Both the position numbers and the translations under genes were made by a program. From an uncultured Bacteroidales bacterium (GTDB taxonomy: Bacteria > Bacteroidota > Bacteroidia > Bacteroidales > B18-G4): a stretch of DNA of 64,000 bases. The notes below the pieces were generated by a model. It was given only the letters and a program-made list of their open reading frames with translations. It was not told the origin of the DNA and made no database searches. How positions within the stretch are numbered: position 1 is the first letter of the stretch; the number at the start of each line of letters is the position of its first letter. The DNA lies in assembly GCA_963753055.1 (NCBI GenBank), contig CAVWAP010000002.1, positions 257,411 through 321,410 on the forward strand, read 5' to 3'. Shown here piece by piece: positions 1-64,000 of this stretch.

Positions 1-186
1 TCCTTCCGGGACTCCCCTGTATTTCGTGGTTTCTCCTGGAGATACACTACCATACGTTGTTGGTCCAATAGCGATATTTAAGGCTTGAGAGTAATTGTTC
101 TGAATTCTCACCTGCATATCTTCTTCTTTTTCGCATGAGGCCAAACAAAGTACAAATACTATTATTACAAATAAGAATCTATACAT
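1..186 (-). CDS. putative lipoprotein, N-terminal part only (gene continues past window start)
   Basis: Minus-strand ATG at 186-184 gives MYRFLFVIIVFVLCLASCEKEEDMQVR..., a signal peptide plus lipobox (LASC). The frame stays open to position 1. Not in the supplied ORF track. Confidence 0.4.
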   Translation of the reverse strand, partial: MYRFLFVIIVFVLCLASCEKEEDMQVRIQNNYSQALNIAIGPTTYGSVSPGETTKYRGVPEG

Positions 187-220
187 GATCCATCATAATT
201 GAGATAAGATAATATTCAAT

Positions 221-658
221 TTATTTATTGGTACAGAATGCTTTGCTGGTTTCTAACTCATGTTGGCCATCATCATCTGTCCATTTAAATTTGACCCAGT
301 AATAATTATTTAATATATACCCTACAGGTGCTTTGTAGATGGTAGACTTTGAAGTCACATTTGCTGAGTTAAATAATATTTCCTCTGAAGACTTCATAGA
401 TGGGTTTTCGTGATTCCCATTTTCCCACCACCATTCAACTGTTACCGAACATGGTGTTACCTTGCCCAGGATTTTGCCTTCAAACTGAGCTGAAACCTGG
501 TTAATGTTATTTCCACCCTCAGGATGTTCAGTAATAGTGACATTTAAAGTTGTTTTTGCTGGCGGTGGCGCTGGTTCAGGATCATCATCTTTATCTTGGC
601 ACCCAGTAATTACAAAAGCCAGTGAAAAAGTGATTAGGATAAATACAATTTTTTTCAT
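221..658 (-). CDS. hypothetical lipoprotein
   Basis: 145-aa ORF. N-terminus MKKIVFILITFSLAFVITGCQDKDDD is a signal peptide plus lipobox, followed by a Pro-rich linker. Confidence 0.6.
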   Translation of the reverse strand: MKKIVFILITFSLAFVITGCQDKDDDPEPAPPPAKTTLNVTITEHPEGGNNINQVSAQFEGKILGKVTPCSVTVEWWWENGNHENPSMKSSEEILFNSANVTSKSTIYKAPVGYILNNYYWVKFKWTDDDGQHELETSKAFCTNK

Positions 659-947
659 AATAACCTCCTTGGTTTTTGATTTAATATTATGTGATTAGAA
701 TACTCCAAATCTAACCTTAAGTCAGAGTTGAAATGTCACACTATTGTTTTGGTTCAGTAAAGATTTGGTCATAGAATTGCATTACAAAATCATTACATAA
801 ACTGTGCATGGTAATGATATACTTTTGCTGTCAGATGTTGATATTTAATCTTTATTCCTTGACTAATGCGTTGTATTTCATTACATTTAGGGAATTATCG
901 ATCATCAATATTTAAATTAATCCTCAAATAATTAAAGCGAGCCAAGA

Positions 948-2786
948 ATGAGAAGACTTACATTCCTGATAGGCCAATTATTCCTCTTTAGCCAGATTTG
1001 TATTGCCCAGGTCATTCATGTACCTGCAGATCAACCAACTATCCAGGATGGCATCAATTATGCCAGCAATGGTGATACTGTATTGGTTGCTCAGGGTATT
1101 TATTATGAAAACATTGACTTTAGTGGCAAAGCGATTACAGTTGCCAGTCATAATTTAATTGATCCGGATTCAAGTCATATACTACATACAATTATTGATG
1201 GAAGTCAACCTAGTAATCCAGACAGAAATTCAATGGTATATTTTATTTCAGGAGAAGATACCAATTCAATATTATATGGATTTACTATCCAAAATGGTAC
1301 TGGAACGTATCCTGATGCCTGGGGAGATAAATCTGGAGGTGGTATATTTTGTGAAGGGTCCGGTGCTAAAATTATTCGCAACAGGATAATCGACAATATT
1401 GTTGATATAGAAGGATCATGTGCATATGGTGGGGGTATTTCCGCGGGTACCTGCCCTGATCGTCTACTTGTAATAAAGCACAATCTTATCGCTAACAATT
1501 CAGTCTGTGCATATTTTTGGTACCCGGCTGGAGGAGGAGGAGGAGCTACTTCCATGCATACCATTCTTCAACATAATATCATTAAGAATAATACTGCAAC
1601 TGGAATGTCATATGGTGGAGGATTTCAGTTCTGGGGAAATTCAGGTTTTATTGGTCAAAACCTTTTTTTACATAATCAGATAAATTCAACGGAGTATTAT
1701 GGATATGGTGGTGGATTGTTTATTATAGATCCTGTTGATAAACTGATCGTAAAACAAAATACATTTACTGAAAATTACTGTGATGGTGGTACTAACTTCG
1801 CAGGAGGAATTTGTGTGTATTTAAGTGAAGATATTGGTGAAACTTATATAGAAAATAACATTTTGAGTGATAATAATGCTGATAATGGTGGTGGATTATA
1901 TTTATGTGGCTCTTATCATGCTTACATTACGAACAATGTTTTCCAGCAAAATGAAGCTGATGATGCTGGGGGTGGTATTTTTATAACCAACCAGTTCTAT
2001 AGTGACTTCGTTTTCAATCAACTTACTAAGAAATTGAAATTAATAAAGAGACCTGCCTTTAAATCCAATGACAACCTGAATCAAATAATCAATAATACAT
2101 TTATTGATAATCTGGCCTGGCTTGGTGGAGGATGTGGAATTACCAATGACCTCCTTAATGATGATCTTCTTGCCTTAAATAATATTATCTATAACAATTC
2201 CACTGATGAGATCAATACCGTAAACAGTTCAAGTACAGCTTATCTTTATAATAACAATATCAACACAAACCAGATCATTGGCAACTGGTCAGGTGAAGGA
2301 AATATCTTCGAAGATCCAGAATTTATGGATGACTCTTGCCATATTTCCACATGGAGCGCATGTTTGGAGGCAGGATTGGAATTAATTGAAATAAATGGAA
2401 TCGTTTACGAAGCACCGCATTACGATTATGAAGGTGATCACAGACCAGATACCACGTGTGGATTAGTTGATATAGGTGCAGATGAAAATAATAATTGCCT
2501 TGGAGTTGGGATTTCTGAGACAGTAGAAAATTTAGGTAATCTAACATGCTATCCCAACCCCTTCACCGACTTCACAACCTTTGAATATACCCTTGATAAA
2601 CCCTGTGATTTACACTTTACAGTTTACAATTTACAATCTCAGATTGTTTACAGGATGCAGGTGAGACAATCAAATGGTAAACAGCAGGTACAATGGAACG
2701 CTGAAGGATTGCCGGCCGGGATATATTATTTCACGATTTCTGATAATTCCGGAAGAATTGGAGGTGGTAAGTTGTTGAAATACTAG
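948..2786 (+). CDS. secreted right-handed parallel beta-helix repeat protein with T9SS C-terminal sorting domain
   Basis: Signal peptide, repeated GGG(I/L) plus N-rich beta-helix turns, and a C-terminal YPNPF...FTVYNLQSQIV...LPAGIYYF...KLLKY tail typical of T9SS type A CTDs. Confidence 0.85.
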   Translation: MRRLTFLIGQLFLFSQICIAQVIHVPADQPTIQDGINYASNGDTVLVAQGIYYENIDFSGKAITVASHNLIDPDSSHILHTIIDGSQPSNPDRNSMVYFISGEDTNSILYGFTIQNGTGTYPDAWGDKSGGGIFCEGSGAKIIRNRIIDNIVDIEGSCAYGGGISAGTCPDRLLVIKHNLIANNSVCAYFWYPAGGGGGATSMHTILQHNIIKNNTATGMSYGGGFQFWGNSGFIGQNLFLHNQINSTEYYGYGGGLFIIDPVDKLIVKQNTFTENYCDGGTNFAGGICVYLSEDIGETYIENNILSDNNADNGGGLYLCGSYHAYITNNVFQQNEADDAGGGIFITNQFYSDFVFNQLTKKLKLIKRPAFKSNDNLNQIINNTFIDNLAWLGGGCGITNDLLNDDLLALNNIIYNNSTDEINTVNSSSTAYLYNNNINTNQIIGNWSGEGNIFEDPEFMDDSCHISTWSACLEAGLELIEINGIVYEAPHYDYEGDHRPDTTCGLVDIGADENNNCLGVGISETVENLGNLTCYPNPFTDFTTFEYTLDKPCDLHFTVYNLQSQIVYRMQVRQSNGKQQVQWNAEGLPAGIYYFTISDNSGRIGGGKLLKY

Positions 2787-2793
2787 CCTTTAT

Positions 2794-2895
2794 TGATTTA
2801 CAATTCGGTATGTACAATTTAGACTTTACGATATTTTTCAAATTTCAAATCGAAAACCATAGTATAAATTGTAAAGTCTAAAAACTGAATTGTAA
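2794..2895. repeat. imperfect approx 100-bp palindrome just after the T9SS gene stop
   Basis: Left arm atttacaattc/tacaatttagactttac and right arm gtaaagtctaaa/gaattgtaaat are reverse complements. Built from tttacaa-type heptamer sequence. Confidence 0.6.
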
Positions 2896-3117
2896 ATATT
2901 TCCTGCTCCGCTGGTTAAGTACTACCGGTCATCCTGCATTGCCCGCCGAAGCTTTAGCGTAGGCGGGAGGTAAGTTGAACGAAGCGGTGGAAGAACCCCT
3001 ATCATATTGCACCTCACTATCAAAAAGCACCCCAACCAACACCCAACACTATCCTTGCTTTCAGCACCCACATTTCTTATATTTATCGGTGAATAAAAGC
3101 ATTAAAACCATTCAGAC

Positions 3118-3585
3118 ATGACAATTAAAAATTGGCTAAACAGGGGTGTAAAACATATTATTGTTACAGCATTGATCATTCTTTCAGGAACCGTTTATGG
3201 CCAGGAAGAGATTCAGAAATTATTTATGGGTATTAAACTTAATAATGTTCTCTGCGGATATTCAGAGATTTTTATTAGGGATGCAGAGAAAGAGAGCAAA
3301 CATATAATGGAAATTGTACAGAATACTTATATCTCTTTTAAGGCTCTCGGTAAAGACATTGAACAGCGGCAGGTGTTTACTTACCATATTGATAAAAGAA
3401 CAGGTAACTTTATATACCATGATAGTTATATGAGGCAAGGGGAACATGAAATGGCTGGCATAATGAAAGTAATCGGTGACTCGATTTATATTAACGACAC
3501 GATAAATGGTGAATTGAAGATTGAATACCTGCCAGAGGGTACTATACTGCCAAATACCATTTATTATTCTTACATGCTTGGATGA
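3118..3585 (+). CDS. hypothetical secreted protein (possible N-terminal piece of a split transglutaminase-like gene)
   Basis: 155-aa ORF with an N-terminal signal-like segment (HIIVTALIILSGTVYGQ). Its stop overlaps the next ATG (ATGA at 3582-3585). Confidence 0.5.
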   Translation: MTIKNWLNRGVKHIIVTALIILSGTVYGQEEIQKLFMGIKLNNVLCGYSEIFIRDAEKESKHIMEIVQNTYISFKALGKDIEQRQVFTYHIDKRTGNFIYHDSYMRQGEHEMAGIMKVIGDSIYINDTINGELKIEYLPEGTILPNTIYYSYMLG

Positions 3586-3794
3586 CCTGGGAAAATAATA
3601 AGGATTCAGCAACATACCATGTGTTTGATGTAAGGTCGGGAGAAGTCAAGAATGTTATATATAAGAGATTGGGAAGGGAAAAACTGGAGCTTAACGAGGA
3701 AGAATATGAATCCCTTATTGTCAGCGAAACCGACACTGAGACAGGGATGGAGGTGAAATACTGGATAGATGTGAATAGCTGGATTACGACTTAA
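3582..3794 (+). CDS. hypothetical 70-aa ORF (possible middle piece of the same split gene)
   Basis: Lies in a different frame from both flanking ORFs, which share one frame. It has no recognisable motif of its own. Confidence 0.3.
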   Translation: MTWENNKDSATYHVFDVRSGEVKNVIYKRLGREKLELNEEEYESLIVSETDTETGMEVKYWIDVNSWITT

Positions 3795-3795
3795 A

Positions 3796-4599
3796 ATGGA
3801 GTCAAAGACAGGTATTAGTATGTACCTGTCCGATATATCAGTAAAGGAGAAATTAGGAGTAGGGAACTGGGATGAGAATATATTTATCAAAACCAATAAA
3901 TACATACGAAACATAAATACAATAGCATCGATGGAGGTTGAGGCTGAGCTTAGTCCCATTCCCTTCCCGGTCATGGAAGATCTTAATTGTCCGGGACAGG
4001 TATTCAAAGGCGATCTCAAGGATAATCTGGTCAAAGGAATATTTACGGTCAATCATCAAAAGTATAATGGGCAGAATGCAGAAATTTTTAACTCTGATGT
4101 CAGTTTCGATTCCGAGATTCAAGAGTATCTTGAAGCCGATGATATGATCCAGTCTGATAAACCGGAACTGGCACAACTTGCCAGAGAGATTACTGAAGGA
4201 TCGAAGGATTACTGGGAAGCAACATTGAGGTTAAGCAATTGGGTGGCAGATAATATCGATGGATCGATTTTATTTGGTACAGCATATGAAACTTACAAAA
4301 GAAGGGAAGGTGCCTGTGGTTCCCAGTCAATGTTACTGGCTGCACTATGCAGGTCAGTTGGAATTCCTGCACGTGTGGTCTGGGGATGTCTATATATCCC
4401 CGAGTATGGGGGCGGTTTTGGATCACACGGCTGGAATGAAATCTATATGGGCGAAGATGCAGGCTGGATTCCAGTTGATGTAACAATAAATGAAACAGAT
4501 TATATCGATTCAGGACATCTGCGTTTGGGGATATTCAAAACCTCTGTTACCGTGATTAACTTCATAAAAATGGATATTCTGGATTATTCATTAAAGTGA
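3796..4599 (+). CDS. transglutaminase-like cysteine protease domain protein
   Basis: Core motifs EGACGSQSMLLAALCRSVGIPARVVWG (Cys), HGWNEIYM (His) and WIPVD (Asp). No signal peptide of its own. Confidence 0.8.
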   Translation: MESKTGISMYLSDISVKEKLGVGNWDENIFIKTNKYIRNINTIASMEVEAELSPIPFPVMEDLNCPGQVFKGDLKDNLVKGIFTVNHQKYNGQNAEIFNSDVSFDSEIQEYLEADDMIQSDKPELAQLAREITEGSKDYWEATLRLSNWVADNIDGSILFGTAYETYKRREGACGSQSMLLAALCRSVGIPARVVWGCLYIPEYGGGFGSHGWNEIYMGEDAGWIPVDVTINETDYIDSGHLRLGIFKTSVTVINFIKMDILDYSLK

Positions 4600-4619
4600 A
4601 AGTTTGTTATATCCACCAC

Positions 4620-4685
4620 CTACCCACAGGCATCTACATCGTCAAGGTCTGGAACGACAAAAATGTGATGGTTCAGAAGGTGATC
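4620..4685 (+). pseudogene. orphan T9SS C-terminal domain relic
   Basis: Translates to LPTGIYIVKVWNDKNVMVQKVI, the last strands of a T9SS CTD. No upstream ORF is attached. Confidence 0.55.
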
Positions 4686-4690
4686 CCAGC

Positions 4691-4749
4691 AAAAAAGGGA
4701 GCACGCTTTGTCCGCCATAGCCTTGGCGGAGGCGGATGCTCCCTTTTTT
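4691..4749. repeat. A-tract/long hairpin/T-tract module (bidirectional terminator-like), copy 1
   Basis: aaaaaagggagca...tccgcc atagccttg gcgga...tgctccctttttt. An identical 59-nt copy lies at 11405-11464. Confidence 0.7.
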
Positions 4750-4914
4750 GATATCTGATTCCTGATAATGGGTGTACGGGGTTGTAAGGTGGAGGGGAAA
4801 TGGTGAAGATGGATTAGTGGTTAGTGGCCTGCCCCTGCGTAGGCAGGGGTTAGTGATTAGTATAATTGTTAAATTGTGATTTTCAGATCACAGGTCACTG
4901 GTCACTGATATTTC

Positions 4915-4969
4915 TTGACTAACCCTCTGTAATTCACTATCTTTATAAGACCATCCGACCATTGAAGTG
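4915..4969 (+). promoter_or_regulatory. shared upstream module with Bacteroidota-type promoter boxes (TTG ... TAtcTTTa), copy 1
   Basis: ttgactaaccctctgtaattcactatctttataagaccatccgaccattgaagtg is about 85 percent identical to 56229-56283. Both lie 15-55 nt upstream of a + strand gene. Confidence 0.4.
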
Positions 4970-5022
4970 TCTATGCTGCCGGATACTAATTTCACTTTAG
5001 TACTAACCTAATCCATTAACAT

Positions 5023-6393
5023 ATGCAAAAGACATTTTCCATATTAATCCTATGTGTGTTTAGTTACATGCCTTGTATCAGTCAAGGCACCATCCAACTT
5101 ACGTTCACAGCAGAGAACAACGGGCAATACGTTCCATTGGACAGTATCCTTATTGAAAACCTCACTCAGGGAGGAGAAACAACACTTTATGCACCCGATA
5201 CCGTCTTGTCAATAACCATTCAAGGTGTGAATGAACATAACCTACTTAGGGCAAACAGCTTCTGGGTATCACAGAATTATCCAAATCCTTTTAATGGAAA
5301 AACTACAATAGAATTGTTCTTAGCGGAAAAGCAAGACATTAAAATTTCTATTCGGGATATTCTAGGTAGAGGACTGGCATACTACGAAAACGCCTTAAAC
5401 CGGGGCAATCATGCCTTTTCATTTTATTCGGGTAATGAAAAGTATTATTTGCTTACCGTTACAGGAAATCAAACAAGCAAAACTATTAAAATGTTAAATG
5501 CAAATAGTATAACAACTTATGGAGGAACATGCAAGATTGTATATATTGGGTATGATGACAAAGTAATTGGTTTTAAATCTCAAAAAGCCATTAATAATTT
5601 TGGATTTGACCTGGGAGACACATTACAATATACAGGATATGCAAATGCCATAGATGGCATTTTCGGCAGTGCTGTGATAGATGACACTCCTCAAACTAAT
5701 ACGGATTATGTGTTCTCGATTATAAAAGGCCTAAGATGTCCCGGAACCGCAACAGTAACAGACATTGACAGCAACACATACAATACCGTACAAATTGGCT
5801 CTCAATGCTTGATGAAAGAGAACCTAAAAACGACAACTTACCAAGACGGCACTCCTATACCAAACGTTACCAATGATAACAGTTGGAGTAATCTTATAAC
5901 AGGAGCGTATGTATGGTACGACAATGATATTAGCTGGAAAGGCCCGTATGGGGCAATGTACAATTGGTATGCAACAGTTGATGCCAAAGGTCTTTGCCCA
6001 ACAGGGTGGCACGTGCCAACAGTTGACGAATGGACTGTTTTGACTGATTATATTGGTGGAATAGGCTCTCCACACGGAAACGAGCTAAAATCCTGTAGGC
6101 AGGTGGATTCTCCACTAGGAGGAGGATGTAACACTAATGAACATCCCCGTTGGAGTCAAGACAATAATAACTGGGGCACTGACGATTATGGTTTCTCAGG
6201 CCTTCCGGGCGGCTACCGTAACAGCAATGGTCCATTCTTCATCATTGGCAACTATGGCTTCTGGTGGTCTTCTACTGATATCTCGTCAGACTATGCCTGG
6301 TGCCGCAGCCTGAATTACAGCGATGGCAACGTGGGCGTGGCCACCTACACTAAGCAAAATGGCAACTCGGTCCGTTGCCTGAAGGATAATTGA
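5023..6393 (+). CDS. FISUMP (Fibrobacter succinogenes major paralogous) domain protein with an internal T9SS-CTD-like segment
   Basis: The C-terminal half has the FISUMP pattern (YGAMYNWYA, CPTGWHVPT.DEW, GLPGGYRN, WWSST, VRCLKD). Residues approx 80-165 read SQNYPNPFNGKTTIEL...TIKMLN, like a CTD. Confidence 0.85.
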   Translation: MQKTFSILILCVFSYMPCISQGTIQLTFTAENNGQYVPLDSILIENLTQGGETTLYAPDTVLSITIQGVNEHNLLRANSFWVSQNYPNPFNGKTTIELFLAEKQDIKISIRDILGRGLAYYENALNRGNHAFSFYSGNEKYYLLTVTGNQTSKTIKMLNANSITTYGGTCKIVYIGYDDKVIGFKSQKAINNFGFDLGDTLQYTGYANAIDGIFGSAVIDDTPQTNTDYVFSIIKGLRCPGTATVTDIDSNTYNTVQIGSQCLMKENLKTTTYQDGTPIPNVTNDNSWSNLITGAYVWYDNDISWKGPYGAMYNWYATVDAKGLCPTGWHVPTVDEWTVLTDYIGGIGSPHGNELKSCRQVDSPLGGGCNTNEHPRWSQDNNNWGTDDYGFSGLPGGYRNSNGPFFIIGNYGFWWSSTDISSDYAWCRSLNYSDGNVGVATYTKQNGNSVRCLKDN

Positions 6394-6440
6394 GAAGTTC
6401 ATATTATTTCCATTTTTTGCCCCACGGTTTCCGCTGAGGA

Positions 6441-6500
6441 GTTTTACTTATTCCATCTGGTATGTATTACTTCAGGATACAGGCTGGAGATTTGGTTTAA
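6441..6500 (+). pseudogene. orphan T9SS CTD tail relic
   Basis: Translates to ..LLIPSGMYYFRIQAGDLV*. Compare LPAGMYYFSIQAGEMV in the 13051 gene. Confidence 0.5.
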
Positions 6501-6610
6501 GAAACATCTTAATCTACTGGTTTAATGAAAGATGCGATGTTAAGGACTGTGTTGTTGAAGTGTTCAGCGATTTCCGGAATTAGGTGTACACGGACTCCGG
6601 AATTTGCAAT

Positions 6611-7114
6611 TTAATTGAATCTTTCTGGTTTTTTTAAATGGTAATCTGTAGCATCCTGAAATGCTTTTGCAACGGCCATTAGTTTTGCTTCCTGGTATGG
6701 TTTGCCCACAAAAGTCACGCTGGTTGGTTGTCCATTTTTTAGGAAACCACATGGGACAACAACAATTGGAAGGCCAGTAACATTTGTGCTCCAGTTAGTT
6801 GACCATGTCATTTCTATATATACATCAACATCTTTCATTATCTCATGCATTTCCTGAATCATAAGTGTCCGGTATCTAGCTGCCTGAAGGTATTCTACAG
6901 CAGGAACAAAGCGATGTGCACGGTGATAATTTGGCCATTTTTGATCTTCAACCTGATCATCCGCTGTACCTCGGGTAAATTCATCAAAGGCAGCTGATGC
7001 TTCAACTAACATCATAATTCCTTCCCCTTGATGAGGTTGTATATTCCGCTGCCATTGACCATCCCAAACCGGAAATATTTGACCACCCCTTTGTAAGTAT
7101 AAGAAATTATCCAA
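6611..7114 (-). pseudogene. amidase-family C-terminal fragment (5' truncated)
   Basis: The 167-aa ORF ends ...GLPIVVVPCGF...VTFVGKPYQEAKLMAVAKAFQ, resembling an amidase-signature enzyme C-terminus. Only 100 bp separate it from rsgA, so about 300 N-terminal codons are missing. Confidence 0.55.
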
Positions 7115-7214
7115 TTCTGCTATATTTCAGTTGATTCAGAATAAGTAAATTAGGCCAGAGAAGATGGGTCAGTTTCAACCGGACAAGGTGGATCTGTATG
7201 GCCGGAATATGCAC

Positions 7215-8282
7215 TTAGTACTTATTCCCTTTTTTGTCCTTTTTGTAATTCTTTATCATTTTACCAAAATCTTTATCCTTTTTTCGTTTTTCAGCAACAG
7301 TCGATTCAAAATGCTCTTTTTCCCGTTCCATTTTCAGGTAGTTTTCATAGGACAACTTATCTATTTCTCCACTTTCAACGGATGCTATAACTGCACAGTC
7401 AATTTCTGTTGTATGTGTGCAATTGTTGAATTTACAATCTGTAGATAGTTTGAGTATTGTTTCAAATGTAATTTCCAAACCTCCTGTTGAATCCGCAATC
7501 CCAACTTCTCTCATTCCAGGATTGTCAATTAGAATTCCGCCATTTTTAAGAACGATTAATTCGCGATGACTTGTAACGTGTCGTCCTTTGTTTGTACTTG
7601 TACTAATCGTATTAGTTTTCATCAATTGTTTACCTGAAAGATTGTTCAAAAGGCTTGATTTTCCTACTCCTGATGAACCTAATAAACAGTAAGTTTTTCC
7701 TTTTTCTATATTCTGTTTAAGTCTTTCTATTCCTTTTTGGGACTCATTGCTTATAGGAATTACTGGTACTTGATTTATTCTTTCTTGAACTGTGGTAATC
7801 AACTTTGCTAAGTCGGTATCACTTATCAAGTCAATTTTATTAAGAACGATAATCGGTACTACATCTGATGTATAGCAAATCGTCAAATACCTTTCTATTC
7901 GGTTGATGTTAAAATCCCTTTCAACTGCCTGTACAATTAAAGCATAGTCGATATTTGTTGCTATGATTTGTTTCTCGCCTTGTTTGCCAACTGCTTGTCT
8001 TTCAATGATGGTTTTTCTTGGAAAGACCGAGTGGATAAGCACATTATTTTCATCATATTCTGAAAATGCAACCCAATCACCGACAGCAGGGAAATCTGAC
8101 CTTTTAGTAGCTGAAAATCTTAAATTTCCGATAATCTCCGCATCATATTCTTTTTTAGTAGTTTTTACGACGTATCTTTCCTTGTGTTCGGAAATAACTC
8201 GTCCCACTTCAAATGAATCAAGATTTTGGTCTTTTCGGTAATTTTCCAATTCTATATTATATCCTAAATCTTCAAGTGTCAT
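7215..8282 (-). CDS. rsgA: ribosome small-subunit-dependent GTPase A
   Basis: Circularly permuted GTPase motifs VLNKIDL then GSSGVGKSSLLN. Zinc knuckle CKFNNCTHTTEIDCAV. Lys-rich C-terminal tail. Confidence 0.9.
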   Translation of the reverse strand: MTLEDLGYNIELENYRKDQNLDSFEVGRVISEHKERYVVKTTKKEYDAEIIGNLRFSATKRSDFPAVGDWVAFSEYDENNVLIHSVFPRKTIIERQAVGKQGEKQIIATNIDYALIVQAVERDFNINRIERYLTICYTSDVVPIIVLNKIDLISDTDLAKLITTVQERINQVPVIPISNESQKGIERLKQNIEKGKTYCLLGSSGVGKSSLLNNLSGKQLMKTNTISTSTNKGRHVTSHRELIVLKNGGILIDNPGMREVGIADSTGGLEITFETILKLSTDCKFNNCTHTTEIDCAVIASVESGEIDKLSYENYLKMEREKEHFESTVAEKRKKDKDFGKMIKNYKKDKKGNKY

Positions 8283-8427
8283 TTCTTCTTTCTTGTATTA
8301 AGCACAACGTTCCCGGCGCATGGCCCGGGGCGGTGTTTTATGTTCCGCCGCAGCTGGATTCTTTGTTATTACACTAAAGATACAAAAAGCTCTGTTTCCA
8401 ATACAGAATCTGATAATTACATGCAAC

Positions 8428-8476
8428 GGTCATCCTGAAGGAGTCTCGCCTTGGGCGAGGCGACTGAAGGACCTCC
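8428..8476. repeat. REP-like GTCATCCTGA...GAAGGACCTC backbone with inserted hairpin
   Basis: ggtcatcctga [aggagtCTCGCCttgGGCGAGgcgact] gaaggacctcc. The same backbone with a different insert occurs at 21343, 25718 and 44163. An insert-free relative gtcaccccgagcgaagtcgaggggtctc lies at 8760. Confidence 0.65.
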
Positions 8477-8520
8477 TTCACTTTTGCTCCTAGTCAGCAG
8501 AAACAGTCAGCTTGCTTGAT

Positions 8521-8900
8521 CACAGAATTTGACTTTCTTCATTCTTACTTTTTCCATGATGAAAAAGTAACAAAAAATCTAGTCGGAACGAAGCTTCCGC
8601 GCGCCCTGTCCGTATCCTGGCGGATACGGACATTCCCACACACGCCGGCCCGCCGTTCCGACCGGCCCCCCCGCCCGGATAACAATCATTCTTCCTTCTA
8701 AAATAAATTCTGTGACAGTGCCGGGTAGATATCTTACAAGGTTTATAGATACAAGATGTCACCCCGAGCGAAGTCGAGGGGTCTCCATCACGTAGGCACC
8801 GGACTGGCAGAATCTACCTGCCAGCTATATGCCGTAAGCTATTTAATAGTGTTGTTACAAAAAACGAAAAGAATGAAAGGGTAAGGCTATTGGATACAAC
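8521..8900 (+). repeat. divergent member of the approx 370-nt GC-rich structured element family
   Basis: Shares its ends (cacagaatttgactttc ... aagggtaaggctattggatacaac) with the copies at 21099, 25476 and 43925. The internal hairpins sit at the same relative positions but have a different sequence. Confidence 0.6.
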
Positions 8901-9019
8901 GTTGTCGGTATGCGCAGTGCGGGTTTCAGGGCGAATACCTATCGAGCCGTTGCTATGTTTATTTACATGTACTCACGTTAAATTTCCACATTGTCCCGCA
9001 TTGCGTATGACCGCGTGTT
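8898..9019. mobile_element. 122-bp MITE-like element
   Basis: Imperfect approx 25-bp terminal inverted repeats: AACGTTGTCGGTATGCGCAGTGCGGG at the left, and the reverse complement of the right end reads AACACGCGGTCATACGCAATGCGGG. No ORF. Confidence 0.55.
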
Positions 9020-9080
9020 AGCAACAGTATTTTATTATCAATATTAAAAGGTCAACTTTTTGTAATTTTTTCAATATTTG

Positions 9081-10061
9081 TTAACTTCTCATTGCTGCGA
9101 TATATTCTTCAATTGCAGTCTTGATGGGAGTATAGGTAATACCCAGTTCTTTTTCAGCTTTACTACCATCAGCTTGAAAACCTACTTTCATTGTTTTCAT
9201 CTGGTTATCAGACATACCCCAGATAGGTGGTTTTTTGATCAAGTTGGAAATCCGGGTGAGCACGTAGGCACTCGACAATGCCATGAAATCAGGCATGCTT
9301 ATAAAAGGCAATGAAACTCCAGAGACTTCACTTATCATTTTATTGAAATCTTTTAAACTAATCTGATGTTTCGCAATAATGTACCTTTCACCTATGTTGT
9401 TAGGTTTTTCTGCCGCTTTAATTATCCCTTCAGCAACATCTTTGATATGAACCCATGTAAGAATACTATTTTTAAAAATAGTTGCCGGTAAAGTCTTTTT
9501 GACAAGCCCTGATACATATGCACCAGATGATTTTGGATCTCCTGCACCTAAAACTGCACCGGGGTAGATAACTACTAGTGGCAAACCATTGTTTTGATAA
9601 AGATCCCAGGCTATCTGATCACCTTCAAATTTAGTCTGAGCATATAAACTGTACTTCTCAGGGCCTGGTGTACTATCTTCCTTAAATGGGATTTCATTAG
9701 GTTTTCCATAAGTCACTACTGAACTGATATGCACTACTTTTGATACCTTGGTTTCCAATGCACATTCCATTATGTTACGAGTGCCATCAACATTCGTTTT
9801 CTTGTAGACTGACTTATCAGGTTCCCAAAATGTATATATGTTGGCCAAATTAATGACCCAATCACAACCCTTCATTCCTTGAAGGATGGATGACTTGTCT
9901 CTGACGTCTCCTTCTATTACTTTAACTCCAGATGACCGGAGTCTTTCAATAGATGGACTAGTTTTCCTAACCAAACATAACAATTCATGATTGGTATATT
10001 TTAACTGTTCAAGTACCTGTTTTCCTATAAAACCGGTAGCTCCTGTAATAAATATTTTCAT
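9081..10061 (-). CDS. NAD(P)-dependent epimerase/dehydratase family (extended SDR) oxidoreductase
   Basis: N-terminal MKIFITGATGFIGKQV Rossmann motif and YAQTK catalytic motif. 326 aa. Confidence 0.85.
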   Translation of the reverse strand: MKIFITGATGFIGKQVLEQLKYTNHELLCLVRKTSPSIERLRSSGVKVIEGDVRDKSSILQGMKGCDWVINLANIYTFWEPDKSVYKKTNVDGTRNIMECALETKVSKVVHISSVVTYGKPNEIPFKEDSTPGPEKYSLYAQTKFEGDQIAWDLYQNNGLPLVVIYPGAVLGAGDPKSSGAYVSGLVKKTLPATIFKNSILTWVHIKDVAEGIIKAAEKPNNIGERYIIAKHQISLKDFNKMISEVSGVSLPFISMPDFMALSSAYVLTRISNLIKKPPIWGMSDNQMKTMKVGFQADGSKAEKELGITYTPIKTAIEEYIAAMRS

Positions 10062-10231
10062 GTTCTGTTATTTGTTTAACCAAATTTTGGCGAATAATGA
10101 ACTTAAATCAAATTTATTTTTGGTATTATTTAGTTATCAGAGGGTTATGCACAAAGAGGTTTATATATTGAGTGATTTTTAGGGAATAATTGGCATAGCA
10201 AAGATCTATCTATAGCACTCATATTGTTGCT

Positions 10232-10353
10232 AACGGTTTGGCTATGTGTAGTGTGGGATTTTATTGTACCTCACTTTCAAATCACTACAAAACTTATTGC
10301 TTGTGTATACTTTCAAATTATCACTGAAACCCGCATTGGATATAGCCTTGGTT
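10232..10353. mobile_element. 122-bp MITE-like element, inverted relative to 8898-9019
   Basis: Left end AACGGTTTGGCTATGTGTAGTGTGGG. The reverse complement of the right end reads AACCAAGGCTATATCCAATGCGGG. Same length as the copy on the other side of the SDR gene. Confidence 0.55.
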
Positions 10354-10715
10354 ACAAGCATTATTAAATGAAAATTCTATACAATTTTAAAAGTAATGAT
10401 TTTATTGATGATAAAATGTGCAATTTCCATCAGCATTTTAATACAAATTGTTCATAACTTTATTAGAATCGATGGGTTACTAAATTGATTTTTTGGAATT
10501 AATATTTGATAGTATTAACAATAGAGCTTTTCACTTTTTTATTAAATGTTAATACATGACTGCAAAGTCTAATTTATCAGTCATATTATCAATTATAATT
10601 CGTATTCAAATTAAATACATTTGTGCGCATTTCAGAGTGTTGAATTGGTGGTGTGAATATGCCGAAAATACACCTTTAAAAAGAAGTAGGCATAATCTAT
10701 CAAATATTATATGTT

Positions 10716-11171
10716 ATGAAAAAATTATTGCTATTTGTATCAATTTTTGTTTTGCTGATCAGTGAAACAACATGCCAGGAACAGGGCAATATTATTATTG
10801 GCCGTTTAGAATCAGGTGAACCCGTTATTACTTTAAGCGAATCAAAAATTAAGACCGATTGGGAAAGTCTCCTAGGGGATGAAGATATTAATGTGGATTT
10901 CTCAGAATTCGGCATCGCTGATATGGGAACCTACTATTTGTTAATTGGAATAGATGAAACAAATGGTATTGAGGCAGCAATTGAGTTAGTTCTGGTAAGC
11001 AACCAATTTTATGAGGATTTAGATTCTGGTAATGGTCATACAGTAACTTGTAAAGGTTGCGCCTGGGCATGTCATCCCAAAAAACAGGGTGAAAATTGGA
11101 TTTGTCATCCCAATTGTGATCCTTGTGAAAAGACAGAAGTTGTAGTTATAGAAAACGCAATATTTAATTAG
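10716..11171 (+). CDS. small secreted Cys-rich hypothetical protein
   Basis: Signal peptide MKKLLLFVSIFVLLISETTC. C-terminal CKGCAWACHPKK..WICHPNCDPCEK cysteine cluster. Confidence 0.55.
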   Translation: MKKLLLFVSIFVLLISETTCQEQGNIIIGRLESGEPVITLSESKIKTDWESLLGDEDINVDFSEFGIADMGTYYLLIGIDETNGIEAAIELVLVSNQFYEDLDSGNGHTVTCKGCAWACHPKKQGENWICHPNCDPCEKTEVVVIENAIFN

Positions 11172-11404
11172 CCCAAGAAGGATATGTCCATAAAAAGATC
11201 CTTGAAATTAATTATTTAATTAGTATTGCTTGTAACTTGTTTATATATTATCATTTTGTTGTCTTTAACACCCATATAGGGTGGATAAAAACACGTTTAT
11301 GTAATTTGTATATATGATTTATTCAAATATACAAAAGTTTATTTGGTCATTTCTGCTGCAACTTCCACCCCATCTTCGCCAAAGGCTCCGGAGGGTAAAA
11401 AAGG

Positions 11405-11464
11405 GAGCACGCTTTGTCCGCCATAGCCTTGGCGGAGGCGGATGCTCCCTTTTTTGATATCTGA
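11405..11464. repeat. A-tract/long hairpin/T-tract module, copy 2
   Basis: Identical to 4691-4749. Followed, as there, by gatatctgattc. Confidence 0.7.
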
Positions 11465-11721
11465 TTCGTGATCCACCTTCGCTGCGCTTCGGTGGACAAC
11501 GTATCTGATATCTGATATTTGATTATTCTGTTCAGTGTTCAGTGATCAGTGTTCACTGTGTTGGCTTGTGCGTGTAGTTCTAGTCAGGAAAAGGGGGGGT
11601 AGATGTTTGTCGTCAGCAACATTTGGTCACAATTAAACCATCTTCTTGGGTTATAGCTTTATGATGTCCAAATTCTTTTGAAGACTTACAAGAAACGAGG
11701 CGTATAATGTTACTGTATTCC

Positions 11722-12756
11722 TTACCTGATCACAAACTTTTCAGTGAGGTGTTTTCCACAATCGCAGCTGATATGGGCAAAGTAAATGCCTGAGGGTAAA
11801 TTGCCGATATCGATACGTTCACTCGCGGCTCCATTTGTATGCCCAACAGCGGTTCGGTTGATCACCACCTGTCCAACCTGGTTCACGATCGAAATAGTAG
11901 CACCTGTGCTGGGTGAAATATCGAACTCGACCATAACATGGTCATCGGCCGGGTTGGGGAATACCCTGAGCCGGGATACCATTTCATCAGGCTGATTGCT
12001 GATTCCTGTGACAACACTGCTGTAATATGCCACAGTATCGGTGACCCCATAATAAGTATTGTTAAGAATCTCTATGCTAAAAAGGGGCGATTTTGAATTT
12101 GCCGCAAACCAGGAATACTGTGACCTGACTATATCAAAATCCTTAACATAGAAGCCGCCAACGAACACAGAGTCAATTTCAGTATCCACGGTTAATATTC
12201 GTAAGACGTTTGTATAGGTTCCGTTCGGGAGTATTAGCGTACCATAAGCATCTGCTAACATCTCACTGGATGCAGTCACCCTGACATCCGCCATAGAAGT
12301 TGTTACAACACCTTTATAAGTGTCAGAGTATGTGTCCTCATATGTGAAAGGAAATTTTAGAAAAGTCCTGCTGTCGCTGTATATCAACAGTGAAGGAAAT
12401 GTTCCGGTTGTTGACTGGGAACCTAAATAATAATATCCATCTGTATTAGTCAGGACATAGGTGAAGATGGTATCTCCCATGTTCAAAGCTACATTGGCCG
12501 ATGGAAACTCATTTCCGGCAGGTGCCTGTGCGGGGTCAATGGCTGTGATCTGACCTCCATAAAGTGTATTAAGACCTGAAAAATCCCAGTTAACATCAGG
12601 GCCGGTGGCGCCGGTTGACAGCCCGGTCGTAGATACAAAATTAATATCGGATACATCCCCTACCTGAGGAGCGTTTTGGGGGTATTGAAGCGTTGGCTGT
12701 GCGACAAGCGTCAATGTAAAAAATGCACAACCCAGGAATAAATAAAACTTTTTCAT
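11722..12756 (-). CDS. T9SS C-terminal sorting domain protein (hypothetical cargo)
   Basis: The ATG at 12756 gives MKKFYLFLGCAFFTLTLVAQ (the track start at 12786 is a TTG). The C-terminus FPNPADDHVMVEF...LPSGIYFAHI...KFVIR is a CTD. Confidence 0.8.
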   Translation of the reverse strand: MKKFYLFLGCAFFTLTLVAQPTLQYPQNAPQVGDVSDINFVSTTGLSTGATGPDVNWDFSGLNTLYGGQITAIDPAQAPAGNEFPSANVALNMGDTIFTYVLTNTDGYYYLGSQSTTGTFPSLLIYSDSRTFLKFPFTYEDTYSDTYKGVVTTSMADVRVTASSEMLADAYGTLILPNGTYTNVLRILTVDTEIDSVFVGGFYVKDFDIVRSQYSWFAANSKSPLFSIEILNNTYYGVTDTVAYYSSVVTGISNQPDEMVSRLRVFPNPADDHVMVEFDISPSTGATISIVNQVGQVVINRTAVGHTNGAASERIDIGNLPSGIYFAHISCDCGKHLTEKFVIR

Positions 12757-12913
12757 ATTCAATGGTTTTGGTTTCGGGTAATTCAAATATAGTAAATATT
12801 TAGATAGAATGAAAATATTTTCCGGGTTCAGGGTTCAGGATGCCGGTGCAAATTCCGGAGCCTGTGACCCACCTGTTCCGGCCTGATAGCAACTAACCAT
12901 ACCTGGATCATCA

Positions 12914-12964
12914 GGAATCCTTCAAATGTTACACCTGTTATAGCATTTGTTACATATCTGATAG
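12914..12964 (+). promoter_or_regulatory. conserved 51-nt upstream module with three TGTTAYA direct repeats, copy 1
   Basis: ggaatccttcaaatgttacacctgttatagcatttgttacatatctgatag differs by 1 nt from 26048-26098. Both precede beta-helix genes. Confidence 0.4.
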
Positions 12965-13050
12965 CCTAAAGTAAGAAGTCTGCTTAACTTGGGAAAAATA
13001 CGGCCATGATGAAATAATACACTCTACTTATTAACCTAAAATATTTAACC

Positions 13051-14856
13051 ATGAAAAAGTTTATACTATTAATCATTATGATGATTCCAATTATCATGAT
13101 GTCACAGACACCGGTTCCTGCGGGACCGGTATCCGGCACCTGGAACCTTGCCGGCTCACCCTATATGGTGAACGGGGAAATCTATATTGAGGAAGCGGCC
13201 ACACTGGTAATTGAACCGGGAGTGGAAGTACGTTTTACAGGCTGGTATAAGTTTATCATAAACGGATCCTTAATGGCTGAAGGCACCGAAGCAGCCAATA
13301 TTCTTTTTACTGCTGATGATAACAATGAGCATTGGTACGGGCTCAGGTTTATAGAAAGTAATAAAACTTCAGTCCTGGATTATTGTATTGTCGAATATGG
13401 AGAAACAATACTTGATTGGGGTATTGGCTTGTTTCCTGAAAATGCCGGTGGTGGGATTCTTGTAAGCATGTGCCCAGATGCTTCCATATCAATTAAAAAT
13501 TCTATCATACGTAACAACGAGGCTTATGATGGCGGTGGAATATTATGCGATGAAAGTATTATCACAGTGGAAAATTGTGAAATCACCTCAAACAGTGCTT
13601 TCAATGGTGGTGGCATAGTTATTATTAACAATTCTTCTCTTACTATGACCAACTCAACCATTGCAAATAATTCCTCTGGAAACGAAGGGGGAGGGATTCT
13701 ACTTCTTGTAGGAGGTTTACTGGAATTAATCAATAATACATTTATCCATAATACCTGTCAAAATGGTGGTGGTGGACTTTGTATTTATGATCCTTTGAGT
13801 TTTATTATTAAGCAAAATATTATAGCTTTTAATTCCGCTGAGGAAGGAGGGGGTATCTATCTCGATGACGCATATAATTTAGGATCATTATCAGACAATA
13901 CCATTGCCTATAATGAGGCAACTATTAACGGAGGAGGGGTATGCTGTGTTGGAAATACAACACACTCCTTTGAAAGTAATATCATTTATTTCAATCAAGT
14001 AAACGAAATAAATAATCAGATTTTTCTTTCCGGCAACTCAATTCCCATAATTTCATATTGTAATATTCAGGACAGCACAGCTGGATTTAGCGGTTATGGT
14101 GCTGCCTCGGTATCACTTACTGATTGTGTTTATGGTGACCCATTATTTTCAGATCCCATGAACGATGATTTCTCTTTAACATGGGATAATTATCCTTATC
14201 CGGACGGAACCAGATCACCATGTATTGATGCCGGTTGTGTGGGATTACCTGAACCCGACGGCACTTGCAATGATATCGGGGCATATTCCTTCTTCCAGCA
14301 ACTGGATGTACCTGTGATGCTAACAAATACCTATGTAAATGAAAATAGTTTCCTGGCAGAATGGACGGAATGCTATGGGGCTCTCGGATATTATCTCGAT
14401 GTTGCACTGGATGATGGATTTACAAATATGGTATATCAAGGAATTGAAGTGTTTGATAGCACCCGCTATATGGTTGAAGAACTTGATCAGGGAACAACAT
14501 ACTATTACAGAGTGAATGCATATAACAGCGCCCTAACCAGTATCTATTCTAATACTGAATCGGTTTCAACTCTTCCGACTTCAATTGATGAACAAGTTTT
14601 AATAGTTAAAATAGCCATTTATCCAAACCCCTGCACCACCACCACAACCCTCTCCTACATCCTTGACAAACCTGAGAATGTACAGTTTACAGTTTACAAT
14701 GTACAATCTCAGATCGTTTTTATGATGAAGGAAAAGCAGGAAAAAGGAGAGCATAAGGTGCAATGGAATGCTGAAGGATTGCCTGCCGGGATGTATTATT
14801 TCAGTATCCAGGCTGGTGAGATGGTTGGTGGGGGGAAATTGGTGAAAATGGAATAG
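13051..14856 (+). CDS. secreted beta-helix repeat protein with FN3-like domain and T9SS CTD
   Basis: Signal peptide, GGGI(L) beta-helix turns, an FN3-like segment (WTECYGALGYYLDVA...YYYRVNAY), and the CTD YPNPC...FTVYNVQSQIV...LPAGMYYF..KLVKME. Confidence 0.85.
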   Translation: MKKFILLIIMMIPIIMMSQTPVPAGPVSGTWNLAGSPYMVNGEIYIEEAATLVIEPGVEVRFTGWYKFIINGSLMAEGTEAANILFTADDNNEHWYGLRFIESNKTSVLDYCIVEYGETILDWGIGLFPENAGGGILVSMCPDASISIKNSIIRNNEAYDGGGILCDESIITVENCEITSNSAFNGGGIVIINNSSLTMTNSTIANNSSGNEGGGILLLVGGLLELINNTFIHNTCQNGGGGLCIYDPLSFIIKQNIIAFNSAEEGGGIYLDDAYNLGSLSDNTIAYNEATINGGGVCCVGNTTHSFESNIIYFNQVNEINNQIFLSGNSIPIISYCNIQDSTAGFSGYGAASVSLTDCVYGDPLFSDPMNDDFSLTWDNYPYPDGTRSPCIDAGCVGLPEPDGTCNDIGAYSFFQQLDVPVMLTNTYVNENSFLAEWTECYGALGYYLDVALDDGFTNMVYQGIEVFDSTRYMVEELDQGTTYYYRVNAYNSALTSIYSNTESVSTLPTSIDEQVLIVKIAIYPNPCTTTTTLSYILDKPENVQFTVYNVQSQIVFMMKEKQEKGEHKVQWNAEGLPAGMYYFSIQAGEMVGGGKLVKME

Positions 14857-15048
14857 TGAAATGATGTTCCATGGACGCATGGACACATGTACGAAGGAAT
14901 CTCTACTGTACCTCTGTTTGCAAACCACATATTGAAGTTATAAATTTACTGGTAAACATTTTACTGACGATCTACAGTGTGTACGCTTTAAATCTTTGCC
15001 CAATGTGCATGGCTCTAAACTTCGGACAAGTCAAATATTAAAACTTGT

Positions 15049-18000
15049 TTATATTTCTTCAACTTCCTTCAAATTATTTTCCCTGTCTCTGTCAATTAAA
15101 ACTACAAAGGGATCAATACCAGCGTAGTATGGTTTTTCGTTAACGATGATTTCAATCTCGGTTTTGTTTTGTGTGAACTTGTGTTTTTTGTAATAGATTT
15201 CTTCTTTATCTTTATTCAAAACACCTACATAAATATAATCGTTTAGAGCCTGCTCTGTTTGAGTTCCAATACTGTCGGCATAGAATTTTTTTGCTTTTAC
15301 ATTTATTTTTACTTTGTATTTGTCGTTGCTTACTATTTCGTATTGTGCCGATTCGATTTCGTTTTCATAAAGGGTGATTTTTTCAAAAAGATCGGTAACA
15401 AGATATAGCAAACTGTCGGGGGTAGATTTTTTTATTTCATTAACAAAATCAACTGAGAGCGGATAATTAACGGTTGATCCATATTTATTCACAAGGCGGC
15501 TTAAAGCAGAGCTTAATGAATCCAAACCAATATAATCGTGCAGCGCATACATAACCACTGAACTTTTTGGATAGTTCAGATAATCCTGAACAGGCAATGA
15601 CCGAAACATAGCTCTTTCGCCTTCATAATCAGTTTTACGACGACGCAGGTATCTTTCCATTTCATCTTTAAGGTATTTTCTTGACATTTTCACTCCAAAT
15701 TTTTCTTCATTGCACATTGCCATTACATATTGGGCCATTGTTTCGGTGAGCATAAAACCACCCTCGGCAAAGGCAGGAGTAACAACATATCCCCACCACT
15801 GATGAGCCATTTCATGTACACAAACTCCAAACATCATATCCACTACATCCGGGTCATTAAAGTTGGCGGTAAATCCGGAGCCTTCGCGCCAGATAAAAAT
15901 ACTTGGCTGCGAGCGGGCACTTCCACCAGTCAAATAATCAGGAATTTCTACAATCCTGATATTATTAAATGGAAAATCGCAATAGTTTTTAGTATTAAAA
16001 TCAAATGACCTCTTTATACCGTCAATCATTCGCTGAACATTGTACGGATGCTTTTCATCATAATAGATTTCAATATTAATATCCTGATATTTATCCTTTG
16101 CTACTTCATACCTTCCTGATGCAAAAATTAGCTCATTCTGCATGGTAATATCTGAATGATAATGGAAATAATTCCGGTTGTTTTCAGTCCATTTATTAAT
16201 CAGTTCCCCGTTTGAAACAATGGTCTGGTCGCTGCTTGTGCTGATTACGGCATTAAACTTTATATTGTCAAGGTTAATAAAAGGAACTTTTCTGTCTGCA
16301 TTTTCTAAAGAAGGAAATGCTGAAAGTTCACCTAGCCCATATTTTCTCCTGTCATTTTCGTCCAGAAGAATGAAAAGATTATTATACCCGATTATCGGAA
16401 AGAAAGGAGACTCGCCACCTGATAGCATCAAACAGGTTCCATTTCCAACAATTAAATCTTTTGGATGATTATCATCGGTAAAGCCATTTGTCAGTATCTC
16501 ATAATCAAACAGCAATTTGATTTCCTCTCCGGGTTTTAAAGGTTTATTGAGTTTGAAAACTTTAAACCCAGCTTCTTCTCCCTCATAAATCAATTCAGCA
16601 GGAGCACTAAATTCAAATTTTTTAATATTATCTACTAACCTACCCCCCCAAAGATTAGTACAAATTTCGTCAATGTTTTTATCTGAATTATTTTTTAACA
16701 AATAATAACCCCGGATCAAAGCCTCTCTTTTATCTGGGAATATATCAATTTTTAAATCAATGTTTGAAATGTCGGGTTGCGTAACATCCTTGTATTTACT
16801 ATATTTTATTTCATATTGAGCTTTTATGTTTTTGTAAGTCTTTTCCGACATATACGAATTCAGAATATATTTATTGTAAAAAATAAAACTACCTGAGCTT
16901 ATAAATAAAACAATTAGAATTCCCAATGACACTTTCTGAAATCTTGTGATGTTTTGTTTTGCGATTTTAAACCGGAATTTAAGGATGGTCTCATTATTTC
17001 GCCGCCACAACAATGTGCTTATCAGGATTAAAATAACGCCAAGGAACGCCCAGTAAAACGTGTACCATAAAATGGTTTCGGCATTGAACCCAAAACCATT
17101 CATGTTAGAATATGTAAAATTTGGAATTTTACCGTACCTGAGTAATAAATGGTCAAATTTGAGGACCATAAAAATTACGATATCCAGCACAAAATAAAGA
17201 GCAGATATAAAAAATCCGAGATATTTATTAGGGGTAAGATTTTGAATTAATAAAACAATAATTGCCATAAACCAGTAATTGAGCATATCAATTCCATATA
17301 TGTGCTTAATATATAAACCAAGATTAATATCTGTAAAGCCGAGAGATAATTGTGTGATTATTCCGCCAATCATCCCAAGGGTAATAAAAAGGAACTGAAT
17401 GCCCATGAGTGTAAAAAGTTTTGATAAATAGCTCATCCAATTAGGAACAGGTAAGGTGTCATAGAATTCGTTTGAGCTGTTATCTCTTTCACGCCACACT
17501 AAAACGCCTCCAAAAAAGATGGTCAACGGTATCATATATGTCCATAAATGGTCGGTGTATTTTAAAAATTCCGAAGTTAGGGGATATACCATTGAACGGT
17601 CGGACATTACATTACCAAGGAAGTTGGCTATTATTTCACTAATTGCAAAAAAAGTGAGTATCAGAAAAGCCGGATGAAAGACAATTCGTTTAAACTCGAG
17701 AAAAACAAGCCTGAAACATTTTTGTAACTGAAATGTAAATGATTCATCAATATTAGAAATTGGAATTCGTTGAATAATATTTTTTCTTGTTTCAACTATT
17801 TGGGTTGAAATCCCTTTGTTTTTTTTCTTCTTTGTTTCAAGTTGTGATACGAATTTGAATTTTTTCCAGGTGTAAAATAATAATGCGAAACTTATAATCA
17901 GCCAAATTATCCTGTTCAGAATAAATACAACATTAATAGGCATTTGGTTGGCATTCATATCGGCAACTGTCCAAAATTTTGCCTGAAGGTTAATGGCTAA

Positions 18001-18642
18001 GATTCCAAAAGGATCAATTAAGGTTTTAACCGTTTCATTATCCACAGCCGTTAATCCACCCATCAATAAACCATATATTCCAAGAAAGGCTATGCCGGCA
18101 ATGTATGTCATTATCATACGGCGGCTTAAGGTCGCAAGTGCGAAAAATATACTGCCGATAAAAATCAGGTTAGGGATTAATATTAGAAATATAGGGACAA
18201 TAAACGCCTGCAATTGAAAAGGTCCGTAATATTTATCATCAATGCTAAGGCAACCGAAAATATAACCCAAAACCACACCTGCAAAAATTAAAATGTTTGC
18301 AATCAAAGCACCGCTAAACCTACCTCCGAGATATGCGAATTTCGACATCGGGGTTGTGAAGAAAAAATCGTGGATATTTGCCTCAAAATCTTTTGCAACA
18401 GCACGCCCTACTATTAACATGGTAAATAAAACGCTTATGATGCTGAAATTTGTAAATATTTTCGCAATATTTATTGCAGCATTGTTCCATTCTTTGCCAA
18501 ACCTCATTCCCATCATTATCGTGTTTGGATCAGTATTGGAAGACCACAGATAGGCAGCATAAAACATTATTGCCGTAAAAATATAAAAGGCAACGCTTTT
18601 CAGATTTTTCTTTAATTCGGCAGTAAATATTATTGTGAACAT
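15049..18642 (-). CDS. ABC-2 type permease fused to M1-like zinc metallopeptidase domain
   Basis: Two blocks of multiple TM helices in the N-terminal approx 590 aa. The C-terminal domain has HEMAHQWWG followed by LTETMA (gluzincin HEXXH...E). No GAMEN motif was seen by eye. Confidence 0.85.
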   Translation of the reverse strand: MFTIIFTAELKKNLKSVAFYIFTAIMFYAAYLWSSNTDPNTIMMGMRFGKEWNNAAINIAKIFTNFSIISVLFTMLIVGRAVAKDFEANIHDFFFTTPMSKFAYLGGRFSGALIANILIFAGVVLGYIFGCLSIDDKYYGPFQLQAFIVPIFLILIPNLIFIGSIFFALATLSRRMIMTYIAGIAFLGIYGLLMGGLTAVDNETVKTLIDPFGILAINLQAKFWTVADMNANQMPINVVFILNRIIWLIISFALLFYTWKKFKFVSQLETKKKKNKGISTQIVETRKNIIQRIPISNIDESFTFQLQKCFRLVFLEFKRIVFHPAFLILTFFAISEIIANFLGNVMSDRSMVYPLTSEFLKYTDHLWTYMIPLTIFFGGVLVWRERDNSSNEFYDTLPVPNWMSYLSKLFTLMGIQFLFITLGMIGGIITQLSLGFTDINLGLYIKHIYGIDMLNYWFMAIIVLLIQNLTPNKYLGFFISALYFVLDIVIFMVLKFDHLLLRYGKIPNFTYSNMNGFGFNAETILWYTFYWAFLGVILILISTLLWRRNNETILKFRFKIAKQNITRFQKVSLGILIVLFISSGSFIFYNKYILNSYMSEKTYKNIKAQYEIKYSKYKDVTQPDISNIDLKIDIFPDKREALIRGYYLLKNNSDKNIDEICTNLWGGRLVDNIKKFEFSAPAELIYEGEEAGFKVFKLNKPLKPGEEIKLLFDYEILTNGFTDDNHPKDLIVGNGTCLMLSGGESPFFPIIGYNNLFILLDENDRRKYGLGELSAFPSLENADRKVPFINLDNIKFNAVISTSSDQTIVSNGELINKWTENNRNYFHYHSDITMQNELIFASGRYEVAKDKYQDINIEIYYDEKHPYNVQRMIDGIKRSFDFNTKNYCDFPFNNIRIVEIPDYLTGGSARSQPSIFIWREGSGFTANFNDPDVVDMMFGVCVHEMAHQWWGYVVTPAFAEGGFMLTETMAQYVMAMCNEEKFGVKMSRKYLKDEMERYLRRRKTDYEGERAMFRSLPVQDYLNYPKSSVVMYALHDYIGLDSLSSALSRLVNKYGSTVNYPLSVDFVNEIKKSTPDSLLYLVTDLFEKITLYENEIESAQYEIVSNDKYKVKINVKAKKFYADSIGTQTEQALNDYIYVGVLNKDKEEIYYKKHKFTQNKTEIEIIVNEKPYYAGIDPFVVLIDRDRENNLKEVEEI

Positions 18643-18653
18643 AATTTTGTCTT

Positions 18654-19529
18654 TTATCTATTATTTCTGCTTAACCAATAGAAGTAAGCATCTTCGAGAG
18701 TTGGGGGAGATGATTCAAAATTGTTTTCGGGCTTTGTTTCGGAGAAAATTCTAATAAAAGTTTTACCTGCAAAAAGACGATTCGATAAAAGATCGTATTT
18801 TTTTTCATAAATTTCAATATCAGATTTAAGAATGTCTTTTTCCCAAATTTTACCTTTTAAGGAATTAATAGCATTAACAGGATTATCTTTAAATAGTATT
18901 TCACCATTATTAATAATAGCCATATTAGAACATAACTGGCTTACATCTGCAACAATATGGGTTGAGAGAATAATAATAATATCTTCGCTGATTTCGCTTA
19001 ACAGATTATGAAAACGATTTCTTTCTTCAGGATCGAGGCCTGCTGTAGGCTCATCAACAATTATTAATTTTGGATTTCCAAGCAAAGCATGAGCTATTCC
19101 AAAGCGTTGTTTCATCCCTCCCGAAAAAGTCTTAAGCTTTTGTTTTCGTTCATTCCAGAGATTTACACGCTTTAGCAACATCTCAACTTTTTCGTGGCGT
19201 TCTTTTTTGTTTCTAACACCTTTTAGCATTATAAAATGTTCGAGCAATTTGTATGCATTGTCTTTGGGATAAAATCCAAATTCCTGGGGTAAATAACCAA
19301 GAATTTTTTTGACCTCCCCTTTTTGGGTCAGGACATCAATATCACCTAATCTTATTTCGCCTGAATCGGCTTCCTGTAAAGTTGCTATTATTCGCATTAA
19401 TGTTGATTTCCCGGCACCATTAGGACCCAATAATCCATAAAGACCGGTAGGAATATTCAATGAAACATTTTTTAATGCAACGACTCCATTTGAGTAGGTT
19501 TTTGAGAGATTTGTAATTTCTATTTCCAT
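18654..19529 (-). CDS. ABC transporter ATP-binding protein
   Basis: Walker A GPNGAGKST, signature FSGGMKQR, Walker B LIIVDEPTAGLD. Lies 11 bp upstream of the permease fusion. Confidence 0.9.
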   Translation of the reverse strand: MEIEITNLSKTYSNGVVALKNVSLNIPTGLYGLLGPNGAGKSTLMRIIATLQEADSGEIRLGDIDVLTQKGEVKKILGYLPQEFGFYPKDNAYKLLEHFIMLKGVRNKKERHEKVEMLLKRVNLWNERKQKLKTFSGGMKQRFGIAHALLGNPKLIIVDEPTAGLDPEERNRFHNLLSEISEDIIIILSTHIVADVSQLCSNMAIINNGEILFKDNPVNAINSLKGKIWEKDILKSDIEIYEKKYDLLSNRLFAGKTFIRIFSETKPENNFESSPPTLEDAYFYWLSRNNR

Positions 19530-19667
19530 AGTTAAATAGTTATTTGATATTATATTTCTAAGACGAGGTTAAATATTGCGTAGTTACACTAATTTTATTA
19601 TCATTCGTATTTATTCCGAGCGTTTGGAAAAAAACCAGTATATGGCAAACCTCTTGACAAGCCCCGT

Positions 19668-19847
19668 AATCTACAATTTACATTTTACAATTTACATGGT
19701 CAGATTGTTGATAAAATACAAGAGAGTCAGGCAAAAGGGACGCAAAAAGTGGAATGGAATGCTGAAGGACTCCCTTCTGGAATGTATTATTACAGGATAC
19801 AGGCTGGGGAAAAGGTTGGAGGGGGGGAATTGGTGAAAATGGGATGA
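19668..19847 (+). pseudogene. orphan T9SS CTD relic
   Basis: Translates to NLQFTFYNLHGQIVDKIQESQAKGTQKVEWNAEGLPSGMYYYRIQAGEKVGGGELVKMG*. There is no N-terminal body. The track ORF 19576..19836 reads it out of frame. Confidence 0.65.
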
Positions 19848-20096
19848 GGAGGGTGTATGTTGGGAAAAATGTAAGGTAAATCAACTTTAACTATCGTATC
19901 TTAGTGGCCGAGTTAAATTGAAGACTTACACAATTGAATAAGAATTATCCGTTTCAATTGAAGGGGATAAAAGCAATTTTTAAAATTGATATTCGTTAAA
20001 AGCTTTTAAGTAGGCTTAATTTTTCGTATATTAATTCGCTATTTTTTAAAAATAAGTTCTTCAATCATAGTGAAATAAGGATAGAGAGAGGAGATT

Positions 20097-20963
20097 ATGA
20101 GGCAATTAATAATTACAAAATCAATCACCAACCGTGAAACAGCTTCCTTTGATAAATACCTGCAGGATATTGGAAAAGAAGAACTTATAACTGCAGAAGA
20201 AGAAGTAGAATTAGCCAGAAGGATCAAGCAAGGAGATCATAACTCACTGGAAAAACTCATTAAAGCAAATTTAAGGTTTGTCGTTTCAGTTGCCAAACAA
20301 TACCAGAATCAGGGCTTAAGTTTACCCGACCTGATAAACGAAGGAAATCTTGGTTTGATCAAAGCTGCAAAACGTTTCGATGAAACAAGGGGTTTTAAAT
20401 TTATTTCTTACGCAGTATGGTGGATTAGGCAGTCAATCATACAAGCAGCGGCAGAACAATCCAGAATTGTCAGATTACCCCTTAACCAGGTAGGGTCGTT
20501 AAATAAAATTAGAAAAGCAACATCAAAATTAGAGCAACAATACCAACGTCTTCCTACAACGTATGAAATTGCTGACCTGATGGACTTGCCAGAATATAAA
20601 GTGGATAAAGCAATGAAAATTTCCACAAAATATATTTCTGTTGATGCTCCTATCAATCCCGATAACGACACAAAATTTCTGGATATATATTTGAATGAGG
20701 ATTCTACAGCAACGGATTCCATCCTGATGAGGGAATCTCTTCACAGAGAAATTCAACGTTCTCTATCCACATTAACCGATAGAGAAAGGGATGTTATTAA
20801 TTTGTATTACGGTATTGGTTTGAATAATGGCCTTACACTCGAGGAGATTGGTGAAAAATTTGATTTGACCCGTGAAAGGGTTAGGCAAATTAAAGAAAAA
20901 GCAATTCGAAGATTAAAGCATACATCGAGAAGTAAGTTATTGAAAGCGTACCTTGGTGATTGA
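20097..20963 (+). CDS. rpoD: RNA polymerase primary sigma factor (Bacteroidota sigma-A type)
   Basis: 288 aa without region 1.1. Regions 2 ([20 protein letters not shown]) and 4.2 ([26 protein letters not shown]) are present. Confidence 0.9.
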
Positions 20964-21098
20964 TGAATTCCTATCTGTGGTTCAAAATGAATTCCATCAT
21001 ACCATTTTCTCTCCAGTTTGGACTAAGATACCAAGTGCTTTTTAATGATAGGTGTGTTAGGTGCAAATTCCGGAGCCATTGTACACCGGTATTTCCAA

Positions 21099-21465
21099 CT
21101 GGCACAGAATTTGACTTTCATATTTCTTCATTTCTTTTGCTTGTCCAAAAGAAATGAAGCAAAGAAAAGGACAGCACGAATGCAGCCCTTTCTCCCCACG
21201 GTCAGACTTCCCACCGCACAGTCCCCGAAAGGGCCACACCATTCGTGCACTCCCCGCACCGGCTAGCACTGATTGATCTATGCTTCTCAGTTGGCAAAAT
21301 GTAGAGCCGGCTATAAATAGAAAAGCTAGTTACTTGTAACGGTCATCCTGATCCCGCGGAGCAAAGCGAGGCGGGAGAAGGACCTCAATCATTTTAGCAG
21401 TCAGCTAGCAGAAACAGACTGTCAGCTTTCCGAAAAGGGAGAGGGTAAGGCTATTAGCTATAACG
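21099..21465 (+). repeat. approx 370-nt GC-rich structured element, copy A
   Basis: About 98 percent identical to 43925-44291 and about 96 percent to 25476-25842. Contains a 13-bp hairpin (21127-21158) and the long-range stem GCACGAATG (21174-21182) / CATTCGTGC (21240-21248). Confidence 0.8.
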
Positions 21466-21606
21466 TTTAGTATAAGAATAGTAGCCGACTACTTGGCACT
21501 TCCCTGTCAAGTTACAAGAAAGTTGAAGCGGACTACAACCCTTGAATTTACTACAGTCCTGGCTATTATTTTTATACTTTGTTACCAGCCGTTTTTTTAT
21601 ATCGGA

Positions 21607-21990
21607 TTATTTTTCACATTCTTTCTTTAATAAGTCAAGCCAGTTTTGCATCCCATTTGCTAAACTTTTATTAAATGAATTTTTCAGGAGTTTTGCAAAA
21701 AAACCTTCCAGACTTTCCTCAACACTTACTTCTATATTTCCGTCTTTTTCGGTTATTATCCAGTTATGGATAGCGAACATTCCAAATGTTTTTCCTGTCC
21801 AACCAATTTTTTGAAAAGGTTCAACAGTATGCAGCGTGGAATGTATTTTTGCACCGCCTGATTTCCAATCAAATGTTGAGTTTGGTTTTAATTCACCATT
21901 CAATTTAGGTTTGCTAATATCTGTTTGCCAGTTATCCCAATTGTTGATGTTGGTTAAAACTGTCCATACTTTCTTCGCTACTTGCGGCAA
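21607..21990 (-). CDS. SRPBCC (START/polyketide cyclase-like) family protein, apparent 5' frameshift
   Basis: 127-aa ORF starting at a TTG. A 37-codon ORF from the ATG at 22042 (MKSINNNAPVMCSKTITIAAS..) in another frame looks like the true N-terminus. Confidence 0.65.
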   Translation of the reverse strand: MPQVAKKVWTVLTNINNWDNWQTDISKPKLNGELKPNSTFDWKSGGAKIHSTLHTVEPFQKIGWTGKTFGMFAIHNWIITEKDGNIEVSVEESLEGFFAKLLKNSFNKSLANGMQNWLDLLKKECEK

Positions 21991-22105
21991 TAGTTATTGT
22001 CTTGCTGCACATTACAGGTGCATTGTTGTTAATACTTTTCATTGTTAAACTATTTTGTGCAACGAACTTGCTAAAATTGTCAAGTTAATTGAGGTTAATT
22101 AAATT

Positions 22106-22462
22106 TTACTCTAAATTTATCAAAGTTAACAAAGTCCATGTTGCTCCAAGGGTGTCAATAAGTCCGAAAAGGATAATTTTAGGTTTAGCAATTTTGAAAA
22201 TTACCAATCCTGAAAATCCTATTAATCCAGCAATTCTTGCATAAATTGATGCCCAGTAAAAACTATAGACTTCATTTTGAGCTGAATTCAAATAAAAGTA
22301 TCCAAGAGAGAGAGCAATTATTCCGACAACCCTAATCCAATGATCTTTTGGTTTCTCATGCCCAAAAAGAATTAGAGTTTTGCCAGGTATAAAAAGCAGA
22401 AGTAAACCAATTAGTATAACATAAATTCCCCAAATAAAAATACTTAACGTAGGTGCGCCCAT
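22106..22462 (-). CDS. small integral membrane protein (hypothetical)
   Basis: 118 aa with four hydrophobic helices. No motif recognised. Confidence 0.5.
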   Translation of the reverse strand: MGAPTLSIFIWGIYVILIGLLLLFIPGKTLILFGHEKPKDHWIRVVGIIALSLGYFYLNSAQNEVYSFYWASIYARIAGLIGFSGLVIFKIAKPKIILFGLIDTLGATWTLLTLINLE

Positions 22463-22737
22463 ATGTAATTTATAAAATTCTTCATTAATGTTGATAAAAT
22501 TAAACTATTTCTCCTCTAATATCGTGAATACGAATAAGATTCTTTTGCATTTGCAAATGGCTGGTAACTTGTTTATATGTTAACCTTTTGTTACTTTACA
22601 CACCCATTAAGTGTGGATAAAAACACGTTTTCAGTAAATATACAAAGATTCTGTGCTGCAACTTCCACCAAGAAGAGGCTCCACAAACAAAGGAACAGAG
22701 AAATAGAGGAGTTTTGAAATGATATCTGATTCATGAT

Positions 22738-22797
22738 GCCTGTTCCGAGTACTTCGACTTTGCTCAGTATAAACTCCGCCGAGGAGTCTGATATCTG
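22738..22797 (+). repeat. REP-like module gcctgttccgagtacttcgactttgctcagtataaactccgccgaggagtctgatatctga, copy 1
   Basis: Near-identical copies lie at 27397-27457 (+) and 49248-49293 (reverse complement). Confidence 0.7.
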
Positions 22798-22861
22798 ATC
22801 ACTGGTCACTGATTTGTGACAATGGGTGTGTGGGGGTGTAAGGTGGGGGAGATTAATTAAC

Positions 22862-23731
22862 TCATTTAACACGTTTTGAGGTAATGCCTTCAACAACATT
22901 CTTCTCAATCTCGTAATTTACCGAAACCATCCAATCGTTAAAAGAAGGATCAATAATTTTGATGGCTTGAATTAATTCTTGTTTATAAGTCGATTCTATG
23001 GAAGCCCCTCTACCCGGCCAAATATGAAAAACTAACCGAAAGACCTCATTATCAGCGAATGTTTTAATGATTTTAGTTATGGGCTTTTTAGAAATAAGAA
23101 TATTCGGATACTTCTTAGGAACTATATTAAGCATCTCATTCACTTTTTCAATAATACTTTGTTTAAGTTTCGTATCTGTAGGTAAAATGATATCAAGTTG
23201 GCAATTAATATACTTTTTCGGGTAATTGATTACCACATTTATGTTTCTGTTAGGGATGTATACTTTTGCTCCATTTGCATTTTCGAAGACTATAAACCTC
23301 ATTCCAATTAATCTAATTATACCGGTCTGCCCATTAATTTCAACCATATCTCCAATGTCAATCTGGTTTGAAACGATGAGCGTAAATCCGGTAACCACGT
23401 CCTGTACAATACCCTGCGAACCAAAACCAACAGCAAGCCCTATAACAGATGCACTGGCAATATATGCTGTTAATGAAATACCTAATTCTTTAAGAGCATA
23501 CCCAATAGCAAGAAAATAAATAATAAATACCAACACACTGGTGAGCAAACTTGTAACCGATAGTACTTTTGGCGATGATTTTCCACTGGTTTTTGAGTGA
23601 AATAACTTACTTACCTTCTTAACAATTATCACCAGGAGGTGCGCTGCAATGGCTATTGCTAAAATAAACAGAACACGATTACCTATAGTTTGAAGCTGAG
23701 GTGCTATATTGTTGAACATCAATGTTATCAT
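22862..23731 (-). CDS. mechanosensitive ion channel (MscS family)
   Basis: Three TM helices, then the conserved SNQIDIGDMVEINGQTGIIRLIGMRFIVFENANGAKVYIPN beta-domain. Confidence 0.85.
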   Translation of the reverse strand: MITLMFNNIAPQLQTIGNRVLFILAIAIAAHLLVIIVKKVSKLFHSKTSGKSSPKVLSVTSLLTSVLVFIIYFLAIGYALKELGISLTAYIASASVIGLAVGFGSQGIVQDVVTGFTLIVSNQIDIGDMVEINGQTGIIRLIGMRFIVFENANGAKVYIPNRNINVVINYPKKYINCQLDIILPTDTKLKQSIIEKVNEMLNIVPKKYPNILISKKPITKIIKTFADNEVFRLVFHIWPGRGASIESTYKQELIQAIKIIDPSFNDWMVSVNYEIEKNVVEGITSKRVK

Positions 23732-23861
23732 ACTTTATTATTTAGTTTTCCACCTGGATTAATAATATGTAAATCACTTTAAAAAACCTGCAAAGTAGCT
23801 CTTGTATATTCCGCTGCCATTGATCACACCATTGTTATGCTGCGATTTTAATCTTCTTAAA

Positions 23862-25202
23862 TCATTCTTCTAACTGGATTTTATTATAAGCCTTAGCCAT
23901 GTCTCTCATATCATTACTAATAAATTCTTTTTCGAAAAACAAAAACTCACGTTTATTCAGATAGTATTTATCACGTTGATTTTTTTTCATCTCGTGGTAG
24001 AAGTTCGTAGCCTTTTTTTCACCTGAATCAAGCATTGTTTTGAAGATCGCATAAGCACCGGACTTTTTTGGTAAATCGTATTCTTCACCATACAATACCG
24101 CAAGTATCCGTGACATCATATAATCTGGCCATTTTATCACAATTTGCTTTTTGTACTCTTTCGTGTTTCGCAAAGCGACAATAAAGACAGTATCTTTCTC
24201 AATTCTTTGAGTATGGCTCCCAAACCCATTTATGCTACCATCTAAACTATTAGAGCGAATCTTTTTATAGCCTTTTCCATAAGGACATTTCTGATAATGC
24301 CAGCCATATTTATTAAAAAAGAGTTCTTTCGATTCTTCATTAAGAAGTTTATCTGTATAAAGAGCTTTATCAAATAAATACAAATCTTCAACGGTGGACA
24401 GCAGTTGGCCGGCTCCAAGACAAAAAGACATATCAAGAAATGAGGCTTCCTCGAGGCCTGAAAAATAATTATAGTTATAACCGATGGCCCTATTTTCGAT
24501 TGGTTGTGCAGTTATATCTTCTAAAGTATTTTTCATTCCAGCCGGCTGGCAAATTTTTTCCTGTAAAACTTCATCATATGATTTTCCGCTAACTCTTTCG
24601 ATGACCAGTCCCAACAAGGCATATCCAAAATTGCTGTACTCCCTGCCTTTTCCAGGTTCATACACAAGCTCTCTTTCGGCGATGCAGTTGAGCAATCGCT
24701 CTCGTGAATAATACTCCTTTTCAATATCTATCAAATTTGAAATTCTGGACTCCCCGGTAATTCCTGCAGTATGTGTTAAAAGTTGATGTATGGTAATATT
24801 CTCTCCTTTTTCTTTGGGAAATTCGGGTAAATACTGTGTTAGCTTTCCATCTAATTCCAATTTCTCCTCCTCCACTAGTTGAAGGATAAGCATGGCCGTG
24901 AATGGTTTTGTAAAGGAAGCAATCCTGAATTTTGTATCCACTGTATTTGGTATGCTGTCTTCAAGATTTGCATACCCCACAGCATTTTTATAGATAATAT
25001 CACCTTTTACCGAAATCAAAACAGCACCAGAAAACTGACCATTATCATCCATCTTATTTATTATTTGGGAAATTTCATCCTCCATGTTCTTAGAAGAAGA
25101 TAGGATAGGTTCAGAAAGGAAATATCTACGACCAATTAATACAATGGCAAATATTAAAACTGTAAGAATTATTAAGATCCAAAAGATATTTTTTCTTTTC
25201 AT
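23862..25202 (-). CDS. serine hydrolase, beta-lactamase (class C/PBP4*-like) family, membrane anchored
   Basis: N-terminal TM segment, SxxK motif (ASFTKPF), and a YSN motif (EYSNFGY). Confidence 0.85.
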   Translation of the reverse strand: MKRKNIFWILIILTVLIFAIVLIGRRYFLSEPILSSSKNMEDEISQIINKMDDNGQFSGAVLISVKGDIIYKNAVGYANLEDSIPNTVDTKFRIASFTKPFTAMLILQLVEEEKLELDGKLTQYLPEFPKEKGENITIHQLLTHTAGITGESRISNLIDIEKEYYSRERLLNCIAERELVYEPGKGREYSNFGYALLGLVIERVSGKSYDEVLQEKICQPAGMKNTLEDITAQPIENRAIGYNYNYFSGLEEASFLDMSFCLGAGQLLSTVEDLYLFDKALYTDKLLNEESKELFFNKYGWHYQKCPYGKGYKKIRSNSLDGSINGFGSHTQRIEKDTVFIVALRNTKEYKKQIVIKWPDYMMSRILAVLYGEEYDLPKKSGAYAIFKTMLDSGEKKATNFYHEMKKNQRDKYYLNKREFLFFEKEFISNDMRDMAKAYNKIQLEE

Positions 25203-25239
25203 AATTAATAGATAAATGAGTCATTTTTTATTGCAGCAT

Positions 25240-25362
25240 AAAGTTCCCGGCGCATGGGCCGGGGCGTGTTTTTGTTCCGGCTCAGCGGGATGATTTGTTA
25301 ATACATTAAAGTTAGTCAATTCTGTTATAAGATGTCCCGCTGAGGCGGGACAATTTTTGTTA
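25240..25362. mobile_element. approx 120-bp MITE-like unit (GC-rich-end variant)
   Basis: Starts AAAGTTCCCGGCGCATGGGCCGGGG and ends GTCCCGCTGAGGCGGGACAATTTTTGTTAT. The internal pairing ctcagcggga / tcccgctgag is present. A homologous unit lies at 43690-43808, and a related start at 8306. Confidence 0.45.
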
Positions 25363-25475
25363 TAAAGAAATGCTTTCATTCAAGCTCAACGGCGTTCTCG
25401 ACCTAAAACACCGCCCTGGCCTATAGCGCCGTGTTATATTACTGTAGCCTTAACCGATCCAATTCTGACCAGGTA

Positions 25476-25842
25476 CTGGCACAGAATTTGACATTCATAT
25501 TTCTTCATTTCTTTTGCGTGTCCAAAAGAAACAGAAGCAAAGAAAAGGACAGCACGAATGCAGCCCTTTCTTCCCACGGTCAGACTTTCCGCCACACGAG
25601 CCCCGAAAGGGCCACACCATTCGTGCACTCCCCGCACCGGCTAGCACTGATTGATCTATGCTTCTCAGTTGGCAAAATGTAGAGCCGGCTATAAATAGAA
25701 AAGCTAGTTACTTGTAACGGTCATCCTGATCCCGCGGAGCAAAGCGAGGCGGGAGAAGGACCTCAATCATTTTAGCAGTCAGCTAGCAGAAACAGACTGT
25801 CAGCTTTCCGAAAAGGGAGAGGGTAAGGCTATTGGATATAAC
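25476..25842 (+). repeat. approx 370-nt GC-rich structured element, copy B
   Basis: Collinear with copies A and C. Substitutions cluster in 25578-25600, inside the long-range stem. Confidence 0.8.
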
Positions 25843-26047
25843 TCGTTTATATGTGCTCCTTTGTTCTTGAGTTCCTCTGTTCAACATGTTGTCCCTTTTT
25901 TGATATCTGATTCATGATATCTGATATCTGATTTTCTGTTCAGTGATCAGTGTTCAGTGTTCACTGATTTGGCTTATGTGTGTAGTTCGAGTCCGGGAAG
26001 GGGGTGGTTTATAGATACTTTATTAATATTCGTCATCTGGATAGTCG

Positions 26048-26098
26048 GGAATCCTTCAAATGTTACATCTGTTATAGCATTTGTTACATATCTGATAG
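26048..26098 (+). promoter_or_regulatory. conserved 51-nt upstream module with TGTTAYA repeats, copy 2
   Basis: 50/51 identical to 12914-12964. Lies 44 nt upstream of the 26142 ATG. Confidence 0.4.
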
Positions 26099-26141
26099 TA
26101 GTAATCTTTAAAGCTGTTTAACTTTAGAAAAAAACACTACT

Positions 26142-37838: not shown

Positions 37839-37936
37839 TAAAAAGCAGCCCCTTTAATGATTAAAAAAAGCCCGCGATGTAAGGCAGGCTTCTTGATTTT
37901 ATTATTAAGCCAGGAATTATTTCCCGGTTGCAAGTT

Positions 37937-38260
37937 TTAAGTTTCTAAAGTAGGTGGTCCTACATGAATTAACCTGAAGAACAATGTCCATTGCTTATGA
38001 GTTCCGGTAATACGAACATTGTAATTCATATAGGCAACAGATACAGTATACAATTGTTGGTTGGTATTTGTGCCTAAAAAGTCAGGATGCAGTTGATCGT
38101 ACATTGCCATTACAAGAACGGGACTCTGTATGGCCTGCTCAAAGGTCAGATTAATGGTCCGTTTGGTCGGATTGATTTTAGTGGGATGTTCCGCAATTGC
38201 AATTGTAACTGTTGTAAAGGTCAAAATTGCCATGATCATTACTAGTTTCAAAGTTTTCAT
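37937..38260 (-). CDS. small secreted hypothetical protein
   Basis: 107 aa with signal peptide MKTLKLVMIMAILTFTTVTIAIA. Confidence 0.45.
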   Translation of the reverse strand: MKTLKLVMIMAILTFTTVTIAIAEHPTKINPTKRTINLTFEQAIQSPVLVMAMYDQLHPDFLGTNTNQQLYTVSVAYMNYNVRITGTHKQWTLFFRLIHVGPPTLET

Positions 38261-38820
38261 ATTATTTATTGTTTTATGATTATTAATGAATATTGTTCAG
38301 ATAAGATAATTTCTTGCTGTGCTATCTATCATTAAAAAGCAATAGAAAACACAACGACTCCAATAATAAAGCTTACCCAGCTCAGGATTGCTAATATTTC
38401 TAATTTTAATTTCATAGTATTATAATTATTGAGTTAAAAACCCATGCGTTGTTGTCTTGAAGGTAACATTATAATATGCTGTTTGTTAACACTATATTGA
38501 CATATAACATTTAATTAACAGAAAGAAATTGATGATTCAATAAGAGGATGTCCCTTTCACTGTTCAAATTATTAAACAGTGTTCACCTAATTACAGTAAG
38601 AGGATAGAGTAAATTGGAATATGAGAATATCTTAAGAATTTATGATTTATTTGTATGAATTCATCAGAACTGACAAATTCCTGATAATTAATAAAATAAC
38701 AAACAATTAACAGTTTAATAGTAAATATCTTCGGCCTGCTTAAATTACCGACAACGGCTATACATATGAAACGTAAAGGGATTTGAAACGCAAAACTCTC
38801 AAGTTTGCACGTAGCCAAAT

Positions 38821-39618
38821 TTATTCAGGTACCATCTCAATTATTTCAAATCCTGTTATAGATTCTTCTGATGTAATAAACCGAACAGTTTCATCAATTT
38901 CAAGATTGAATTTAATATCATTATATCTCTGATCAATAAAAAATTTCTGCTCGGGATTATCATGGGAATAGATTTCTCCTTTCATTCTAATCGGATAGTA
39001 GGTCTGTTTGTCAATAAAATAAAAAGTATTCGAAACATTACCTTCGTTTTCTTCAAGTTTGGCCGCGAATCCAGGCATTGTCATTTTATTCCCCAGCCTA
39101 ATTACGATTTGAAAACAATACCTGCTCTCAATAACAGTATCCTTTAATCTCTCAATTGAGTATGAATCTGTGTTATCTAAAATATACCTGAACTCATATT
39201 GCATTCCATAAAGTGTATTATGGCTCCAAAAATGTTTATTCTTAAAATCAGGATATTTAACTAAATCGTATAGCCTGGCAACACTATCTCTAATATTTTT
39301 GCGAATCAGCCTATTCCCATCATATATATCTTCAAAAACCACATTTTCTGTATCGTTTACATACATGTACCAGTGCCCTTTTACACCGACGATAGAATCA
39401 GAAATCAGTCTTTTGAAATACATCTCTCGATAGCGAAAAATTGTATCATTAATATTTTGAGGATTTGTCCTCGCCATTTCTTGTTTATAGTAGACTGTTT
39501 CAATGGTATCGATTGTTTTTATTGTCTTTTGTAATATTTCCGAAGCTGTCTCTTTCTTATTACAAGAGCTTAATATCGTCAGTGCAGTCAATAAATATAT
39601 AACTCCGATTTTCTTCAT
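38821..39618 (-). CDS. hypothetical lipoprotein
   Basis: MKKIGVIYLLTALTILSSCNKK lipobox. 265 aa. No catalytic motif recognised. Confidence 0.6.
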   Translation of the reverse strand: MKKIGVIYLLTALTILSSCNKKETASEILQKTIKTIDTIETVYYKQEMARTNPQNINDTIFRYREMYFKRLISDSIVGVKGHWYMYVNDTENVVFEDIYDGNRLIRKNIRDSVARLYDLVKYPDFKNKHFWSHNTLYGMQYEFRYILDNTDSYSIERLKDTVIESRYCFQIVIRLGNKMTMPGFAAKLEENEGNVSNTFYFIDKQTYYPIRMKGEIYSHDNPEQKFFIDQRYNDIKFNLEIDETVRFITSEESITGFEIIEMVPE

Positions 39619-39721
39619 TAGTCTATCTGATTAAGTTCCTCGCACTTTGTTTATATAGCATATACCTTGTTGGTGGTAGTGATACTTGATATTGTCAAAT
39701 TTATGTATAAGATGGGGTTAA

Positions 39722-41470
39722 CTAGGCACTTTTGGCTTCTATGCTACCGTAGAAGGCGTGATTTTCTCCTTTTTCTATGGCCCAACTTGCATTTCCATAA
39801 TCAAAGTGCCAGTACTCTTTTATGTCAACCACAAAATCTTCTACCTCAAATAAATTAATAAGCAATTTTCTGTTCATTTTGGCTAGAGGTGAAATAAATG
39901 GATGGTATGGGTAGCATTTATCATTCAGGTTTATTTTTAGCCCCTCATTCGTACCAAAATCCATAATGCAATCTTCCTTCAAATCATATATTAAGGCATC
40001 TACAGCCCCTCCGGTTGAATGCATTGATTCCATTGCTGGGGCAATGAAATATGAAACTAATTCCTCAATTTCTTCTAATTGTTTATTGGGATATTCTTTT
40101 TGCAAAGATTCAACTTTTTCATCCCATAATAGTTTTTGATGTTCAAAAGATCTCCATGCAGACCGAATGATTAGTTTTTTATCTTGCTTGTCTAACAGTT
40201 TACTTATTCGGCCTATCTTATCAAAAACATCTTCTCGAACCATATAGTAGTATTCTTTTTTAATGGATGGTTCGAATATCAAATTAAATTCAGATTCTTT
40301 CAAGCTGATTAATCGGGAATTGTTTTCTTCTATTGAAACAGCTGGTAAAAGTTGTTTATGCTGGCGGTAATGTTTTTCAACCTTTTCGCAATATTCTTGT
40401 GCATTCATAAGATCATTTGTTTCTTTAATTACATATGGAGATGTCATTGCCGAGAGCAAAGCGCTATAATTCAAATCAAACTCCAATTCATTTCCTGCTT
40501 TTAATTTCATCTTCCTTGTACTAACAATGATATGGTCACTACTCGCCCCAAGGATATCAATAGTTGATCTTGGTGTCAATCCGGAAACCAGTACATCTTG
40601 TAGTCCTATGTTTAGTATAGATCTATTAATTGGACCTTGATCTTGAAACACTGGAACATTCCCCATTGCATCCTGGGCGGCATCTCCATAAGGAAGGGAA
40701 GGTTTTATTTTTGATTCAATAACTTCTGCAACCAGTGTAAACGCATCAGTAAAAAGCCCCGGAATTGGCTTTCTATAGAGGGTTTCACATCCCAAATAGA
40801 TTGACTCACCCAGTCGTAAGTTATTGATCTTGCCGATATCATTCGTAGAAATAAACCAATTATAATTGGCAGAATTTCCACCGGAAACAAAAGTTAATTT
40901 CAATCCGAAATTCTTTTCAACACCGCTTGCGATTGTTGACAAAAACTCCATTTTTTCTTTATCTGGTTTAATCCCTCCAAAACACGCCAGATTTGTTCCC
41001 AGGCCCACAAGTTCAATTCCTGCAAGCTCCAATACCTGTTTAATGGTACTGTCTAAATCCACTGGCATTAAACCTTCTCTTAAATCTCCCAGCTCCAGCA
41101 TAAGGATAATTTTGTGTGTGGATTTATTTTCGACGGCAAATTTTGAAAGTCTTTTGATTACAGAAAGCTCAGTATTGAGGCTTATATCTGTATATTTTAC
41201 AACTTCTTCGGCTTGGCTCAGGCTTGGTGTCCTTAGCAGGAGAAAAAGGGCCTGAACGCCTGCATTGCGCATCTTCTTAATATTAGTAATCCTTGAATCA
41301 GCAAGGATATTTATCCCACTTTTTACTAAAGAATTTGCGATACCAGGATCCCCACATACTGCCTTTGTAACTCCAATAACATCAATTCCCTTTGAGCCGT
41401 ATAGTTCTTTTAATGTTTTTGCATTATGGGCAATTTTTCCAAGATTTATTTCTATTCTGGGGGTTACCAT
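39722..41470 (-). CDS. fusion protein: PLP-dependent alanine/ornithine racemase-like domain + M15 (VanX/DdpX-type) D-Ala-D-Ala dipeptidase domain
   Basis: The N-terminal approx 365 aa carry IDVIGVTKAV (PLP Lys) in a racemase-type barrel. The C-terminal approx 200 aa carry RSAWRSFEHQKLLW, SMHSTGGAVD (SxHxxGxAxD), MDFGT and EYWHF. Confidence 0.8.
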   Translation of the reverse strand: MVTPRIEINLGKIAHNAKTLKELYGSKGIDVIGVTKAVCGDPGIANSLVKSGINILADSRITNIKKMRNAGVQALFLLLRTPSLSQAEEVVKYTDISLNTELSVIKRLSKFAVENKSTHKIILMLELGDLREGLMPVDLDSTIKQVLELAGIELVGLGTNLACFGGIKPDKEKMEFLSTIASGVEKNFGLKLTFVSGGNSANYNWFISTNDIGKINNLRLGESIYLGCETLYRKPIPGLFTDAFTLVAEVIESKIKPSLPYGDAAQDAMGNVPVFQDQGPINRSILNIGLQDVLVSGLTPRSTIDILGASSDHIIVSTRKMKLKAGNELEFDLNYSALLSAMTSPYVIKETNDLMNAQEYCEKVEKHYRQHKQLLPAVSIEENNSRLISLKESEFNLIFEPSIKKEYYYMVREDVFDKIGRISKLLDKQDKKLIIRSAWRSFEHQKLLWDEKVESLQKEYPNKQLEEIEELVSYFIAPAMESMHSTGGAVDALIYDLKEDCIMDFGTNEGLKINLNDKCYPYHPFISPLAKMNRKLLINLFEVEDFVVDIKEYWHFDYGNASWAIEKGENHAFYGSIEAKSA

Positions 41471-42597
41471 ACGCGAACAGATTGTTTTTGTAATTCTGGG
41501 AATGCTACGAATAGTTCTTTAACCAATTTATCACAACCATGTTTTAGTACGTCAGTAGTAGGTAGTTCATATTTGTATTCGTATTCCGCTATTGTTGTTT
41601 CTAATTCTTCTTCGGTCATATCTTCATGGTTAATTGTGATAGCAATCACCTTCGCTTTTGAGAACACTTCTATTAATTCGATCTCACTTTCAAGGGTAGG
41701 CATTGGTATGTTGGAATAATCGCAATGATTTTTTCTTTTTGGTGGATGCTGGAGAATAATTGCATTTGGCATGGCACCTCTTAATATGGCACTTGATGAG
41801 GTAAAGGCAGGATGGCTCAAGGCTCCTTGCCCTTCAACGACTATAATGTCAGGCTGCTCTTTTTCATAAGCGTCTAATATTGCATTTTCAACCTCTCCGG
41901 TTGCAAAGCCTGAAGTTAATACATCTATTGCAATACCATATTTTGAACCCTGAAGAATGCCGGTTTGTCCTGTTGCTATAAATGCAGCTTTCAGCCCCTC
42001 TTTTCTTAAGGCATCAACTAAATTTACAGTGGTTGTTCTTTTTCCAACAGCACAATCGGTTCCAAATACAGTGATTACCGGAATTTTGACTTTATTGATT
42101 TTTCCTGAAAAAATATGCAGTTCTTTTCGTGGTGGTGGTTTTCTGATATCATAAATCCTAACACCATATTCACTGGCTTTTTGCCTGTATTCTTCATTAT
42201 CGGTGAAGAATTCCGGCAATCCGTTTACAATGTTCATTCCTTTTTTCATAGCACTGAAAATAATGTTTTTCTGGTCCTCGTCAAGAAAGGAAGCAAGCGG
42301 AGCTATGCCATAGATGAAATATTCCGGAACAAGGTTCAACTTATTAATGGCGTCATCAATATTTCGGAAAACAGGTATCCCTGTTCTTTCCCCATCAAGA
42401 TATTCTCCTGCATCAAGTCCTGCCTTTGTGCTATCTATAATACCTAAAATGTCATACTTTTCTGAGTGCCTGGCAAGGCCATTTGCAACTTTTCCGTCTA
42501 ATTGCCCAAATTCATTTTCACTATATACAAGTGCTTTTTTTTTCATGTTCATTTTTTTCGTTAATAGCTTAGTATTCTTTTTTGAATACATATTCAA
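41464..42597 (-). CDS. DUF1611 family protein (DgcN-like)
   Basis: KALVYSENEFGQLDGKVANGL N-terminal pattern and P-loop-like GTDCAVGKRTT. The true start is probably an internal Met (MNMKKKALVY). Overlaps the downstream fusion gene by 7 nt. Confidence 0.75.
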   Translation of the reverse strand: MNMYSKKNTKLLTKKMNMKKKALVYSENEFGQLDGKVANGLARHSEKYDILGIIDSTKAGLDAGEYLDGERTGIPVFRNIDDAINKLNLVPEYFIYGIAPLASFLDEDQKNIIFSAMKKGMNIVNGLPEFFTDNEEYRQKASEYGVRIYDIRKPPPRKELHIFSGKINKVKIPVITVFGTDCAVGKRTTTVNLVDALRKEGLKAAFIATGQTGILQGSKYGIAIDVLTSGFATGEVENAILDAYEKEQPDIIVVEGQGALSHPAFTSSSAILRGAMPNAIILQHPPKRKNHCDYSNIPMPTLESEIELIEVFSKAKVIAITINHEDMTEEELETTIAEYEYKYELPTTDVLKHGCDKLVKELFVAFPELQKQSVRVW

Positions 42598-42668
42598 TAG
42601 TTTTTTCTCGGTTTATTTCAAGATATTAATGTATTTATCGGATAAGCTAAATGACTTATTACAGTACT

Positions 42669-43040
42669 TTAGCTAAAATCCTCATAACCGCTTTTTATAA
42701 GAGTGGATAGCATTTTGAACTTCTCGTTTGCTTTTATTGTGTTACGGGAATGGGCGGGTATGATAATGGATTGACCTGTTTCAAGTAAATTGGATTTGTC
42801 ATCAATCACAACTTCAGCATTCCCCTCAATAATCTGAATGAAGATTTCAAAGGGTGATGTTTTTCCACACAACAGTTCACCTGAATCAAATGAAACGGCG
42901 CTGACATTTCCAGTTATTCTTTTAATAATTGACTTGATCACTACTGAATTAGGGATGTATTCGATGACCTCAACTACTTTAAATGCTTTTGATTTTGTAA
43001 ATTCAGTGCTTTCCATTGTGTATACTCTATTATACTGCAA
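42669..43040 (-). CDS. cupin domain protein
   Basis: 123 aa with an FIQIIEGNAEVVID....G.SIIIPAHSRN two-motif cupin pattern. Confidence 0.7.
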   Translation of the reverse strand: MQYNRVYTMESTEFTKSKAFKVVEVIEYIPNSVVIKSIIKRITGNVSAVSFDSGELLCGKTSPFEIFIQIIEGNAEVVIDDKSNLLETGQSIIIPAHSRNTIKANEKFKMLSTLIKSGYEDFS

Positions 43041-43097
43041 AAGTAGAGCTAATTAATATTCAGAGCATTACACAAAAATGATGAAATCTTACATATA

Positions 43098-43658
43098 TCA
43101 CATGTTTTCAAGGTTTTTCATGCGTTTTTGCTTCATTTGCTTGTAAAAAGATGGACTAAGGCCGGTGATTTTCTTGAACTGGTTGGATAAATGTGCTACG
43201 CTGCTATAATGTAGCTTGTTGGAAATTTCGGTAAGATTCAATTCGTCATATAATAGCAATTCCTTTACCTTTTCAATTTTGTTGATGATAATAAATTGTT
43301 GTATAGTAATACCCTTGACTTCCGAAAATGTGTTAGCCAGGTACGTATAATCATAACCCAATTTTTCACTTATATAATCAGAATAATTCACTTTAGGTAA
43401 TTCATCAGTATAATGAATCATTTCTATAATCACATTTTTTATTTTCTCAATCAGAATACTTTTTTTATCATCCAGCAATTCCAGTCCTGACTTGAGTAAA
43501 TTCTTTTTTAGCTTTCCCCATTGTTCATCATCAATATTTTCATAGGTTTCTACCGTGCCAAGGTCTATCGTTTTATATAGTATACCAAGTTTTTCGAGTT
43601 CTGCCTTAACCATCATCTTGCATCGGAGACTCACCATGTATTTGATATAAATTCTCAT
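43098..43658 (-). CDS. AraC family transcriptional regulator
   Basis: C-terminal LTEISNKLHYSSVAHLSNQFKKITGLSPSFY HTH_18 pattern. Confidence 0.8.
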   Translation of the reverse strand: MRIYIKYMVSLRCKMMVKAELEKLGILYKTIDLGTVETYENIDDEQWGKLKKNLLKSGLELLDDKKSILIEKIKNVIIEMIHYTDELPKVNYSDYISEKLGYDYTYLANTFSEVKGITIQQFIIINKIEKVKELLLYDELNLTEISNKLHYSSVAHLSNQFKKITGLSPSFYKQMKQKRMKNLENM

Positions 43659-43689
43659 AGGCTATTTTGGCGTATTGTTCATTACCTCC

Positions 43690-43808
43690 AACGTTCCCGG
43701 CGCATGGGCCGGGGCGTGTGTTTTTGTGTCGTGGCAGCGGGGCGCTATTTTCTGGATTAAATATACAAAAACGCCTTCTATATGTCCCGCTGTTTCGGGA
43801 CAAAGTTT
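43690..43808. mobile_element. approx 120-bp MITE-like unit (GC-rich-end variant)
   Basis: AACGTTCCCGGCGCATGGGCCGGGGCG ... GTCCCGCTGTTTCGGGACAAAGTTTT. Homologous to 25240-25362. Confidence 0.45.
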
Positions 43809-43924
43809 TAAAGGGAGAACCCTTGCCAGTTTTCTGAAAGGTATGCTTACCCTAAAACACTGCCCTGGCCTATTGCGCCGTGTTATGATCCTGTAGCCTT
43901 AACCGGTGCAATTCTGACCAGGGG

Positions 43925-44291
43925 ACTGGCACAGAATTTGACTTTCATATTTCTTCATTTCTTTTGCTTGTCCAAAAGAAACGAAGCAAAGAAAAGGACA
44001 GCACGAATGCAGCCCTTTCTCCCCACGGTCAGACTTCCCACCGCACAGTCCCCGAAAGGGGCACACCATTCGTGCACTCCCCGCACCGGCTAGCACTGAT
44101 TGATCTATGCTTCTCAGTTGGCAAAATGTAGAGCCGGCTATAAATAGAAAAGCTAGTTACTTGTAACGGTCATCCTGATCCCGCGGAGCAAAGCGAGGCG
44201 GGAGAAGGACCTCAATCATTTTAGCAGTCAGCTAGCAGAAACAGACTGTCAGCTTTCCGAAAAGGGAGAGGGTAAGGCTATTGGATATAAC
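43925..44291 (+). repeat. approx 370-nt GC-rich structured element, copy C
   Basis: Near-identical to copies A and B. Contains the CCCC-GAAA-GGGG hairpin inside the GCACGAATG/CATTCGTGC stem. Confidence 0.8.
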
Positions 44292-44558
44292 TAGTTTATA
44301 TGTGCACCTTTGTTCCTGAGTTCCTCTGTTCAACATGTTGTCCCTTTTTTGATATCTGATTCGTGATCCACCTTCGCTGCGCTTCGGTGGACAACGTATC
44401 TGATATCTGATTTATGATTTTTCTGGTCACTGGCCCGCCCATGCGAAGGCAGGTGTCACTCGTCACGACTGATCACTGTTCAGTGATCAGTGTTCACCGA
44501 TTTTGATCCTGCGCACTTTTTTCGTATATTGTTTGTCTCTATATTAACACCAATAGAG

Positions 44559-45473
44559 ATGAAACAAACAAAAATCTATTCAATAGTACTATTCTCTTTT
44601 TTATTAAATGTTTGCCCGCTATGTGGACAGAATAACATAGATGATGAAGGGTATATTAAAGAAGACTCTATGAATCTTGCTGTTCTTGTTGTAGACTTCC
44701 TTACATACGAATTCGAAGAAGCAAATATCTCTTATTACTTACTTTGCGATAGCTGTGACCTGGATAGCCTTCCATTCAATATAATCTTTGAATATCCTAT
44801 GGATTTTGGAGAAATTCTGTATAAATATTCATGGGATGATGACACCTTGTTTCATGGATCAATTATATGGTTAGGAACAGGAGAAATTCATTATCCAGAT
44901 CAGTTTTTTCCTGCAGACTCTTTTGGAATAAGCAATAATCAAGTGTCAATTCCTTCAAATGCACAATACTATGATTATTGGCTGATCGGCCACTCATATT
45001 GTTCTGAAGAAAGGTATAAGGAAAGAGCAGATTCAGCATGGTTTTCAATCGACTCCTTACTATTGGTAAATGAATTTGCAAATCATTCATTTCGTGTAGG
45101 ATTCTATGCATATACTCCAAGTGTTGGCATGTTTAATCCTTATGTTGCAAAATGGATCATCTTTCTTTACTATGGCAATGACTTTGGAGTAAGTGTCCCT
45201 GAATGCGATAAGGATAACTATTTCACACATCCTTACCCTAACCCCTGCGCAAGCGTTGCACGCTTGAGATTAACGATTACCGACCAACGATTAGCGATAT
45301 GTGATTTATATTCGATTTCGGGAAGTAAGATTTTGAGATTGATGGAAGAAGAGAAACTGCCAGGGGAATATGAAATTGAGATAAATGTGAGTGATTTGCC
45401 AGCAGGTATTTACTACATAAGGATGCAGGTTGGTGAGAATGTTGGTGTTAGAAAATTGGTGAAGATGGAATAA
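44559..45473 (+). CDS. T9SS C-terminal sorting domain protein (hypothetical cargo)
   Basis: The ATG at 44559 gives MKQTKIYSIVLFSFLLNVCPLCGQ. The C-terminus is YPNPCASVARL...LPAGIYYIRMQVGENVGVRKLVKME. Confidence 0.8.
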   Translation: MKQTKIYSIVLFSFLLNVCPLCGQNNIDDEGYIKEDSMNLAVLVVDFLTYEFEEANISYYLLCDSCDLDSLPFNIIFEYPMDFGEILYKYSWDDDTLFHGSIIWLGTGEIHYPDQFFPADSFGISNNQVSIPSNAQYYDYWLIGHSYCSEERYKERADSAWFSIDSLLLVNEFANHSFRVGFYAYTPSVGMFNPYVAKWIIFLYYGNDFGVSVPECDKDNYFTHPYPNPCASVARLRLTITDQRLAICDLYSISGSKILRLMEEEKLPGEYEIEINVSDLPAGIYYIRMQVGENVGVRKLVKME

Positions 45474-45712
45474 TGAAATGATGTTCCATGGCCGCATGGA
45501 CACATGTACGAAGTAATACCTTGTTAAATGAGAACATGCGTACATGTGAGCATGGTAAATGAATAATGATTTCCTGGTCACTGGCCTGCCCCTGCGAAGG
45601 CAGGTGGCACAGGTCACTGAATATAGGATAATGCGTATGTGGGTTTTATGAGGGGACTAAAGAACAACAATAAATATTGCATTCTCAATTACGAAAAAAC
45701 AATTTTTGAAAA

Positions 45713-45745
45713 ATAAAAAAAACCTGTCGATTTTGACAGGTTTTT
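45713..45745 (-). terminator. rho-independent terminator downstream of the cold-shock gene
   Basis: Stem acctgtc/gacaggt (45721-45740) is flanked by an A-run and a T-run. On the minus strand it is followed by U8. Confidence 0.8.
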
Positions 45746-45772
45746 ACAATGCTTGAAGCTTGCAGAGTAATA

Positions 45773-45964
45773 TTATATTACTTTGACGTTAACTGCGTTC
45801 AATCCTTTTTGACCTTCCTCAACATCATAGCTTACTTTATCTCCTTCATTTATGGCATCAATTAAACCATTTTGATGTACAAATACATCTTTACCACCAT
45901 CATCAGGGGCGATAAATCCAAAGCCTTTAGAATTATTGAAAAATTTTACTGTTCCGTTACTCAT
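45773..45964 (-). CDS. cold-shock protein (CspA family)
   Basis: [30 protein letters not shown] carries the RNP1/RNP2 motifs. Confidence 0.9.
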
Positions 45965-46182
45965 GATTAAAAATTTAAGTTAAATAAAACACAAAGTTAG
46001 TATTATATCCTTACATCTGAATGTTTTATGCGACTTTAATTATATTATTATGCATAAATACTACAAAAATGCATATTTGTTGCGTGTCACTCTCTGATAT
46101 ATAATTCGTGATTCATGGTCCGCCTCCACGCTGTTTCGGCACACTCAGTGTCTGATATATGATTCCCTGTTCACTTACTTAA

Positions 46183-47841
46183 TTAATTCTCGCCATTTGA
46201 AAGATGAATCCTGATTTGCAACTCGGGATAATCAGTCTGTAAAGTGTCAACACATATACCTGGAAACTCCGGGTAAGCCTGGTGAGACACCAGATAAATG
46301 GCATTTGGTATCTGGACGTCCCAGGTTCGTTGTACGATATATCCAACCGAGTTGGTCAGGTAAAAAGATACCGGTTCCCTGATGTAAGCATCGCCGTAGA
46401 CATACCAGTATTTATCCGGGTATTTGGCAGCCAGCGCCCAAACATCTGCCCGGGCTGGCGTAACAATTGAATCTTGCGTCCGAATAGGAAGCACAACCAG
46501 ATCAAAACAAATCCTGCCAACCAGTAAAGCGCCCACGAACCACCAGATAAGCCGTTCTTTATGTTTGAAATAAAGCCATGAGAGAGCAAGTAGCGCCAAA
46601 CCGATTGGAATACTGATCCAGAAAATATGCGGTATGGTGCTGGTTTTGGGATACCATGGCAGAACCAGTACAAGAACACCTGCACCAACGATGAAAAACC
46701 CAATTATCCCGTAAAAAATCTTGCTTCTCCAGTTTGATGAGCCTGCCTTTTGCATCAGGTAAATCCCAATTGTGTTGAATAGAGGAATAAACATGAGCAA
46801 ATACCGTGGGAGTACCTGCGGGGATGTCCAGTAAACGATCAGGTTAATGCCCAGTATCCAGAAATGATAGCGGGCGAAATCATTGGTTAGCAGTTTTTTC
46901 CAGAACTTACGATCCAGCCAGAAGATGACCAGGAGCGACCAGGGTAAAAAATGATAAATATTATCTAATGGGAAGGTAAGCAGGTGGACCCAGAATCTCC
47001 ACCATTCATGGATAATGACTGTGCGCTGTGCCGATTCGTGAAACAGGTTTTCAAAATACACATCCATTGGCCTGTAAATACTCAATATGCCAAGGTAGGT
47101 TCCCAATATTACAAGGGCAATGCTACCGCCTGCAAGATGTTGCCAGGAGAACAGCCGGCGCCCCTGCCGGAAAAACAGTAATCCAGTGATCAGGCTTAAT
47201 CCCTGGAAAACTATAGCAGGCATGCCCTTAAACATAAATCCCACCGACATTAACAGGTAGCTCCACACAAAGAGCCTCATCCAGTTTCCGCGTTTTCCTT
47301 CCCTGTAAATTACCATGAACAAAGCGTACATAGTCCATGAAAATGCCGTGTCTATCAGTCCCAGCATGGAGTCATAAAACAAAATACGGCCACTGGTGAC
47401 AAGCATCATGGAGCCAAGAAATGCTATGGTTTTACCGAATTCAGGTTTCAAGACCCGGTAGTGAAGCCAGGCAAAGCCCAGGAGAGAAAGCAAAGTGCAT
47501 ATCCTTGTGGGCCATTCGCCGAAACTTCCCCAAACTTCTGAAACGAGCAGAATAAACCAATTCCACAGCGGGGGCTTGTTGATATAATCGGCACCATGCA
47601 TGGTGGTGGCAATAAAGTTTCCCGATAGCTTCATCTCAAAAGCCACCAGCGATCGAATGGCTTCATCGCCGGTAAAAGCATACATGCCCAGATTAATAAG
47701 AAAAGCAGGAATTGCCAGAATGACAATCCCCAGGGCAAGCTGTCTGTTGCTGATATTATTTACCCAATTGCTTATTTTTTGTTGTATTGCTGGCAATAGT
47801 AAGATTCTGTGTCTAACAACATTTGACCAAAAAAGCTTCAA
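46183..47841 (-). CDS. GT-C fold (ArnT/PMT-like, GT39/GT83-type) membrane glycosyltransferase
   Basis: About 12 TM helices and a first periplasmic loop FTGDEAIRS (DE motif). Confidence 0.75.
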   Translation of the reverse strand: MKLFWSNVVRHRILLLPAIQQKISNWVNNISNRQLALGIVILAIPAFLINLGMYAFTGDEAIRSLVAFEMKLSGNFIATTMHGADYINKPPLWNWFILLVSEVWGSFGEWPTRICTLLSLLGFAWLHYRVLKPEFGKTIAFLGSMMLVTSGRILFYDSMLGLIDTAFSWTMYALFMVIYREGKRGNWMRLFVWSYLLMSVGFMFKGMPAIVFQGLSLITGLLFFRQGRRLFSWQHLAGGSIALVILGTYLGILSIYRPMDVYFENLFHESAQRTVIIHEWWRFWVHLLTFPLDNIYHFLPWSLLVIFWLDRKFWKKLLTNDFARYHFWILGINLIVYWTSPQVLPRYLLMFIPLFNTIGIYLMQKAGSSNWRSKIFYGIIGFFIVGAGVLVLVLPWYPKTSTIPHIFWISIPIGLALLALSWLYFKHKERLIWWFVGALLVGRICFDLVVLPIRTQDSIVTPARADVWALAAKYPDKYWYVYGDAYIREPVSFYLTNSVGYIVQRTWDVQIPNAIYLVSHQAYPEFPGICVDTLQTDYPELQIRIHLSNGEN

Positions 47842-47858
47842 TTCAAAAATAGTGATAA

Positions 47859-47900
47859 TTAGTGATTAGTGGTTGGTGGTTGGTGGTTGGTGGTTGGTGA
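47859..47900. repeat. tandem heptamer array (ttagtga ttagtgg ttggtgg x3 ttggtga)
   Basis: Six period-7 units lying 18-59 nt upstream of the 47841 start codon (minus strand). Confidence 0.85.
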
Positions 47901-48113
47901 AATAAGTTGCAGAAACTAATAATTGACTGATGAGACTTTGCAATTTCTGCAAATTACGGTAAGAGTTACATCATCAATAGTATTAAATATGACTTCTGCA
48001 GGTACATATTCATGAATTTCTTAAATGGTTTATAAAAAAGCGCTTCCCAGTCATTAATCAATTTTGTTTCATCTACTTCCCGGCTTAATTTTATATCATA
48101 AAATTTTTTAGTC

Positions 48114-48707
48114 ATGAAAAAATTAATATTAGCTATTTTGATAAGCAGTTTAATAATACCTGCAGCGCCAGCTCAAGAAACCATTACTTCAGACGTTCCC
48201 ACAAAAAAGACCTGGGCAGTTACTATGTACCTGGGATGGGCGATCGGAGGTCCGTGTAAACAAATAAATGACGCGATGATTGCCAATGGATTTGACGATC
48301 AGCAAGGAAGCGGCTGGTTTGGAGATTCTGATACAGATTATCCGCATACGGATCACTACAAACCTTCATGGATGATCAGTGCAAACTACAATCTGGAATC
48401 CCCTTTTTTAATTGGCATTACAGGAGGCATGACAAACCTTGGCTGTACACAAGGGTACAAGGTTGAAGCATGGGGACATCCCTTAGATGTTGAATATAAA
48501 CATACGAAAGTTGGATTCTTAATTGATTTCGGATTAAGATTCCCTAAAAAGTCACTTTTCTTTTTTGAACTGAATTGCCAGTACAGGTATGTTGGAAAAG
48601 CTGAAATTGGCCCCTTCAATGAAAATCCTTACCGTGATGAACTGCCAAATGTCGAAGTAACATACAATCATGTATTTATCGGTGGAGGATTTGGTGTTCG
48701 TTTTTAA
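48114..48707 (+). CDS. putative outer-membrane beta-barrel protein
   Basis: Signal peptide, alternating hydrophobic pattern, and a C-terminal ...GGGFGVRF aromatic terminus. Confidence 0.5.
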   Translation: MKKLILAILISSLIIPAAPAQETITSDVPTKKTWAVTMYLGWAIGGPCKQINDAMIANGFDDQQGSGWFGDSDTDYPHTDHYKPSWMISANYNLESPFLIGITGGMTNLGCTQGYKVEAWGHPLDVEYKHTKVGFLIDFGLRFPKKSLFFFELNCQYRYVGKAEIGPFNENPYRDELPNVEVTYNHVFIGGGFGVRF

Positions 48708-48811
48708 ATAAACTTCTCATTTATCCCCCCTAGATATCAGAATACCGAATTACAATTAACGATATCTGAATTTCTGCTCAGTGTTCACGGGTCAGTGTTC
48801 ACTGGCATTGC

Positions 48812-49090
48812 CTAGCCCCTATCTACTTCTTCCAGTATGAGTGTGTGAGGTTGTTCTAATACACCTGCTGATTTCATTGCCTCTCTCAGCTCAGTGGATT
48901 CGACAAATTGCTGCAAATTTTCAACGGACTGCCATTCATTGATCACATAGGCATTGTTTGATTCCCCGTGCAGCTGTCCTACGGAATAACTTAATTCACC
49001 TTTGGATTTACGGAATTCAAAGAAACCATCAAAGGCCTCTTTCCATTTCCCGAAGTCGTTCACTTTGTGATACATTACTGATTTTATCAT
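48812..49090 (-). CDS. small cytoplasmic hypothetical protein
   Basis: 92-aa ORF with no overlap to larger ORFs. No motif recognised. Confidence 0.45.
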   Translation of the reverse strand: MIKSVMYHKVNDFGKWKEAFDGFFEFRKSKGELSYSVGQLHGESNNAYVINEWQSVENLQQFVESTELREAMKSAGVLEQPHTLILEEVDRG

Positions 49091-49247
49091 AACTTAAAAG
49101 TTTAAAATTGATTGCTTAACTGATTTTGTATTCTCAAAAGTAAATCCGGAATTGGAAAATGATACTCAAATACAAGCTTTTAACAAGTTTTTAACTTATC
49201 GGGGTTCGTGGTGGGGGCTATACACGCTAAGAGCAGAATAACGATTC

Positions 49248-49293
49248 CTCGGCGGAGTTTATACTGAGCAAAGTCGAAGTACTCGGAACAAGC
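49248..49293 (-). repeat. REP-like module (see 22738), copy 3, reverse orientation
   Basis: ctcggcggagtttatactgagcaaagtcgaagtactcggaacaagc. Confidence 0.7.
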
Positions 49294-49330
49294 ATTTGAT
49301 TTTCTGTTCAGTGGTCAGTTATAATACTTT

Positions 49331-51586
49331 TTAATCTGACTCGTAAAATTCCTCATAAGCCTGTAATACTGTTAAATGAGAAATTAAATATGCCAGTGAG
49401 CTTTCTGCACCCTGGTTGCGGTTTACTCCATAACTTTCAAATCCGTCACAGCATCCCTGGGTCTCAAAATCATACAGGCTCATTCTCAGGTCATTTTCAC
49501 CCAGGAACCACAAAAATGAAATGTATAACTTATTGAGATAATCTTTATCCTTTGTTATATGAAAGGCTTGATGGTACATTAAAACCATGGCCATGGCATC
49601 AATTGGCTGTTGAGCAAAAACAGATCGTTCCCCCTCTTTTTCATACCATTTTTCATTTCCAATTATTGATAAGTAATTATTTGAAAGTGTATGTTTTGTC
49701 AGAAAGTTCATAGACTTAAGCGCCGTTTGTGTTATTTTATCATCGTTAAGTATTTCTGCTGAATGTAAAAGAGCTAAAGGCAAGATGCCATTATCGTAGG
49801 CAAGCAATGATTCAAACCATTTCCAATCAGGGGTTTCGTTTTCCTTATAATGTTTAATTAAGATTTGGGCCAAGTTTCGTAATCTTTCAGTCATTGAGTC
49901 ATCAGATGGATTGCTTTTCAGGTAATAACTTATCCCGATCATTGTATTTGCAATGCTCCTTATAGACTTTAATTTTTCAAAATTGGGAGATGCATTAAAA
50001 AATATCAATCTGCCTGTTTGATAATAAGCATCATTGGGCGCATTCCCTAACAGGTAACCCAATGCCCAAATGGTCCTGCCAAAAGAATCTTCGGAACCAA
50101 CTTCATCAAGAAAGTTTCTGCTAAAACTCAGAAAATTTCTGAAGCTGCCATCTGCATTTTGCATATAATGAATATAGCTCAGATAGATGGGCGATAATTC
50201 AAGGGCCTGAATATCTTTCTTTTGTCTGTATGCCATTAACACCATGAGTAAAGCCCTGGCATTATCATCCAGGCAATAGCCTTCTTTTAAGTTTGGAATG
50301 CCAAATTTTGCATGTTGGATGATACCTGTATCGTCTGTCAGACGAATGATATGATTTAGAGAAAAACGGGGTAGAATGAGTAAATCCAGCACAGTATCTT
50401 GCTTTATGACTACCTTATGTTCTTCCTTCAGAATGTTTTCAGCAAGCCTAATATACTTTTCTCCTATCTTAGGCCAGGTAATTTTTCGGCCATAATCAAG
50501 TGCTTTTCTTCTGAGTTCATTGAGCTCCTCAGGTTTATCTAAAAGTTCTGTTAAAATGGAGGTAAGGCCGTTGGAATCATTAAAATTAAAAAGCCTTCCT
50601 CTTCCATCTGCCAGCAACTCTGCAGCATGCCAGTATGGTGTTGAAATAACGGCCGAACCTACTCCAACAGCATAGGAAAGTGTTCCACTGGTAATTTGAG
50701 CTTCATTCAAATAGGGTGTTATGTAAATATCAGAAGCAGATAAATATTTGAACAAATCTTGCACATTAATAAATTCGTTAAGAAACATAACATGCTCTTC
50801 CAGATGAAGGCTTTTTACTAAACGCAATAAGAAAATGCGATATTCTTCACCTGAGTGCCGCAGAACATTGGGGTGGGTTTTGCCCAAAACGATATAAATA
50901 ACATCAGGATGTTTTTTAACAACTTCAGGCAATGCTTTTATTACCGTTTCGATTCCTTTGCTGCGTCCAATGAAACCGAAAGTAAGTAGCACTTTCTTAC
51001 TTTCAAGCTTAAACTCGTTTTTTGATTTTTCCTGGTTGAATTGAATGTCAGGCACGCCATGTTCTATAAAGACAATTTTTTCTTCCGGTACATTGTAAAT
51101 ACTCACCAGGAATTCAATTGCTTTATGGCTCATCACCACTATTTTATGTGCCATTTTGCATATTTCCTGCAAAACAGCTTTTTCGTTATAAGAGGGGGCT
51201 TTAACAATGGTATGTAGTGTTACAATAAGAGGAACTTCCAGTCTATGTAATAAAGGAAGGATATATACCCCATTTTGACCCCCGAAAATACCGAACTCAT
51301 GTTCAAGGATACAAAGATCAGCGCCACTTAGATTTATGAATTTAACAGCCTTTAAATAATCTTCCTGGTGTTCTTGCCTGATGGTCAGTTTTACTTCTTC
51401 CGGGTATTCATAAATAAGATTGTTGTCGTTTAATGCAACAACAAAACCCTCATACCCATCCTCCCTGCCTTCGTTGTGAACTAATATTGAGTTGAGCAGG
51501 TTTTTAGTGAAAGTACCAATGCCGCATTCCCTTGGCGGGTAGGTGCCAACAATTGCTATTTTAATTCTTTTCTCGTTACGCATCAC
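49331..51586 (-). CDS. GT4 (group 1) glycosyltransferase fused to a large C-terminal alpha-helical domain
   Basis: The N-terminal approx 390 aa have the GT-B pattern (EHEFGIFGG, FGFIGRSKGIE, ...TPYLNEAQITSGTLSYAVG). The C-terminal approx 360 aa are helix-rich and unassigned. Confidence 0.75.
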   Translation of the reverse strand: MMRNEKRIKIAIVGTYPPRECGIGTFTKNLLNSILVHNEGREDGYEGFVVALNDNNLIYEYPEEVKLTIRQEHQEDYLKAVKFINLSGADLCILEHEFGIFGGQNGVYILPLLHRLEVPLIVTLHTIVKAPSYNEKAVLQEICKMAHKIVVMSHKAIEFLVSIYNVPEEKIVFIEHGVPDIQFNQEKSKNEFKLESKKVLLTFGFIGRSKGIETVIKALPEVVKKHPDVIYIVLGKTHPNVLRHSGEEYRIFLLRLVKSLHLEEHVMFLNEFINVQDLFKYLSASDIYITPYLNEAQITSGTLSYAVGVGSAVISTPYWHAAELLADGRGRLFNFNDSNGLTSILTELLDKPEELNELRRKALDYGRKITWPKIGEKYIRLAENILKEEHKVVIKQDTVLDLLILPRFSLNHIIRLTDDTGIIQHAKFGIPNLKEGYCLDDNARALLMVLMAYRQKKDIQALELSPIYLSYIHYMQNADGSFRNFLSFSRNFLDEVGSEDSFGRTIWALGYLLGNAPNDAYYQTGRLIFFNASPNFEKLKSIRSIANTMIGISYYLKSNPSDDSMTERLRNLAQILIKHYKENETPDWKWFESLLAYDNGILPLALLHSAEILNDDKITQTALKSMNFLTKHTLSNNYLSIIGNEKWYEKEGERSVFAQQPIDAMAMVLMYHQAFHITKDKDYLNKLYISFLWFLGENDLRMSLYDFETQGCCDGFESYGVNRNQGAESSLAYLISHLTVLQAYEEFYESD

Positions 51587-51603
51587 TCATCAAAATTTTC
51601 ATG

Positions 51604-53697
51604 TTATGAAACTCTTTCTACGAACCACATCTCAATATCACCTTTGCCTTTGGTTTTTACTTTTCCTCTTGATGTGAATCTGAATGCCGGATCATCTTTG
51701 ATCAGCTCATAGGTGGATTGGGAAATATTTACTTTGCCGGTTTCTCCGGAGTTTTCCATGCGGGAGGCGGTATTAACGGTATCGCCCCAAATATCGTACT
51801 GGAACTTGGTGACCCCCACGATACCTGCGACAACAGGACCTGTATGGATGCCGACACGCATTTCAAAGGAAGATTTAGCTTCCAACTCACGTTGCTTTTT
51901 CATGTTGATCATACATTCCGTCATTTCAATTCCCGCCAATACCGTGTTTTTTACCGAATCAGCTGTGGGAACCGGAAGACCCCCGGCAGCCATATAAGAA
52001 TCCCCTATGGTTTTGATCTTTTCGATACCATGCTTTTTACAGATGCCATCAAATGATTCAAAACAGGTATTGATTTCTCCAACCAGATTTTCCGCACTTA
52101 GCTTTTCAGATATTTGTGTAAACTCCTTGAAATCGGTGAATAGAATGGATACCTTTTCAAAATTCCTTGCTTTGGCTTTACCTTTCTCCTTTAGTTCTTC
52201 GGCGATCTCTGCTGGTAAAATATTCAACAAGAGCTTGTCTGACCGCTCCTTTTCGTGTTCAATTGCTTTCTTGGCTCTTCTTACAAATACTATACGCATA
52301 TATAATCCGATTGCACCAATTAGCAAAATAATAGCTGATAATATGGAGATATTTCTGGTCCTGTTCTTCTTCCTTACTTCTGCTTCATGAGCCATCTGAA
52401 CCTTAAGTTTGTCTTCTTCCTGAATGAGACTGTCTGCCAATGCCTGCTTCTCAAATTCCATCTCCTGAAGCTTTTTAGCAGTTTCTTCAGCCTGGAGACT
52501 ACTATCTAACTTCACGATGCGTTCATGGTACACCAGGGCTGTATCGTTATTCCCCAAAGCTTTAAAAGCATTATAAAGGCATTGACAAGCATTCCTCTGC
52601 TCCAAAAGAATATTAATCTCTTCTGATGTCTGTAAGCTTCTTTTACACCAGATAATGGCTTGTCCATGATCATCTTGCTTATTATATGCTCTGCCTATGT
52701 TGGCCAGGATACCAGCCAATCCTCTTTTGTCGGAAATTTCCTCATAGATCTTGAAGCATTTCTGGTAATAATCCATGGCTTTGGCATAGTCACCCTGATA
52801 CATATAAATTTCTCCTATATTGTTGAATGTGCTGGCCATTCCTTTTCTATCGGAGATTTCCTCTTGTATCTTTAAACTTTTAAGGTGATAGTCAAGTGCC
52901 TTAGAATAGTTTTTTGTATTCATATAAATGAGGCCGATGTTGGATGAGATACCAGCCGATGCTTTTAGGTCAGAGATGTCCTCACATATTTTCAGGCTAC
53001 GCTGAAAACGTTCCAGTGCTTCTGGATAATCACCTCGTCTCATATAAATAAGTCCGATATTATTTAAGATTTGAGCAATTCCCCTGCTATCCAAGAATTC
53101 CTCTTTGATCCTCAGGCTTTGTTGGAATTTTTCCAGTGCCCTTGGATAATTGCCCTGATTCATGTAAATGAGTCCGATATTGTTCATGGAACCAGCCATT
53201 CCGCTTTTATCTGAGAGGCTCTTCTTGATCGTTAAACTTCTCTGGTGATATTCCAGGGCTTTGGGGAAGTTGCCTTGATTTGAATAAATAACGCCGATAT
53301 TGTTTAAAGTTTTGGACATTCCTTTATTATCGCAAATTCCTTCTGAAATCAGTAAACTTCGCTGGTAATAATCCAGTGCATCATCATATTCGCCTCTGAC
53401 AAGGTATGATCCCCCCTGAATGCTTAACGCACTTGTCATTTCTTTTTTGAAACCCTTTTCGCTGGCAAAGTCATACATCAGTTGCGCAAAATAATAGGCA
53501 CTATCTGGTTGTGAGTACAGGTATCCATATCTGGCAAAATCCTGTATGGCTTGAACCCTGCTGGAGTCTGAAGCGGTTTCATCATTCCAGACACTCCAGA
53601 GTGAGTCGAGGTTTGTCTGGGCCTGGGTTACAAGCGCAGAAAGCATGAAGAGAAAAAAAATCAGACTCTTTATTGTTTTACATACGATAAAATTCAT
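51604..53697 (-). CDS. TPR-repeat, membrane-anchored class III adenylate/guanylate cyclase
   Basis: Signal sequence, about 8 TPR units, one TM helix, then the cyclase core ILFTDFKEFT, KTIGDSYMAAGG, RVGIHTGPVVAGIVG and YDIWGDTVNTASRMES. Confidence 0.85.
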   Translation of the reverse strand: MNFIVCKTIKSLIFFLFMLSALVTQAQTNLDSLWSVWNDETASDSSRVQAIQDFARYGYLYSQPDSAYYFAQLMYDFASEKGFKKEMTSALSIQGGSYLVRGEYDDALDYYQRSLLISEGICDNKGMSKTLNNIGVIYSNQGNFPKALEYHQRSLTIKKSLSDKSGMAGSMNNIGLIYMNQGNYPRALEKFQQSLRIKEEFLDSRGIAQILNNIGLIYMRRGDYPEALERFQRSLKICEDISDLKASAGISSNIGLIYMNTKNYSKALDYHLKSLKIQEEISDRKGMASTFNNIGEIYMYQGDYAKAMDYYQKCFKIYEEISDKRGLAGILANIGRAYNKQDDHGQAIIWCKRSLQTSEEINILLEQRNACQCLYNAFKALGNNDTALVYHERIVKLDSSLQAEETAKKLQEMEFEKQALADSLIQEEDKLKVQMAHEAEVRKKNRTRNISILSAIILLIGAIGLYMRIVFVRRAKKAIEHEKERSDKLLLNILPAEIAEELKEKGKAKARNFEKVSILFTDFKEFTQISEKLSAENLVGEINTCFESFDGICKKHGIEKIKTIGDSYMAAGGLPVPTADSVKNTVLAGIEMTECMINMKKQRELEAKSSFEMRVGIHTGPVVAGIVGVTKFQYDIWGDTVNTASRMENSGETGKVNISQSTYELIKDDPAFRFTSRGKVKTKGKGDIEMWFVERVS

Positions 53698-53730
53698 GAT
53701 AGGATAAAGTTATGGTTTTTACATGATAAA

Positions 53731-53758
53731 TTGACAGTTGACAGTTGACAATTGACAA
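53731..53758. repeat. tandem heptamer array (ttgacag x2, ttgacaa x2)
   Basis: Four period-7 units lying 34-61 nt upstream of the cyclase start codon (minus strand). Confidence 0.8.
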
Positions 53759-53831
53759 TAATATGGCGCTATGTGTTATCTATGGGTATTCTATGTGTAT
53801 TCTAAGTTAAAGTCAAGTATTTTTTAGTTTT

Positions 53832-54824
53832 TCAAGCTGCATATTGTGCAATGGAAACATATGGAGTTCCTCTGGTTATTGTTGCAAAAACTCTTCCAAT
53901 TAATTTATTTCTCACGTTATTGATAACAATTTTCTTATGCTTTCCTTCATCTATCTTCTTTTTGAAGTATTGCCGTATTTCCGGGTCATGGTTGATTGCA
54001 GCCAATGCTGCGTTTGTAAGCAGTGCTTTAATCGTTTTATTAGCGTAATGACTGATCCTGGTTTGACCATGTATGCTTGTCCCTGAACTATGCTCAAAAG
54101 GAGCTGAACCCACATAGCAAGCAAACTTTCTTGCATTATCAAAATCTTCAAAGCAATTTGTATAAACAATCATATATGCCGCCGTAATCATCCCAATACC
54201 TTTCACCGAAGTTGCTAATTGATACTGATGTTTGATTTTATGATGTTGATCTATTTGCTGGATGATTTCATTTTCTATTTCTTGTATTTGTTTGGTATAA
54301 ACCCGGATCATTTTTTGTTGGTTTTTGATCAACACATCACTATTGCATAGCCCTAAATACTCTTTGGATTGCTCCATCGATGTTTTAAAGCTGGCTCGAT
54401 TCCTGGCTAACCTGGATCTATAAGAGAGCAAATACTTTAGCCTGACCAATTGTTTTGATCCCAAGGTGGTCATTCTTAACTTATCCTTGTGCAAAAAGGC
54501 ATATTCAGCAAGTCGGAAAGCATCAATCTGATCGTTCTTTCCCCTTTGTATGCCCAGAGATCTTTTTACCTGCAACCCACTAACCTTGGTATAATGTAAT
54601 CCTTTATCCTCACAAAACAATTGCAGCGGGAGATCATACATGCCAGTATGTTCAAAGCAAATGACTAAATCTTGTAAATCTTCCAGGTTTCTTTCCAACC
54701 AGATGATCATTTTCTTTAAACCTTTACTGTTGTTATCAAAAACTTCCTTGGTTCCCTTCCCATAAATACAAGCATCCAGTTTAGCTTTTGAAACATCAAT
54801 TCCTAAAAAAGTTCTTTTTTTCAT
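53832..54824 (-). CDS. IS110 family transposase (DEDD recombinase)
   Basis: GIDVSKAKLD and EHTGMYD N-terminal motifs. C-terminal SVKGIGMITAAYMIVYT....FACYVGSAPFEHSSG domain. Confidence 0.9.
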   Translation of the reverse strand: MKKRTFLGIDVSKAKLDACIYGKGTKEVFDNNSKGLKKMIIWLERNLEDLQDLVICFEHTGMYDLPLQLFCEDKGLHYTKVSGLQVKRSLGIQRGKNDQIDAFRLAEYAFLHKDKLRMTTLGSKQLVRLKYLLSYRSRLARNRASFKTSMEQSKEYLGLCNSDVLIKNQQKMIRVYTKQIQEIENEIIQQIDQHHKIKHQYQLATSVKGIGMITAAYMIVYTNCFEDFDNARKFACYVGSAPFEHSSGTSIHGQTRISHYANKTIKALLTNAALAAINHDPEIRQYFKKKIDEGKHKKIVINNVRNKLIGRVFATITRGTPYVSIAQYAA

Positions 54825-54851
54825 AACTTTGAGTGACTTTGTTTTTAAAAT

Positions 54852-54990
54852 AGTTGCATTAACTAAAACCTTTATTGGACCTTAAGTCCAAGATTCTAAC
54901 AAGTTCTTGCAACTGTGAATGGAAGAATGGGGACTAAAACGCATAATAGACCATCTGCCTTGCTCTATGCTTAGTTCACCCCATTCTTTC
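54852..54990 (-). ncRNA. candidate IS110 bridge/seek RNA (two stem-loops with internal loops)
   Basis: SL-A, 54922-54990: outer stem GAAGAATGGGG/CCCCATTCTT(T)C and inner stem GCATAGA/TCTAT(TA)TGC. SL-B, 54852-54914: outer stem AGTTGCA/TGCAACT and apical TTGGA..TCCAA. Folding was done by eye only. Confidence 0.45.
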
Positions 54991-55070
54991 TTTTTTCAAC
55001 AAAGCCAAAGATAACTTCAAATGAAAAAGGCTAAACTAAAGGTTTTCTATGCGTCTCTATGATGCTGGAT

Positions 55071-55119
55071 GGAACATGGAACATGGAACATGGTACATTG
55101 AACATTGAACATGGTACAT
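55071..55119. repeat. tandem heptamer array (ggaacat x3, ggtacat, tgaacat x2, ggtacat)
   Basis: Seven period-7 units. Confidence 0.85.
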
Positions 55120-55287
55120 CAAAAAACTGATCACAGGTCACTTTATTGAATGACTGGAATATGAAGTATATTTGAAGACTAGTTAAAATATCTACTAATT
55201 ATTACCTTATCATGAAAGTAATATTCGGTGCATTTTTAATTCAAATATTGTTTCTAAGCGTCAGTTGTGGCCAGGTAGAGACTAAGC

Positions 55288-56187
55288 ATGAAGAGGAAGG
55301 TGAAAGAGAGCATGGTGTATGATGAGCCGGTGTTTCGGCCCCCCAGTGAAGCGTACTCGCTGATCCTGCAGCCTACAGTTGGATGCTCCTGGAACCGCTG
55401 TGCTTTTTGCGAAATGTATTCCACCAAGAAATTCCGCATCCGTGAAATAAGTGAGCTTAAGAGAGAGATAAATGAGATCAGTTCGGTACATCCTGATATT
55501 AGAAAGGTGTTCCTTGCTGATGGTGATGCACTGGTTTTGCAACATGATTACCTTTTGGAATTATTGACAGAGCTGAATAAGTCTTTTACTAAACTTACAC
55601 GGGTATCAGCCTACGCCCTGCCAAAGGATATTCTGGCCAAAACGGATGAAGAATTATCCTCTCTTTGCAAGGCAGGGTTGAAGCTAATCTATGTAGGCAT
55701 TGAATCAGGGGATGATGAGGTCCTGCAGATGGTGAGCAAGAATGAAACAGCTGCAAGTACCGTTGAAGGCCTGCTCAAAGCAAAAAATGCCGGAATTAAA
55801 CTTTCGGTGATGATATTGAATGGCCTTGGCGGGAAATCTTTCAGCCGGCAACATGCTGAAAATTCAGCTCAGGTAATCAATATGATTCAGCCTGAATACT
55901 TGTCTACACTGGTATTAAGCTATCCTCGTGGTATTGACCACTTTAAAAAACGCTTTAAGGGAAGTTTTGATCCATGTGATATCAGAGACCTGCTGCAGGA
56001 GCTGATGCTATTCATCAATACCCTGGCCCTGGACCAAACAGTATTCCGAAGCGATCACGCATCGAATTATTTAGTGCTGAAAGGGATCCTCGGTCGCGAC
56101 AAGATGCGGATACTGTCTGAACTGAAAGAAGCACTTGCCAACCCTGATTCGGCCGACCTGAGGCCTGAATGGTTGAGGGGGTTATAA
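55288..56187 (+). CDS. radical SAM domain protein with CX4CX2C cluster motif
   Basis: FRPPSEAYSLILQPTVGCSWNRCAFCEMY, then the GDAL and IESGDDEVL motifs typical of the radical SAM core. The start could be M1 or M9. Confidence 0.8.
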   Translation: MKRKVKESMVYDEPVFRPPSEAYSLILQPTVGCSWNRCAFCEMYSTKKFRIREISELKREINEISSVHPDIRKVFLADGDALVLQHDYLLELLTELNKSFTKLTRVSAYALPKDILAKTDEELSSLCKAGLKLIYVGIESGDDEVLQMVSKNETAASTVEGLLKAKNAGIKLSVMILNGLGGKSFSRQHAENSAQVINMIQPEYLSTLVLSYPRGIDHFKKRFKGSFDPCDIRDLLQELMLFINTLALDQTVFRSDHASNYLVLKGILGRDKMRILSELKEALANPDSADLRPEWLRGL

Positions 56188-56228
56188 TTAAACACAATCG
56201 ATTTTCTGTTCAATGTTCACTAATCCTA

Positions 56229-56283
56229 TTGACTAACCTTCTGAATTTCACTATCTTTATAAGACCACCTGACCAATAAAGTG
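56229..56283 (+). promoter_or_regulatory. shared upstream promoter-like module, copy 2
   Basis: ttgactaaccttctgaatttcactatctttataagaccacctgaccaataaagtg. Compare 4915-4969. Confidence 0.4.
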
Positions 56284-56297
56284 AGTTAGACCCGGTA

Positions 56298-64000: not shown

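Follow-up and report, generated by a model that had tools for sequence, protein, structure and literature searches.

A diverged copy of a putatively mobile, strand-oriented hairpin repeat in a Bacteroidota genome

Introduction

Among described non-coding repeats, the IS200/IS605-derived non-autonomous elements (PATEs) and the REP/REPIN-RAYT systems, which use single-strand HUH Y1 transposition, lack terminal inverted repeats and target duplications, possess two distinct conserved ends, depend on DNA hairpins, show a strong single-strand orientation bias and insert beside a short motif similar to their own 3' end. These features recur in the repeat family reported here from an uncultured Bacteroidota bacterium, of which copy D occupies positions 8521-8900 of the window, i.e. 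the whole 64-kb stretch of DNA that was analysed; the insertion preference is seen for the neighbouring modules. Unlike in PATEs, there is no pair of similar hairpins at the ends: hairpin 1, found 24-28 nt from the 5' end in copies A-D, is absent in copy G, and the last ~40 nt of the element are free of conserved hairpins. No Y1 transposase was seen in the window. Unlike REPs, the element is far larger (235-380 nt, with a multi-helix interior) and has no GTAG-type head. Assignment to E. coli-type REP/REPIN sequences was rejected because the box GGTCATCCTGA-[variable hairpin]-GAAGGAYC is single, occurs in one orientation and has an inner hairpin that is variable or absent. The element is also not a classical MITE (DDE derivative), since it has neither terminal inverted repeats nor a target-site duplication.

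Similar to the present family, the BIMEs of E. coli and the pneumococcal BOX elements are strictly intergenic mosaics of short modules with conserved ends, a variable middle, a stable predicted fold and strain-variable occurrence. Their copies, however, are present in both orientations, without a known strand-specific junction motif and without sequence similarity to the element, whereas here modules substitute for each other at the same ...YAAC| site. Integron attC arrays resemble the family in that only the ends are conserved while the middle folds despite differing sequence, in the recognition of attC sites as single-stranded hairpins, which we count as a likeness, in their head-to-tail, one-orientation arrangement with strain-variable content, and in the AAC / GTT of the junction motif. 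The arrays described here differ in lacking IntI and attI, in being located at many loci instead of one platform, and in consisting mostly of gene-free modules. The element ends themselves are not attC sites: they read ATATAAC/ATACAAC followed by GTTTAGT, GTTGTCG or GTTCCCG, which departs from RYYYAAC / GTTRRRY in the RRRY part, and they are not mutually complementary.

Non-autonomous IS91/Helitron-like elements likewise combine shared termini with differing interiors and have no inverted repeats or duplications. The tetranucleotide target of the IS91 family resembles GAAC, and copy F adjoins an IS91-family Y2 transposase in a relative. Unlike these elements, the family is without a hairpin at 10-20 nt from its 3' end. 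The IS91-like element beside F shows no similarity to the repeat at its sequenced end, and the adjacency may be coincidence. Heptamer tandem repeats (TAACTGA type; cyanobacterial STRR) are reported to form arrays in a few Bacteroidetes, where they are intergenic and often near start codons (MacGregor 2015, PMC4679880). Related arrays (GTTCAGT/GATCAGT and others) occur in the same neighbourhoods beside the element, which itself is array-free.

Results

Members and boundaries of the repeat family

Three copies at unrelated loci of the window, all on the + strand, are 96-98% identical. Copy A (21100-21464) is solo, starting with TGGCACAG after native CCAAC and ending with GCTATAAC; B (25477-25842) resides within a ~680-nt repeated chain (25240-25918) and C (43927-44291) in the same kind of chain (43690-44367). 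Further members are D, the fragment E, copy F from a related locus (L043) and copy G from a related genome (L017). Copy E (8411-8513, + strand) lies directly upstream of D and corresponds to the 3' third of an A-C-type element without its last ~37 nt (blastn 69% over 107 nt; nhmmer E 8e-10, profile positions 230-334); it had been overlooked in the preliminary description of this DNA. The chain that holds E and D is opened by a module termed M_left (GTTCCCGGCGCATGG..., 8309-8382, + strand), which begins right after native GCACAAC, 26 nt upstream of the rsgA start. M_left belongs to repeat family D11 and has blastn matches at 25235-25314 and 43689-43771; its junction was compared with L015 and L017. 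Membership of G is based on collinear motifs, its whole-length alignment being non-significant (nhmmer E 0.4-2.8; R1 E 3.8).

Family members measure about 235-380 nt, start with (TGGC)RCAGAATTTGAC and end with GGGTrrGGCTAT-N4-5-TAYAAC. The element ends are CACAGAATTTGAC / GGCTATTGGATATAAC, and the 3' boundary is set by five different right-hand neighbours that follow the TAYAAC ends. Stem P2 forms the core of the family; hairpin 1 (A-D) and P1, a helix between the 5' end and an internal segment (D, G), are optional. The termini are 86-100% conserved as compared to about 50% for the interior, and a difference of this size argues for a function of at least part of the element. Terminal inverted repeats are absent, since CACAGAATTTGAC at the 5' end is not complementary to GGCTATTGGATAYAAC at the 3' end. 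There is no sign of a target-site duplication either: in A, B, C, D, F and G, no direct repeat is common to the left and right flanks.

All copies are intergenic. A coding reading was rejected because there is no shared ORF and a 1-nt indel in B as compared to A and C breaks the sole long frame. Rfam gave no match at the gathering score across the window; the D and B regions produced chance-level matches only at E up to 10, and the related loci nothing but one tRNA. Other GC-rich perfect hairpins are plentiful in the genome. No new members were found: the 3'-end 19-mer gave chance matches in coding regions only in 185,579 genomes and the JGI metagenomes, a search of viral contigs with both ends gave chance matches only, and a plasmid search gave no match.

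Layout of copy D

Copy D (8521-8900, + strand, 380 nt) was recognized by nhmmer and by a covariance model as a diverged full-length member. It had been described as sharing only its ends with A-C, which does not hold: D alone aligns to A-C over positions 1-379 (nhmmer E 3e-9 to 6e-8) and contains internal identity islands, namely TTCCCAC, CCCCGCnCCGGnTAnCA, CTCnATCA..GCA and CTnGCAGAAnC..CTGnCAGCT. A covariance model made from A-C only matches D at 8521-8666 (38.4 bits, E 1.3e-7). All hairpins reported earlier for D were recovered in place, and all features given below are on the + strand.

The conserved 5' terminus CACAGAATTTGACTTTC (8521-8537) carries an exact 13-mer that is confined to the four copies; the TGGC that precedes it in A-C and G is missing from D. 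Hairpin 1, TTACTTTTTC-catgat-GAAAAAGTAA (8545-8570, arms 8545-8554 / 8561-8570), is found by both fold prediction and covariance model, with a pair probability of at least 0.96 for the inner 8 pairs. The P2 domain (8582-8662) is closed by the stem GTCGGAACG (8582-8590) / CGTTCCGAC (8654-8662), again at a probability of at least 0.96; this is the long-range stem noticed earlier as CGGAACG/CGTTCCG, its actual length being 9 bp. The P2 loop contains GC-rich inner stems and a conserved C-rich stretch, TTCCCACACAC (8633-8643). A perfect 10-bp hairpin, GTCCGTATCC-tggc-GGATACGGAC (8608-8631, pair probability 1.0), is specific to D. It had been equated with CCCC-gaaa-GGGG (CCCCgaaaGGGG) of A-C, but it occupies a different place in the loop and its 3' arm alone has a homologous segment in A-C (ACGGTCAGAC).

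Two CCGG-TA boxes are present at 8674-8730 (CCCGGATA, 8674-8681; GCCGGGTAGAT, 8720-8730), at positions equivalent to those in A-C as had been proposed; A-C have CCGGCTA twice. Between the boxes lies the 3' arm of P1, AAATTCTGTG (8705-8714), and G has AAATTCTGTG-N6-CCGGGTAGGAT as in D. D thus holds an internal 10-nt reverse complement of its 5' end, and 8521-8530 can pair with 8705-8714 to give helix P1, the fold with P1 being 1.3 kcal/mol above the minimum; in G the P1 pairing extends to 18-19 bp. An internal 7-nt copy of D's own 3' end is also present. The remainder of D consists of a degenerate "REP-type" box, GTCACCCCGAGCGAAGTCGAGGGGTCTC, followed by CATCA...GCA (8758-8798, box 8758-8785; aligned with A-C, E and F), a last hairpin obtained by fold prediction, CTGGCAG-aatctac-CTGCCAG (8804-8824), and the conserved 3' terminus AAGGGTAAGGCTATTGGATACAAC (8877-8900), which ends in ...YAAC, is also found in A, B, C and F and has diverged in G. 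Whole D is more stably folded than shuffled sequences, with z values of -3.9 (+ strand) and -5.2 (- strand).

Conservation of the stems

D was aligned by a covariance model trained on A-C alone, which replaced RNAalifold on a plain MAFFT alignment; the latter misplaced the helices of D and was uninformative. The model places hairpin 1 in register with TTTCTTTTG/CAAAAGAAA and P2 with GCACGAATG/CATTCGTGC of A-C, in agreement with the positional equivalence that had been suggested for both. In D, 18/18 pairs of the two helices are Watson-Crick, with 8 double changes and 0 single changes, and both helices are 100% Watson-Crick in A, B, C and D with 4 double-changed pairs each (the other 5 pairs of P2 are the same), counts that represent two to three independent lineages and an alignment fitted to the structure. 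When the partners are slid by 1-3 columns, double changes drop to 0 and pairing to 40-54%. The score of D is 38 bits with structure and 16 without, structure adding ~22 bits, and under independent drift at the observed divergence of 44-47% all 18 pairs were kept in <1e-5 of simulations. Copy G, from another genome, has a third perfect variant of P2 (GGGCGAAATG/CATTTCGCCC). Across the three lineages P2 has the same position, a length of 9-10 bp and a GAA/TTC core, with at least 4 double changes and a compensated 1-bp insertion. Since hairpin 1 and P2 were kept by matched double changes, base pairing matters, though palindrome-correcting mutation and not selection could be what maintains it.

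In the core stems, the 18 pairs in each of 4 copies amount to 72 aligned pair positions, none of which is G-T. The asymmetry of G-U versus A-C is uninformative for strand in these stems, which are all Watson-Crick; the 3' domain has a few + strand G-U cases. These arose by one-sided change: F and L015 have GGAT for GGAC, and the last hairpin of F contains three G-T pairs.

Covariation in the 3' domain is small. The last hairpin has an imperfect equivalent, CTAGCAG/CTGTCAG, in the same columns of A-C, as had been claimed, and is degraded in F and E. The REP-type box of A-C, E and F reads GGTCATCCTGA-[hairpin]-GAAGGACC-tcaATCA..GCA, with a conserved GCGARG core and an inner hairpin that is variable or missing. 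Its 5' arms differ, pairing with different halves of the conserved 3' core GCGAGGCG(G/A) in A-C versus E, and F is without a 5' arm. In D the flanking letters of the box are kept whereas the outer GGTC/GACC helix is lost; the equivalence drawn for this box therefore extends to its letters and not to the A-C fold. Lineage-specific inverted duplication on a conserved 3' arm seems to have produced both the 10-bp hairpin enclosed by P2 in D and the inner hairpins of the REP-type box. A hammerhead or kink-turn reading of GGTCATCCTGA...GAAGGACC was dismissed because the core letters or the topology, inspected by eye, misfit across the variants, in agreement with Rfam.

The preliminary description had taken the whole architecture as a fold under constraint and had proposed a structure-aware covariation analysis and a survey of more members. 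For hairpin 1 and P2 this is borne out by the paired changes and by the drift simulations (<1e-5), whereas the 3' domain, with its little covariation, does not follow. Among the additional members, G keeps P2 and has no hairpin 1, and F has no inner hairpin in the REP-type box, so that the constraint does not extend to the complete set of helices.

Insertion sites, strand and gene context

Comparison with related loci showed that chain content varies. In L015/L016, where rsgA is 97.7% identical, M_left, E and D are absent upstream of rsgA and a different module starts at the same base. The araC site in L020 is without repeats. In L043/L045, which are 99.5% identical across a 151-aa gene, M_left is present in place of the window's TTGTTTATAT module. 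The orthologous loci L018 (sigma gene), L019 and L021 contain no repeats, or coding sequence only. The related loci yielded no empty site corresponding to A, B, C or D. Short-read contigs of the relatives begin inside the element or at its last bases.

Neighbouring modules begin exactly after native CAAC/TAAC at the three sites compared with relatives, a rule for which the empty-site comparison covers M_left and the TTGTTTATAT module and not the A-D element. The left flanks of the element itself are CAAC for A, TAC for B, GAC for C, TAT for G and GAT for D, the left junction of D being TTGAT|CACAG and not AAC. The junction "AAC nn GTTTAT" has 6 intergenic occurrences on the + strand and 0 on the - strand, and the M_left junctions are 3/3 on the + strand. 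The + strand carries every copy and, with few exceptions, the other modules too; repeat pairs in the window are direct in 24 cases and inverted in 3. GC skew is weak in the window.

The orientation of the copies tracks the chromosome strand and not the neighbouring genes: of the four copies, one is downstream of a + gene, two are between divergent genes and one is antisense between two - genes. Copy A is located 135 nt downstream of a co-oriented sigma-70 gene, and the chains holding B, C and D begin 26-34 nt upstream of start codons. Neither the TAnnTTTG promoter motif of Bacteroidota, in four intergenic regions, nor a terminator at the element ends was seen. The transposases of the window are encoded by two IS110-family genes and IS3, whose flanks have nothing in common with the element, and no HUH (Y1 or Y2) transposase is found among the 45 larger ORFs of the window. 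In a relative, an IS91-family Y2 (HUH) transposase, together with a tyrosine recombinase, is encoded 326 nt away from copy F.

Discussion

We propose that D is a diverged member of a non-autonomous, strand-specific mobile repeat with hairpins that are kept at the DNA level, a reading that we consider about evenly poised between right and wrong. Paralogous genes for a structured non-coding RNA of ~370 nt, with stems under selection on the RNA fold, would account for the compensatory changes in hairpin 1 and P2, for the unpaired islands (C-rich TTCCCAC and the internal-loop CCTGA/GAAGG) that are conserved beside variable hairpins, and for the few + strand G-U changes in the 3' domain of F and L015. 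Such genes are nevertheless unlikely, as sites are empty in relatives whose flanking genes are 97.7% identical, against differences of 25-50% among the copies, members range over 235-380 nt and can have or lack entire helices, and the core stems have 0 G-U in 72 aligned pair positions; moreover, the orientation follows the chromosome strand without a link to transcription units, and Rfam, the TAnnTTTG motif and terminators at the ends gave nothing. The family behaves like mobile DNA rather than like a new RNA gene. Its mobility, its confinement to one strand and the lack of G-T at the 72 aligned pair positions together point to a role at the DNA level and not to a free-standing RNA gene. We find it possible, though doubtful, that the copies are functionless decaying repeats in which stems are perfect or new through template switching in quasi-palindromes and inverted duplication, with no selection on the fold. 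The D-specific 10-bp hairpin, with homology to A-C in its 3' arm alone, fits this explanation, as do the 5' arms of the REP-type box, which differ between A-C and E and are lacking in F, and the fact that every strong stem is perfect and G-T-free in a genome rich in other GC-rich perfect hairpins. Decay does not predict a P2 that is constant in position, length and GAA/TTC core in three lineages through at least 4 double changes and a compensated 1-bp insertion, nor termini conserved to 86-100% next to an interior at ~50%.

Insertion at specific sequences and a lack of terminal inverted repeats characterize IS110 elements. A recombinase-less IS110-family derivative, with a bridge or seek RNA whose variable loops reprogram target choice, would match the missing terminal inverted repeats of the element, the two IS110-family transposase genes in the window, and the 10-nt complement of its own 5' end and the 7-nt copy of its own 3' end that D carries. 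We regard this as very improbable: neither IS110 copy of the window has flanks with sequence similarity to the element, the internal complement is missing in A-C despite the same 5' end, and the internal segments that match flanks are short and not shared between copies. Equally remote is a cis-regulatory or mRNA-stabilizing structure (terminator, attenuator or UTR element) for adjacent genes. The position of A 135 nt behind the co-oriented sigma-70 gene and the start of the B, C and D chains 26-34 nt before start codons would suit such a role, but the copies have no constant relation to neighbouring genes, and the same genes are expressed in relatives without the element.

The comparisons show that the family spreads or is exchanged within this Bacteroidota lineage, with a chain content that is strain-variable at identical sites. 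Head-to-tail chains with other modules, where compared with relatives, start immediately 3' of a native ...YAAC, a motif which the 3' end of the element reproduces. For the proposed mobile repeat, an enzyme encoded elsewhere, a recombinase or transposase, would mobilize the copies in trans. It would act on one DNA strand and recognize both the folded hairpin DNA and the conserved termini, in the manner of single-strand transposition of the IS200/IS605 or another HUH type. If the fold is what gets read, this would explain why P2 and hairpin 1 are perfectly Watson-Crick despite the change of letters; some of the other hairpins may be recent inverted duplications without a conserved role. Against an HUH-type reading, there are no paired similar subterminal hairpins and no consistent 3'-end hairpin, and hairpin 1 is missing in G. 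We tentatively suggest, as an outside possibility, a cassette-like system in which non-coding modules insert strand-specifically after ...YAAC, recreate the motif and build strain-variable chains between flanking genes that are 97-99% identical. The A-D/G family would be its largest module, and its folded ssDNA (P2, P1, hairpin 1) would be recognized by a recombinase new to such elements.

If ordinary repeat decay explains the family, its main use is practical, as a marker of assembly breakpoints and strain differences. If D does belong to a mobile repeat as proposed, the family would provide a case in Bacteroidota of a non-autonomous, structured repeat that propagates on one DNA strand and forms chains with other modules at a fixed short motif, and it would explain why assemblies from short reads break in these organisms. 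Between near-identical strains, the DNA that immediately precedes housekeeping genes (rsgA, araC-type and others) would then be rewritten, which bears on the turnover of promoters and 5' regions, and hairpin-reading recombination would shape genomes beyond the well-studied Proteobacteria.

Copy D and its genomic setting

The window derives from the chromosome of a Bacteroidota-type organism and has a G+C content of 38%. It harbors ordinary genes, among them those for RsgA, a primary sigma factor, an epimerase, KatG and several type IX secretion sorting domain proteins, and its intergenic regions are dense with short repeated modules. The diverged repeat copy D (8521-8900) and a partial copy, E (8411-8513), lie in the 798-nt gap from rsgA (7215-8282, - strand) to the epimerase gene (9081-10061, - strand). 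The near-identical copies are placed differently: A (21100-21464) lies downstream of the sigma factor gene and B (25477-25842) and C (43927-44291) are flanked by divergent genes, while D has a - strand gene on either side; the gene neighbours of A-D thus show no constant relation. Between D and the epimerase stop (8901-9080), a long imperfect inverted repeat, TCGGTATGCGCAGTGCGGG ... CCCGCATTGCGTATGACCG, occurs once in the window; similar hairpins, GCAGYGTGCGG...CCGCATTGC, are found upstream of copy G in the relative's locus L017. Near rsgA, a 167-aa ORF (6611-7114, - strand) matches the Amidase family profile over the last ~40 positions only and may be a gene remnant. Repeats in coding regions (2533-2733, 14603-14900, 19594-19817, 45396-45517 and 6453-6497) correspond to the type IX secretion sorting domains at the C-termini of paralogous secreted proteins and have no relation to the intergenic modules.

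Every hairpin listed for D in the preliminary description is present, to within 1-2 bases; the long-range stem exists as well, with a length of 9 bp instead of 7 (GTCGGAACG, 8582-8590 / CGTTCCGAC, 8654-8662). The fold of D is more stable than that of its dinucleotide shuffles on either strand (z -3.9 and -5.2); for copy B the effect is only weak (z -2.1 and -1.7). Contrary to the preliminary description, similarity of D to A-C is not restricted to the ends: with D alone as query, nhmmer aligned its positions 1-379 to all three copies (E 3e-9 to 6e-8), and MAFFT showed identity islands along the entire element. D is therefore a true full-length homologue of A-C, strongly diverged, with ~53% identity in the confidently alignable part once the conserved 5' end is left aside. 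Copy E, directly upstream of D and absent from the preliminary description, is a fragment that corresponds to the 3' third of an element of the A-C type, without the last ~37 nt; E and D together may represent a tandem, a nested insertion or a recombinant.

Covariation of hairpin 1 and the long-range stem

Because plain sequence alignment puts the helices of D in the wrong place, a 150-nt covariance model (R1) was built from A-C only, its structure consisting of hairpin 1 (9 bp; 8545-8570 in D) and the long-range stem P2 (9 bp). Searched against the whole window with filters off, R1 matched D at 8521-8666 (38.4 bits, E 1.3e-7) with both helices in register, whereas the sequence-only model from the same alignment (R2) gave 16.1 bits and a local match ending before the 3' arm of P2. 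In the model-based alignment, which is fitted to the structure, 72/72 aligned pair positions (18 pairs in 4 copies) are Watson-Crick, and four pairs per helix are changed on both sides and none on one side. None of 500 column shuffles matched the observed pair values, and sliding the partners by 1-3 columns gave no double changes and 40-54% pairing. Under independent substitution at the 44% divergence of the paired columns, retention of all 18 pairs has a probability of <1e-5 (200,000 trials). The test is a two-lineage comparison, A-C being counted as one lineage.

Searches with the termini in genomes, metagenomes, viral contigs and plasmids gave chance matches only, and two further copies were reached via neighbouring proteins on contigs of relatives. 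Copy F (L043:1-120), near a 151-aa gene region 99.5% identical to that of the window, comprises the 3' third of the element and shows 77% identity to A-C, with GGGTAAGGCTATTGGATATAAC at its end. The L043 contig begins inside the repeat and the L045 contig at its last three bases, as expected of a multi-copy repeat in short-read assemblies. Copy G (L017, - strand, ~4391-4157, ~235 nt), from a genome with an 88% identical rsgA, starts with TGGCGCAGAATTTGAC, ends with AGGGTGGGGCTATGTTCTATAAC and shares AAATTCTGTG-N6-CCGGGTAGGAT with D; its assignment to the family relies on collinear motifs, the whole-length alignment not being significant. Its P2 is GGGCGAAATG/CATTTCGCCC. P2 is therefore seen in three perfect versions with a common GAA/TTC core: four double changes separate D from A-C, and two further double changes plus one compensated one-pair insertion separate G from A-C. 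The 5' end of G with five upstream bases pairs over 18-19 bp with the internal AAATTCTGTGCCAATACC. The same helix has 10 bp in D (8521-8530 / 8705-8714), where the fold containing it lies 1.3 kcal/mol above the minimum, and is missing in A-C.

Variable parts of the architecture

The proposal of a selected fold stood for P2 and, among A-D, for hairpin 1, which is absent from G; for the remaining architecture the interpretation was overstated, although the observations were largely correct. Further members without some of the helices, which the preliminary description had named as refuting evidence, do occur, and for part of the architecture the proposal fails. In the REP-type box (8758-8785 in D) the letters GGTCATCCTGA ... 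GCGARGCG ... GAAGGAYC are conserved and the inner hairpin is not. In A-C a 5' arm TCCCGC forms it with GCGGGA, one half of the conserved 3' core; in E a different 5' arm, CTCGCC, forms it with the other half, GGCGAG. A 5' arm is lacking in F, and D has a short CCCCGA/TCGAGGGG version but misses the GGTC/GACC helix outside it. There is little covariation in the 3' domain. The perfect 10-bp hairpin of D (8608-8631), presented as the equivalent of CCCCgaaaGGGG, is not its counterpart, as only the 3' arm is common to A-C; in A and B, CCCCgaaaGGGG competes with a longer stem, GCCCTTTC/GAAAGGGC. Some of the hairpins thus resemble recent inverted duplications.

The arrangement GGTCATCCTGA-[variable GC hairpin or none]-GAAGGAYC-..ATCA..GCA is common to A-C, E, F and a second, more abundant module family beginning ...GCCAGTTAAGTACTACC; the internal-loop letters are conserved and the enclosed hairpin changes. 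Sites are 2927-2990, 27496-27530, 8428-8473 and 21341-21386 in the window and, all on the - strand, L015:6886, L016:3460, L016:7152, L017:10798 and L017:12648 in relatives.

Nature of the family and possible mobilization

The only long reading frame is broken by a 1-nt indel in B as compared to A and C, and the family is non-coding; it lacks terminal inverted repeats as well as target duplications. All copies and almost all other modules of the window are on the + strand (24 direct vs 3 inverted pairs). The family is best grouped, as a new variant, with the non-autonomous structured repeats of bacteria rather than treated as a new RNA class. Conserved termini, a conserved core stem kept by paired changes, one-strand orientation, a fixed chain junction motif and strain-to-strain module replacement are observed. 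The element would be moved in trans by an enzyme that works on one DNA strand and would read folded DNA, like HUH transposases of the IS200/IS605 type. The stems would fit DNA better than RNA because they are perfectly Watson-Crick, without G-T pairs.

The window contains no HUH transposase of this type, only IS110-family and IS3 genes, and the end hairpins of the element are unlike IS200/IS605 ends. An empty site for the A-D element itself was not found, and the left junction of D is not AAC. In a closely related strain (L043:1-2411 and L045:1-2300), 326 nt separate copy F from an IS91-family Y2 transposase, which is frameshifted in L043 and accompanied by a tyrosine recombinase; this adjacency may or may not be meaningful. 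The two genes are followed by a hairpin and a GTTC end, CCGCCTCCGAAAGGGGGCGGTTTCGTTC directly followed by AACGG; this insertion is missing in the window.

Other explanations are less likely, each fitting fewer facts than movement by a single-strand enzyme. This applies to a family of RNA genes (no Rfam family was matched by the element, and no TAnnTTTG promoter motif occurs near its copies) and to a cis-regulatory role, as well as to stems kept by mutation in functionless repeats. It applies likewise to an IS110-type satellite: the window does carry two mutually unrelated IS110-family transposase genes (34934-36139 and 53832-54824, - strand) and an IS3-type integrase-core gene (36809-37648, + strand), but their flanks are unrelated to the element. 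The first IS110 copy is apparently situated next to or within the IS3-like element, and the second has heptamer arrays on its flanks.

Module chains and their turnover

Heptamer tandem arrays (GTTCAGT/GATCAGT, TTTACAG/TTTACAA, GATATCT, GTTCCAT, TGTCAAC) occur in many intergenic regions, often beside GC-rich hairpins (25923-25966, 11515-11558, 44456-44499, 48761-48804, 2607-2656, 14677-14726, 19668-19717, 31390-31468, 55060-55115 and 53735-53765). They resemble the TAACTGA-type repeats reported for Beggiatoaceae, cyanobacteria and a few Bacteroidetes (PMC4679880). Two other modules carry an element-like terminus, AACGGTTTGGCTATGTGTAG (10232-10258) and AACGGTTCGGCTATGTTTATAAC (L015:6552-6580, - strand), so that GGCTAT-N-TAxAAC may be a terminal signal common to several module families.

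Comparison of sites with relatives shows that repeat chains start on one strand, precisely 3' of a native ...YAAC. Such starts are located on the + strand of the window at 8306-8316, 25240-25250, 43690-43700, 11234-11245, 22566-22577 and 15042, and in relatives at L015:7087-7151, L017:9282-9346, L020:9934-9999 and L043:3385-3450. The araC-side chain starts after a native CTCCAAC, as judged against a repeat-free relative, and the solo copy A directly after CCAAC. The 151-aa gene is followed by a TTGTTTATAT module in the window and by M_left (a module at 8309-8382 in the window) in L043/L045, in both cases directly after TTGTAAC. Upstream of rsgA, strains with 97.7% identical rsgA carry a different module, which begins at the same base. 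One site holds M_left (GTTCCCGGCGCATGG...) or a (T)TGTTTATAT... module in different strains, even at 97-99.5% identity of the flanking genes. Elements A-D, F and G all terminate in TAYAAC, with five different neighbours following them, and 'AAC nn GTTTAT' junctions in intergenic DNA number six on the + strand and none on the - strand. What is more unusual about this family is that modules around the element are chained and swapped in a strand-specific, AAC-anchored manner.

What the first reader, a model, noticed from the sequence alone, without database searches (positions are those of the whole stretch)
39722..43658. AraC, cupin, DUF1611 and a racemase::D-Ala-D-Ala-dipeptidase fusion: candidate D-amino-acid/peptidoglycan-peptide salvage operon with an unusual fusion enzyme
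Four co-directional genes make up the cluster. The last two overlap by 7 nt.

The terminal 582-aa protein joins two domains:
- A PLP-dependent alanine/ornithine-racemase-type barrel (Lys in GVTKAV).
- A complete M15 VanX/DdpX-type domain (SMHSTGGAVD, MDFGT, EYWHF).

In one polypeptide this would couple hydrolysis of a D-Ala-D-Ala-type dipeptide to racemisation of the released D-amino acid.

DUF1611 proteins have been linked to D-glutamate handling (DgcN-type) and are often found next to racemases or epimerases. A cupin and an AraC regulator complete the unit.

I do not recognise this fusion as a characterised enzyme.
Basis: partly seen in the sequence, partly recalled or inferred. Interest (0 to 1): 0.6.

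Follow-up and report, generated by a model that had tools for sequence, protein, structure and literature searches.

The report
Racemase-dipeptidase fusion in D-amino-acid cassette
The four genes and the fused racemase/dipeptidase are real and belong to an unstudied three-enzyme D-amino-acid cassette found in at least 242 mostly marine species, but the fusion is only an easily gained and lost join of two neighbouring genes.

Summary
On the minus strand lie AraC (43658-43098), a small cupin (43016-42669), DUF1611 (42597-41464) and a 582-aa fusion (41470-39722). The last two genes overlap by ATGGTAA.

The fusion's N-terminal domain is an ornithine-racemase-type (OrnR/Orr) PLP enzyme. Its Lys36/Cys163 catalytic pair is invariant, so it is not an alanine racemase. 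The C-terminal domain is a divergent VanX-like M15 zinc dipeptidase with all catalytic residues. Its predicted fold is closest to VanX.

The fusion is not an artefact: 54 of 90 related loci carry it, including cultured Aquimarina isolates. It is not a singular invention either. In 29 loci the same two genes are adjacent but separate, and the state changed at least 6 times on the gene tree.

The conserved core is DUF1611 - racemase - M15. It is spread across many phyla with 60-85% identity. AraC and cupin accompany it mainly in Bacteroidota. In Heimdallarchaeota MAGs a Ddl-type ligase replaces DUF1611 and M15 is absent.

Most likely function: a cytoplasmic cassette that cleaves, racemises and N-acylates a D-amino acid, probably a basic one. 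Direction and substrate remain unresolved. No member has been characterised in the literature I could search. I rate it a new variant of a known kind, of moderate interest.

The parts
43098..43658 (-). Short AraC-family regulator (186 aa). It has two HTH motifs at the C-terminus, a ~90-aa N-terminal domain of unknown type, and no cupin sensor domain of its own.
   Evidence: Pfam HTH_18 8.9e-15 and HTH_AraC 4.4e-13. An orthologue at 73-91% identity lies near the cassette in 31 of 37 Bacteroidota loci with enough flank.
43038..43045 (-). Candidate Bacteroidetes -7 promoter box, TACTTTTG (consensus TAnnTTTG), about 22 nt upstream of the cupin ATG.
   Evidence: Read directly. The consensus is recalled from established knowledge of Bacteroidetes sigma-A promoters. 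Not tested statistically.
42669..43016 (-). Small single-domain cupin (115 aa from the ATG at 43016). Only a degenerate second cupin motif (PAH..N) is recognisable, with no clear metal-binding His motif. Possibly a ligand sensor acting in trans for the cupin-less AraC.
   Evidence: Cupin_2 7.7e-5, below cut-off. Nearest solved structures are uncharacterised structural-genomics cupins: 3rns at 8.8e-14 and 1yhf at 4.2e-8. An orthologue is present in 31 of 90 loci and stays next to AraC even where both are displaced 2-7 kb, as in Aquimarina.
41464..42597 (-). DUF1611 protein (DgcN-like P-loop acyl-CoA N-acyltransferase family). 377 aa from the TTG. Most homologues start near Met16 (42552).
   Evidence: DUF1611_N 1.8e-19 and DUF1611 2.2e-70. 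NCBIfam DgcN scores 174 bits against a cut-off of 480. Solved relatives: 2g0t at 1e-51, 2obn, and 7xrj at 1.4e-29. It sits directly upstream of the racemase in 81 of 90 loci. It is the only copy in the genome.
40421..41470 (-). Racemase domain of the fusion (residues 1-350). OrnR/Orr-type fold-III PLP enzyme with K36, R131, N160, C163, R219 and Y346.
   Evidence: NCBIfam Orr scores 390.8 bits against a cut-off of 480, full length. The catalytic set is defined in PMC13397332. These residues are invariant in 87 close and 40 distant homologues. Foldseek hits alanine racemases and YhfX 4kbx.
40409..40420 (-). Four-residue linker (ETND, residues 351-354, then L-M355) between the last racemase element (SPYVIK) and the first M15 residue. 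This is where split relatives carry the stop codon and the M15 start codon.
   Evidence: Junction comparison of 19 loci. In G540/L025 the racemase ends in TAA and the M15 ATG follows 4 nt later.
39722..40408 (-). VanX-like M15 zinc dipeptidase domain (residues 355-582 plus stop). Key residues are R440, H484, D491, E552 and H555.
   Evidence: Pfam Peptidase_M15 scores 37 bits against a cut-off of 27. It aligns to VanX H116, D123, E181 and H184. The residues are invariant in 51 sequences. The AF2 model has pLDDT 93.8. The best PDB match is VanX 1r44, E 9.2e-10, TM 0.59/0.65, followed by LdcB, VanY and VanXYc.

Best explanation
This is a horizontally mobile, cytoplasmic cassette of three enzymes that all act on the alpha-centre of one D-amino acid.

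1. The VanX-like M15 domain hydrolyses an amide whose amine side is a D-amino acid with a free carboxylate. The substrate would be a D-terminated dipeptide or an N-acyl-D-amino acid.
2. The OrnR-type PLP/Cys racemase domain is tethered about 9 residues upstream of the M15 domain. It converts the released D-amino acid to the L-form. The substrate is most likely a basic or diamino acid such as ornithine or lysine.
3. The DUF1611 protein is a relative of the acetyl-CoA-dependent D-glutamate N-acetyltransferase DgcN. It N-acylates an amino acid of the same pool, which traps or buffers it.

In Bacteroidota a cupin-less AraC regulator and a separately encoded small cupin control the cassette.

The fusion is a loss of the stop codon between two translationally coupled genes. 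It fixes 1:1 stoichiometry and proximity but is not required for function.

Shown: the gene content, the catalytic residues, the folds, the conservation, the lability of the fusion, and the absence of the DgcA-type partner. Inferred: the substrate, the order of the steps, and the net direction (salvage).
For: -
- The rac-M15 pair is adjacent or fused in 84 of 90 loci. DUF1611 lies directly upstream in 81 of 90. No other neighbour is conserved.
- Other fusions of this racemase family place a hydrolase or a pathway enzyme after the racemase: arginase family, 2,4-diaminopentanoate dehydrogenase, Ddl. That is Rosetta-stone evidence for consecutive steps around ornithine-type substrates.
- Several features favour uptake and catabolism: an AraC-type regulator; an expanded variant with an SSF importer, Alr, an M20 peptidase and a GNAT (L048); and a variant with an NhaC-family transporter right after M15 (L051).
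- The genome has no enolase-superfamily racemase. DUF1611 therefore cannot work in the published DgcN-DgcA way here and must work with the PLP racemase.
- The distribution is accessory and patchy: 3 fused loci plus 1 split pair among 301 genomes of the order, and 1 of 401 in the phylum sample. Yet identity across phyla is 60-85%.
Against: - No enzyme of the cassette has been assayed, and substrates are guesses.
- All three NCBIfam equivalog cut-offs (Orr, DdpX/VanX, DgcN) are missed by wide margins.
- No transporter is conserved with the core.
- A PLP racemase needs a free alpha-amine, so DUF1611 cannot feed it. In M15-less relatives the racemase is coupled only to DUF1611 or to a Ddl-type ligase. 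That reads more naturally as L to D followed by amide formation, which is the anabolic direction.
- A D-specific acylase and a D-specific amide hydrolase in one operon look like a futile cycle.
- Some taxon labels of the MAG loci may be binning errors.
Confidence: 0.42

Rival explanations
1. Synthesis and turnover cycle. The racemase makes a D-amino acid from the L-form. DUF1611 (or, in Heimdallarchaeota, a Ddl-type ligase) converts it irreversibly into an N-acyl-D-amino acid or D-dipeptide. This product is metabolically inert: a compatible solute, a store or a signal. The M15 domain fused to the racemase is the return path (deacylate, then racemise back).
For: - Characterised relatives of both upstream partners are D-specific amide formers (DgcN per NCBIfam NF041892; Ddl family).
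- DUF1611 is displaced by a Ddl-type ligase at the same, translationally coupled position. This happens inside a tight racemase subclade of 83-84% identity.
- Racemase::Ddl fusions exist (P0230).
- No importer is conserved.
- The hosts are marine or saline. In some Aquimarina loci MscS and Band-7 genes lie between the cassette and its AraC.
- N-acetylated diamino acids are known solutes (N-alpha-acetyl-lysine, cited in PMC13759103).
Against: - Synthesis and breakdown in one operon would cycle futilely.
- The racemase is fused to the hydrolase, not to the acyltransferase.
- AraC-type control is more typical of catabolic operons.
- VanX-type enzymes are known for dipeptides with a free N-terminus, not for N-acetyl amino acids (my own knowledge).
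- The MscS neighbourhood is confined to Aquimarina.
Confidence: 0.28
2. Van-like remodelling of cell-wall precursors. A racemase, an amide-forming enzyme and a VanX-type dipeptidase would replace D-Ala-D-Ala termini by another D-residue, as VanT/VanC/VanXY do.
For: - The triad racemase + amide former + VanX-like M15 mirrors VanC/E/G-type cassettes.
- The best structural neighbours of the M15 domain are VanX, VanY and VanXYc.
- Weak NCBIfam hits to VanT and VanX.
Against: - The window has no Ddl-family ligase in the cassette. DUF1611 is not an ATP-grasp enzyme.
- There is no VanRS-type two-component system.
- Scores against the VanX and VanT equivalogs are far below cut-off: 24.9 against 320 and 27.8 against 460.
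- The only variant with a Ddl-type ligase lacks M15 and lies in Heimdallarchaeota MAGs, a group that lacks peptidoglycan (my own knowledge).
Confidence: 0.07
3. The fused ORF is an assembly or annotation artefact, or a decaying pseudogene, with no joint function.
For: Several long-read metagenome contigs show frameshifted copies (L049, L052).
Against: - The same open fused frame occurs in 54 independent loci, including Aquimarina isolate genomes.
- The internal Met has been lost in Aquimarina and others, so only the fused protein can be made there.
- All catalytic residues are invariant.
Confidence: 0.01

Closest known systems
DgcN-DgcA D-glutamate catabolic route (Yu et al. 2023, ISME J 17:537, as cited in PMC12363236 and PMC13759103; NCBIfam NF041892)
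   Same: A DUF1611-family protein is coupled to an amino-acid racemase in a marine D-amino-acid context. The general logic of acylate, invert and deacylate is shared.
   Different: - The partner here is a PLP/Cys OrnR-type racemase, which needs a free alpha-amine. It is not an enolase-superfamily N-acetyl-D-Glu racemase, and the genome has no MR_MLE_C protein at all.
- DUF1611 scores 174 bits against a cut-off of 480.
- A VanX-like M15 hydrolase is part of the unit.
Ornithine racemase OrnR/Orr (Salmonella OrnR, Clostridium sticklandii Orr; PMC13397332; NCBIfam NF040742)
   Same: There is a full-length match to the family model. The catalytic Lys36/Cys163 pair, R131, R219 and N160 in place of the stacking His, and the C-terminal Tyr are all present.
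   Different: - It falls below the Orr cut-off (390.8 against 480).
- It is not in an ornithine-fermentation operon: tblastn with the Ord domain of P0133 found no Ord in the genome. No decarboxylase is conserved beside it.
- It is fused or coupled to an M15 peptidase and a DUF1611 protein.
- Its substrate is untested.
VanX / DdpX / PcgL D-Ala-D-Ala dipeptidases (MEROPS M15D; Pfam PF01427)
   Same: It has the Zn ligands H-x6-D and H, the catalytic Glu in ExxH, and the Arg. It is cytoplasmic. The predicted fold is closest to VanX 1r44.
   Different: - Only 18% identity to VanX, and far below the DdpX and VanX equivalog cut-offs.
- It carries an extra N-terminal 20-residue helix.
- No dipeptide permease operon such as ddpABCDF accompanies it (operon recalled from my own knowledge; no such neighbour).
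- It is joined to a racemase.
VanC/E/G-type resistance cassettes (VanT racemase, Ddl-family ligase, VanXY M15 peptidase)
   Same: The same three kinds of chemistry sit in one unit: a racemase, an amide former and an M15 D,D-peptidase.
   Different: A different racemase subfamily, DUF1611 instead of a ligase, AraC instead of VanRS, and no evidence of a link to the cell wall.

Membership tests
Ornithine racemase OrnR/Orr (NF040742) | Fold-type III PLP barrel with a full-length match to the family model | tested here: met
   PF01168 at 1.6e-23. The Orr model aligns over residues 4-350 of the protein and positions 2-350 of 351 in the model.
Ornithine racemase OrnR/Orr (NF040742) | Catalytic Lys plus Cys (no Tyr base), two PLP-binding Arg, and Asn in place of the stacking His | tested here: met
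   K36, C163, R131, R219 and N160 are present. They are invariant in 127 homologues. The definition is from PMC13397332.
Ornithine racemase OrnR/Orr (NF040742) | Score at or above NCBI's curated cut-off (480 bits) | tested here: not met
   390.8 bits.
Ornithine racemase OrnR/Orr (NF040742) | Context of ornithine fermentation (Ora/Ord) or a D-Orn/Lys decarboxylase operon | tested here: not met
   tblastn with the Ord domain found no hit in the own genome. The conserved neighbours are only DUF1611, M15, AraC and cupin.
Ornithine racemase OrnR/Orr (NF040742) | Racemisation of ornithine | not testable with these tools
   Needs an enzyme assay.
VanX/DdpX-type M15D dipeptidase (PF01427) | Pfam model above the gathering score | tested here: met
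   37 bits against 27, covering residues 422-562.
VanX/DdpX-type M15D dipeptidase (PF01427) | Zn ligands His/Asp/His, the catalytic Glu and the transition-state Arg | tested here: met
   H484, D491, H555, E552 and R440 align to VanX H116, D123, H184 and E181. They are invariant in 51 sequences.
VanX/DdpX-type M15D dipeptidase (PF01427) | VanX-like fold | tested here: met
   AF2 pLDDT 93.8. The top Foldseek hit is 1r44, E 9.2e-10, TM 0.59/0.65.
VanX/DdpX-type M15D dipeptidase (PF01427) | Equivalog-level similarity to DdpX (NF007557) or VanX (NF033115) | tested here: not met
   36.1 bits against 176, and 24.9 bits against 320.
VanX/DdpX-type M15D dipeptidase (PF01427) | Hydrolysis of D-Ala-D-Ala | not testable with these tools
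   Needs an enzyme assay.
DgcN D-glutamate N-acetyltransferase (NF041892) | DUF1611_N plus DUF1611 P-loop architecture | tested here: met
   1.8e-19 and 2.2e-70. 7xrj matches at 1.4e-29; that this entry is the DgcN structure is my own recollection, since its PDB name is only a generic 'putative NAD-dependent epimerase/dehydratase family protein'.
DgcN D-glutamate N-acetyltransferase (NF041892) | Score at or above the curated cut-off (480 bits) | tested here: not met
   174.1 bits.
DgcN D-glutamate N-acetyltransferase (NF041892) | Enolase-superfamily partner DgcA in the genome | tested here: not met
   PF13378 gave no hit in the own genome, while the control genomes did match.
Van-type D-Ala-D-X remodelling cassette | Ddl-family ligase and a VanRS two-component system in the cluster | tested here: not met
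   The window cassette has DUF1611 and AraC instead. A Ddl-type ligase is seen only in the Heimdallarchaeota variant, which lacks M15.

The most novel reading that the evidence does not exclude
The cassette does not salvage environmental D-peptides. It builds and recycles a D-configured, N-acylated basic amino acid (for example N-acetyl-D-ornithine or N-acetyl-D-lysine) or a D-dipeptide as an inert cytoplasmic solute or store. The racemase is shared by the synthetic arm (DUF1611, or a Ddl-type ligase in archaea) and by the degradative arm (the fused VanX-like domain). This would be a new class of D-amino-acid metabolite with a new physiological role for VanX-type and DUF1611 enzymes.
Probability: 0.12. 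Interest if true: 0.75.

Novelty: new variant of a known kind. Interest (0 to 1): 0.45.

Why it matters
D-amino acids are a large, poorly degradable part of marine organic nitrogen. Only a few routes that handle them are known.

This cassette combines three enzyme families, each with exactly one well-understood role: ornithine racemase, the vancomycin-resistance dipeptidase VanX, and the D-glutamate acetyltransferase DgcN. No described pathway uses them in this arrangement.

It occurs in at least 242 species genomes across many phyla. These include cultured Aquimarina, Tenacibaculum and Psychroserpens, so it can be tested directly by genetics and enzymology.

Solving it would do several things:
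- assign a function to a large DUF1611 subgroup;
- widen the known substrate range of the OrnR and VanX families;
- show that VanX-like genes in environmental metagenomes need not signal glycopeptide resistance.

The fusion itself is a useful Rosetta-stone link but not a mechanistic novelty.

Tried and rejected
2. Literature: 'DUF1611' gave only two unrelated papers. COG3367, TM0796, PF07755 and IPR011669 gave nothing, and neither did 'ornithine racemase + D-Ala-D-Ala dipeptidase' or 'racemase + dipeptidase + fusion + Bacteroidetes'. The DgcN paper itself (PMC10030869) is not held.
3. Peptidoglycan-recycling reading: I clustered all neighbouring ORFs of 90 loci. Nothing beyond DUF1611, AraC and cupin is conserved. 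I rejected it as the default.
4. DgcN-DgcA reading: rejected, because the genome has no enolase-superfamily protein.
5. Ornithine-fermentation reading: rejected, because tblastn with an Ord domain found no Ord homologue.
6. Aquimarina neighbours (GT14 Branch, Cpn10, MscS, Band 7, SpeA-like, agmatinase-like) are lineage-specific and are not part of the cassette.
7. Synteny test for insertion in the window's family: the flanking 552-aa membrane protein has no homologue in the two same-family genomes, so the test gave no information.
8. Rfam scan of the whole window: no hits.
9. Inter-domain contacts: the full-length AF2 model has pTM of only 0.60, and neither coordinates nor PAE were available to me. 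No claim about channelling geometry can be made beyond the short linker.

Full report
**1. The observation**

ORF listing and direct reading confirm four co-directional minus-strand genes:
- AraC, 43658-43098.
- A small cupin. The TTG at 43040 lies inside a TACTTTTG box that fits the Bacteroidetes -7 consensus. The ATG at 43016 is the likelier start, giving 115 aa.
- DUF1611, 42597-41464.
- A 582-aa ORF, 41470-39722.

The start of the last ORF overlaps the DUF1611 stop in ATGGTAA.

Pfam and NCBIfam scans give:
- HTH_18/HTH_AraC for the regulator.
- A sub-threshold Cupin_2 for the cupin.
- DUF1611_N plus DUF1611 (2.2e-70), with DgcN at 174 bits against a cut-off of 480.
- For the fusion, Ala_racemase_N (residues 8-226), a full-length match to the ornithine-racemase model Orr (390.8 bits against a cut-off of 480; residues 4-350), and Peptidase_M15/VanY (residues 411-562; 37 bits against a cut-off of 27).

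The downstream lipoprotein gene (38821-39618) has no family match and is not conserved with the cluster.

**2. What the two domains are**

A 2025 study of Salmonella OrnR (PMC13397332) shows that this racemase family lacks the catalytic Tyr of alanine racemases. It uses Lys36 plus a universally conserved Cys164, with Arg129, Arg220 and Asn161.

The window protein has K36, R131, N160, C163 and R219. These residues are invariant in 87 close and 40 distant homologues. It also has the C-terminal Tyr, Y346 in SPYVIK.

The N-terminal domain is therefore an OrnR-type racemase, not an alanine racemase. The only members that paper describes as characterised act on ornithine. A Thermotoga lysine racemase is said to belong to the same group, but that is my own recollection and was not checked.

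The C-terminal 228 residues align only weakly to solved M15 enzymes by sequence (VanX 1r44, LdcB 4ox3). They nevertheless keep every catalytic element:
- R440 in the SxWRS..HQ motif.
- H484 and D491 in SxHxxGxAxD.
- E552 and H555 in ExWH.

All of these are invariant in 51 sequences. An AF2 model of the domain alone is confident (pLDDT 93.8). Its best PDB neighbour is VanX (E 9.2e-10, TM 0.59/0.65), ahead of LdcB, VanY and VanXYc.

The full-length model (pLDDT 83, pTM 0.60) matches alanine racemases and E. coli YhfX in its first half.

**3. The fusion is real but labile**

The large protein collection holds more than 120 clusters of full-length 578-591-aa homologues at 70% identity or more. They are named 'alanine racemase' or 'predicted amino acid racemase/D-alanyl-D-alanine dipeptidase'. 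At 50% clustering, however, only about two clusters carry this architecture.

A scan of one genome per species found 242 species with a relative.

In 90 loci analysed by tblastn:
- 54 have the fused frame.
- 29 have the same two genes adjacent but separate.
- 6 have the racemase only.
- One (L048) is rearranged, with M15 lying apart from a different, 35%-identical racemase.

In G540 the racemase ends in TAA and the M15 gene starts 4 nt later. It starts at the Met that corresponds to M355 of the window protein.

Stand-alone 225-aa M15 proteins up to 86% identical to the window domain are common.

Junction comparison shows a 7-9-residue linker in fused forms and a stop codon within it in split forms. 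In Aquimarina and some Bacteroidales the internal Met is lost, so only the fused protein can be made.

On a maximum-likelihood tree of 74 rac+M15 pairs, the fused/split state needs at least 6 changes, of which 3 are forced by well-supported branches.

The fusion is therefore a recurrent read-through join of translationally coupled genes. It is good evidence for a functional link. It is not a unique enzyme invention.

**4. The conserved unit and its spread**

I clustered all neighbouring ORFs of the 90 loci. Only four families are conserved:
- the racemase, with or without M15 (90 loci);
- DUF1611, directly upstream and usually overlapping (81 loci);
- AraC (43 loci);
- the cupin (31 loci).

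AraC is present in 31 of 37 Bacteroidota loci with enough flank. Outside Bacteroidota it turned up only in some Ignavibacteriota, one Calditrichota locus and some loci without a phylum label.

In Aquimarina, AraC and the cupin have moved 2-7 kb away onto the other strand but stay close by. The AraC has no sensor cupin of its own. The free-standing cupin may therefore be its ligand-binding module in trans. This is inference.

Distribution is patchy:
- Only the own genome among 401 genomes sampled across the phylum.
- 3 fused loci plus 1 split pair among 301 genomes of the order. Both other genomes of the same family lack it.

Yet 60-85% identical copies occur in many groups:
- Bacteroidales, Flavobacteriaceae and Ignavibacteriota;
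- Marinimicrobia and Calditrichota;
- Zixibacteria, KSB1 and Cloacimonadota;
- Planctomycetota and others.

The gene tree does not follow taxonomy. This indicates horizontal spread, with the caveat that some MAG labels may be binning errors.

In the window, IS110- and IS3-family transposase genes lie 2-4 kb downstream.

**5. Variants that bear on function**

(a) L048 carries an expanded cluster. It holds AraC, DUF1611, a different OrnR-like racemase (35% identity), an alanine racemase, an M20 peptidase, a GNAT, an SSF importer and the M15.

(b) L051 has rac-M15 followed by an NhaC-family transporter and no DUF1611.

(c) A tight M15-less racemase subclade (83-84% identity within it) is coupled either to DUF1611 (Thermoplasmatota and proteobacterial MAGs) or to a Ddl-family ATP-grasp ligase. 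The ligase version occurs in three Heimdallarchaeota MAGs, at exactly the same position 1 nt upstream (Dala_Dala_lig_C at 8.7e-28).

(d) Elsewhere the OrnR-like domain is fused to arginase-family enzymes, to 2,4-diaminopentanoate dehydrogenase and to Ddl.

(e) The window's genome has a single DUF1611 and no enolase-superfamily protein. The published DgcN-DgcA scheme therefore cannot operate. A tblastn search with an Ord domain found no Ord homologue, so the ornithine-fermentation context is missing too.

(f) A distant DgcN homologue has been predicted to be an N-succinyl-L-glutamate synthase (PMC13759103). The family is best seen as acyl-CoA-dependent amino-acid N-acyltransferases of varying specificity.

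**6. Mechanism**

All three enzymes plausibly address the alpha-amine or alpha-carbon of one D-amino acid:
- M15 cleaves an amide N-terminal to a D-residue with a free carboxylate.
- The racemase inverts the free amino acid.
- DUF1611 acylates an amino group.

I favour a salvage direction: hydrolyse, racemise, then trap or buffer by acylation (0.42). The reasons are the hydrolase-racemase fusion, the analogy with arginase::racemase fusions, the AraC control and the importer-bearing variants.

The main rival (0.28) is a synthesis and turnover cycle of an N-acyl-D-amino acid or D-dipeptide. It is supported by the D-specific chemistry of the known relatives of DUF1611 and Ddl, by the DUF1611-to-Ddl displacement, and by the lack of a conserved importer.

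A Van-like wall-remodelling role (0.07) fits the triad formally but lacks the ligase and the regulators. The only variant with a Ddl-type ligase lacks M15 and sits in archaeal MAGs. An artefact is excluded (0.01).

The substrate is unknown. The racemase family points to ornithine or lysine-type amino acids rather than alanine.

**7. Comparison with the known, and verdict**

The cassette resembles the DgcN-DgcA route (DUF1611 plus racemase), DdpX/VanX dipeptide catabolism, and Van cassettes. It fails a defining feature of each: cut-off scores, partner enzymes, context. I do not file it as a member of any of them.

Earlier notes of this scan report other DUF1611 + PLP-racemase pairs and a D-aminoacylase + Orr-like pair. 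They are unchecked leads that fit the same general logic.

No paper in the searchable library describes this cassette or the fusion.

Verdict: a real, widespread, uncharacterised variant of D-amino-acid-processing modules. The fusion is ordinary in origin. Interest is moderate (0.45), helped by the presence of the cassette in cultured Aquimarina.

Noticed in passing
L118:5989-8068, L120:5983-8068, L124:5989-8053: In three Heimdallarchaeota MAG contigs (one of 467 kb), a Ddl-family ATP-grasp ligase is translationally coupled to a racemase 73-75% identical to the bacterial one. There is no M15 and no DUF1611. An EamA transporter lies divergently upstream in L118. This is a D-amino-acid ligase/racemase pair in MAGs of an archaeal group that lacks peptidoglycan (my own knowledge).
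   Followed up: partly
P0131, P0133, P0136, P0143-P0145, P0153, P0163, P0230 (protein ids): The OrnR-like racemase domain is fused in other lineages to arginase-family domains (many clusters), to 2,4-diaminopentanoate dehydrogenase, to a Ddl-type ligase, and to a second fold-III PLP domain. This makes a rich set of Rosetta-stone fusions around ornithine and D-amino-acid chemistry.
   Followed up: partly
L048:28-8705: An expanded D-amino-acid cluster: AraC, DUF1611, a second-type OrnR-like racemase, an alanine racemase, an M20 peptidase, a GNAT, an SSF importer and the M15 dipeptidase, on a 1.06-Mb metagenome contig.
   Followed up: no
window 34934-37648: An IS110-family transposase gene (34934-36139, minus strand) and an IS3-family element (36205-36495, which gave no Pfam hit, plus the rve integrase ORF at 36809-37648, plus strand) lie 2-4 kb downstream of the cassette. 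They are possible marks of a recently rearranged or acquired region.
   Followed up: partly
window 43659-44489: An 830-bp non-coding stretch upstream of AraC has higher G+C (about 0.46 against 0.31-0.38 around it). It contains three copies of an 18-nt motif (TGATATCTGATTCGTGAT-like; two close copies at 100% and 89%, a third at 72%) and two inverted repeats. There is no Rfam match.
   Followed up: partly
window 44490-45473 and 46183-47841: A T9SS-sorted secreted protein (Por_Secre_tail) and a 552-aa multi-pass membrane protein with no Pfam match flank the cassette upstream. The membrane protein has no homologue in the two same-family genomes searched.
   Followed up: partly
L100:163-4003 (Aquimarina mytili): In some Aquimarina loci, an Orn/Arg-decarboxylase-like gene and an arginase/agmatinase-family gene lie 2 kb upstream of DUF1611. 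MscS and Band-7 genes lie between the cupin and AraC. These neighbours are lineage-specific, so their relevance is unclear.
   Followed up: partly

Follow-up and report, generated by a model that had tools for sequence, protein, structure and literature searches.

The element in question, copy C of a core of approximately 370 nt (Table 1), is located between divergent genes in the window, i.e. the whole 64-kb stretch of DNA analysed. Copy B is also located between divergent genes and copy A between convergent genes, as the earlier note had it, and the + strand genes beside B and C encode a beta-helix/NosD-like protein and a T9SS-sorted protein. The description of the core as a discrete unit in unrelated gene contexts is likewise upheld. 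Four copies are counted, the count referring to the 64-kb window only; all four are intergenic (approximately 21% of the window is intergenic), all are on the + strand, and their lengths range from 369 to 387 nt.

Table 1. Positions in the window of the core copies, their parts and the adjoining modules
Feature	Position	Other copies	Strand	Support or remark
Core copy C, the copy in question (369 nt)	43925..44293		+	nhmmer 427 bits; covariance model R1 (5' domain) 220 bits
Core copy A (369 nt)	21098..21466		+	repeat finding, blastn, nhmmer
Core copy B (370 nt)	25475..25844		+	repeat finding, blastn, nhmmer
Core copy D, diverged subfamily	8516..8902		+	blastn fragments; nhmmer 269 bits; anchor-by-anchor comparison
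5' box CACAGAATTTGACTTTC	43930..43946	21103-21119 (A), 25480-25496 (B, one mismatch), 8521-8537 (D)	+	motif count
Hairpin H1, AT-rich, 6-nt loop	43954..43985	21127-21158 (A), 25504-25536 (B), 8545-8570 (D)	+
H2 domain	44001..44075	21174-21248 (A), 25552-25626 (B), 8582-8662 (D)	+
Internal module, ~100 nt: REP-like hairpin (GGTC...GACC with inserted hairpin), then hairpin H6	44154..44255		+
Free-standing copy of the internal module	8411..8513		+	nhmmer E = 1.2e-9, model positions 227-331; blastn 69%
3' box GGGTAAGGCTATTGGATAYAAC	44270..44291	21443-21464 (A), 25821-25842 (B), 8879-8900 (D)	+	motif count
U block (U1-U2-U3), ~190 nt	43690..43881	25240-25432 (B)	+	terminal inverted repeats of ~32 nt at 43698-43729 and 43849-43880
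IRL (the 3' box in inverted form), 21 nt before core C	43882..43904	25433-25455 (B)	+
Y module, right of the core	44294..44367 (C)	25845-25918 (B)	+

Copies and parts of the core

Copies A, B and C, which had been described as near-identical at 96–99%, are recovered by repeat finding, blastn and nhmmer with identities over the core of 96.0% (A and B), 96.8% (B and C) and 98.4–99% (A and C), in agreement with that description. Eight of the eleven differences between B and C are clustered within the H2 domain. The ends of the core vary by a few nucleotides between methods (21098/9 to 21465/9 for A, 25475/6 to 25843/9 for B, and 43925/6 to 44292/8 for C), and every copy is distinguished by its own flanks and private substitutions. 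The edges of copy A are sharp, with ACTGG... on the left and ...ATAACGT on the right, the right edge being set by module X, which is present without the core in one related strain (L006). The likeness of A and C falls off abruptly at both edges, and only the core is common to the two.

The earlier note spoke of four copies, although it listed three; all three are present, and the one missing from its list is the diverged copy D. The first sign of this copy was given by fragments at 8305–8900 in a low-stringency blastn comparison, and its full-length extent is agreed upon by alignment, nhmmer and segment-by-segment comparison. A covariance model built from A, B and C only (5' domain, 167 nt) also recovers the full-length D, with 35.5 bits and E = 4e-6. 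All four copies have in common a 17-nt 5' box, a 22-nt 3' box, the order of the hairpins and near-equal spacing. For example, the loops measure 6 vs 6 and 7 vs 7 nt and the linkers 7 vs 7, 38 vs 36 and 26 vs 26 nt in A–C vs D. At the left flank, A, B and C have the pentamer ACTGG and D has TTGAT.

The 5' box has five matches in the window, four of them in the core copies, against 0.35 expected by chance; the 3' box has four matches, against none in 100 shuffles. The 5' boxes of A–C and D are identical except for 7 nt adjoining H1. The H2 domain consists of a 9-bp long-range stem around helix H3 and a C/A-rich stretch, TTCCCACNCNCAC, which is unpaired and conserved. The stem is formed by GCACGAATG/CATTCGTGC in A–C, with 57 nt enclosed, and by GTCGGAACG/CGTTCCGAC in D. 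The core also contains a CCCC-GAAA-GGG(G) hairpin and two CCGGCTA boxes, so that all the motifs previously listed for the element (AT-rich hairpin, 9-bp stem, tetraloop hairpin, CCGGCTA boxes, REP-like hairpin and 3' box) are found. The free-standing copy of the internal module of approximately 100 nt lies directly upstream of core D.

The GC content of the core is 48%, compared with 37.8% in the window. The excess that had been called far higher is therefore real but not extreme. The small open reading frames (ORFs) in the core change from copy to copy, ten ORFs internal to the element are all absent, as called genes, from a collection of 15 billion proteins, and a search of the protein collection with a spurious element ORF, seeking copies mis-called as genes, yielded no candidate. 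Because the A–C and D subfamilies have no reading frame in common, a coding potential of the element was dropped, and the claim that it is non-coding stands.

No consensus promoter is found inside the core, and the exact Bacteroidetes -7 box, TAnnTTTG, is missing from the intergenic regions of all four copies. A weak promoter candidate of the Bacteroidetes type, TTTG-N18-TTCTTTTG, spans the 5' box and H1; it overlaps the hairpin, and its spacing is 18 nt vs 14 nt in D. No terminator is found after the 3' box.

Surroundings of the core and related strains

Copies B and C are parts of a longer collinear block, 25240–25918 and 43690–44367, with 87.8% identity by blastn. The collinear block of approximately 680 bp that had been reported is thus real, but it is not one composite element; it is a mosaic of U1–U3, the core and Y. 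The identity between B and C differs widely from part to part: it is 73% in U1, 54% in U2, 81% in U3, 96.8% in the core and 95.9% in Y. The difference between the core (96.8%) and the left flank (54–81%) rules out uniform decay after one old duplication.

Further small repeats surround the core, among them modules resembling promoters/leaders or terminators and one unit bounded by terminal inverted repeats. The U block is a unit older than the core. U1 also occurs alone at 8305–8388. Three genes on the - strand, namely rsgA, a beta-lactamase-family gene and an AraC-family gene, have it 23–38 nt ahead of their start codons. Next to U1, this strand carries a Bacteroidetes -7 box close to the consensus in C and in D (TATATTTA and TATCTTTA, respectively). 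The Y module has relatives at 27339–27396, 37815–37861 and 11446–11537. More generally, relatives both of the U1/U3 terminal-inverted-repeat unit and of modules Y and X are present within the window and in related strains.

The IRL matches the 3' box at 19 of 23 positions, and the match is imperfect, with an indel. Its score is reached by one of 2000 shuffles in C and by one of 1000 in B. No IRL is found upstream of A and D, where the scores are at the background level. Inverted termini shared by every copy are absent, the ends of the core are not inverted repeats of each other, and no target-site duplications were found around the four copies. The end of the core carries the palindromic motif AAC(N0-2)GTT, as ATAAC directly abutting GTT in A and D and as ATAAC-NN-GTT in B and C. 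This motif recurs at module junctions, and all synteny junctions fall on it. A reading of these junctions as integron attC sites was rejected, because the half-sites are adjacent, with no folded attC between them; the genes, which are housekeeping genes in both orientations, also oppose it.

For comparison with related strains, nine loci (L005, L006, L010–L014, L021 and L022; approximately 165 kb) were used, in which the neighbouring genes have 84–99% nucleotide identity. The core was not found in these loci by blastn, nhmmer or a covariance model, and model R1 of the 5' domain had no match over 123.5 kb of them. The neighbouring small modules, unlike the core, are common in the relatives. Therefore, the core is far more restricted than its surroundings.

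The similarity of the relatives to the window ends precisely at the left edge of the three U1-led repeat blocks. The break lies at 25230–25245 in four relatives, at 8308 in L010, L011 and L021 and at 8310 in L012, and at 43692 in one relative. The far flank is never syntenic in the relatives, and there is no empty site with both flanks conserved. In L010 and L011, position 8308 of the window is joined straight to 11367–11234, so that 2.9 kb is missing. The missing segment starts with U1, the free-standing module and core D, and includes an epimerase gene and a small ORF. L006 has a group II intron at the corresponding position ahead of the beta-lactamase gene.

Pairing within the core

Between A–C and D, four of the nine pairs of the H2 stem are changed on both sides, and 100% of the cells pair; H1 likewise has four such pairs. 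The alignment of the 5' domain was guided by the model and fitted to the structure, and it compares effectively two independent sequences; in it, 8 of the 29 pairs (four in H1 and four in H2) are changed on both sides and 98% of the cells pair. None of 500 shuffles reaches such pairing, and in slid controls the paired cells fall to 37–62%. A perfect 9-bp stem at the homologous place is obtained in 39 of 20000 shuffles of D. Structure-preserving substitutions, which the earlier note had proposed to look for, are thus found, and H1 and H2 have the covariation support that is looked for in a structured non-coding RNA (ncRNA).

D retains the REP-like hairpin and the 3' hairpin H6 as well, with changes. 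The helices common to A–C and D are only H1, H2, H5 and H6, and the middle third of D folds differently. The young copies (A–C) fold no better than shuffles (z approximately -1.4 for the + strand and -1.6 for the - strand), while copy D folds better than its shuffles (z = -3.7 and -3.9). Counts of G-U vs A-C were considered as an indicator of the folded strand and dropped, because they are symmetric and carry no strand signal. A pairing of the 5' box with the interior of the core was also rejected; a perfect 11-nt match is present in D only and is not kept in A, B and C.

The retention of pairing through eight two-sided changes indicates that a single-stranded form of the element, either RNA or DNA, is under selection.

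Possible nature of the element

The whole window has no Rfam match at the gathering threshold, and at permissive thresholds locus C gives noise only and locus D nothing, so that the statement that the element belongs to no named RNA family holds. No tRNA or tmRNA is present in the element. An exact scan for the 3' box yielded no match in viral contigs, four in 185,579 species genomes and three in JGI metagenomes, all of these seven being chance matches of the box alone, and a scan of viral contigs for the 5' box yielded 29 matches, all by chance. Comparison of the element with plasmid and phage records by blastn returned nothing. Among the ORFs of the window there is no TnpB, IscB, Y1 transposase, RAYT or reverse transcriptase. 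The window does contain two IS110-family genes (34934–36139 and 53832–54824, both on the - strand) and an rve integrase gene (36809–37648), none of which has sequence in common with the element. The IS110 copy at 53791–55051 has well-defined ends, unrelated to the 5' and 3' boxes.

In its behaviour, the core is closest to the mosaic repeats of the BOX, NIME and BIME types, without being a member of any of them. The Neisseria intergenic mosaic elements (NIME), Correia, BIME/REP and ERIC repeats form short-repeat mosaics between genes, with palindromic units and proposed effects on transcripts, and coincide with sites of rearrangement between strains. The core likewise lies in an intergenic mosaic of short repeats with palindromic units, at sites of rearrangement between strains. 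In contrast to the Correia and ERIC repeats, which have clear terminal inverted repeats, the core does not have them in all copies. REP units are 20–40 bp long, carry a GTAG or CGTC tag and are moved by RAYT enzymes, whereas the REP-like hairpin is just one module of the core. An assignment to REP/BIME was rejected, because the core has 370 nt, its one REP-like part is the internal GGTC...GACC hairpin, which is without a 5' GTAG, and no Y1 or RAYT is present in the window.

In Streptococcus pneumoniae, the BOX elements (boxA-boxB-boxC) consist of modules, have a predicted fold and show no defined target duplications or empty sites (PMC3049150). Like them, the core is non-coding and intergenic, with modules that are present, absent or repeated and that would form stem-loops if transcribed, and without a known transposase (PMC3049150). 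It may thus be placed beside them as a BOX-like modular repeat, a descriptive class and not a homology family, since its modules occur alone and stem-loops are predicted. The two differ in that there is no sequence similarity, the phylum is another, and the core is longer (370 nt); there are more than 100 copies of BOX, in both orientations, and four known copies of the core (in the window only), all on the + strand.

The core also resembles miniature inverted-repeat elements (MITEs), including those of Porphyromonas gingivalis (PMC4596501), which are likewise short, non-coding, multi-copy, intergenic and strain-variable. Moreover, an imperfect inverted repeat of 22 nt encloses each of B and C, and the neighbouring U block, with its terminal inverted repeats, is a unit of the classical kind. 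In contrast, A and D are without the inverted repeat, no target duplication is seen, and no parent insertion sequence with the same ends as the core is present in the window. A classification as a MITE was rejected, since neither universal terminal inverted repeats nor target-site duplications are found. With the IS110 bridge RNA and IS200/IS605 omega RNA ends, the core has in common a structured non-coding segment with defined ends and without inverted termini or duplication; it differs from them in having no adjacent recombinase or TnpB, and in a loop complementarity to ends or targets at the chance level. An IS200/IS605-type element was rejected, because H1 has no 3' counterpart, the left flank is not fixed and no Y1 or TnpB is present in the window. 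An IS110 bridge RNA was rejected as well, because the copies are not adjacent to the IS110 genes and the 7-mer matches of the loop are at the chance level and inconsistent between A and C.

The explanation favoured here, with moderate confidence, is that the core is a young, non-autonomous, modular and lineage-specific interspersed repeat of approximately 370 bp, which would have been spread or homogenised in trans. It is favoured because of the uneven identity, the sharp edges of copy A, the absence from the relatives, the modular build and the repeat-rich setting. The core is short, non-coding, multi-copy and intergenic, as is an interspersed repeat. The likeness among the three young copies far exceeds that among their surroundings, and the end boxes are identical in two subfamilies that are otherwise strongly diverged and between which pairing, not sequence, is kept. 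Mobility of the core is indicated only indirectly, by its absence from approximately 165 kb of related strains and by the fact that A and C share the core alone, with sharp edges. Of the alternatives raised in the earlier note (a mobile element, a structured RNA or both), what stands is a non-coding discrete unit with a conserved fold; the duplications or shared inverted termini of a mobile element are not found.

In the mechanism proposed for such a repeat, a trans-acting recombinase or transposase would read the end boxes and would copy or homogenise the unit among repeat-rich intergenic regions, or, alternatively, gene conversion between these regions might have the same outcome. Passage of the element through a single-stranded state, which may be single-stranded DNA in movement or read-through RNA from the neighbouring genes, would explain why the hairpins are retained. 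As RNA, they could terminate, insulate or stabilise transcripts, as has been proposed for the BOX, ERIC, Correia and BIME repeats.

Several observations speak against the repeat reading. There is no enzyme sharing sequence with the element among the two IS110-family genes and the rve gene. There is also no target duplication, no shared inverted terminus and no two-flank empty site, and the copies in the window number four. Four compensatory changes in a 9-bp helix that spans 57–63 nt are more usual in a functional RNA than in junk repeats, and copy D folds much better than its shuffles (z = -3.7). The single orientation of the copies is compatible with both the repeat and the RNA readings.

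The main rival reading, a somewhat unlikely one, is that the copies constitute a family of structured ncRNA genes of approximately 370 nt, each transcribed on its own from the + strand. Functional sites would then be provided by the boxes and the C/A-rich loop, and duplication or riding on mobile DNA would have produced the multiple copies. The compensatory changes in H1 and H2 with the anchor spacing kept, the fold of copy D, the conserved unpaired motif within H2, the invariant end boxes, the location of all four copies on one strand and the promoter candidate in the 5' box and H1 speak for such genes. Nevertheless, the folding of the young copies is not above that of shuffles, the G-U vs A-C counts are without strand signal, the helices shared with D are only H1, H2, H5 and H6, the promoter candidate overlaps H1 with a different spacing in D, and no terminator follows the 3' box. 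Moreover, the family is unseen outside the source genome among species genomes, metagenomes, viral, plasmid and phage sequences and the loci of the relatives, and an identity of 97–99% over 369 nt beside flanks of 54–81% suits copying better than purifying selection. Unlikely, too, is the related proposal that the core encodes an undescribed structured RNA of approximately 370 nt, with terminal boxes and a C/A-rich loop that are conserved, which acts in trans and is mobile or carried on a mobile unit; such an RNA might possibly serve a recombinase from another part of the genome as its guide or scaffold, or might have a regulatory role, and the AAC(N0-2)GTT junctions might then be exchange sites for the swapping of intergenic modules in the lineage. 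A cis-acting switch is a very unlikely explanation. According to it, the core in B and C would be an invertible or recombining segment between the IRL and the 3' box, placed between divergent genes and controlling the downstream gene for a secreted or surface protein. Bacteroidetes often have invertible promoters, the inverted repeat of the IRL and the 3' box is significant, the + strand partners of B and C are of the beta-helix/NosD-like and T9SS-sorted kinds, and the palindromic motif is recurrent at module junctions. The inverted repeat, however, is imperfect, with its indel, and is lacking in A and D; there is no consensus promoter within the core and no invertase gene nearby, and all four copies are in one orientation, with no flipped version seen.

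A relic or deletion derivative of a guide-RNA transposon (an IS110 bridge RNA end or an IS200/IS605 omega RNA end) or of a group II intron, in which a structured RNA part and the ends of the element were retained, is very improbable. It would account for a structured interior in a single orientation without terminal inverted repeats or target duplications, for the concentration of the differences of copy B in the H2 loop, and for the presence of two IS110-family genes in the window and of the group II intron of L006 upstream of the beta-lactamase gene. The core, however, has no sequence in common with either IS110 copy or its ends, the window has no TnpB, IscB, Y1 transposase or reverse transcriptase, and the Rfam intron, HEARO and other models have no match. 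The variable loop also does not track the flanks, being the same in A and C with different flanks; its matches to the flanks or the end junction are chance-level 7-mers, the left pentamers differ by subfamily (ACTGG vs TTGAT) with a 5' box that is the same except for the 7 nt at H1, and the two ends are without similar hairpins. Finally, an assembly artefact or chance similarity is hardly credible: the window is taken from a 579-kb metagenome-assembled contig, and repeats are where assemblers err, but every copy has unique flanks and private substitutions, repeat collapse cannot yield the diverged copy D, and the motif counts are far above those of shuffles.

If the reading as an interspersed repeat is true, one more lineage-specific mosaic repeat is added to those known. 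The element would become more important if two points hold, namely the conservation of the fold and the end boxes, with a long-range helix kept through four double substitutions and boxes that are invariant between the subfamilies, and the exact coincidence of the edges of the U1-led blocks with synteny breaks. In that case, an RNA-guided or site-specific recombination system may shuffle promoter/leader modules upstream of genes in this uncultured Bacteroidales lineage. In annotation, the core may be used for masking spurious ORFs, for explaining contig breaks and for marking hot spots of strain differences.

Junctions and modules upstream of shared genes

The similarity between the window and the loci of related strains was compared just upstream of the genes shared with L005, L006, L010, L012, L013, L014, L021, and L022. 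In most of these comparisons, it stops 23–38 nt upstream of the start codon, at the motif AAC(N0-2)GTT, which is not evident at the end of similarity in L005 and L014. The upstream modules joined at this motif differ from strain to strain, and the core (the hairpin-rich, non-coding repeat) likewise terminates in AAC(N0-2)GTT. From these sequence comparisons, the junction may be considered a candidate recombination site.

A family of promoter/leader-like modules has the layout GGAAGTTGCAGCAC ... TATATTTG-type -7 box ... ATAAAC-NN-GTT. Its members precede different genes, both in the window and in the relatives, and appear to be exchangeable between strains.

Features of the window and of the related locus L006
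Feature	Position	Strand	Remark
AAC(N0-2)GTT junctions	8303-8310, 11233-11240, 22565-22572, 25236-25245, 43686-43694
Promoter/leader-like modules	11225-11367, 22557-22674, 29778-29944		also in L005, L010, L011, L021
U1 module	8305-8388		upstream of copy D; in 2.9-kb segment
Free-standing copy of the core's internal 100-nt module	8411-8513		closely upstream of copy D
Core copy D	8516-8902	+	in 2.9-kb segment
Epimerase gene	9081-10061	-	in 2.9-kb segment
Small ORF	10716-11171	+	in 2.9-kb segment
U1 / U3 inverted repeats	25248-25277 / 25400-25431
U1 / U3 inverted repeats	43698-43729 / 43849-43880
Second IS110-family gene	34934-36139	-	401 aa
Unassigned 134-aa ORF or non-coding stretch	36147-36551	-	upstream of second IS110-family gene
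rve-type integrase	36809-37648	+	adjoins locus of second IS110-family gene
Complete IS110-family element	53791-55051	-	1261 bp; recombinase gene 53832-54824
Group II intron (L006)	7824-9830	-	RT/maturase gene 7824-9134

Copy D, the U1/U3 unit and the 2.9-kb segment

The list of core copies in the earlier note is incomplete, as it lacks a fourth, diverged copy (D). Eleven nucleotides at the conserved 5' box of copy D (8520-8530) have a perfect inverted copy within D, 174 nt downstream (8705-8715), which is not present in the younger core copies.

The inverted repeats U1 and U3, each ~32 nt long, lie at either end of a ~190-nt unit, a classical MITE-like layout. The unit contains an internal hairpin, GTCCCGC...GCGGGAC, for which an upstream CAGCGGG segment can be an alternative partner.

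Window 8309-11233 was compared with L010 6988-7145 and L011 3562-3719, from strains whose rsgA is 97.7% identical to that of the window. Both loci join window position 8308 directly to 11234, and therefore lack the 2.9 kb between. This difference reflects either an insertion in the window or a deletion in the two relatives.

IS110-family and other mobile genes

The complete IS110-family element has copies in six metagenome contigs (L015-L020), which are 98.7–100% identical. A non-coding stretch of 227 nt precedes its recombinase gene and is the expected place for a bridge RNA. In the window, the element is bordered by the tandem heptamers CCATGTT and TGTCAAC, and ATCATAGAGAC is common to the flanks of the element at two sites. 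A repeat at 37755-37845 and 27279-27369 shows 92–95% identity, varying with the method.

The group II intron of L006, with a match to Rfam RF02001 at 9379-9552 (116 bits), lies ~100 nt past the point, upstream of a beta-lactamase-family gene, at which the window carries composite B (the ~680-bp block at 25240-25918). It appears to be preceded by a small hairpin and a T-run.

Repeats across the window

The repeats at 2550-2737, 14620-14854, 19653-19845, and 45396-45517 do not belong to the intergenic repeat system. They are coding: each encodes a T9SS sorting domain (Por_Secre_tail) at the C-terminus of a secreted protein, and several such proteins are involved. In a self-blastn of the whole window, the orientation is direct in 33 of the 36 repeat pairs. 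The intergenic share of the window is ~21%, which is high for a bacterium.

What the first reader, a model, noticed from the sequence alone, without database searches (positions are those of the whole stretch)
54825..55062. IS110-family element with a two-stem-loop non-coding left end: candidate bridge (seek) RNA sharing a CATAG core with both element boundaries
About 240 nt of non-coding DNA lie between the transposase ATG (54824, minus strand) and the point where host-type heptamer repeats resume (55071).

Read on the minus strand, this region folds by eye into two adjacent stem-loops, each with large internal loops:
- SL-A (54922-54990): outer stem GAAGAATGGGG/CCCCATTCTT(T)C and inner stem GCATAGA/TCTAT(TA)TGC.
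- SL-B (54852-54914): outer stem AGTTGCA/TGCAACT and an apical TTGGA..TCCAA hairpin.

SL-A carries GCATAGA. The same CATAG/CTATG core recurs twice at the right boundary (55047-55061) and three times at the left boundary (53769-53795).

IS110/IS1111 recombinases are known to be programmed by a structured RNA encoded in a non-coding end. That RNA has one target-binding loop and one donor-binding loop. The layout here fits that model, and the loop sequences would predict the insertion specificity of this uncharacterised Bacteroidota element.
Basis: partly seen in the sequence, partly recalled or inferred. Interest (0 to 1): 0.7.

Follow-up and report, generated by a model that had tools for sequence, protein, structure and literature searches.

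The report
Bridge RNA of a Bacteroidota IS110 element
The non-coding stretch upstream of this insertion-sequence transposase encodes a typical two-loop "bridge" guide RNA, one loop matching the element's own ends and the other the CATAG repeat array it sits in, so it is a real but expected feature of this transposon family.

Summary

- **Element.** Window 53799-55041 (minus strand) is a 1,243-bp IS110-group element. It has a DEDD/Ser recombinase, a 217-nt left end and a 33-nt right end, and the dinucleotide AC flanks it on both sides.
- **RNA.** Positions 54989-54851 (-) encode a ~140-nt RNA with two internal-loop stem-loops. A covariance model built only from relatives whose transposases are at most 57% identical hits it at 117.8 bits (E 3e-27). 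The stems covary strongly.
- **Donor loop (SL-B).** It is conserved. Its 5' side, UUAGAAU, equals the last 7 nt of the element. Its 3' side, UAAAGGU, is the reverse complement of AC+CTTTA at the element's start.
- **Target loop (SL-A).** It is hypervariable across relatives and tracks their flanks (LT 5.5/9 vs 2.6 permuted; RT 3.9/5 vs 1.5; 0/10,000 each).
- **This copy.** The guides GCAUAGAG and UAUGCGU (reverse complement ACGCATA) match the host array of 10-11-nt NCATAGNNNAC units around the element.

Corrections:
- CATAG is guide/target sequence. The crossover core is AC.
- The "inner stem" GCATAGA/TCTAT..TGC is the two target guides pairing with each other.
- Positions 55042-55070 are host DNA.

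Unresolved: this copy's left flank matches the guide 1-2 nt out of register.

This is a new member of a known kind.

The parts
53799..55041 (-). IS110-group insertion sequence, 1,243 bp: CTTTAGTTTAGCC...AACTTAGAAT. Left end (LE) 217 nt (55041-54825), right end (RE) 33 nt (53831-53799).
   Evidence: Six metagenome contigs carry the identical transposase. L020 and L021 carry the same block in different flanks. The family-wide junction rule LT-AC-CTTTAG...TTAGAAT-AC-RT holds.
55042..55043 (-). Left copy of the core dinucleotide AC (LT-core-RD junction).
   Evidence: By alignment with 22 of 25 non-redundant relatives that have AC here, with the second base C always kept. In IS621 the second core base is likewise the invariant one (PMC11208158).
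53797..53798 (-). Right copy of the core dinucleotide AC (LD-core-RT junction).
53832..54824 (-). Recombinase/transposase gene, 330 aa (RuvC-like DEDD domain plus Tnp domain with catalytic Ser).
   Evidence: Pfam PF01548 and PF02371. phmmer against PDB gives ISCro4 9t56 at E 1.7e-23 and IS621 8wt6 at E 4.5e-22. D10, E58, D98, D101, S247 and G248 are invariant in 55 homologs. The ISCro4 alignment shows D/E/D/D/S-G residues at the matching positions.
54851..54989 (-). Bridge RNA core (target-binding stem-loop plus donor-binding stem-loop), about 139 nt. The full transcript is probably about 175 nt, starting downstream of the LE -7 box.
   Evidence: CM R2, built without this sequence, scores 117.8 bits, E 3e-27. 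nhmmer from this sequence finds the homologous segment upstream of the transposase gene in 67 of 105 loci. CM R1 finds it in about 91 of 99 loci.
54923..54988 (-). SL-A, the target-binding loop (TBL). It comprises the outer stem 54988-54979/54932-54923, the conserved loop UGAACU 54978-54973, the inner hairpin 54961-54946, and the conserved UUUAGU 54938-54933.
   Evidence: The 10-bp outer stem has 8 pairs with compensatory change and 94.8% of cells paired. The loop segments are hypervariable.
54962..54972 (-). Left target guide (LTG): AAGCAUAGAGC.
   Evidence: The homologous columns match the 11 nt ending in the core at 8-11/11 in most relatives. Here GCAUAGA(G) matches the flank units GCATAGA (55052-55046) and TCATAGAG (55062-55055), but 2 nt and 1 nt out of register respectively.
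54939..54945 (-). Right target guide (RTG): UAUGCGU, the reverse complement of AC-GCATA.
   Evidence: The right junction AC-ACATA matches 6/7 in register. The unoccupied site AC-GCATA at 55054-55048 matches 7/7.
54853..54913 (-). SL-B, the donor-binding loop (DBL). It comprises the outer stem GUUGCA/UGCAAC, a second helix AAC/GUU, and the inner hairpin 54889-54877.
   Evidence: Helices 3-5 are 86-94% paired, and 11 of 13 pairs show compensatory change. The loop sequences are conserved family-wide.
54890..54899 (-). Left donor guide (LDG): UUAGAAUCUU.
   Evidence: UUAGAAU equals the last 7 nt of the element (TTAGAAT, 53805-53799). It is conserved in nearly all relatives, together with their right ends.
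54865..54874 (-). Right donor guide (RDG): UAAAGGUUUU.
   Evidence: UAAAGGU is the reverse complement of AC+CTTTA (core plus the first 5 nt of the LE, 55043-55037), a 7/7 match. RDG and LE covary in L047 (CTGTTA) and L057 (CGGTTA).
55031..55038 (-). -7-like box TAGTTTAG in the LE (5/6 of TAnnTTTG).
   Evidence: 18 of 25 non-redundant relatives have this box together with the RE TTG motif, at a fixed 20-nt spacing across the RE-AC-LE junction.
53814..53817 (-). -33-like CTTG (within TTGACT) in the RE, 15 nt from the RE end.
55044..55062 (-). Host array units to the left of the element: TCATAGAGAC | GCATAGAAA(AC). This includes an intact, unoccupied target-like site CATAGAG-AC-GCATAG (55061-55047).
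   Evidence: (unique in the window at 0 mismatches).
53765..53796 (-). Host array units to the right of the element: ACATAGAATAC | CCATAGATAAC | ACATAGCGCC.
   Evidence: (TRF period 11). The number of units differs between copies: window 3, L021 2, L022 2, L020 1.

Best explanation
The non-coding left end encodes an IS110-group bridge RNA, and the element works like IS621.

- **Donor recognition.** The recombinase (53832-54824, minus strand) binds an RNA of about 140-175 nt. The second internal loop of this RNA (SL-B, the donor-binding loop) pairs with the element's own joined ends, TTAGAAT-AC-CTTTA.
- **Target recognition.** The first internal loop (SL-A, the target-binding loop) pairs with the target. 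[quoted passage not shown] Its 3' side (RTG, UAUGCGU) reads the top strand of AC-GCATA.
- **Crossover.** Recombination occurs at the AC core, which ends up on both sides of the inserted element.
- **Natural target.** The target is a host tandem array of 10-11-nt NCATAGNNNAC units. Both half-sites therefore contain CATAG. The two guides are mutually complementary for that reason, and they look like an 'inner stem' in a single-sequence fold.
- **Expression.** A Bacteroidota-type promoter is probably assembled only in the excised circle, from the -33 TTG in the right end and the -7 TAnnTTTG-like box in the left end.

Shown here: homology of the recombinase, the ends, the conserved and covarying RNA structure, donor complementarity, and family-wide guide/flank covariation.

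Inferred: transcription, RNA-protein binding, the circle intermediate, the promoter, and the actual chemistry.
For: - **Protein.** The transposase carries PF01548 and PF02371. It is homologous to the solved bridge recombinases ISCro4 (E 1.7e-23) and IS621 (E 4.5e-22), with DEDD and Ser-Gly conserved.
- **Architecture.** The left end is long (217 nt) and the right end short (33 nt), as in the IS110 group (PMC11208160).
- **RNA conservation.** The RNA segment is about 70% identical at the DNA level in elements whose proteins are only 40-57% identical.
- **Independent model.** CM R2, built without the window, hits at 117.8 bits, E 3e-27.
- **Covariation.** On alignment A2, 93.5% of cells are paired versus 77.8% shuffled, and 158 cells change on both sides versus 40.6 shuffled; slid controls pair at most 57%. 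On alignment A3, 24 of 28 pairs have compensatory change and 0/500 shuffles reach the observed value. An invariant U-G pair (46/46 sequences) fits an RNA of the transposase-sense strand.
- **Loop conservation pattern.** Loop 1 is variable and loop 2 conserved, as reported for IS621 relatives.
- **Donor match.** LDG UUAGAAU equals the right-end terminus 7/7. RDG UAAAGGU is the reverse complement of AC-CTTTA 7/7. RDG and LE covary in L047 and L057.
- **Target match, family level.** LTG columns match the left flank at a mean of 5.54/9 versus 2.63 permuted. RTG columns match the right flank at 3.94/5 versus 1.50. Both are 0/10,000.
- **Closest relatives.** These are in register: L115 10/10, L111 9/9, L109 8/9, L108 8/9.
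- **This element.** RT AC-ACATA matches the RTG 6/7. The flanks carry GCATAGA and TCATAGAG. A perfect composite site CATAGAG-AC-GCATA lies 11 nt upstream and is unique in the window.
- **Recent mobility.** Identical copies sit in different flanks.
Against: - In this copy the left flank (GCATAGAAA-AC) matches the LTG in register at only 4/11 (7/11 if rG-dT wobbles are allowed). The good 8/9 match is displaced by 2 nt. In copy L020 it is displaced by 1 nt.
- All four right flanks have A where the RTG predicts G at the first RT position.
- The core positions of the LDG (CU) do not match AC.
- No empty site was recovered, so the pre-insertion target is reconstructed rather than observed.
- No expression, binding or recombination data exist.
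- Rfam holds no bridge RNA family, and the published covariance models were not available.
- Many loci are related to one another, so the shuffle statistics overstate independence.
Confidence: 0.9

Rival explanations
1. The structured region is a 5' leader of the transposase mRNA. It would act as a translational or transcriptional attenuator or an antisense target that limits transposase expression, with no role in DNA recognition.
For: It lies directly upstream of the ATG (54824). It ends with a stem followed by AUUUU. It folds better than shuffles. Many IS elements regulate transposase expression through leader structures (general knowledge).
Against: A leader model does not explain three results. 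The unpaired loop segments covary with the DNA outside the element. The conserved loop equals the element's two termini. The loop-1 segments are hypervariable while the stems are kept. A dual role is not excluded.
Confidence: 0.04
2. The stem-loops and CATAG repeats are DNA-level features. They would be subterminal repeats or hairpins bound by the transposase, as in IS200/IS605 or the IS1111 subterminal inverted repeats (STIRs), and the CATAG units would belong to the element ends.
For: CATAG units sit at both boundaries and inside SL-A. The first right-flank unit ACATAGAATAC differs by 1 nt from the right end plus core, ACTTAGAATAC.
Against: The number and sequence of CATAG units differ between otherwise identical copies, ranging from 1 to 3 units on the right flank. 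An IS-free CATAG array exists in L020 in the opposite orientation. Relatives with different guides have different flanking repeats: CTGTGTCCT, ACAGAGG and CACAAnTT. An invariant U-G pair and other G-U pairs support a strand-specific RNA rather than duplex DNA.
Confidence: 0.03
3. The RNA is a genuine bridge RNA, but the copies seen in CATAG arrays are off-target or 'half-match' insertions guided mainly by the RT half (AC+CATA). Alternatively, the arrays changed by slippage after insertion. Either way, the present flanks would not report the cognate target.
For: The left-flank match is out of register by 1-2 nt in both independent left junctions, while more than 30 relatives are in register. 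Unit number varies between copies, which shows array instability. Half-match insertion has been reported for IS621 (bioRxiv 10.64898/2026.08.31.748434).
Against: Both flanks still carry 7-8-nt LTG matches close to the junction, and a perfect composite site lies beside the element. That would be unlikely if the arrays were not the intended target. Only two left junctions are available.
Confidence: 0.3

Closest known systems
IS621 (E. coli) bridge RNA and recombinase (Durrant et al. 2024, PMC11208160; Hiraizumi et al. 2024, PMC11208158)
   Same: - DEDD RuvC-like domain plus Ser Tnp domain recombinase (E 4.5e-22 to 8wt6).
- The RNA is encoded in a long left end upstream of the gene.
- Two internal-loop stem-loops in the order target loop, then donor loop.
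[quoted passage not shown]
- Loop 1 is variable and loop 2 conserved.
- A 2-nt core in which the second base is the conserved one.
- A promoter split between the right end and the left end.
   Different: - The proteins are recognisably homologous (E 4.5e-22) but distant, and the RNA has no detectable sequence relation to any Rfam family.
- The core is AC rather than CT.
- The donor is TTAGAAT-AC-CTTTAG.
- The promoter motifs are of the Bacteroidota -33/-7 type rather than sigma-70 -35/-10.
- No clear 5' stem-loop precedes the two loops.
- The target is a short tandem-repeat array rather than a REP element.
ISCro4 transposase (PDB 9t56)
   Same: It is the best-scoring solved structure (E 1.7e-23, residues 5-323 aligned). 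The catalytic D, E, D, D and S-G positions align.
   Different: It is a different host and a different element. Its RNA and target were not compared here.
IS1111-group seekRNA/bridge RNA elements (e.g. IS1111, IS4321/IS5075)
   Same: The same recombinase family and the same principle of RNA-guided target choice.
   Different: In those elements the RNA lies in a long right end downstream of the gene, and they have long subterminal inverted repeats. Here the RNA is in the left end and the right end is only 33 nt.
ISPpu9 / ISPpu10 (Pseudomonas putida), IS110 elements that insert into REP or conserved intergenic repeats (PMC12288879; bioRxiv 10.64898/2026.03.19.712850)
   Same: They target multicopy intergenic repeat sequences of the host.
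   Different: Their targets are palindromic REP or stem-loop sequences. Here the target is a direct tandem array of 10-11-mers, and no target stem-loop requirement is evident.

Membership tests
IS110 family, IS110 group (bridge-RNA elements) | Recombinase with an N-terminal RuvC-like DEDD domain and a C-terminal Tnp domain carrying the catalytic Ser | tested here: met
   PF01548 at E 1.8e-20 and PF02371 at E 3e-21. PDB homologs are IS621 and ISCro4. D10, E58, D98, D101, S247 and G248 are invariant in 55 homologs, matching the IS621 roles of D11, E60, D102, D105 and S241-G242.
IS110 family, IS110 group (bridge-RNA elements) | Long non-coding left end and short right end, with the RNA encoded in the left end upstream of the gene | tested here: met
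   LE 217 nt and RE 33 nt. The RNA lies at 54989-54851, just upstream of the ATG at 54824.
IS110 family, IS110 group (bridge-RNA elements) | Conserved RNA secondary structure with two internal-loop stem-loops, supported by covariation | tested here: met
   24 of 28 pairs have compensatory change, and 0/500 shuffles reach the observed value on all five measures. Slid controls pair 26-50% of cells versus 89.8% observed.
IS110 family, IS110 group (bridge-RNA elements) | Second loop complementary to the element's joined ends (LDG sense to the right end plus core; RDG antisense to the core plus left end) | tested here: met
   UUAGAAU equals TTAGAAT (7/7). UAAAGGU is the reverse complement of ACCTTTA (7/7). 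RDG/LE covariation is seen in L047 and L057. The core positions of the LDG do not match AC.
IS110 family, IS110 group (bridge-RNA elements) | First loop variable and complementary to the insertion-site flanks (LTG sense to LT plus core; RTG antisense to core plus RT) | tested here: met
   Family level: LT 5.54/9 versus 2.63 permuted, and RT 3.94/5 versus 1.50 permuted, 0/10,000 each. The closest relatives are in register. For this copy the result is only partial: RT is 6/7 in register, while LT has 8/9 matches displaced by 2 nt (4/11 in register).
IS110 family, IS110 group (bridge-RNA elements) | The same core dinucleotide at both junctions | tested here: met
   AC at 55043-55042 and at 53798-53797. 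22 of 25 relatives have AC, and the second base C is always kept.
IS110 family, IS110 group (bridge-RNA elements) | Promoter reconstituted at the RE-LE junction of the excised circle | tested here: inconclusive
   The right end has (C/T)TTG 15 nt from its end and the left end has a TAnnTTTG-like box. The spacing is 20 nt across the junction in 18 of 25 non-redundant relatives and in this element (CTTG / TAGTTTAG). This is motif evidence only. That these motifs are the Bacteroidota consensus rests on my own knowledge.
IS110 family, IS110 group (bridge-RNA elements) | RNA is expressed, binds the recombinase and is required for recombination | not testable with these tools
   No transcriptome or biochemical data are available.
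IS110 family, IS110 group (bridge-RNA elements) | Match to a published or curated bridge RNA covariance model | not testable with these tools
   Rfam 15 returned only two chance-level hits at E<=10 (TtnuHACA22 at E 2.3, STnc410 at E 0.24). The Durrant et al. models were not available.
IS1111 group (right-end seekRNA elements) | RNA encoded in a long right end downstream of the gene, with long subterminal inverted repeats | tested here: not met
   The right end is 33 nt and holds no structured RNA. The RNA is in the left end.

The most novel reading that the evidence does not exclude
This Bacteroidota subfamily habitually targets short direct tandem-repeat arrays. Examples are CATAG 10-11-mers here, CTGTGTCCT 9-mers in a gut element and ACAGAGG repeats in L094. 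Because each repeat unit mimics both half-sites, and here also the donor's LD+core (ACTTAGAATAC vs ACATAGAATAC), the recombinase could insert or excise out of register or by half-match. The element itself could then drive gain and loss of repeat units in host intergenic arrays.
Probability: 0.15. Interest if true: 0.55.

Novelty: new member of a known kind. Interest (0 to 1): 0.35.

Why it matters
The finding adds a well-delimited, apparently recently mobile bridge-recombinase system from Bacteroidota. Identical copies sit in different flanks across several metagenome samples.

What it provides:
- Explicit guide positions: LTG 54972-54962, RTG 54945-54939, LDG 54899-54890, RDG 54874-54865.
- A non-CT core (AC).
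- A conserved donor, TTAGAAT-AC-CTTTAG.
- A promoter split across the junction that looks native to Bacteroidota.

Such parts could be useful for programmable recombination in Bacteroidota, where E. coli-derived promoters work poorly. This practical point is inference.

The finding also gives an alignment and covariance model for a family found upstream of about 90 related transposases.

It does not change the understanding of the mechanism. Durrant et al. already predicted bridge RNAs in 85.7% of IS110-group elements.

Tried and rejected
- **Rfam scan.** A permissive scan of Rfam 15 over 53400-55500 gave only two chance-level hits, a Tetrahymena snoRNA (E 2.3) and STnc410 (E 0.24, inside the ORF). 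I rejected both.
- **Other copies in the window.** BLAST found none.
- **Empty site.** I looked up the exact flanking proteins: the radical SAM gene 55288-56187 and the TPR-cyclase gene 51604-53697. Each was found on one short contig that breaks at the element, so no empty site was recovered.
- **CATAG as the crossover core.** Relatives with unrelated guides all recombine at TTAGAAT-AC / AC-CTTTAG, and CATAG falls in the variable guide columns.
- **CATAG units as part of the element.** I rejected this because unit number and sequence differ between identical copies.
- **The window's 10-nt RDG match (AAAACCTTTA).** I first read it as meaningful. The extra AA is conserved in the RDG of relatives whose flanks differ, so only 7 nt count.
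- **First motif-based end finder.** The first version mislocated several ends. I replaced it with a stricter version.
- **Sigma-70 promoter scan.** Hits in the integrated element were no more frequent than in shuffles, 5 versus 5.5.

Full report
**1. The observation**

The minus-strand ORF 53832-54824 encodes a 330-aa protein with the two Pfam domains of IS110-family transposases, PF01548 and PF02371.

The 246 nt upstream on the minus strand fold into two adjacent stem-loops. MFE is -58.4 kcal/mol, z = -2.6, and 1 of 200 shuffles folds as well.

CATAG occurs twice at 55047-55061 and three times at 53769-53795. Apart from one unrelated pair in a coding region at 63164, these are the only clustered CATAG units in the window.

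**2. Ends of the element**

The identical transposase lies on six short metagenome contigs.
- L020 and L021 carry the same 1.25-kb block in different flanks, so these are independent insertions.
- 19 genome loci and 80 metagenome loci encode relatives at 39-57% identity. Further look-ups added closer relatives at 63-67% identity.
- Across these relatives the junctions follow one rule: left flank-AC-CTTTAG(A)...(C)TTAGAAT-AC-right flank.

Applied to the window, the element is 55041-53799 (minus strand), 1,243 bp. AC lies at 55043-55042 and at 53798-53797. The left end is 217 nt and the right end 33 nt.

**3. A conserved structured RNA**

- Sequence conservation. The segment 54989-54862 is about 70% identical at the DNA level in loci whose transposases are only 41-44% identical. 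nhmmer with the window sequence alone finds the homologous segment just upstream of the transposase gene in 67 of 105 loci.
- Layout in a 45-sequence alignment:
  - an outer stem AGAAUGGGG/CCCCAUUCU
  - a conserved UGAACU
  - about 11 hypervariable nt
  - a short hairpin
  - about 6 hypervariable nt
  - a conserved GUAUUAGU
  - a second stem-loop whose loop sequences, UUAGAAU and UAAAGGUUUUAG, are conserved.
- RNAalifold. It predicts 20 pairs, 16 of them with compensatory change.
- Counted pairs on A2. 93.5% of cells are paired versus 77.8% in shuffles and at most 57% when partners are slid. 158 cells change on both sides versus 40.6 in shuffles.
- Counted pairs on A3. With a hand-drawn 28-pair structure on a trimmed alignment, 24 pairs show compensatory change and 0/500 shuffles reach the observed value on every measure.
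- Independent covariance model. A model built from 41 sequences, without the window and its four closest relatives, hits 54989-54851(-) full length at 117.8 bits, E 3e-27.
- Family-wide prevalence. The fuller model finds the RNA upstream of the gene in about 91 of 99 loci, about 45 of which were not used to build it. Most of the loci without a hit begin at or inside the transposase gene, so the RNA region is not on the contig.
- Rfam 15 has no matching family.

**4. Which loop does what**

Durrant et al. (PMC11208160) describe the layout in IS621. [quoted passage not shown] The first loop is variable and binds the target. The second is conserved and binds the donor.

*Donor loop (SL-B).*
- UUAGAAU (54899-54893) equals the last 7 nt of the element.
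- UAAAGGU (54874-54868) is the reverse complement of AC+CTTTA at the left junction.
- In L047 and L057 the left end starts with CTGTTA and CGGTTA, and the RDG changes to match.

*Target loop (SL-A), family level.* I located each locus's ends using only its own donor guides. I then compared the variable columns with the flanks.
- The LTG columns match the 9 nt before the core at a mean of 5.54/9 versus 2.63 after permuting loci.
- The RTG columns match the 5 nt after the core at 3.94/5 versus 1.50.
- No permutation out of 10,000 reached either observed value.
- The closest relatives are clean and in register:

| Locus | Guide | Flank |
|---|---|---|
| L115 | LTG UUCCCGAUAGC | TCCCGATA-GC |
| L111 | LTG ACAAAUUAC | ACAAATT-AC |
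| L109 | LTG ACAAGUUAC | ACAAGTT-TC |
| L109-L114 | RTG reverse complement ACACAAA | AC-ACAAG |

- A multicopy gut element (L078-L097) behaves the same way with core TC.

**5. This copy**

The guides are LTG AAGCAUAGAGC (54972-54962) and RTG UAUGCGU (54945-54939), whose reverse complement is ACGCATA.

The host DNA around the element, read on the minus strand, is a tandem array:

TCATAGAGAC | GCATAGAAAAC | [element] | ACATAGAATAC | CCATAGATAAC | ACATAGCGCC

Both half-sites are copies of the same repeat unit, so the LTG (sense) and the RTG (antisense) both contain it.
- The right junction AC-ACATA matches the RTG 6/7 in register.
- The left junction is the weak point.
  - In register, GCATAGAAAAC matches the LTG at 4/11, or 7/11 if rG-dT wobbles are allowed.
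  - The strong match, ACGCATAGA at 8/9, is displaced by 2 nt.
  - In L020 the flank ATCATAGAG-AC matches at 8/11 displaced by 1 nt.
- Eleven nucleotides upstream of the window's junction lies an unoccupied site, CATAGAG-AC-GCATA (55061-55048). It matches the RTG 7/7 and carries the same left half as the occupied L020 site. It is unique in the window.

Possible reasons for the offset, none of which I can test:
- The base pair at the foot of the inner hairpin is an A-A mismatch in this RNA, which may shift the register by one.
- The insertion may have been guided by one half-site only, as reported for IS621.
- The array may have slipped after insertion. Unit numbers differ between copies.
- The four-A run at the junction may be miscalled in the assembly.

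**6. Protein**

phmmer finds ISCro4 (9t56, E 1.7e-23) and IS621 (8wt6, E 4.5e-22) as the only solved relatives. D10, E58, D98, D101 and S247-G248 are invariant in 55 homologs. In the ISCro4 alignment D, E, D, D and S-G occupy the matching positions. These correspond in motif and order to IS621 D11, E60, D102, D105 and S241-G242, which form the composite active site. In IS621 the second core base is nearly invariant and the first is less so. The same holds here: AC, GC, TC and CC are seen, and C is always kept.

**7. Expression (inference)**

In 18 of 25 non-redundant relatives the right end carries (C/T)TTG exactly 15 nt from its tip. The left end carries a TAnnTTTG-like box at positions 4-11. 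This gives a 20-nt spacing across RE-AC-LE. The window element has CTTG and TAGTTTAG.

From my own knowledge, this is the Bacteroidota primary-sigma promoter layout (-33 TTTG, -7 TAnnTTTG). It would parallel the sigma-70 promoter that IS621 rebuilds on circularisation. I did not test it further. In the integrated state the -33 position falls in host DNA that has no TTTG.

**8. Verdict**

- The core is AC, not CATAG.
- The inner stem is the two target guides pairing with each other.
- The left boundary is 55041.
- The RNA is the IS110-group left-end type, not the IS1111 right-end type.

The element is a new member of a known kind. Bridge RNAs were already predicted for 85.7% of IS110-group elements.

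Points of modest interest:
- the AC core
- the Bacteroidota-type split promoter
- targeting of direct tandem-repeat arrays
- the unexplained register offset beside an unoccupied perfect site.

Interest 0.35.

Noticed in passing
window 55047-55061 (-): An intact, unoccupied target-like site, CATAGAG-AC-GCATAG, lies 11 nt upstream of the element's left junction. It matches the RTG 7/7 and has the same left half as the occupied site in L020. The element nevertheless sits at the next, poorer AC. The site is unique in the window at 0 mismatches.
   Followed up: partly
window, many sites, e.g. 55069-55119, 53729-53759, 31399-31448, 47869-47899: The host genome is rich in short intergenic tandem arrays, mostly heptamers (ATGGAAC x7.3, AATTGAC x4.4, ATTTACA x7.1, GTGGTTG x4.4). 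The CATAG 11-mer array that holds the element sits between two such heptamer arrays. Their function is unknown.
   Followed up: no
window 53788-53816 (-): In the integrated state, the right end's TTGACT and a TAGAAT from the first flanking CATAG unit, 17 nt apart, form an outward-facing sigma-70-like promoter match. It points toward the TPR/guanylate-cyclase gene (51604-53697, -). The number of such matches in the region is not above shuffles (5 vs 5.5).
   Followed up: no
window 53786-53808 (-): The right end plus core (ACTTAGAATAC) differs by one base from the adjacent host unit (ACATAGAATAC). The flank therefore carries a near-copy of the left donor half-site. L021 has the same unit. It could serve as a pseudo-donor end in excision.
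   Followed up: no
L004 2686-2835 (also L006, L007, L010, L011, L017, L034, L035, L098): Mucilaginibacter relatives carry a tandem duplication of the left end. An extra copy of CTTTAGAT... plus a target-binding stem-loop sits upstream of the complete RNA. It has the same LTG but a different RTG (reverse complement ACGAAGCG vs ACGGGCC). The covariance model reports it as a second, weaker hit (47-54 bits).
   Followed up: partly
L002 5825-5946 (-): The covariance model hits a second time (51.6 bits), about 1.8 kb downstream of the element and on the opposite strand. I did not check whether a transposase gene lies beside it. It may be an orphan or remnant bridge RNA.
   Followed up: no
L078-L097 (human-gut and other metagenome contigs): A 1.32-kb relative is present in at least 10 different flanks at more than 99% identity. 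It is always inserted in 9-10-nt tandem units (CTCTGTGTCCT / CTGCGTCCT ... CCGTGGCCT / CTGTGGTGAA). Its core is TC and its guides are in register. This is a second case of tandem-array targeting.
   Followed up: partly
L109-L114: The 65%-identical relative (P0003) targets CCACAA(A/G)TT-AC-ACAAG next to a REP-like hairpin (GCCTGCCAnATGGCAGG). In L109 and L112 an intact copy of the target lies about 40 nt upstream of the occupied one, as in the window. The LTG differs by one base between L111 (AAAUU) and L109 (AAGUU), and the flank differs with it.
   Followed up: partly
window 54922-55060 (+) and 31364-31472 (+): Both covariance models give weak hits (12-21 bits, E 0.002-0.8) on the strand antisense to the RNA and on an ATTTACA heptamer array. 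I judge these to be chance or a by-product of the palindromic stems.
   Followed up: no
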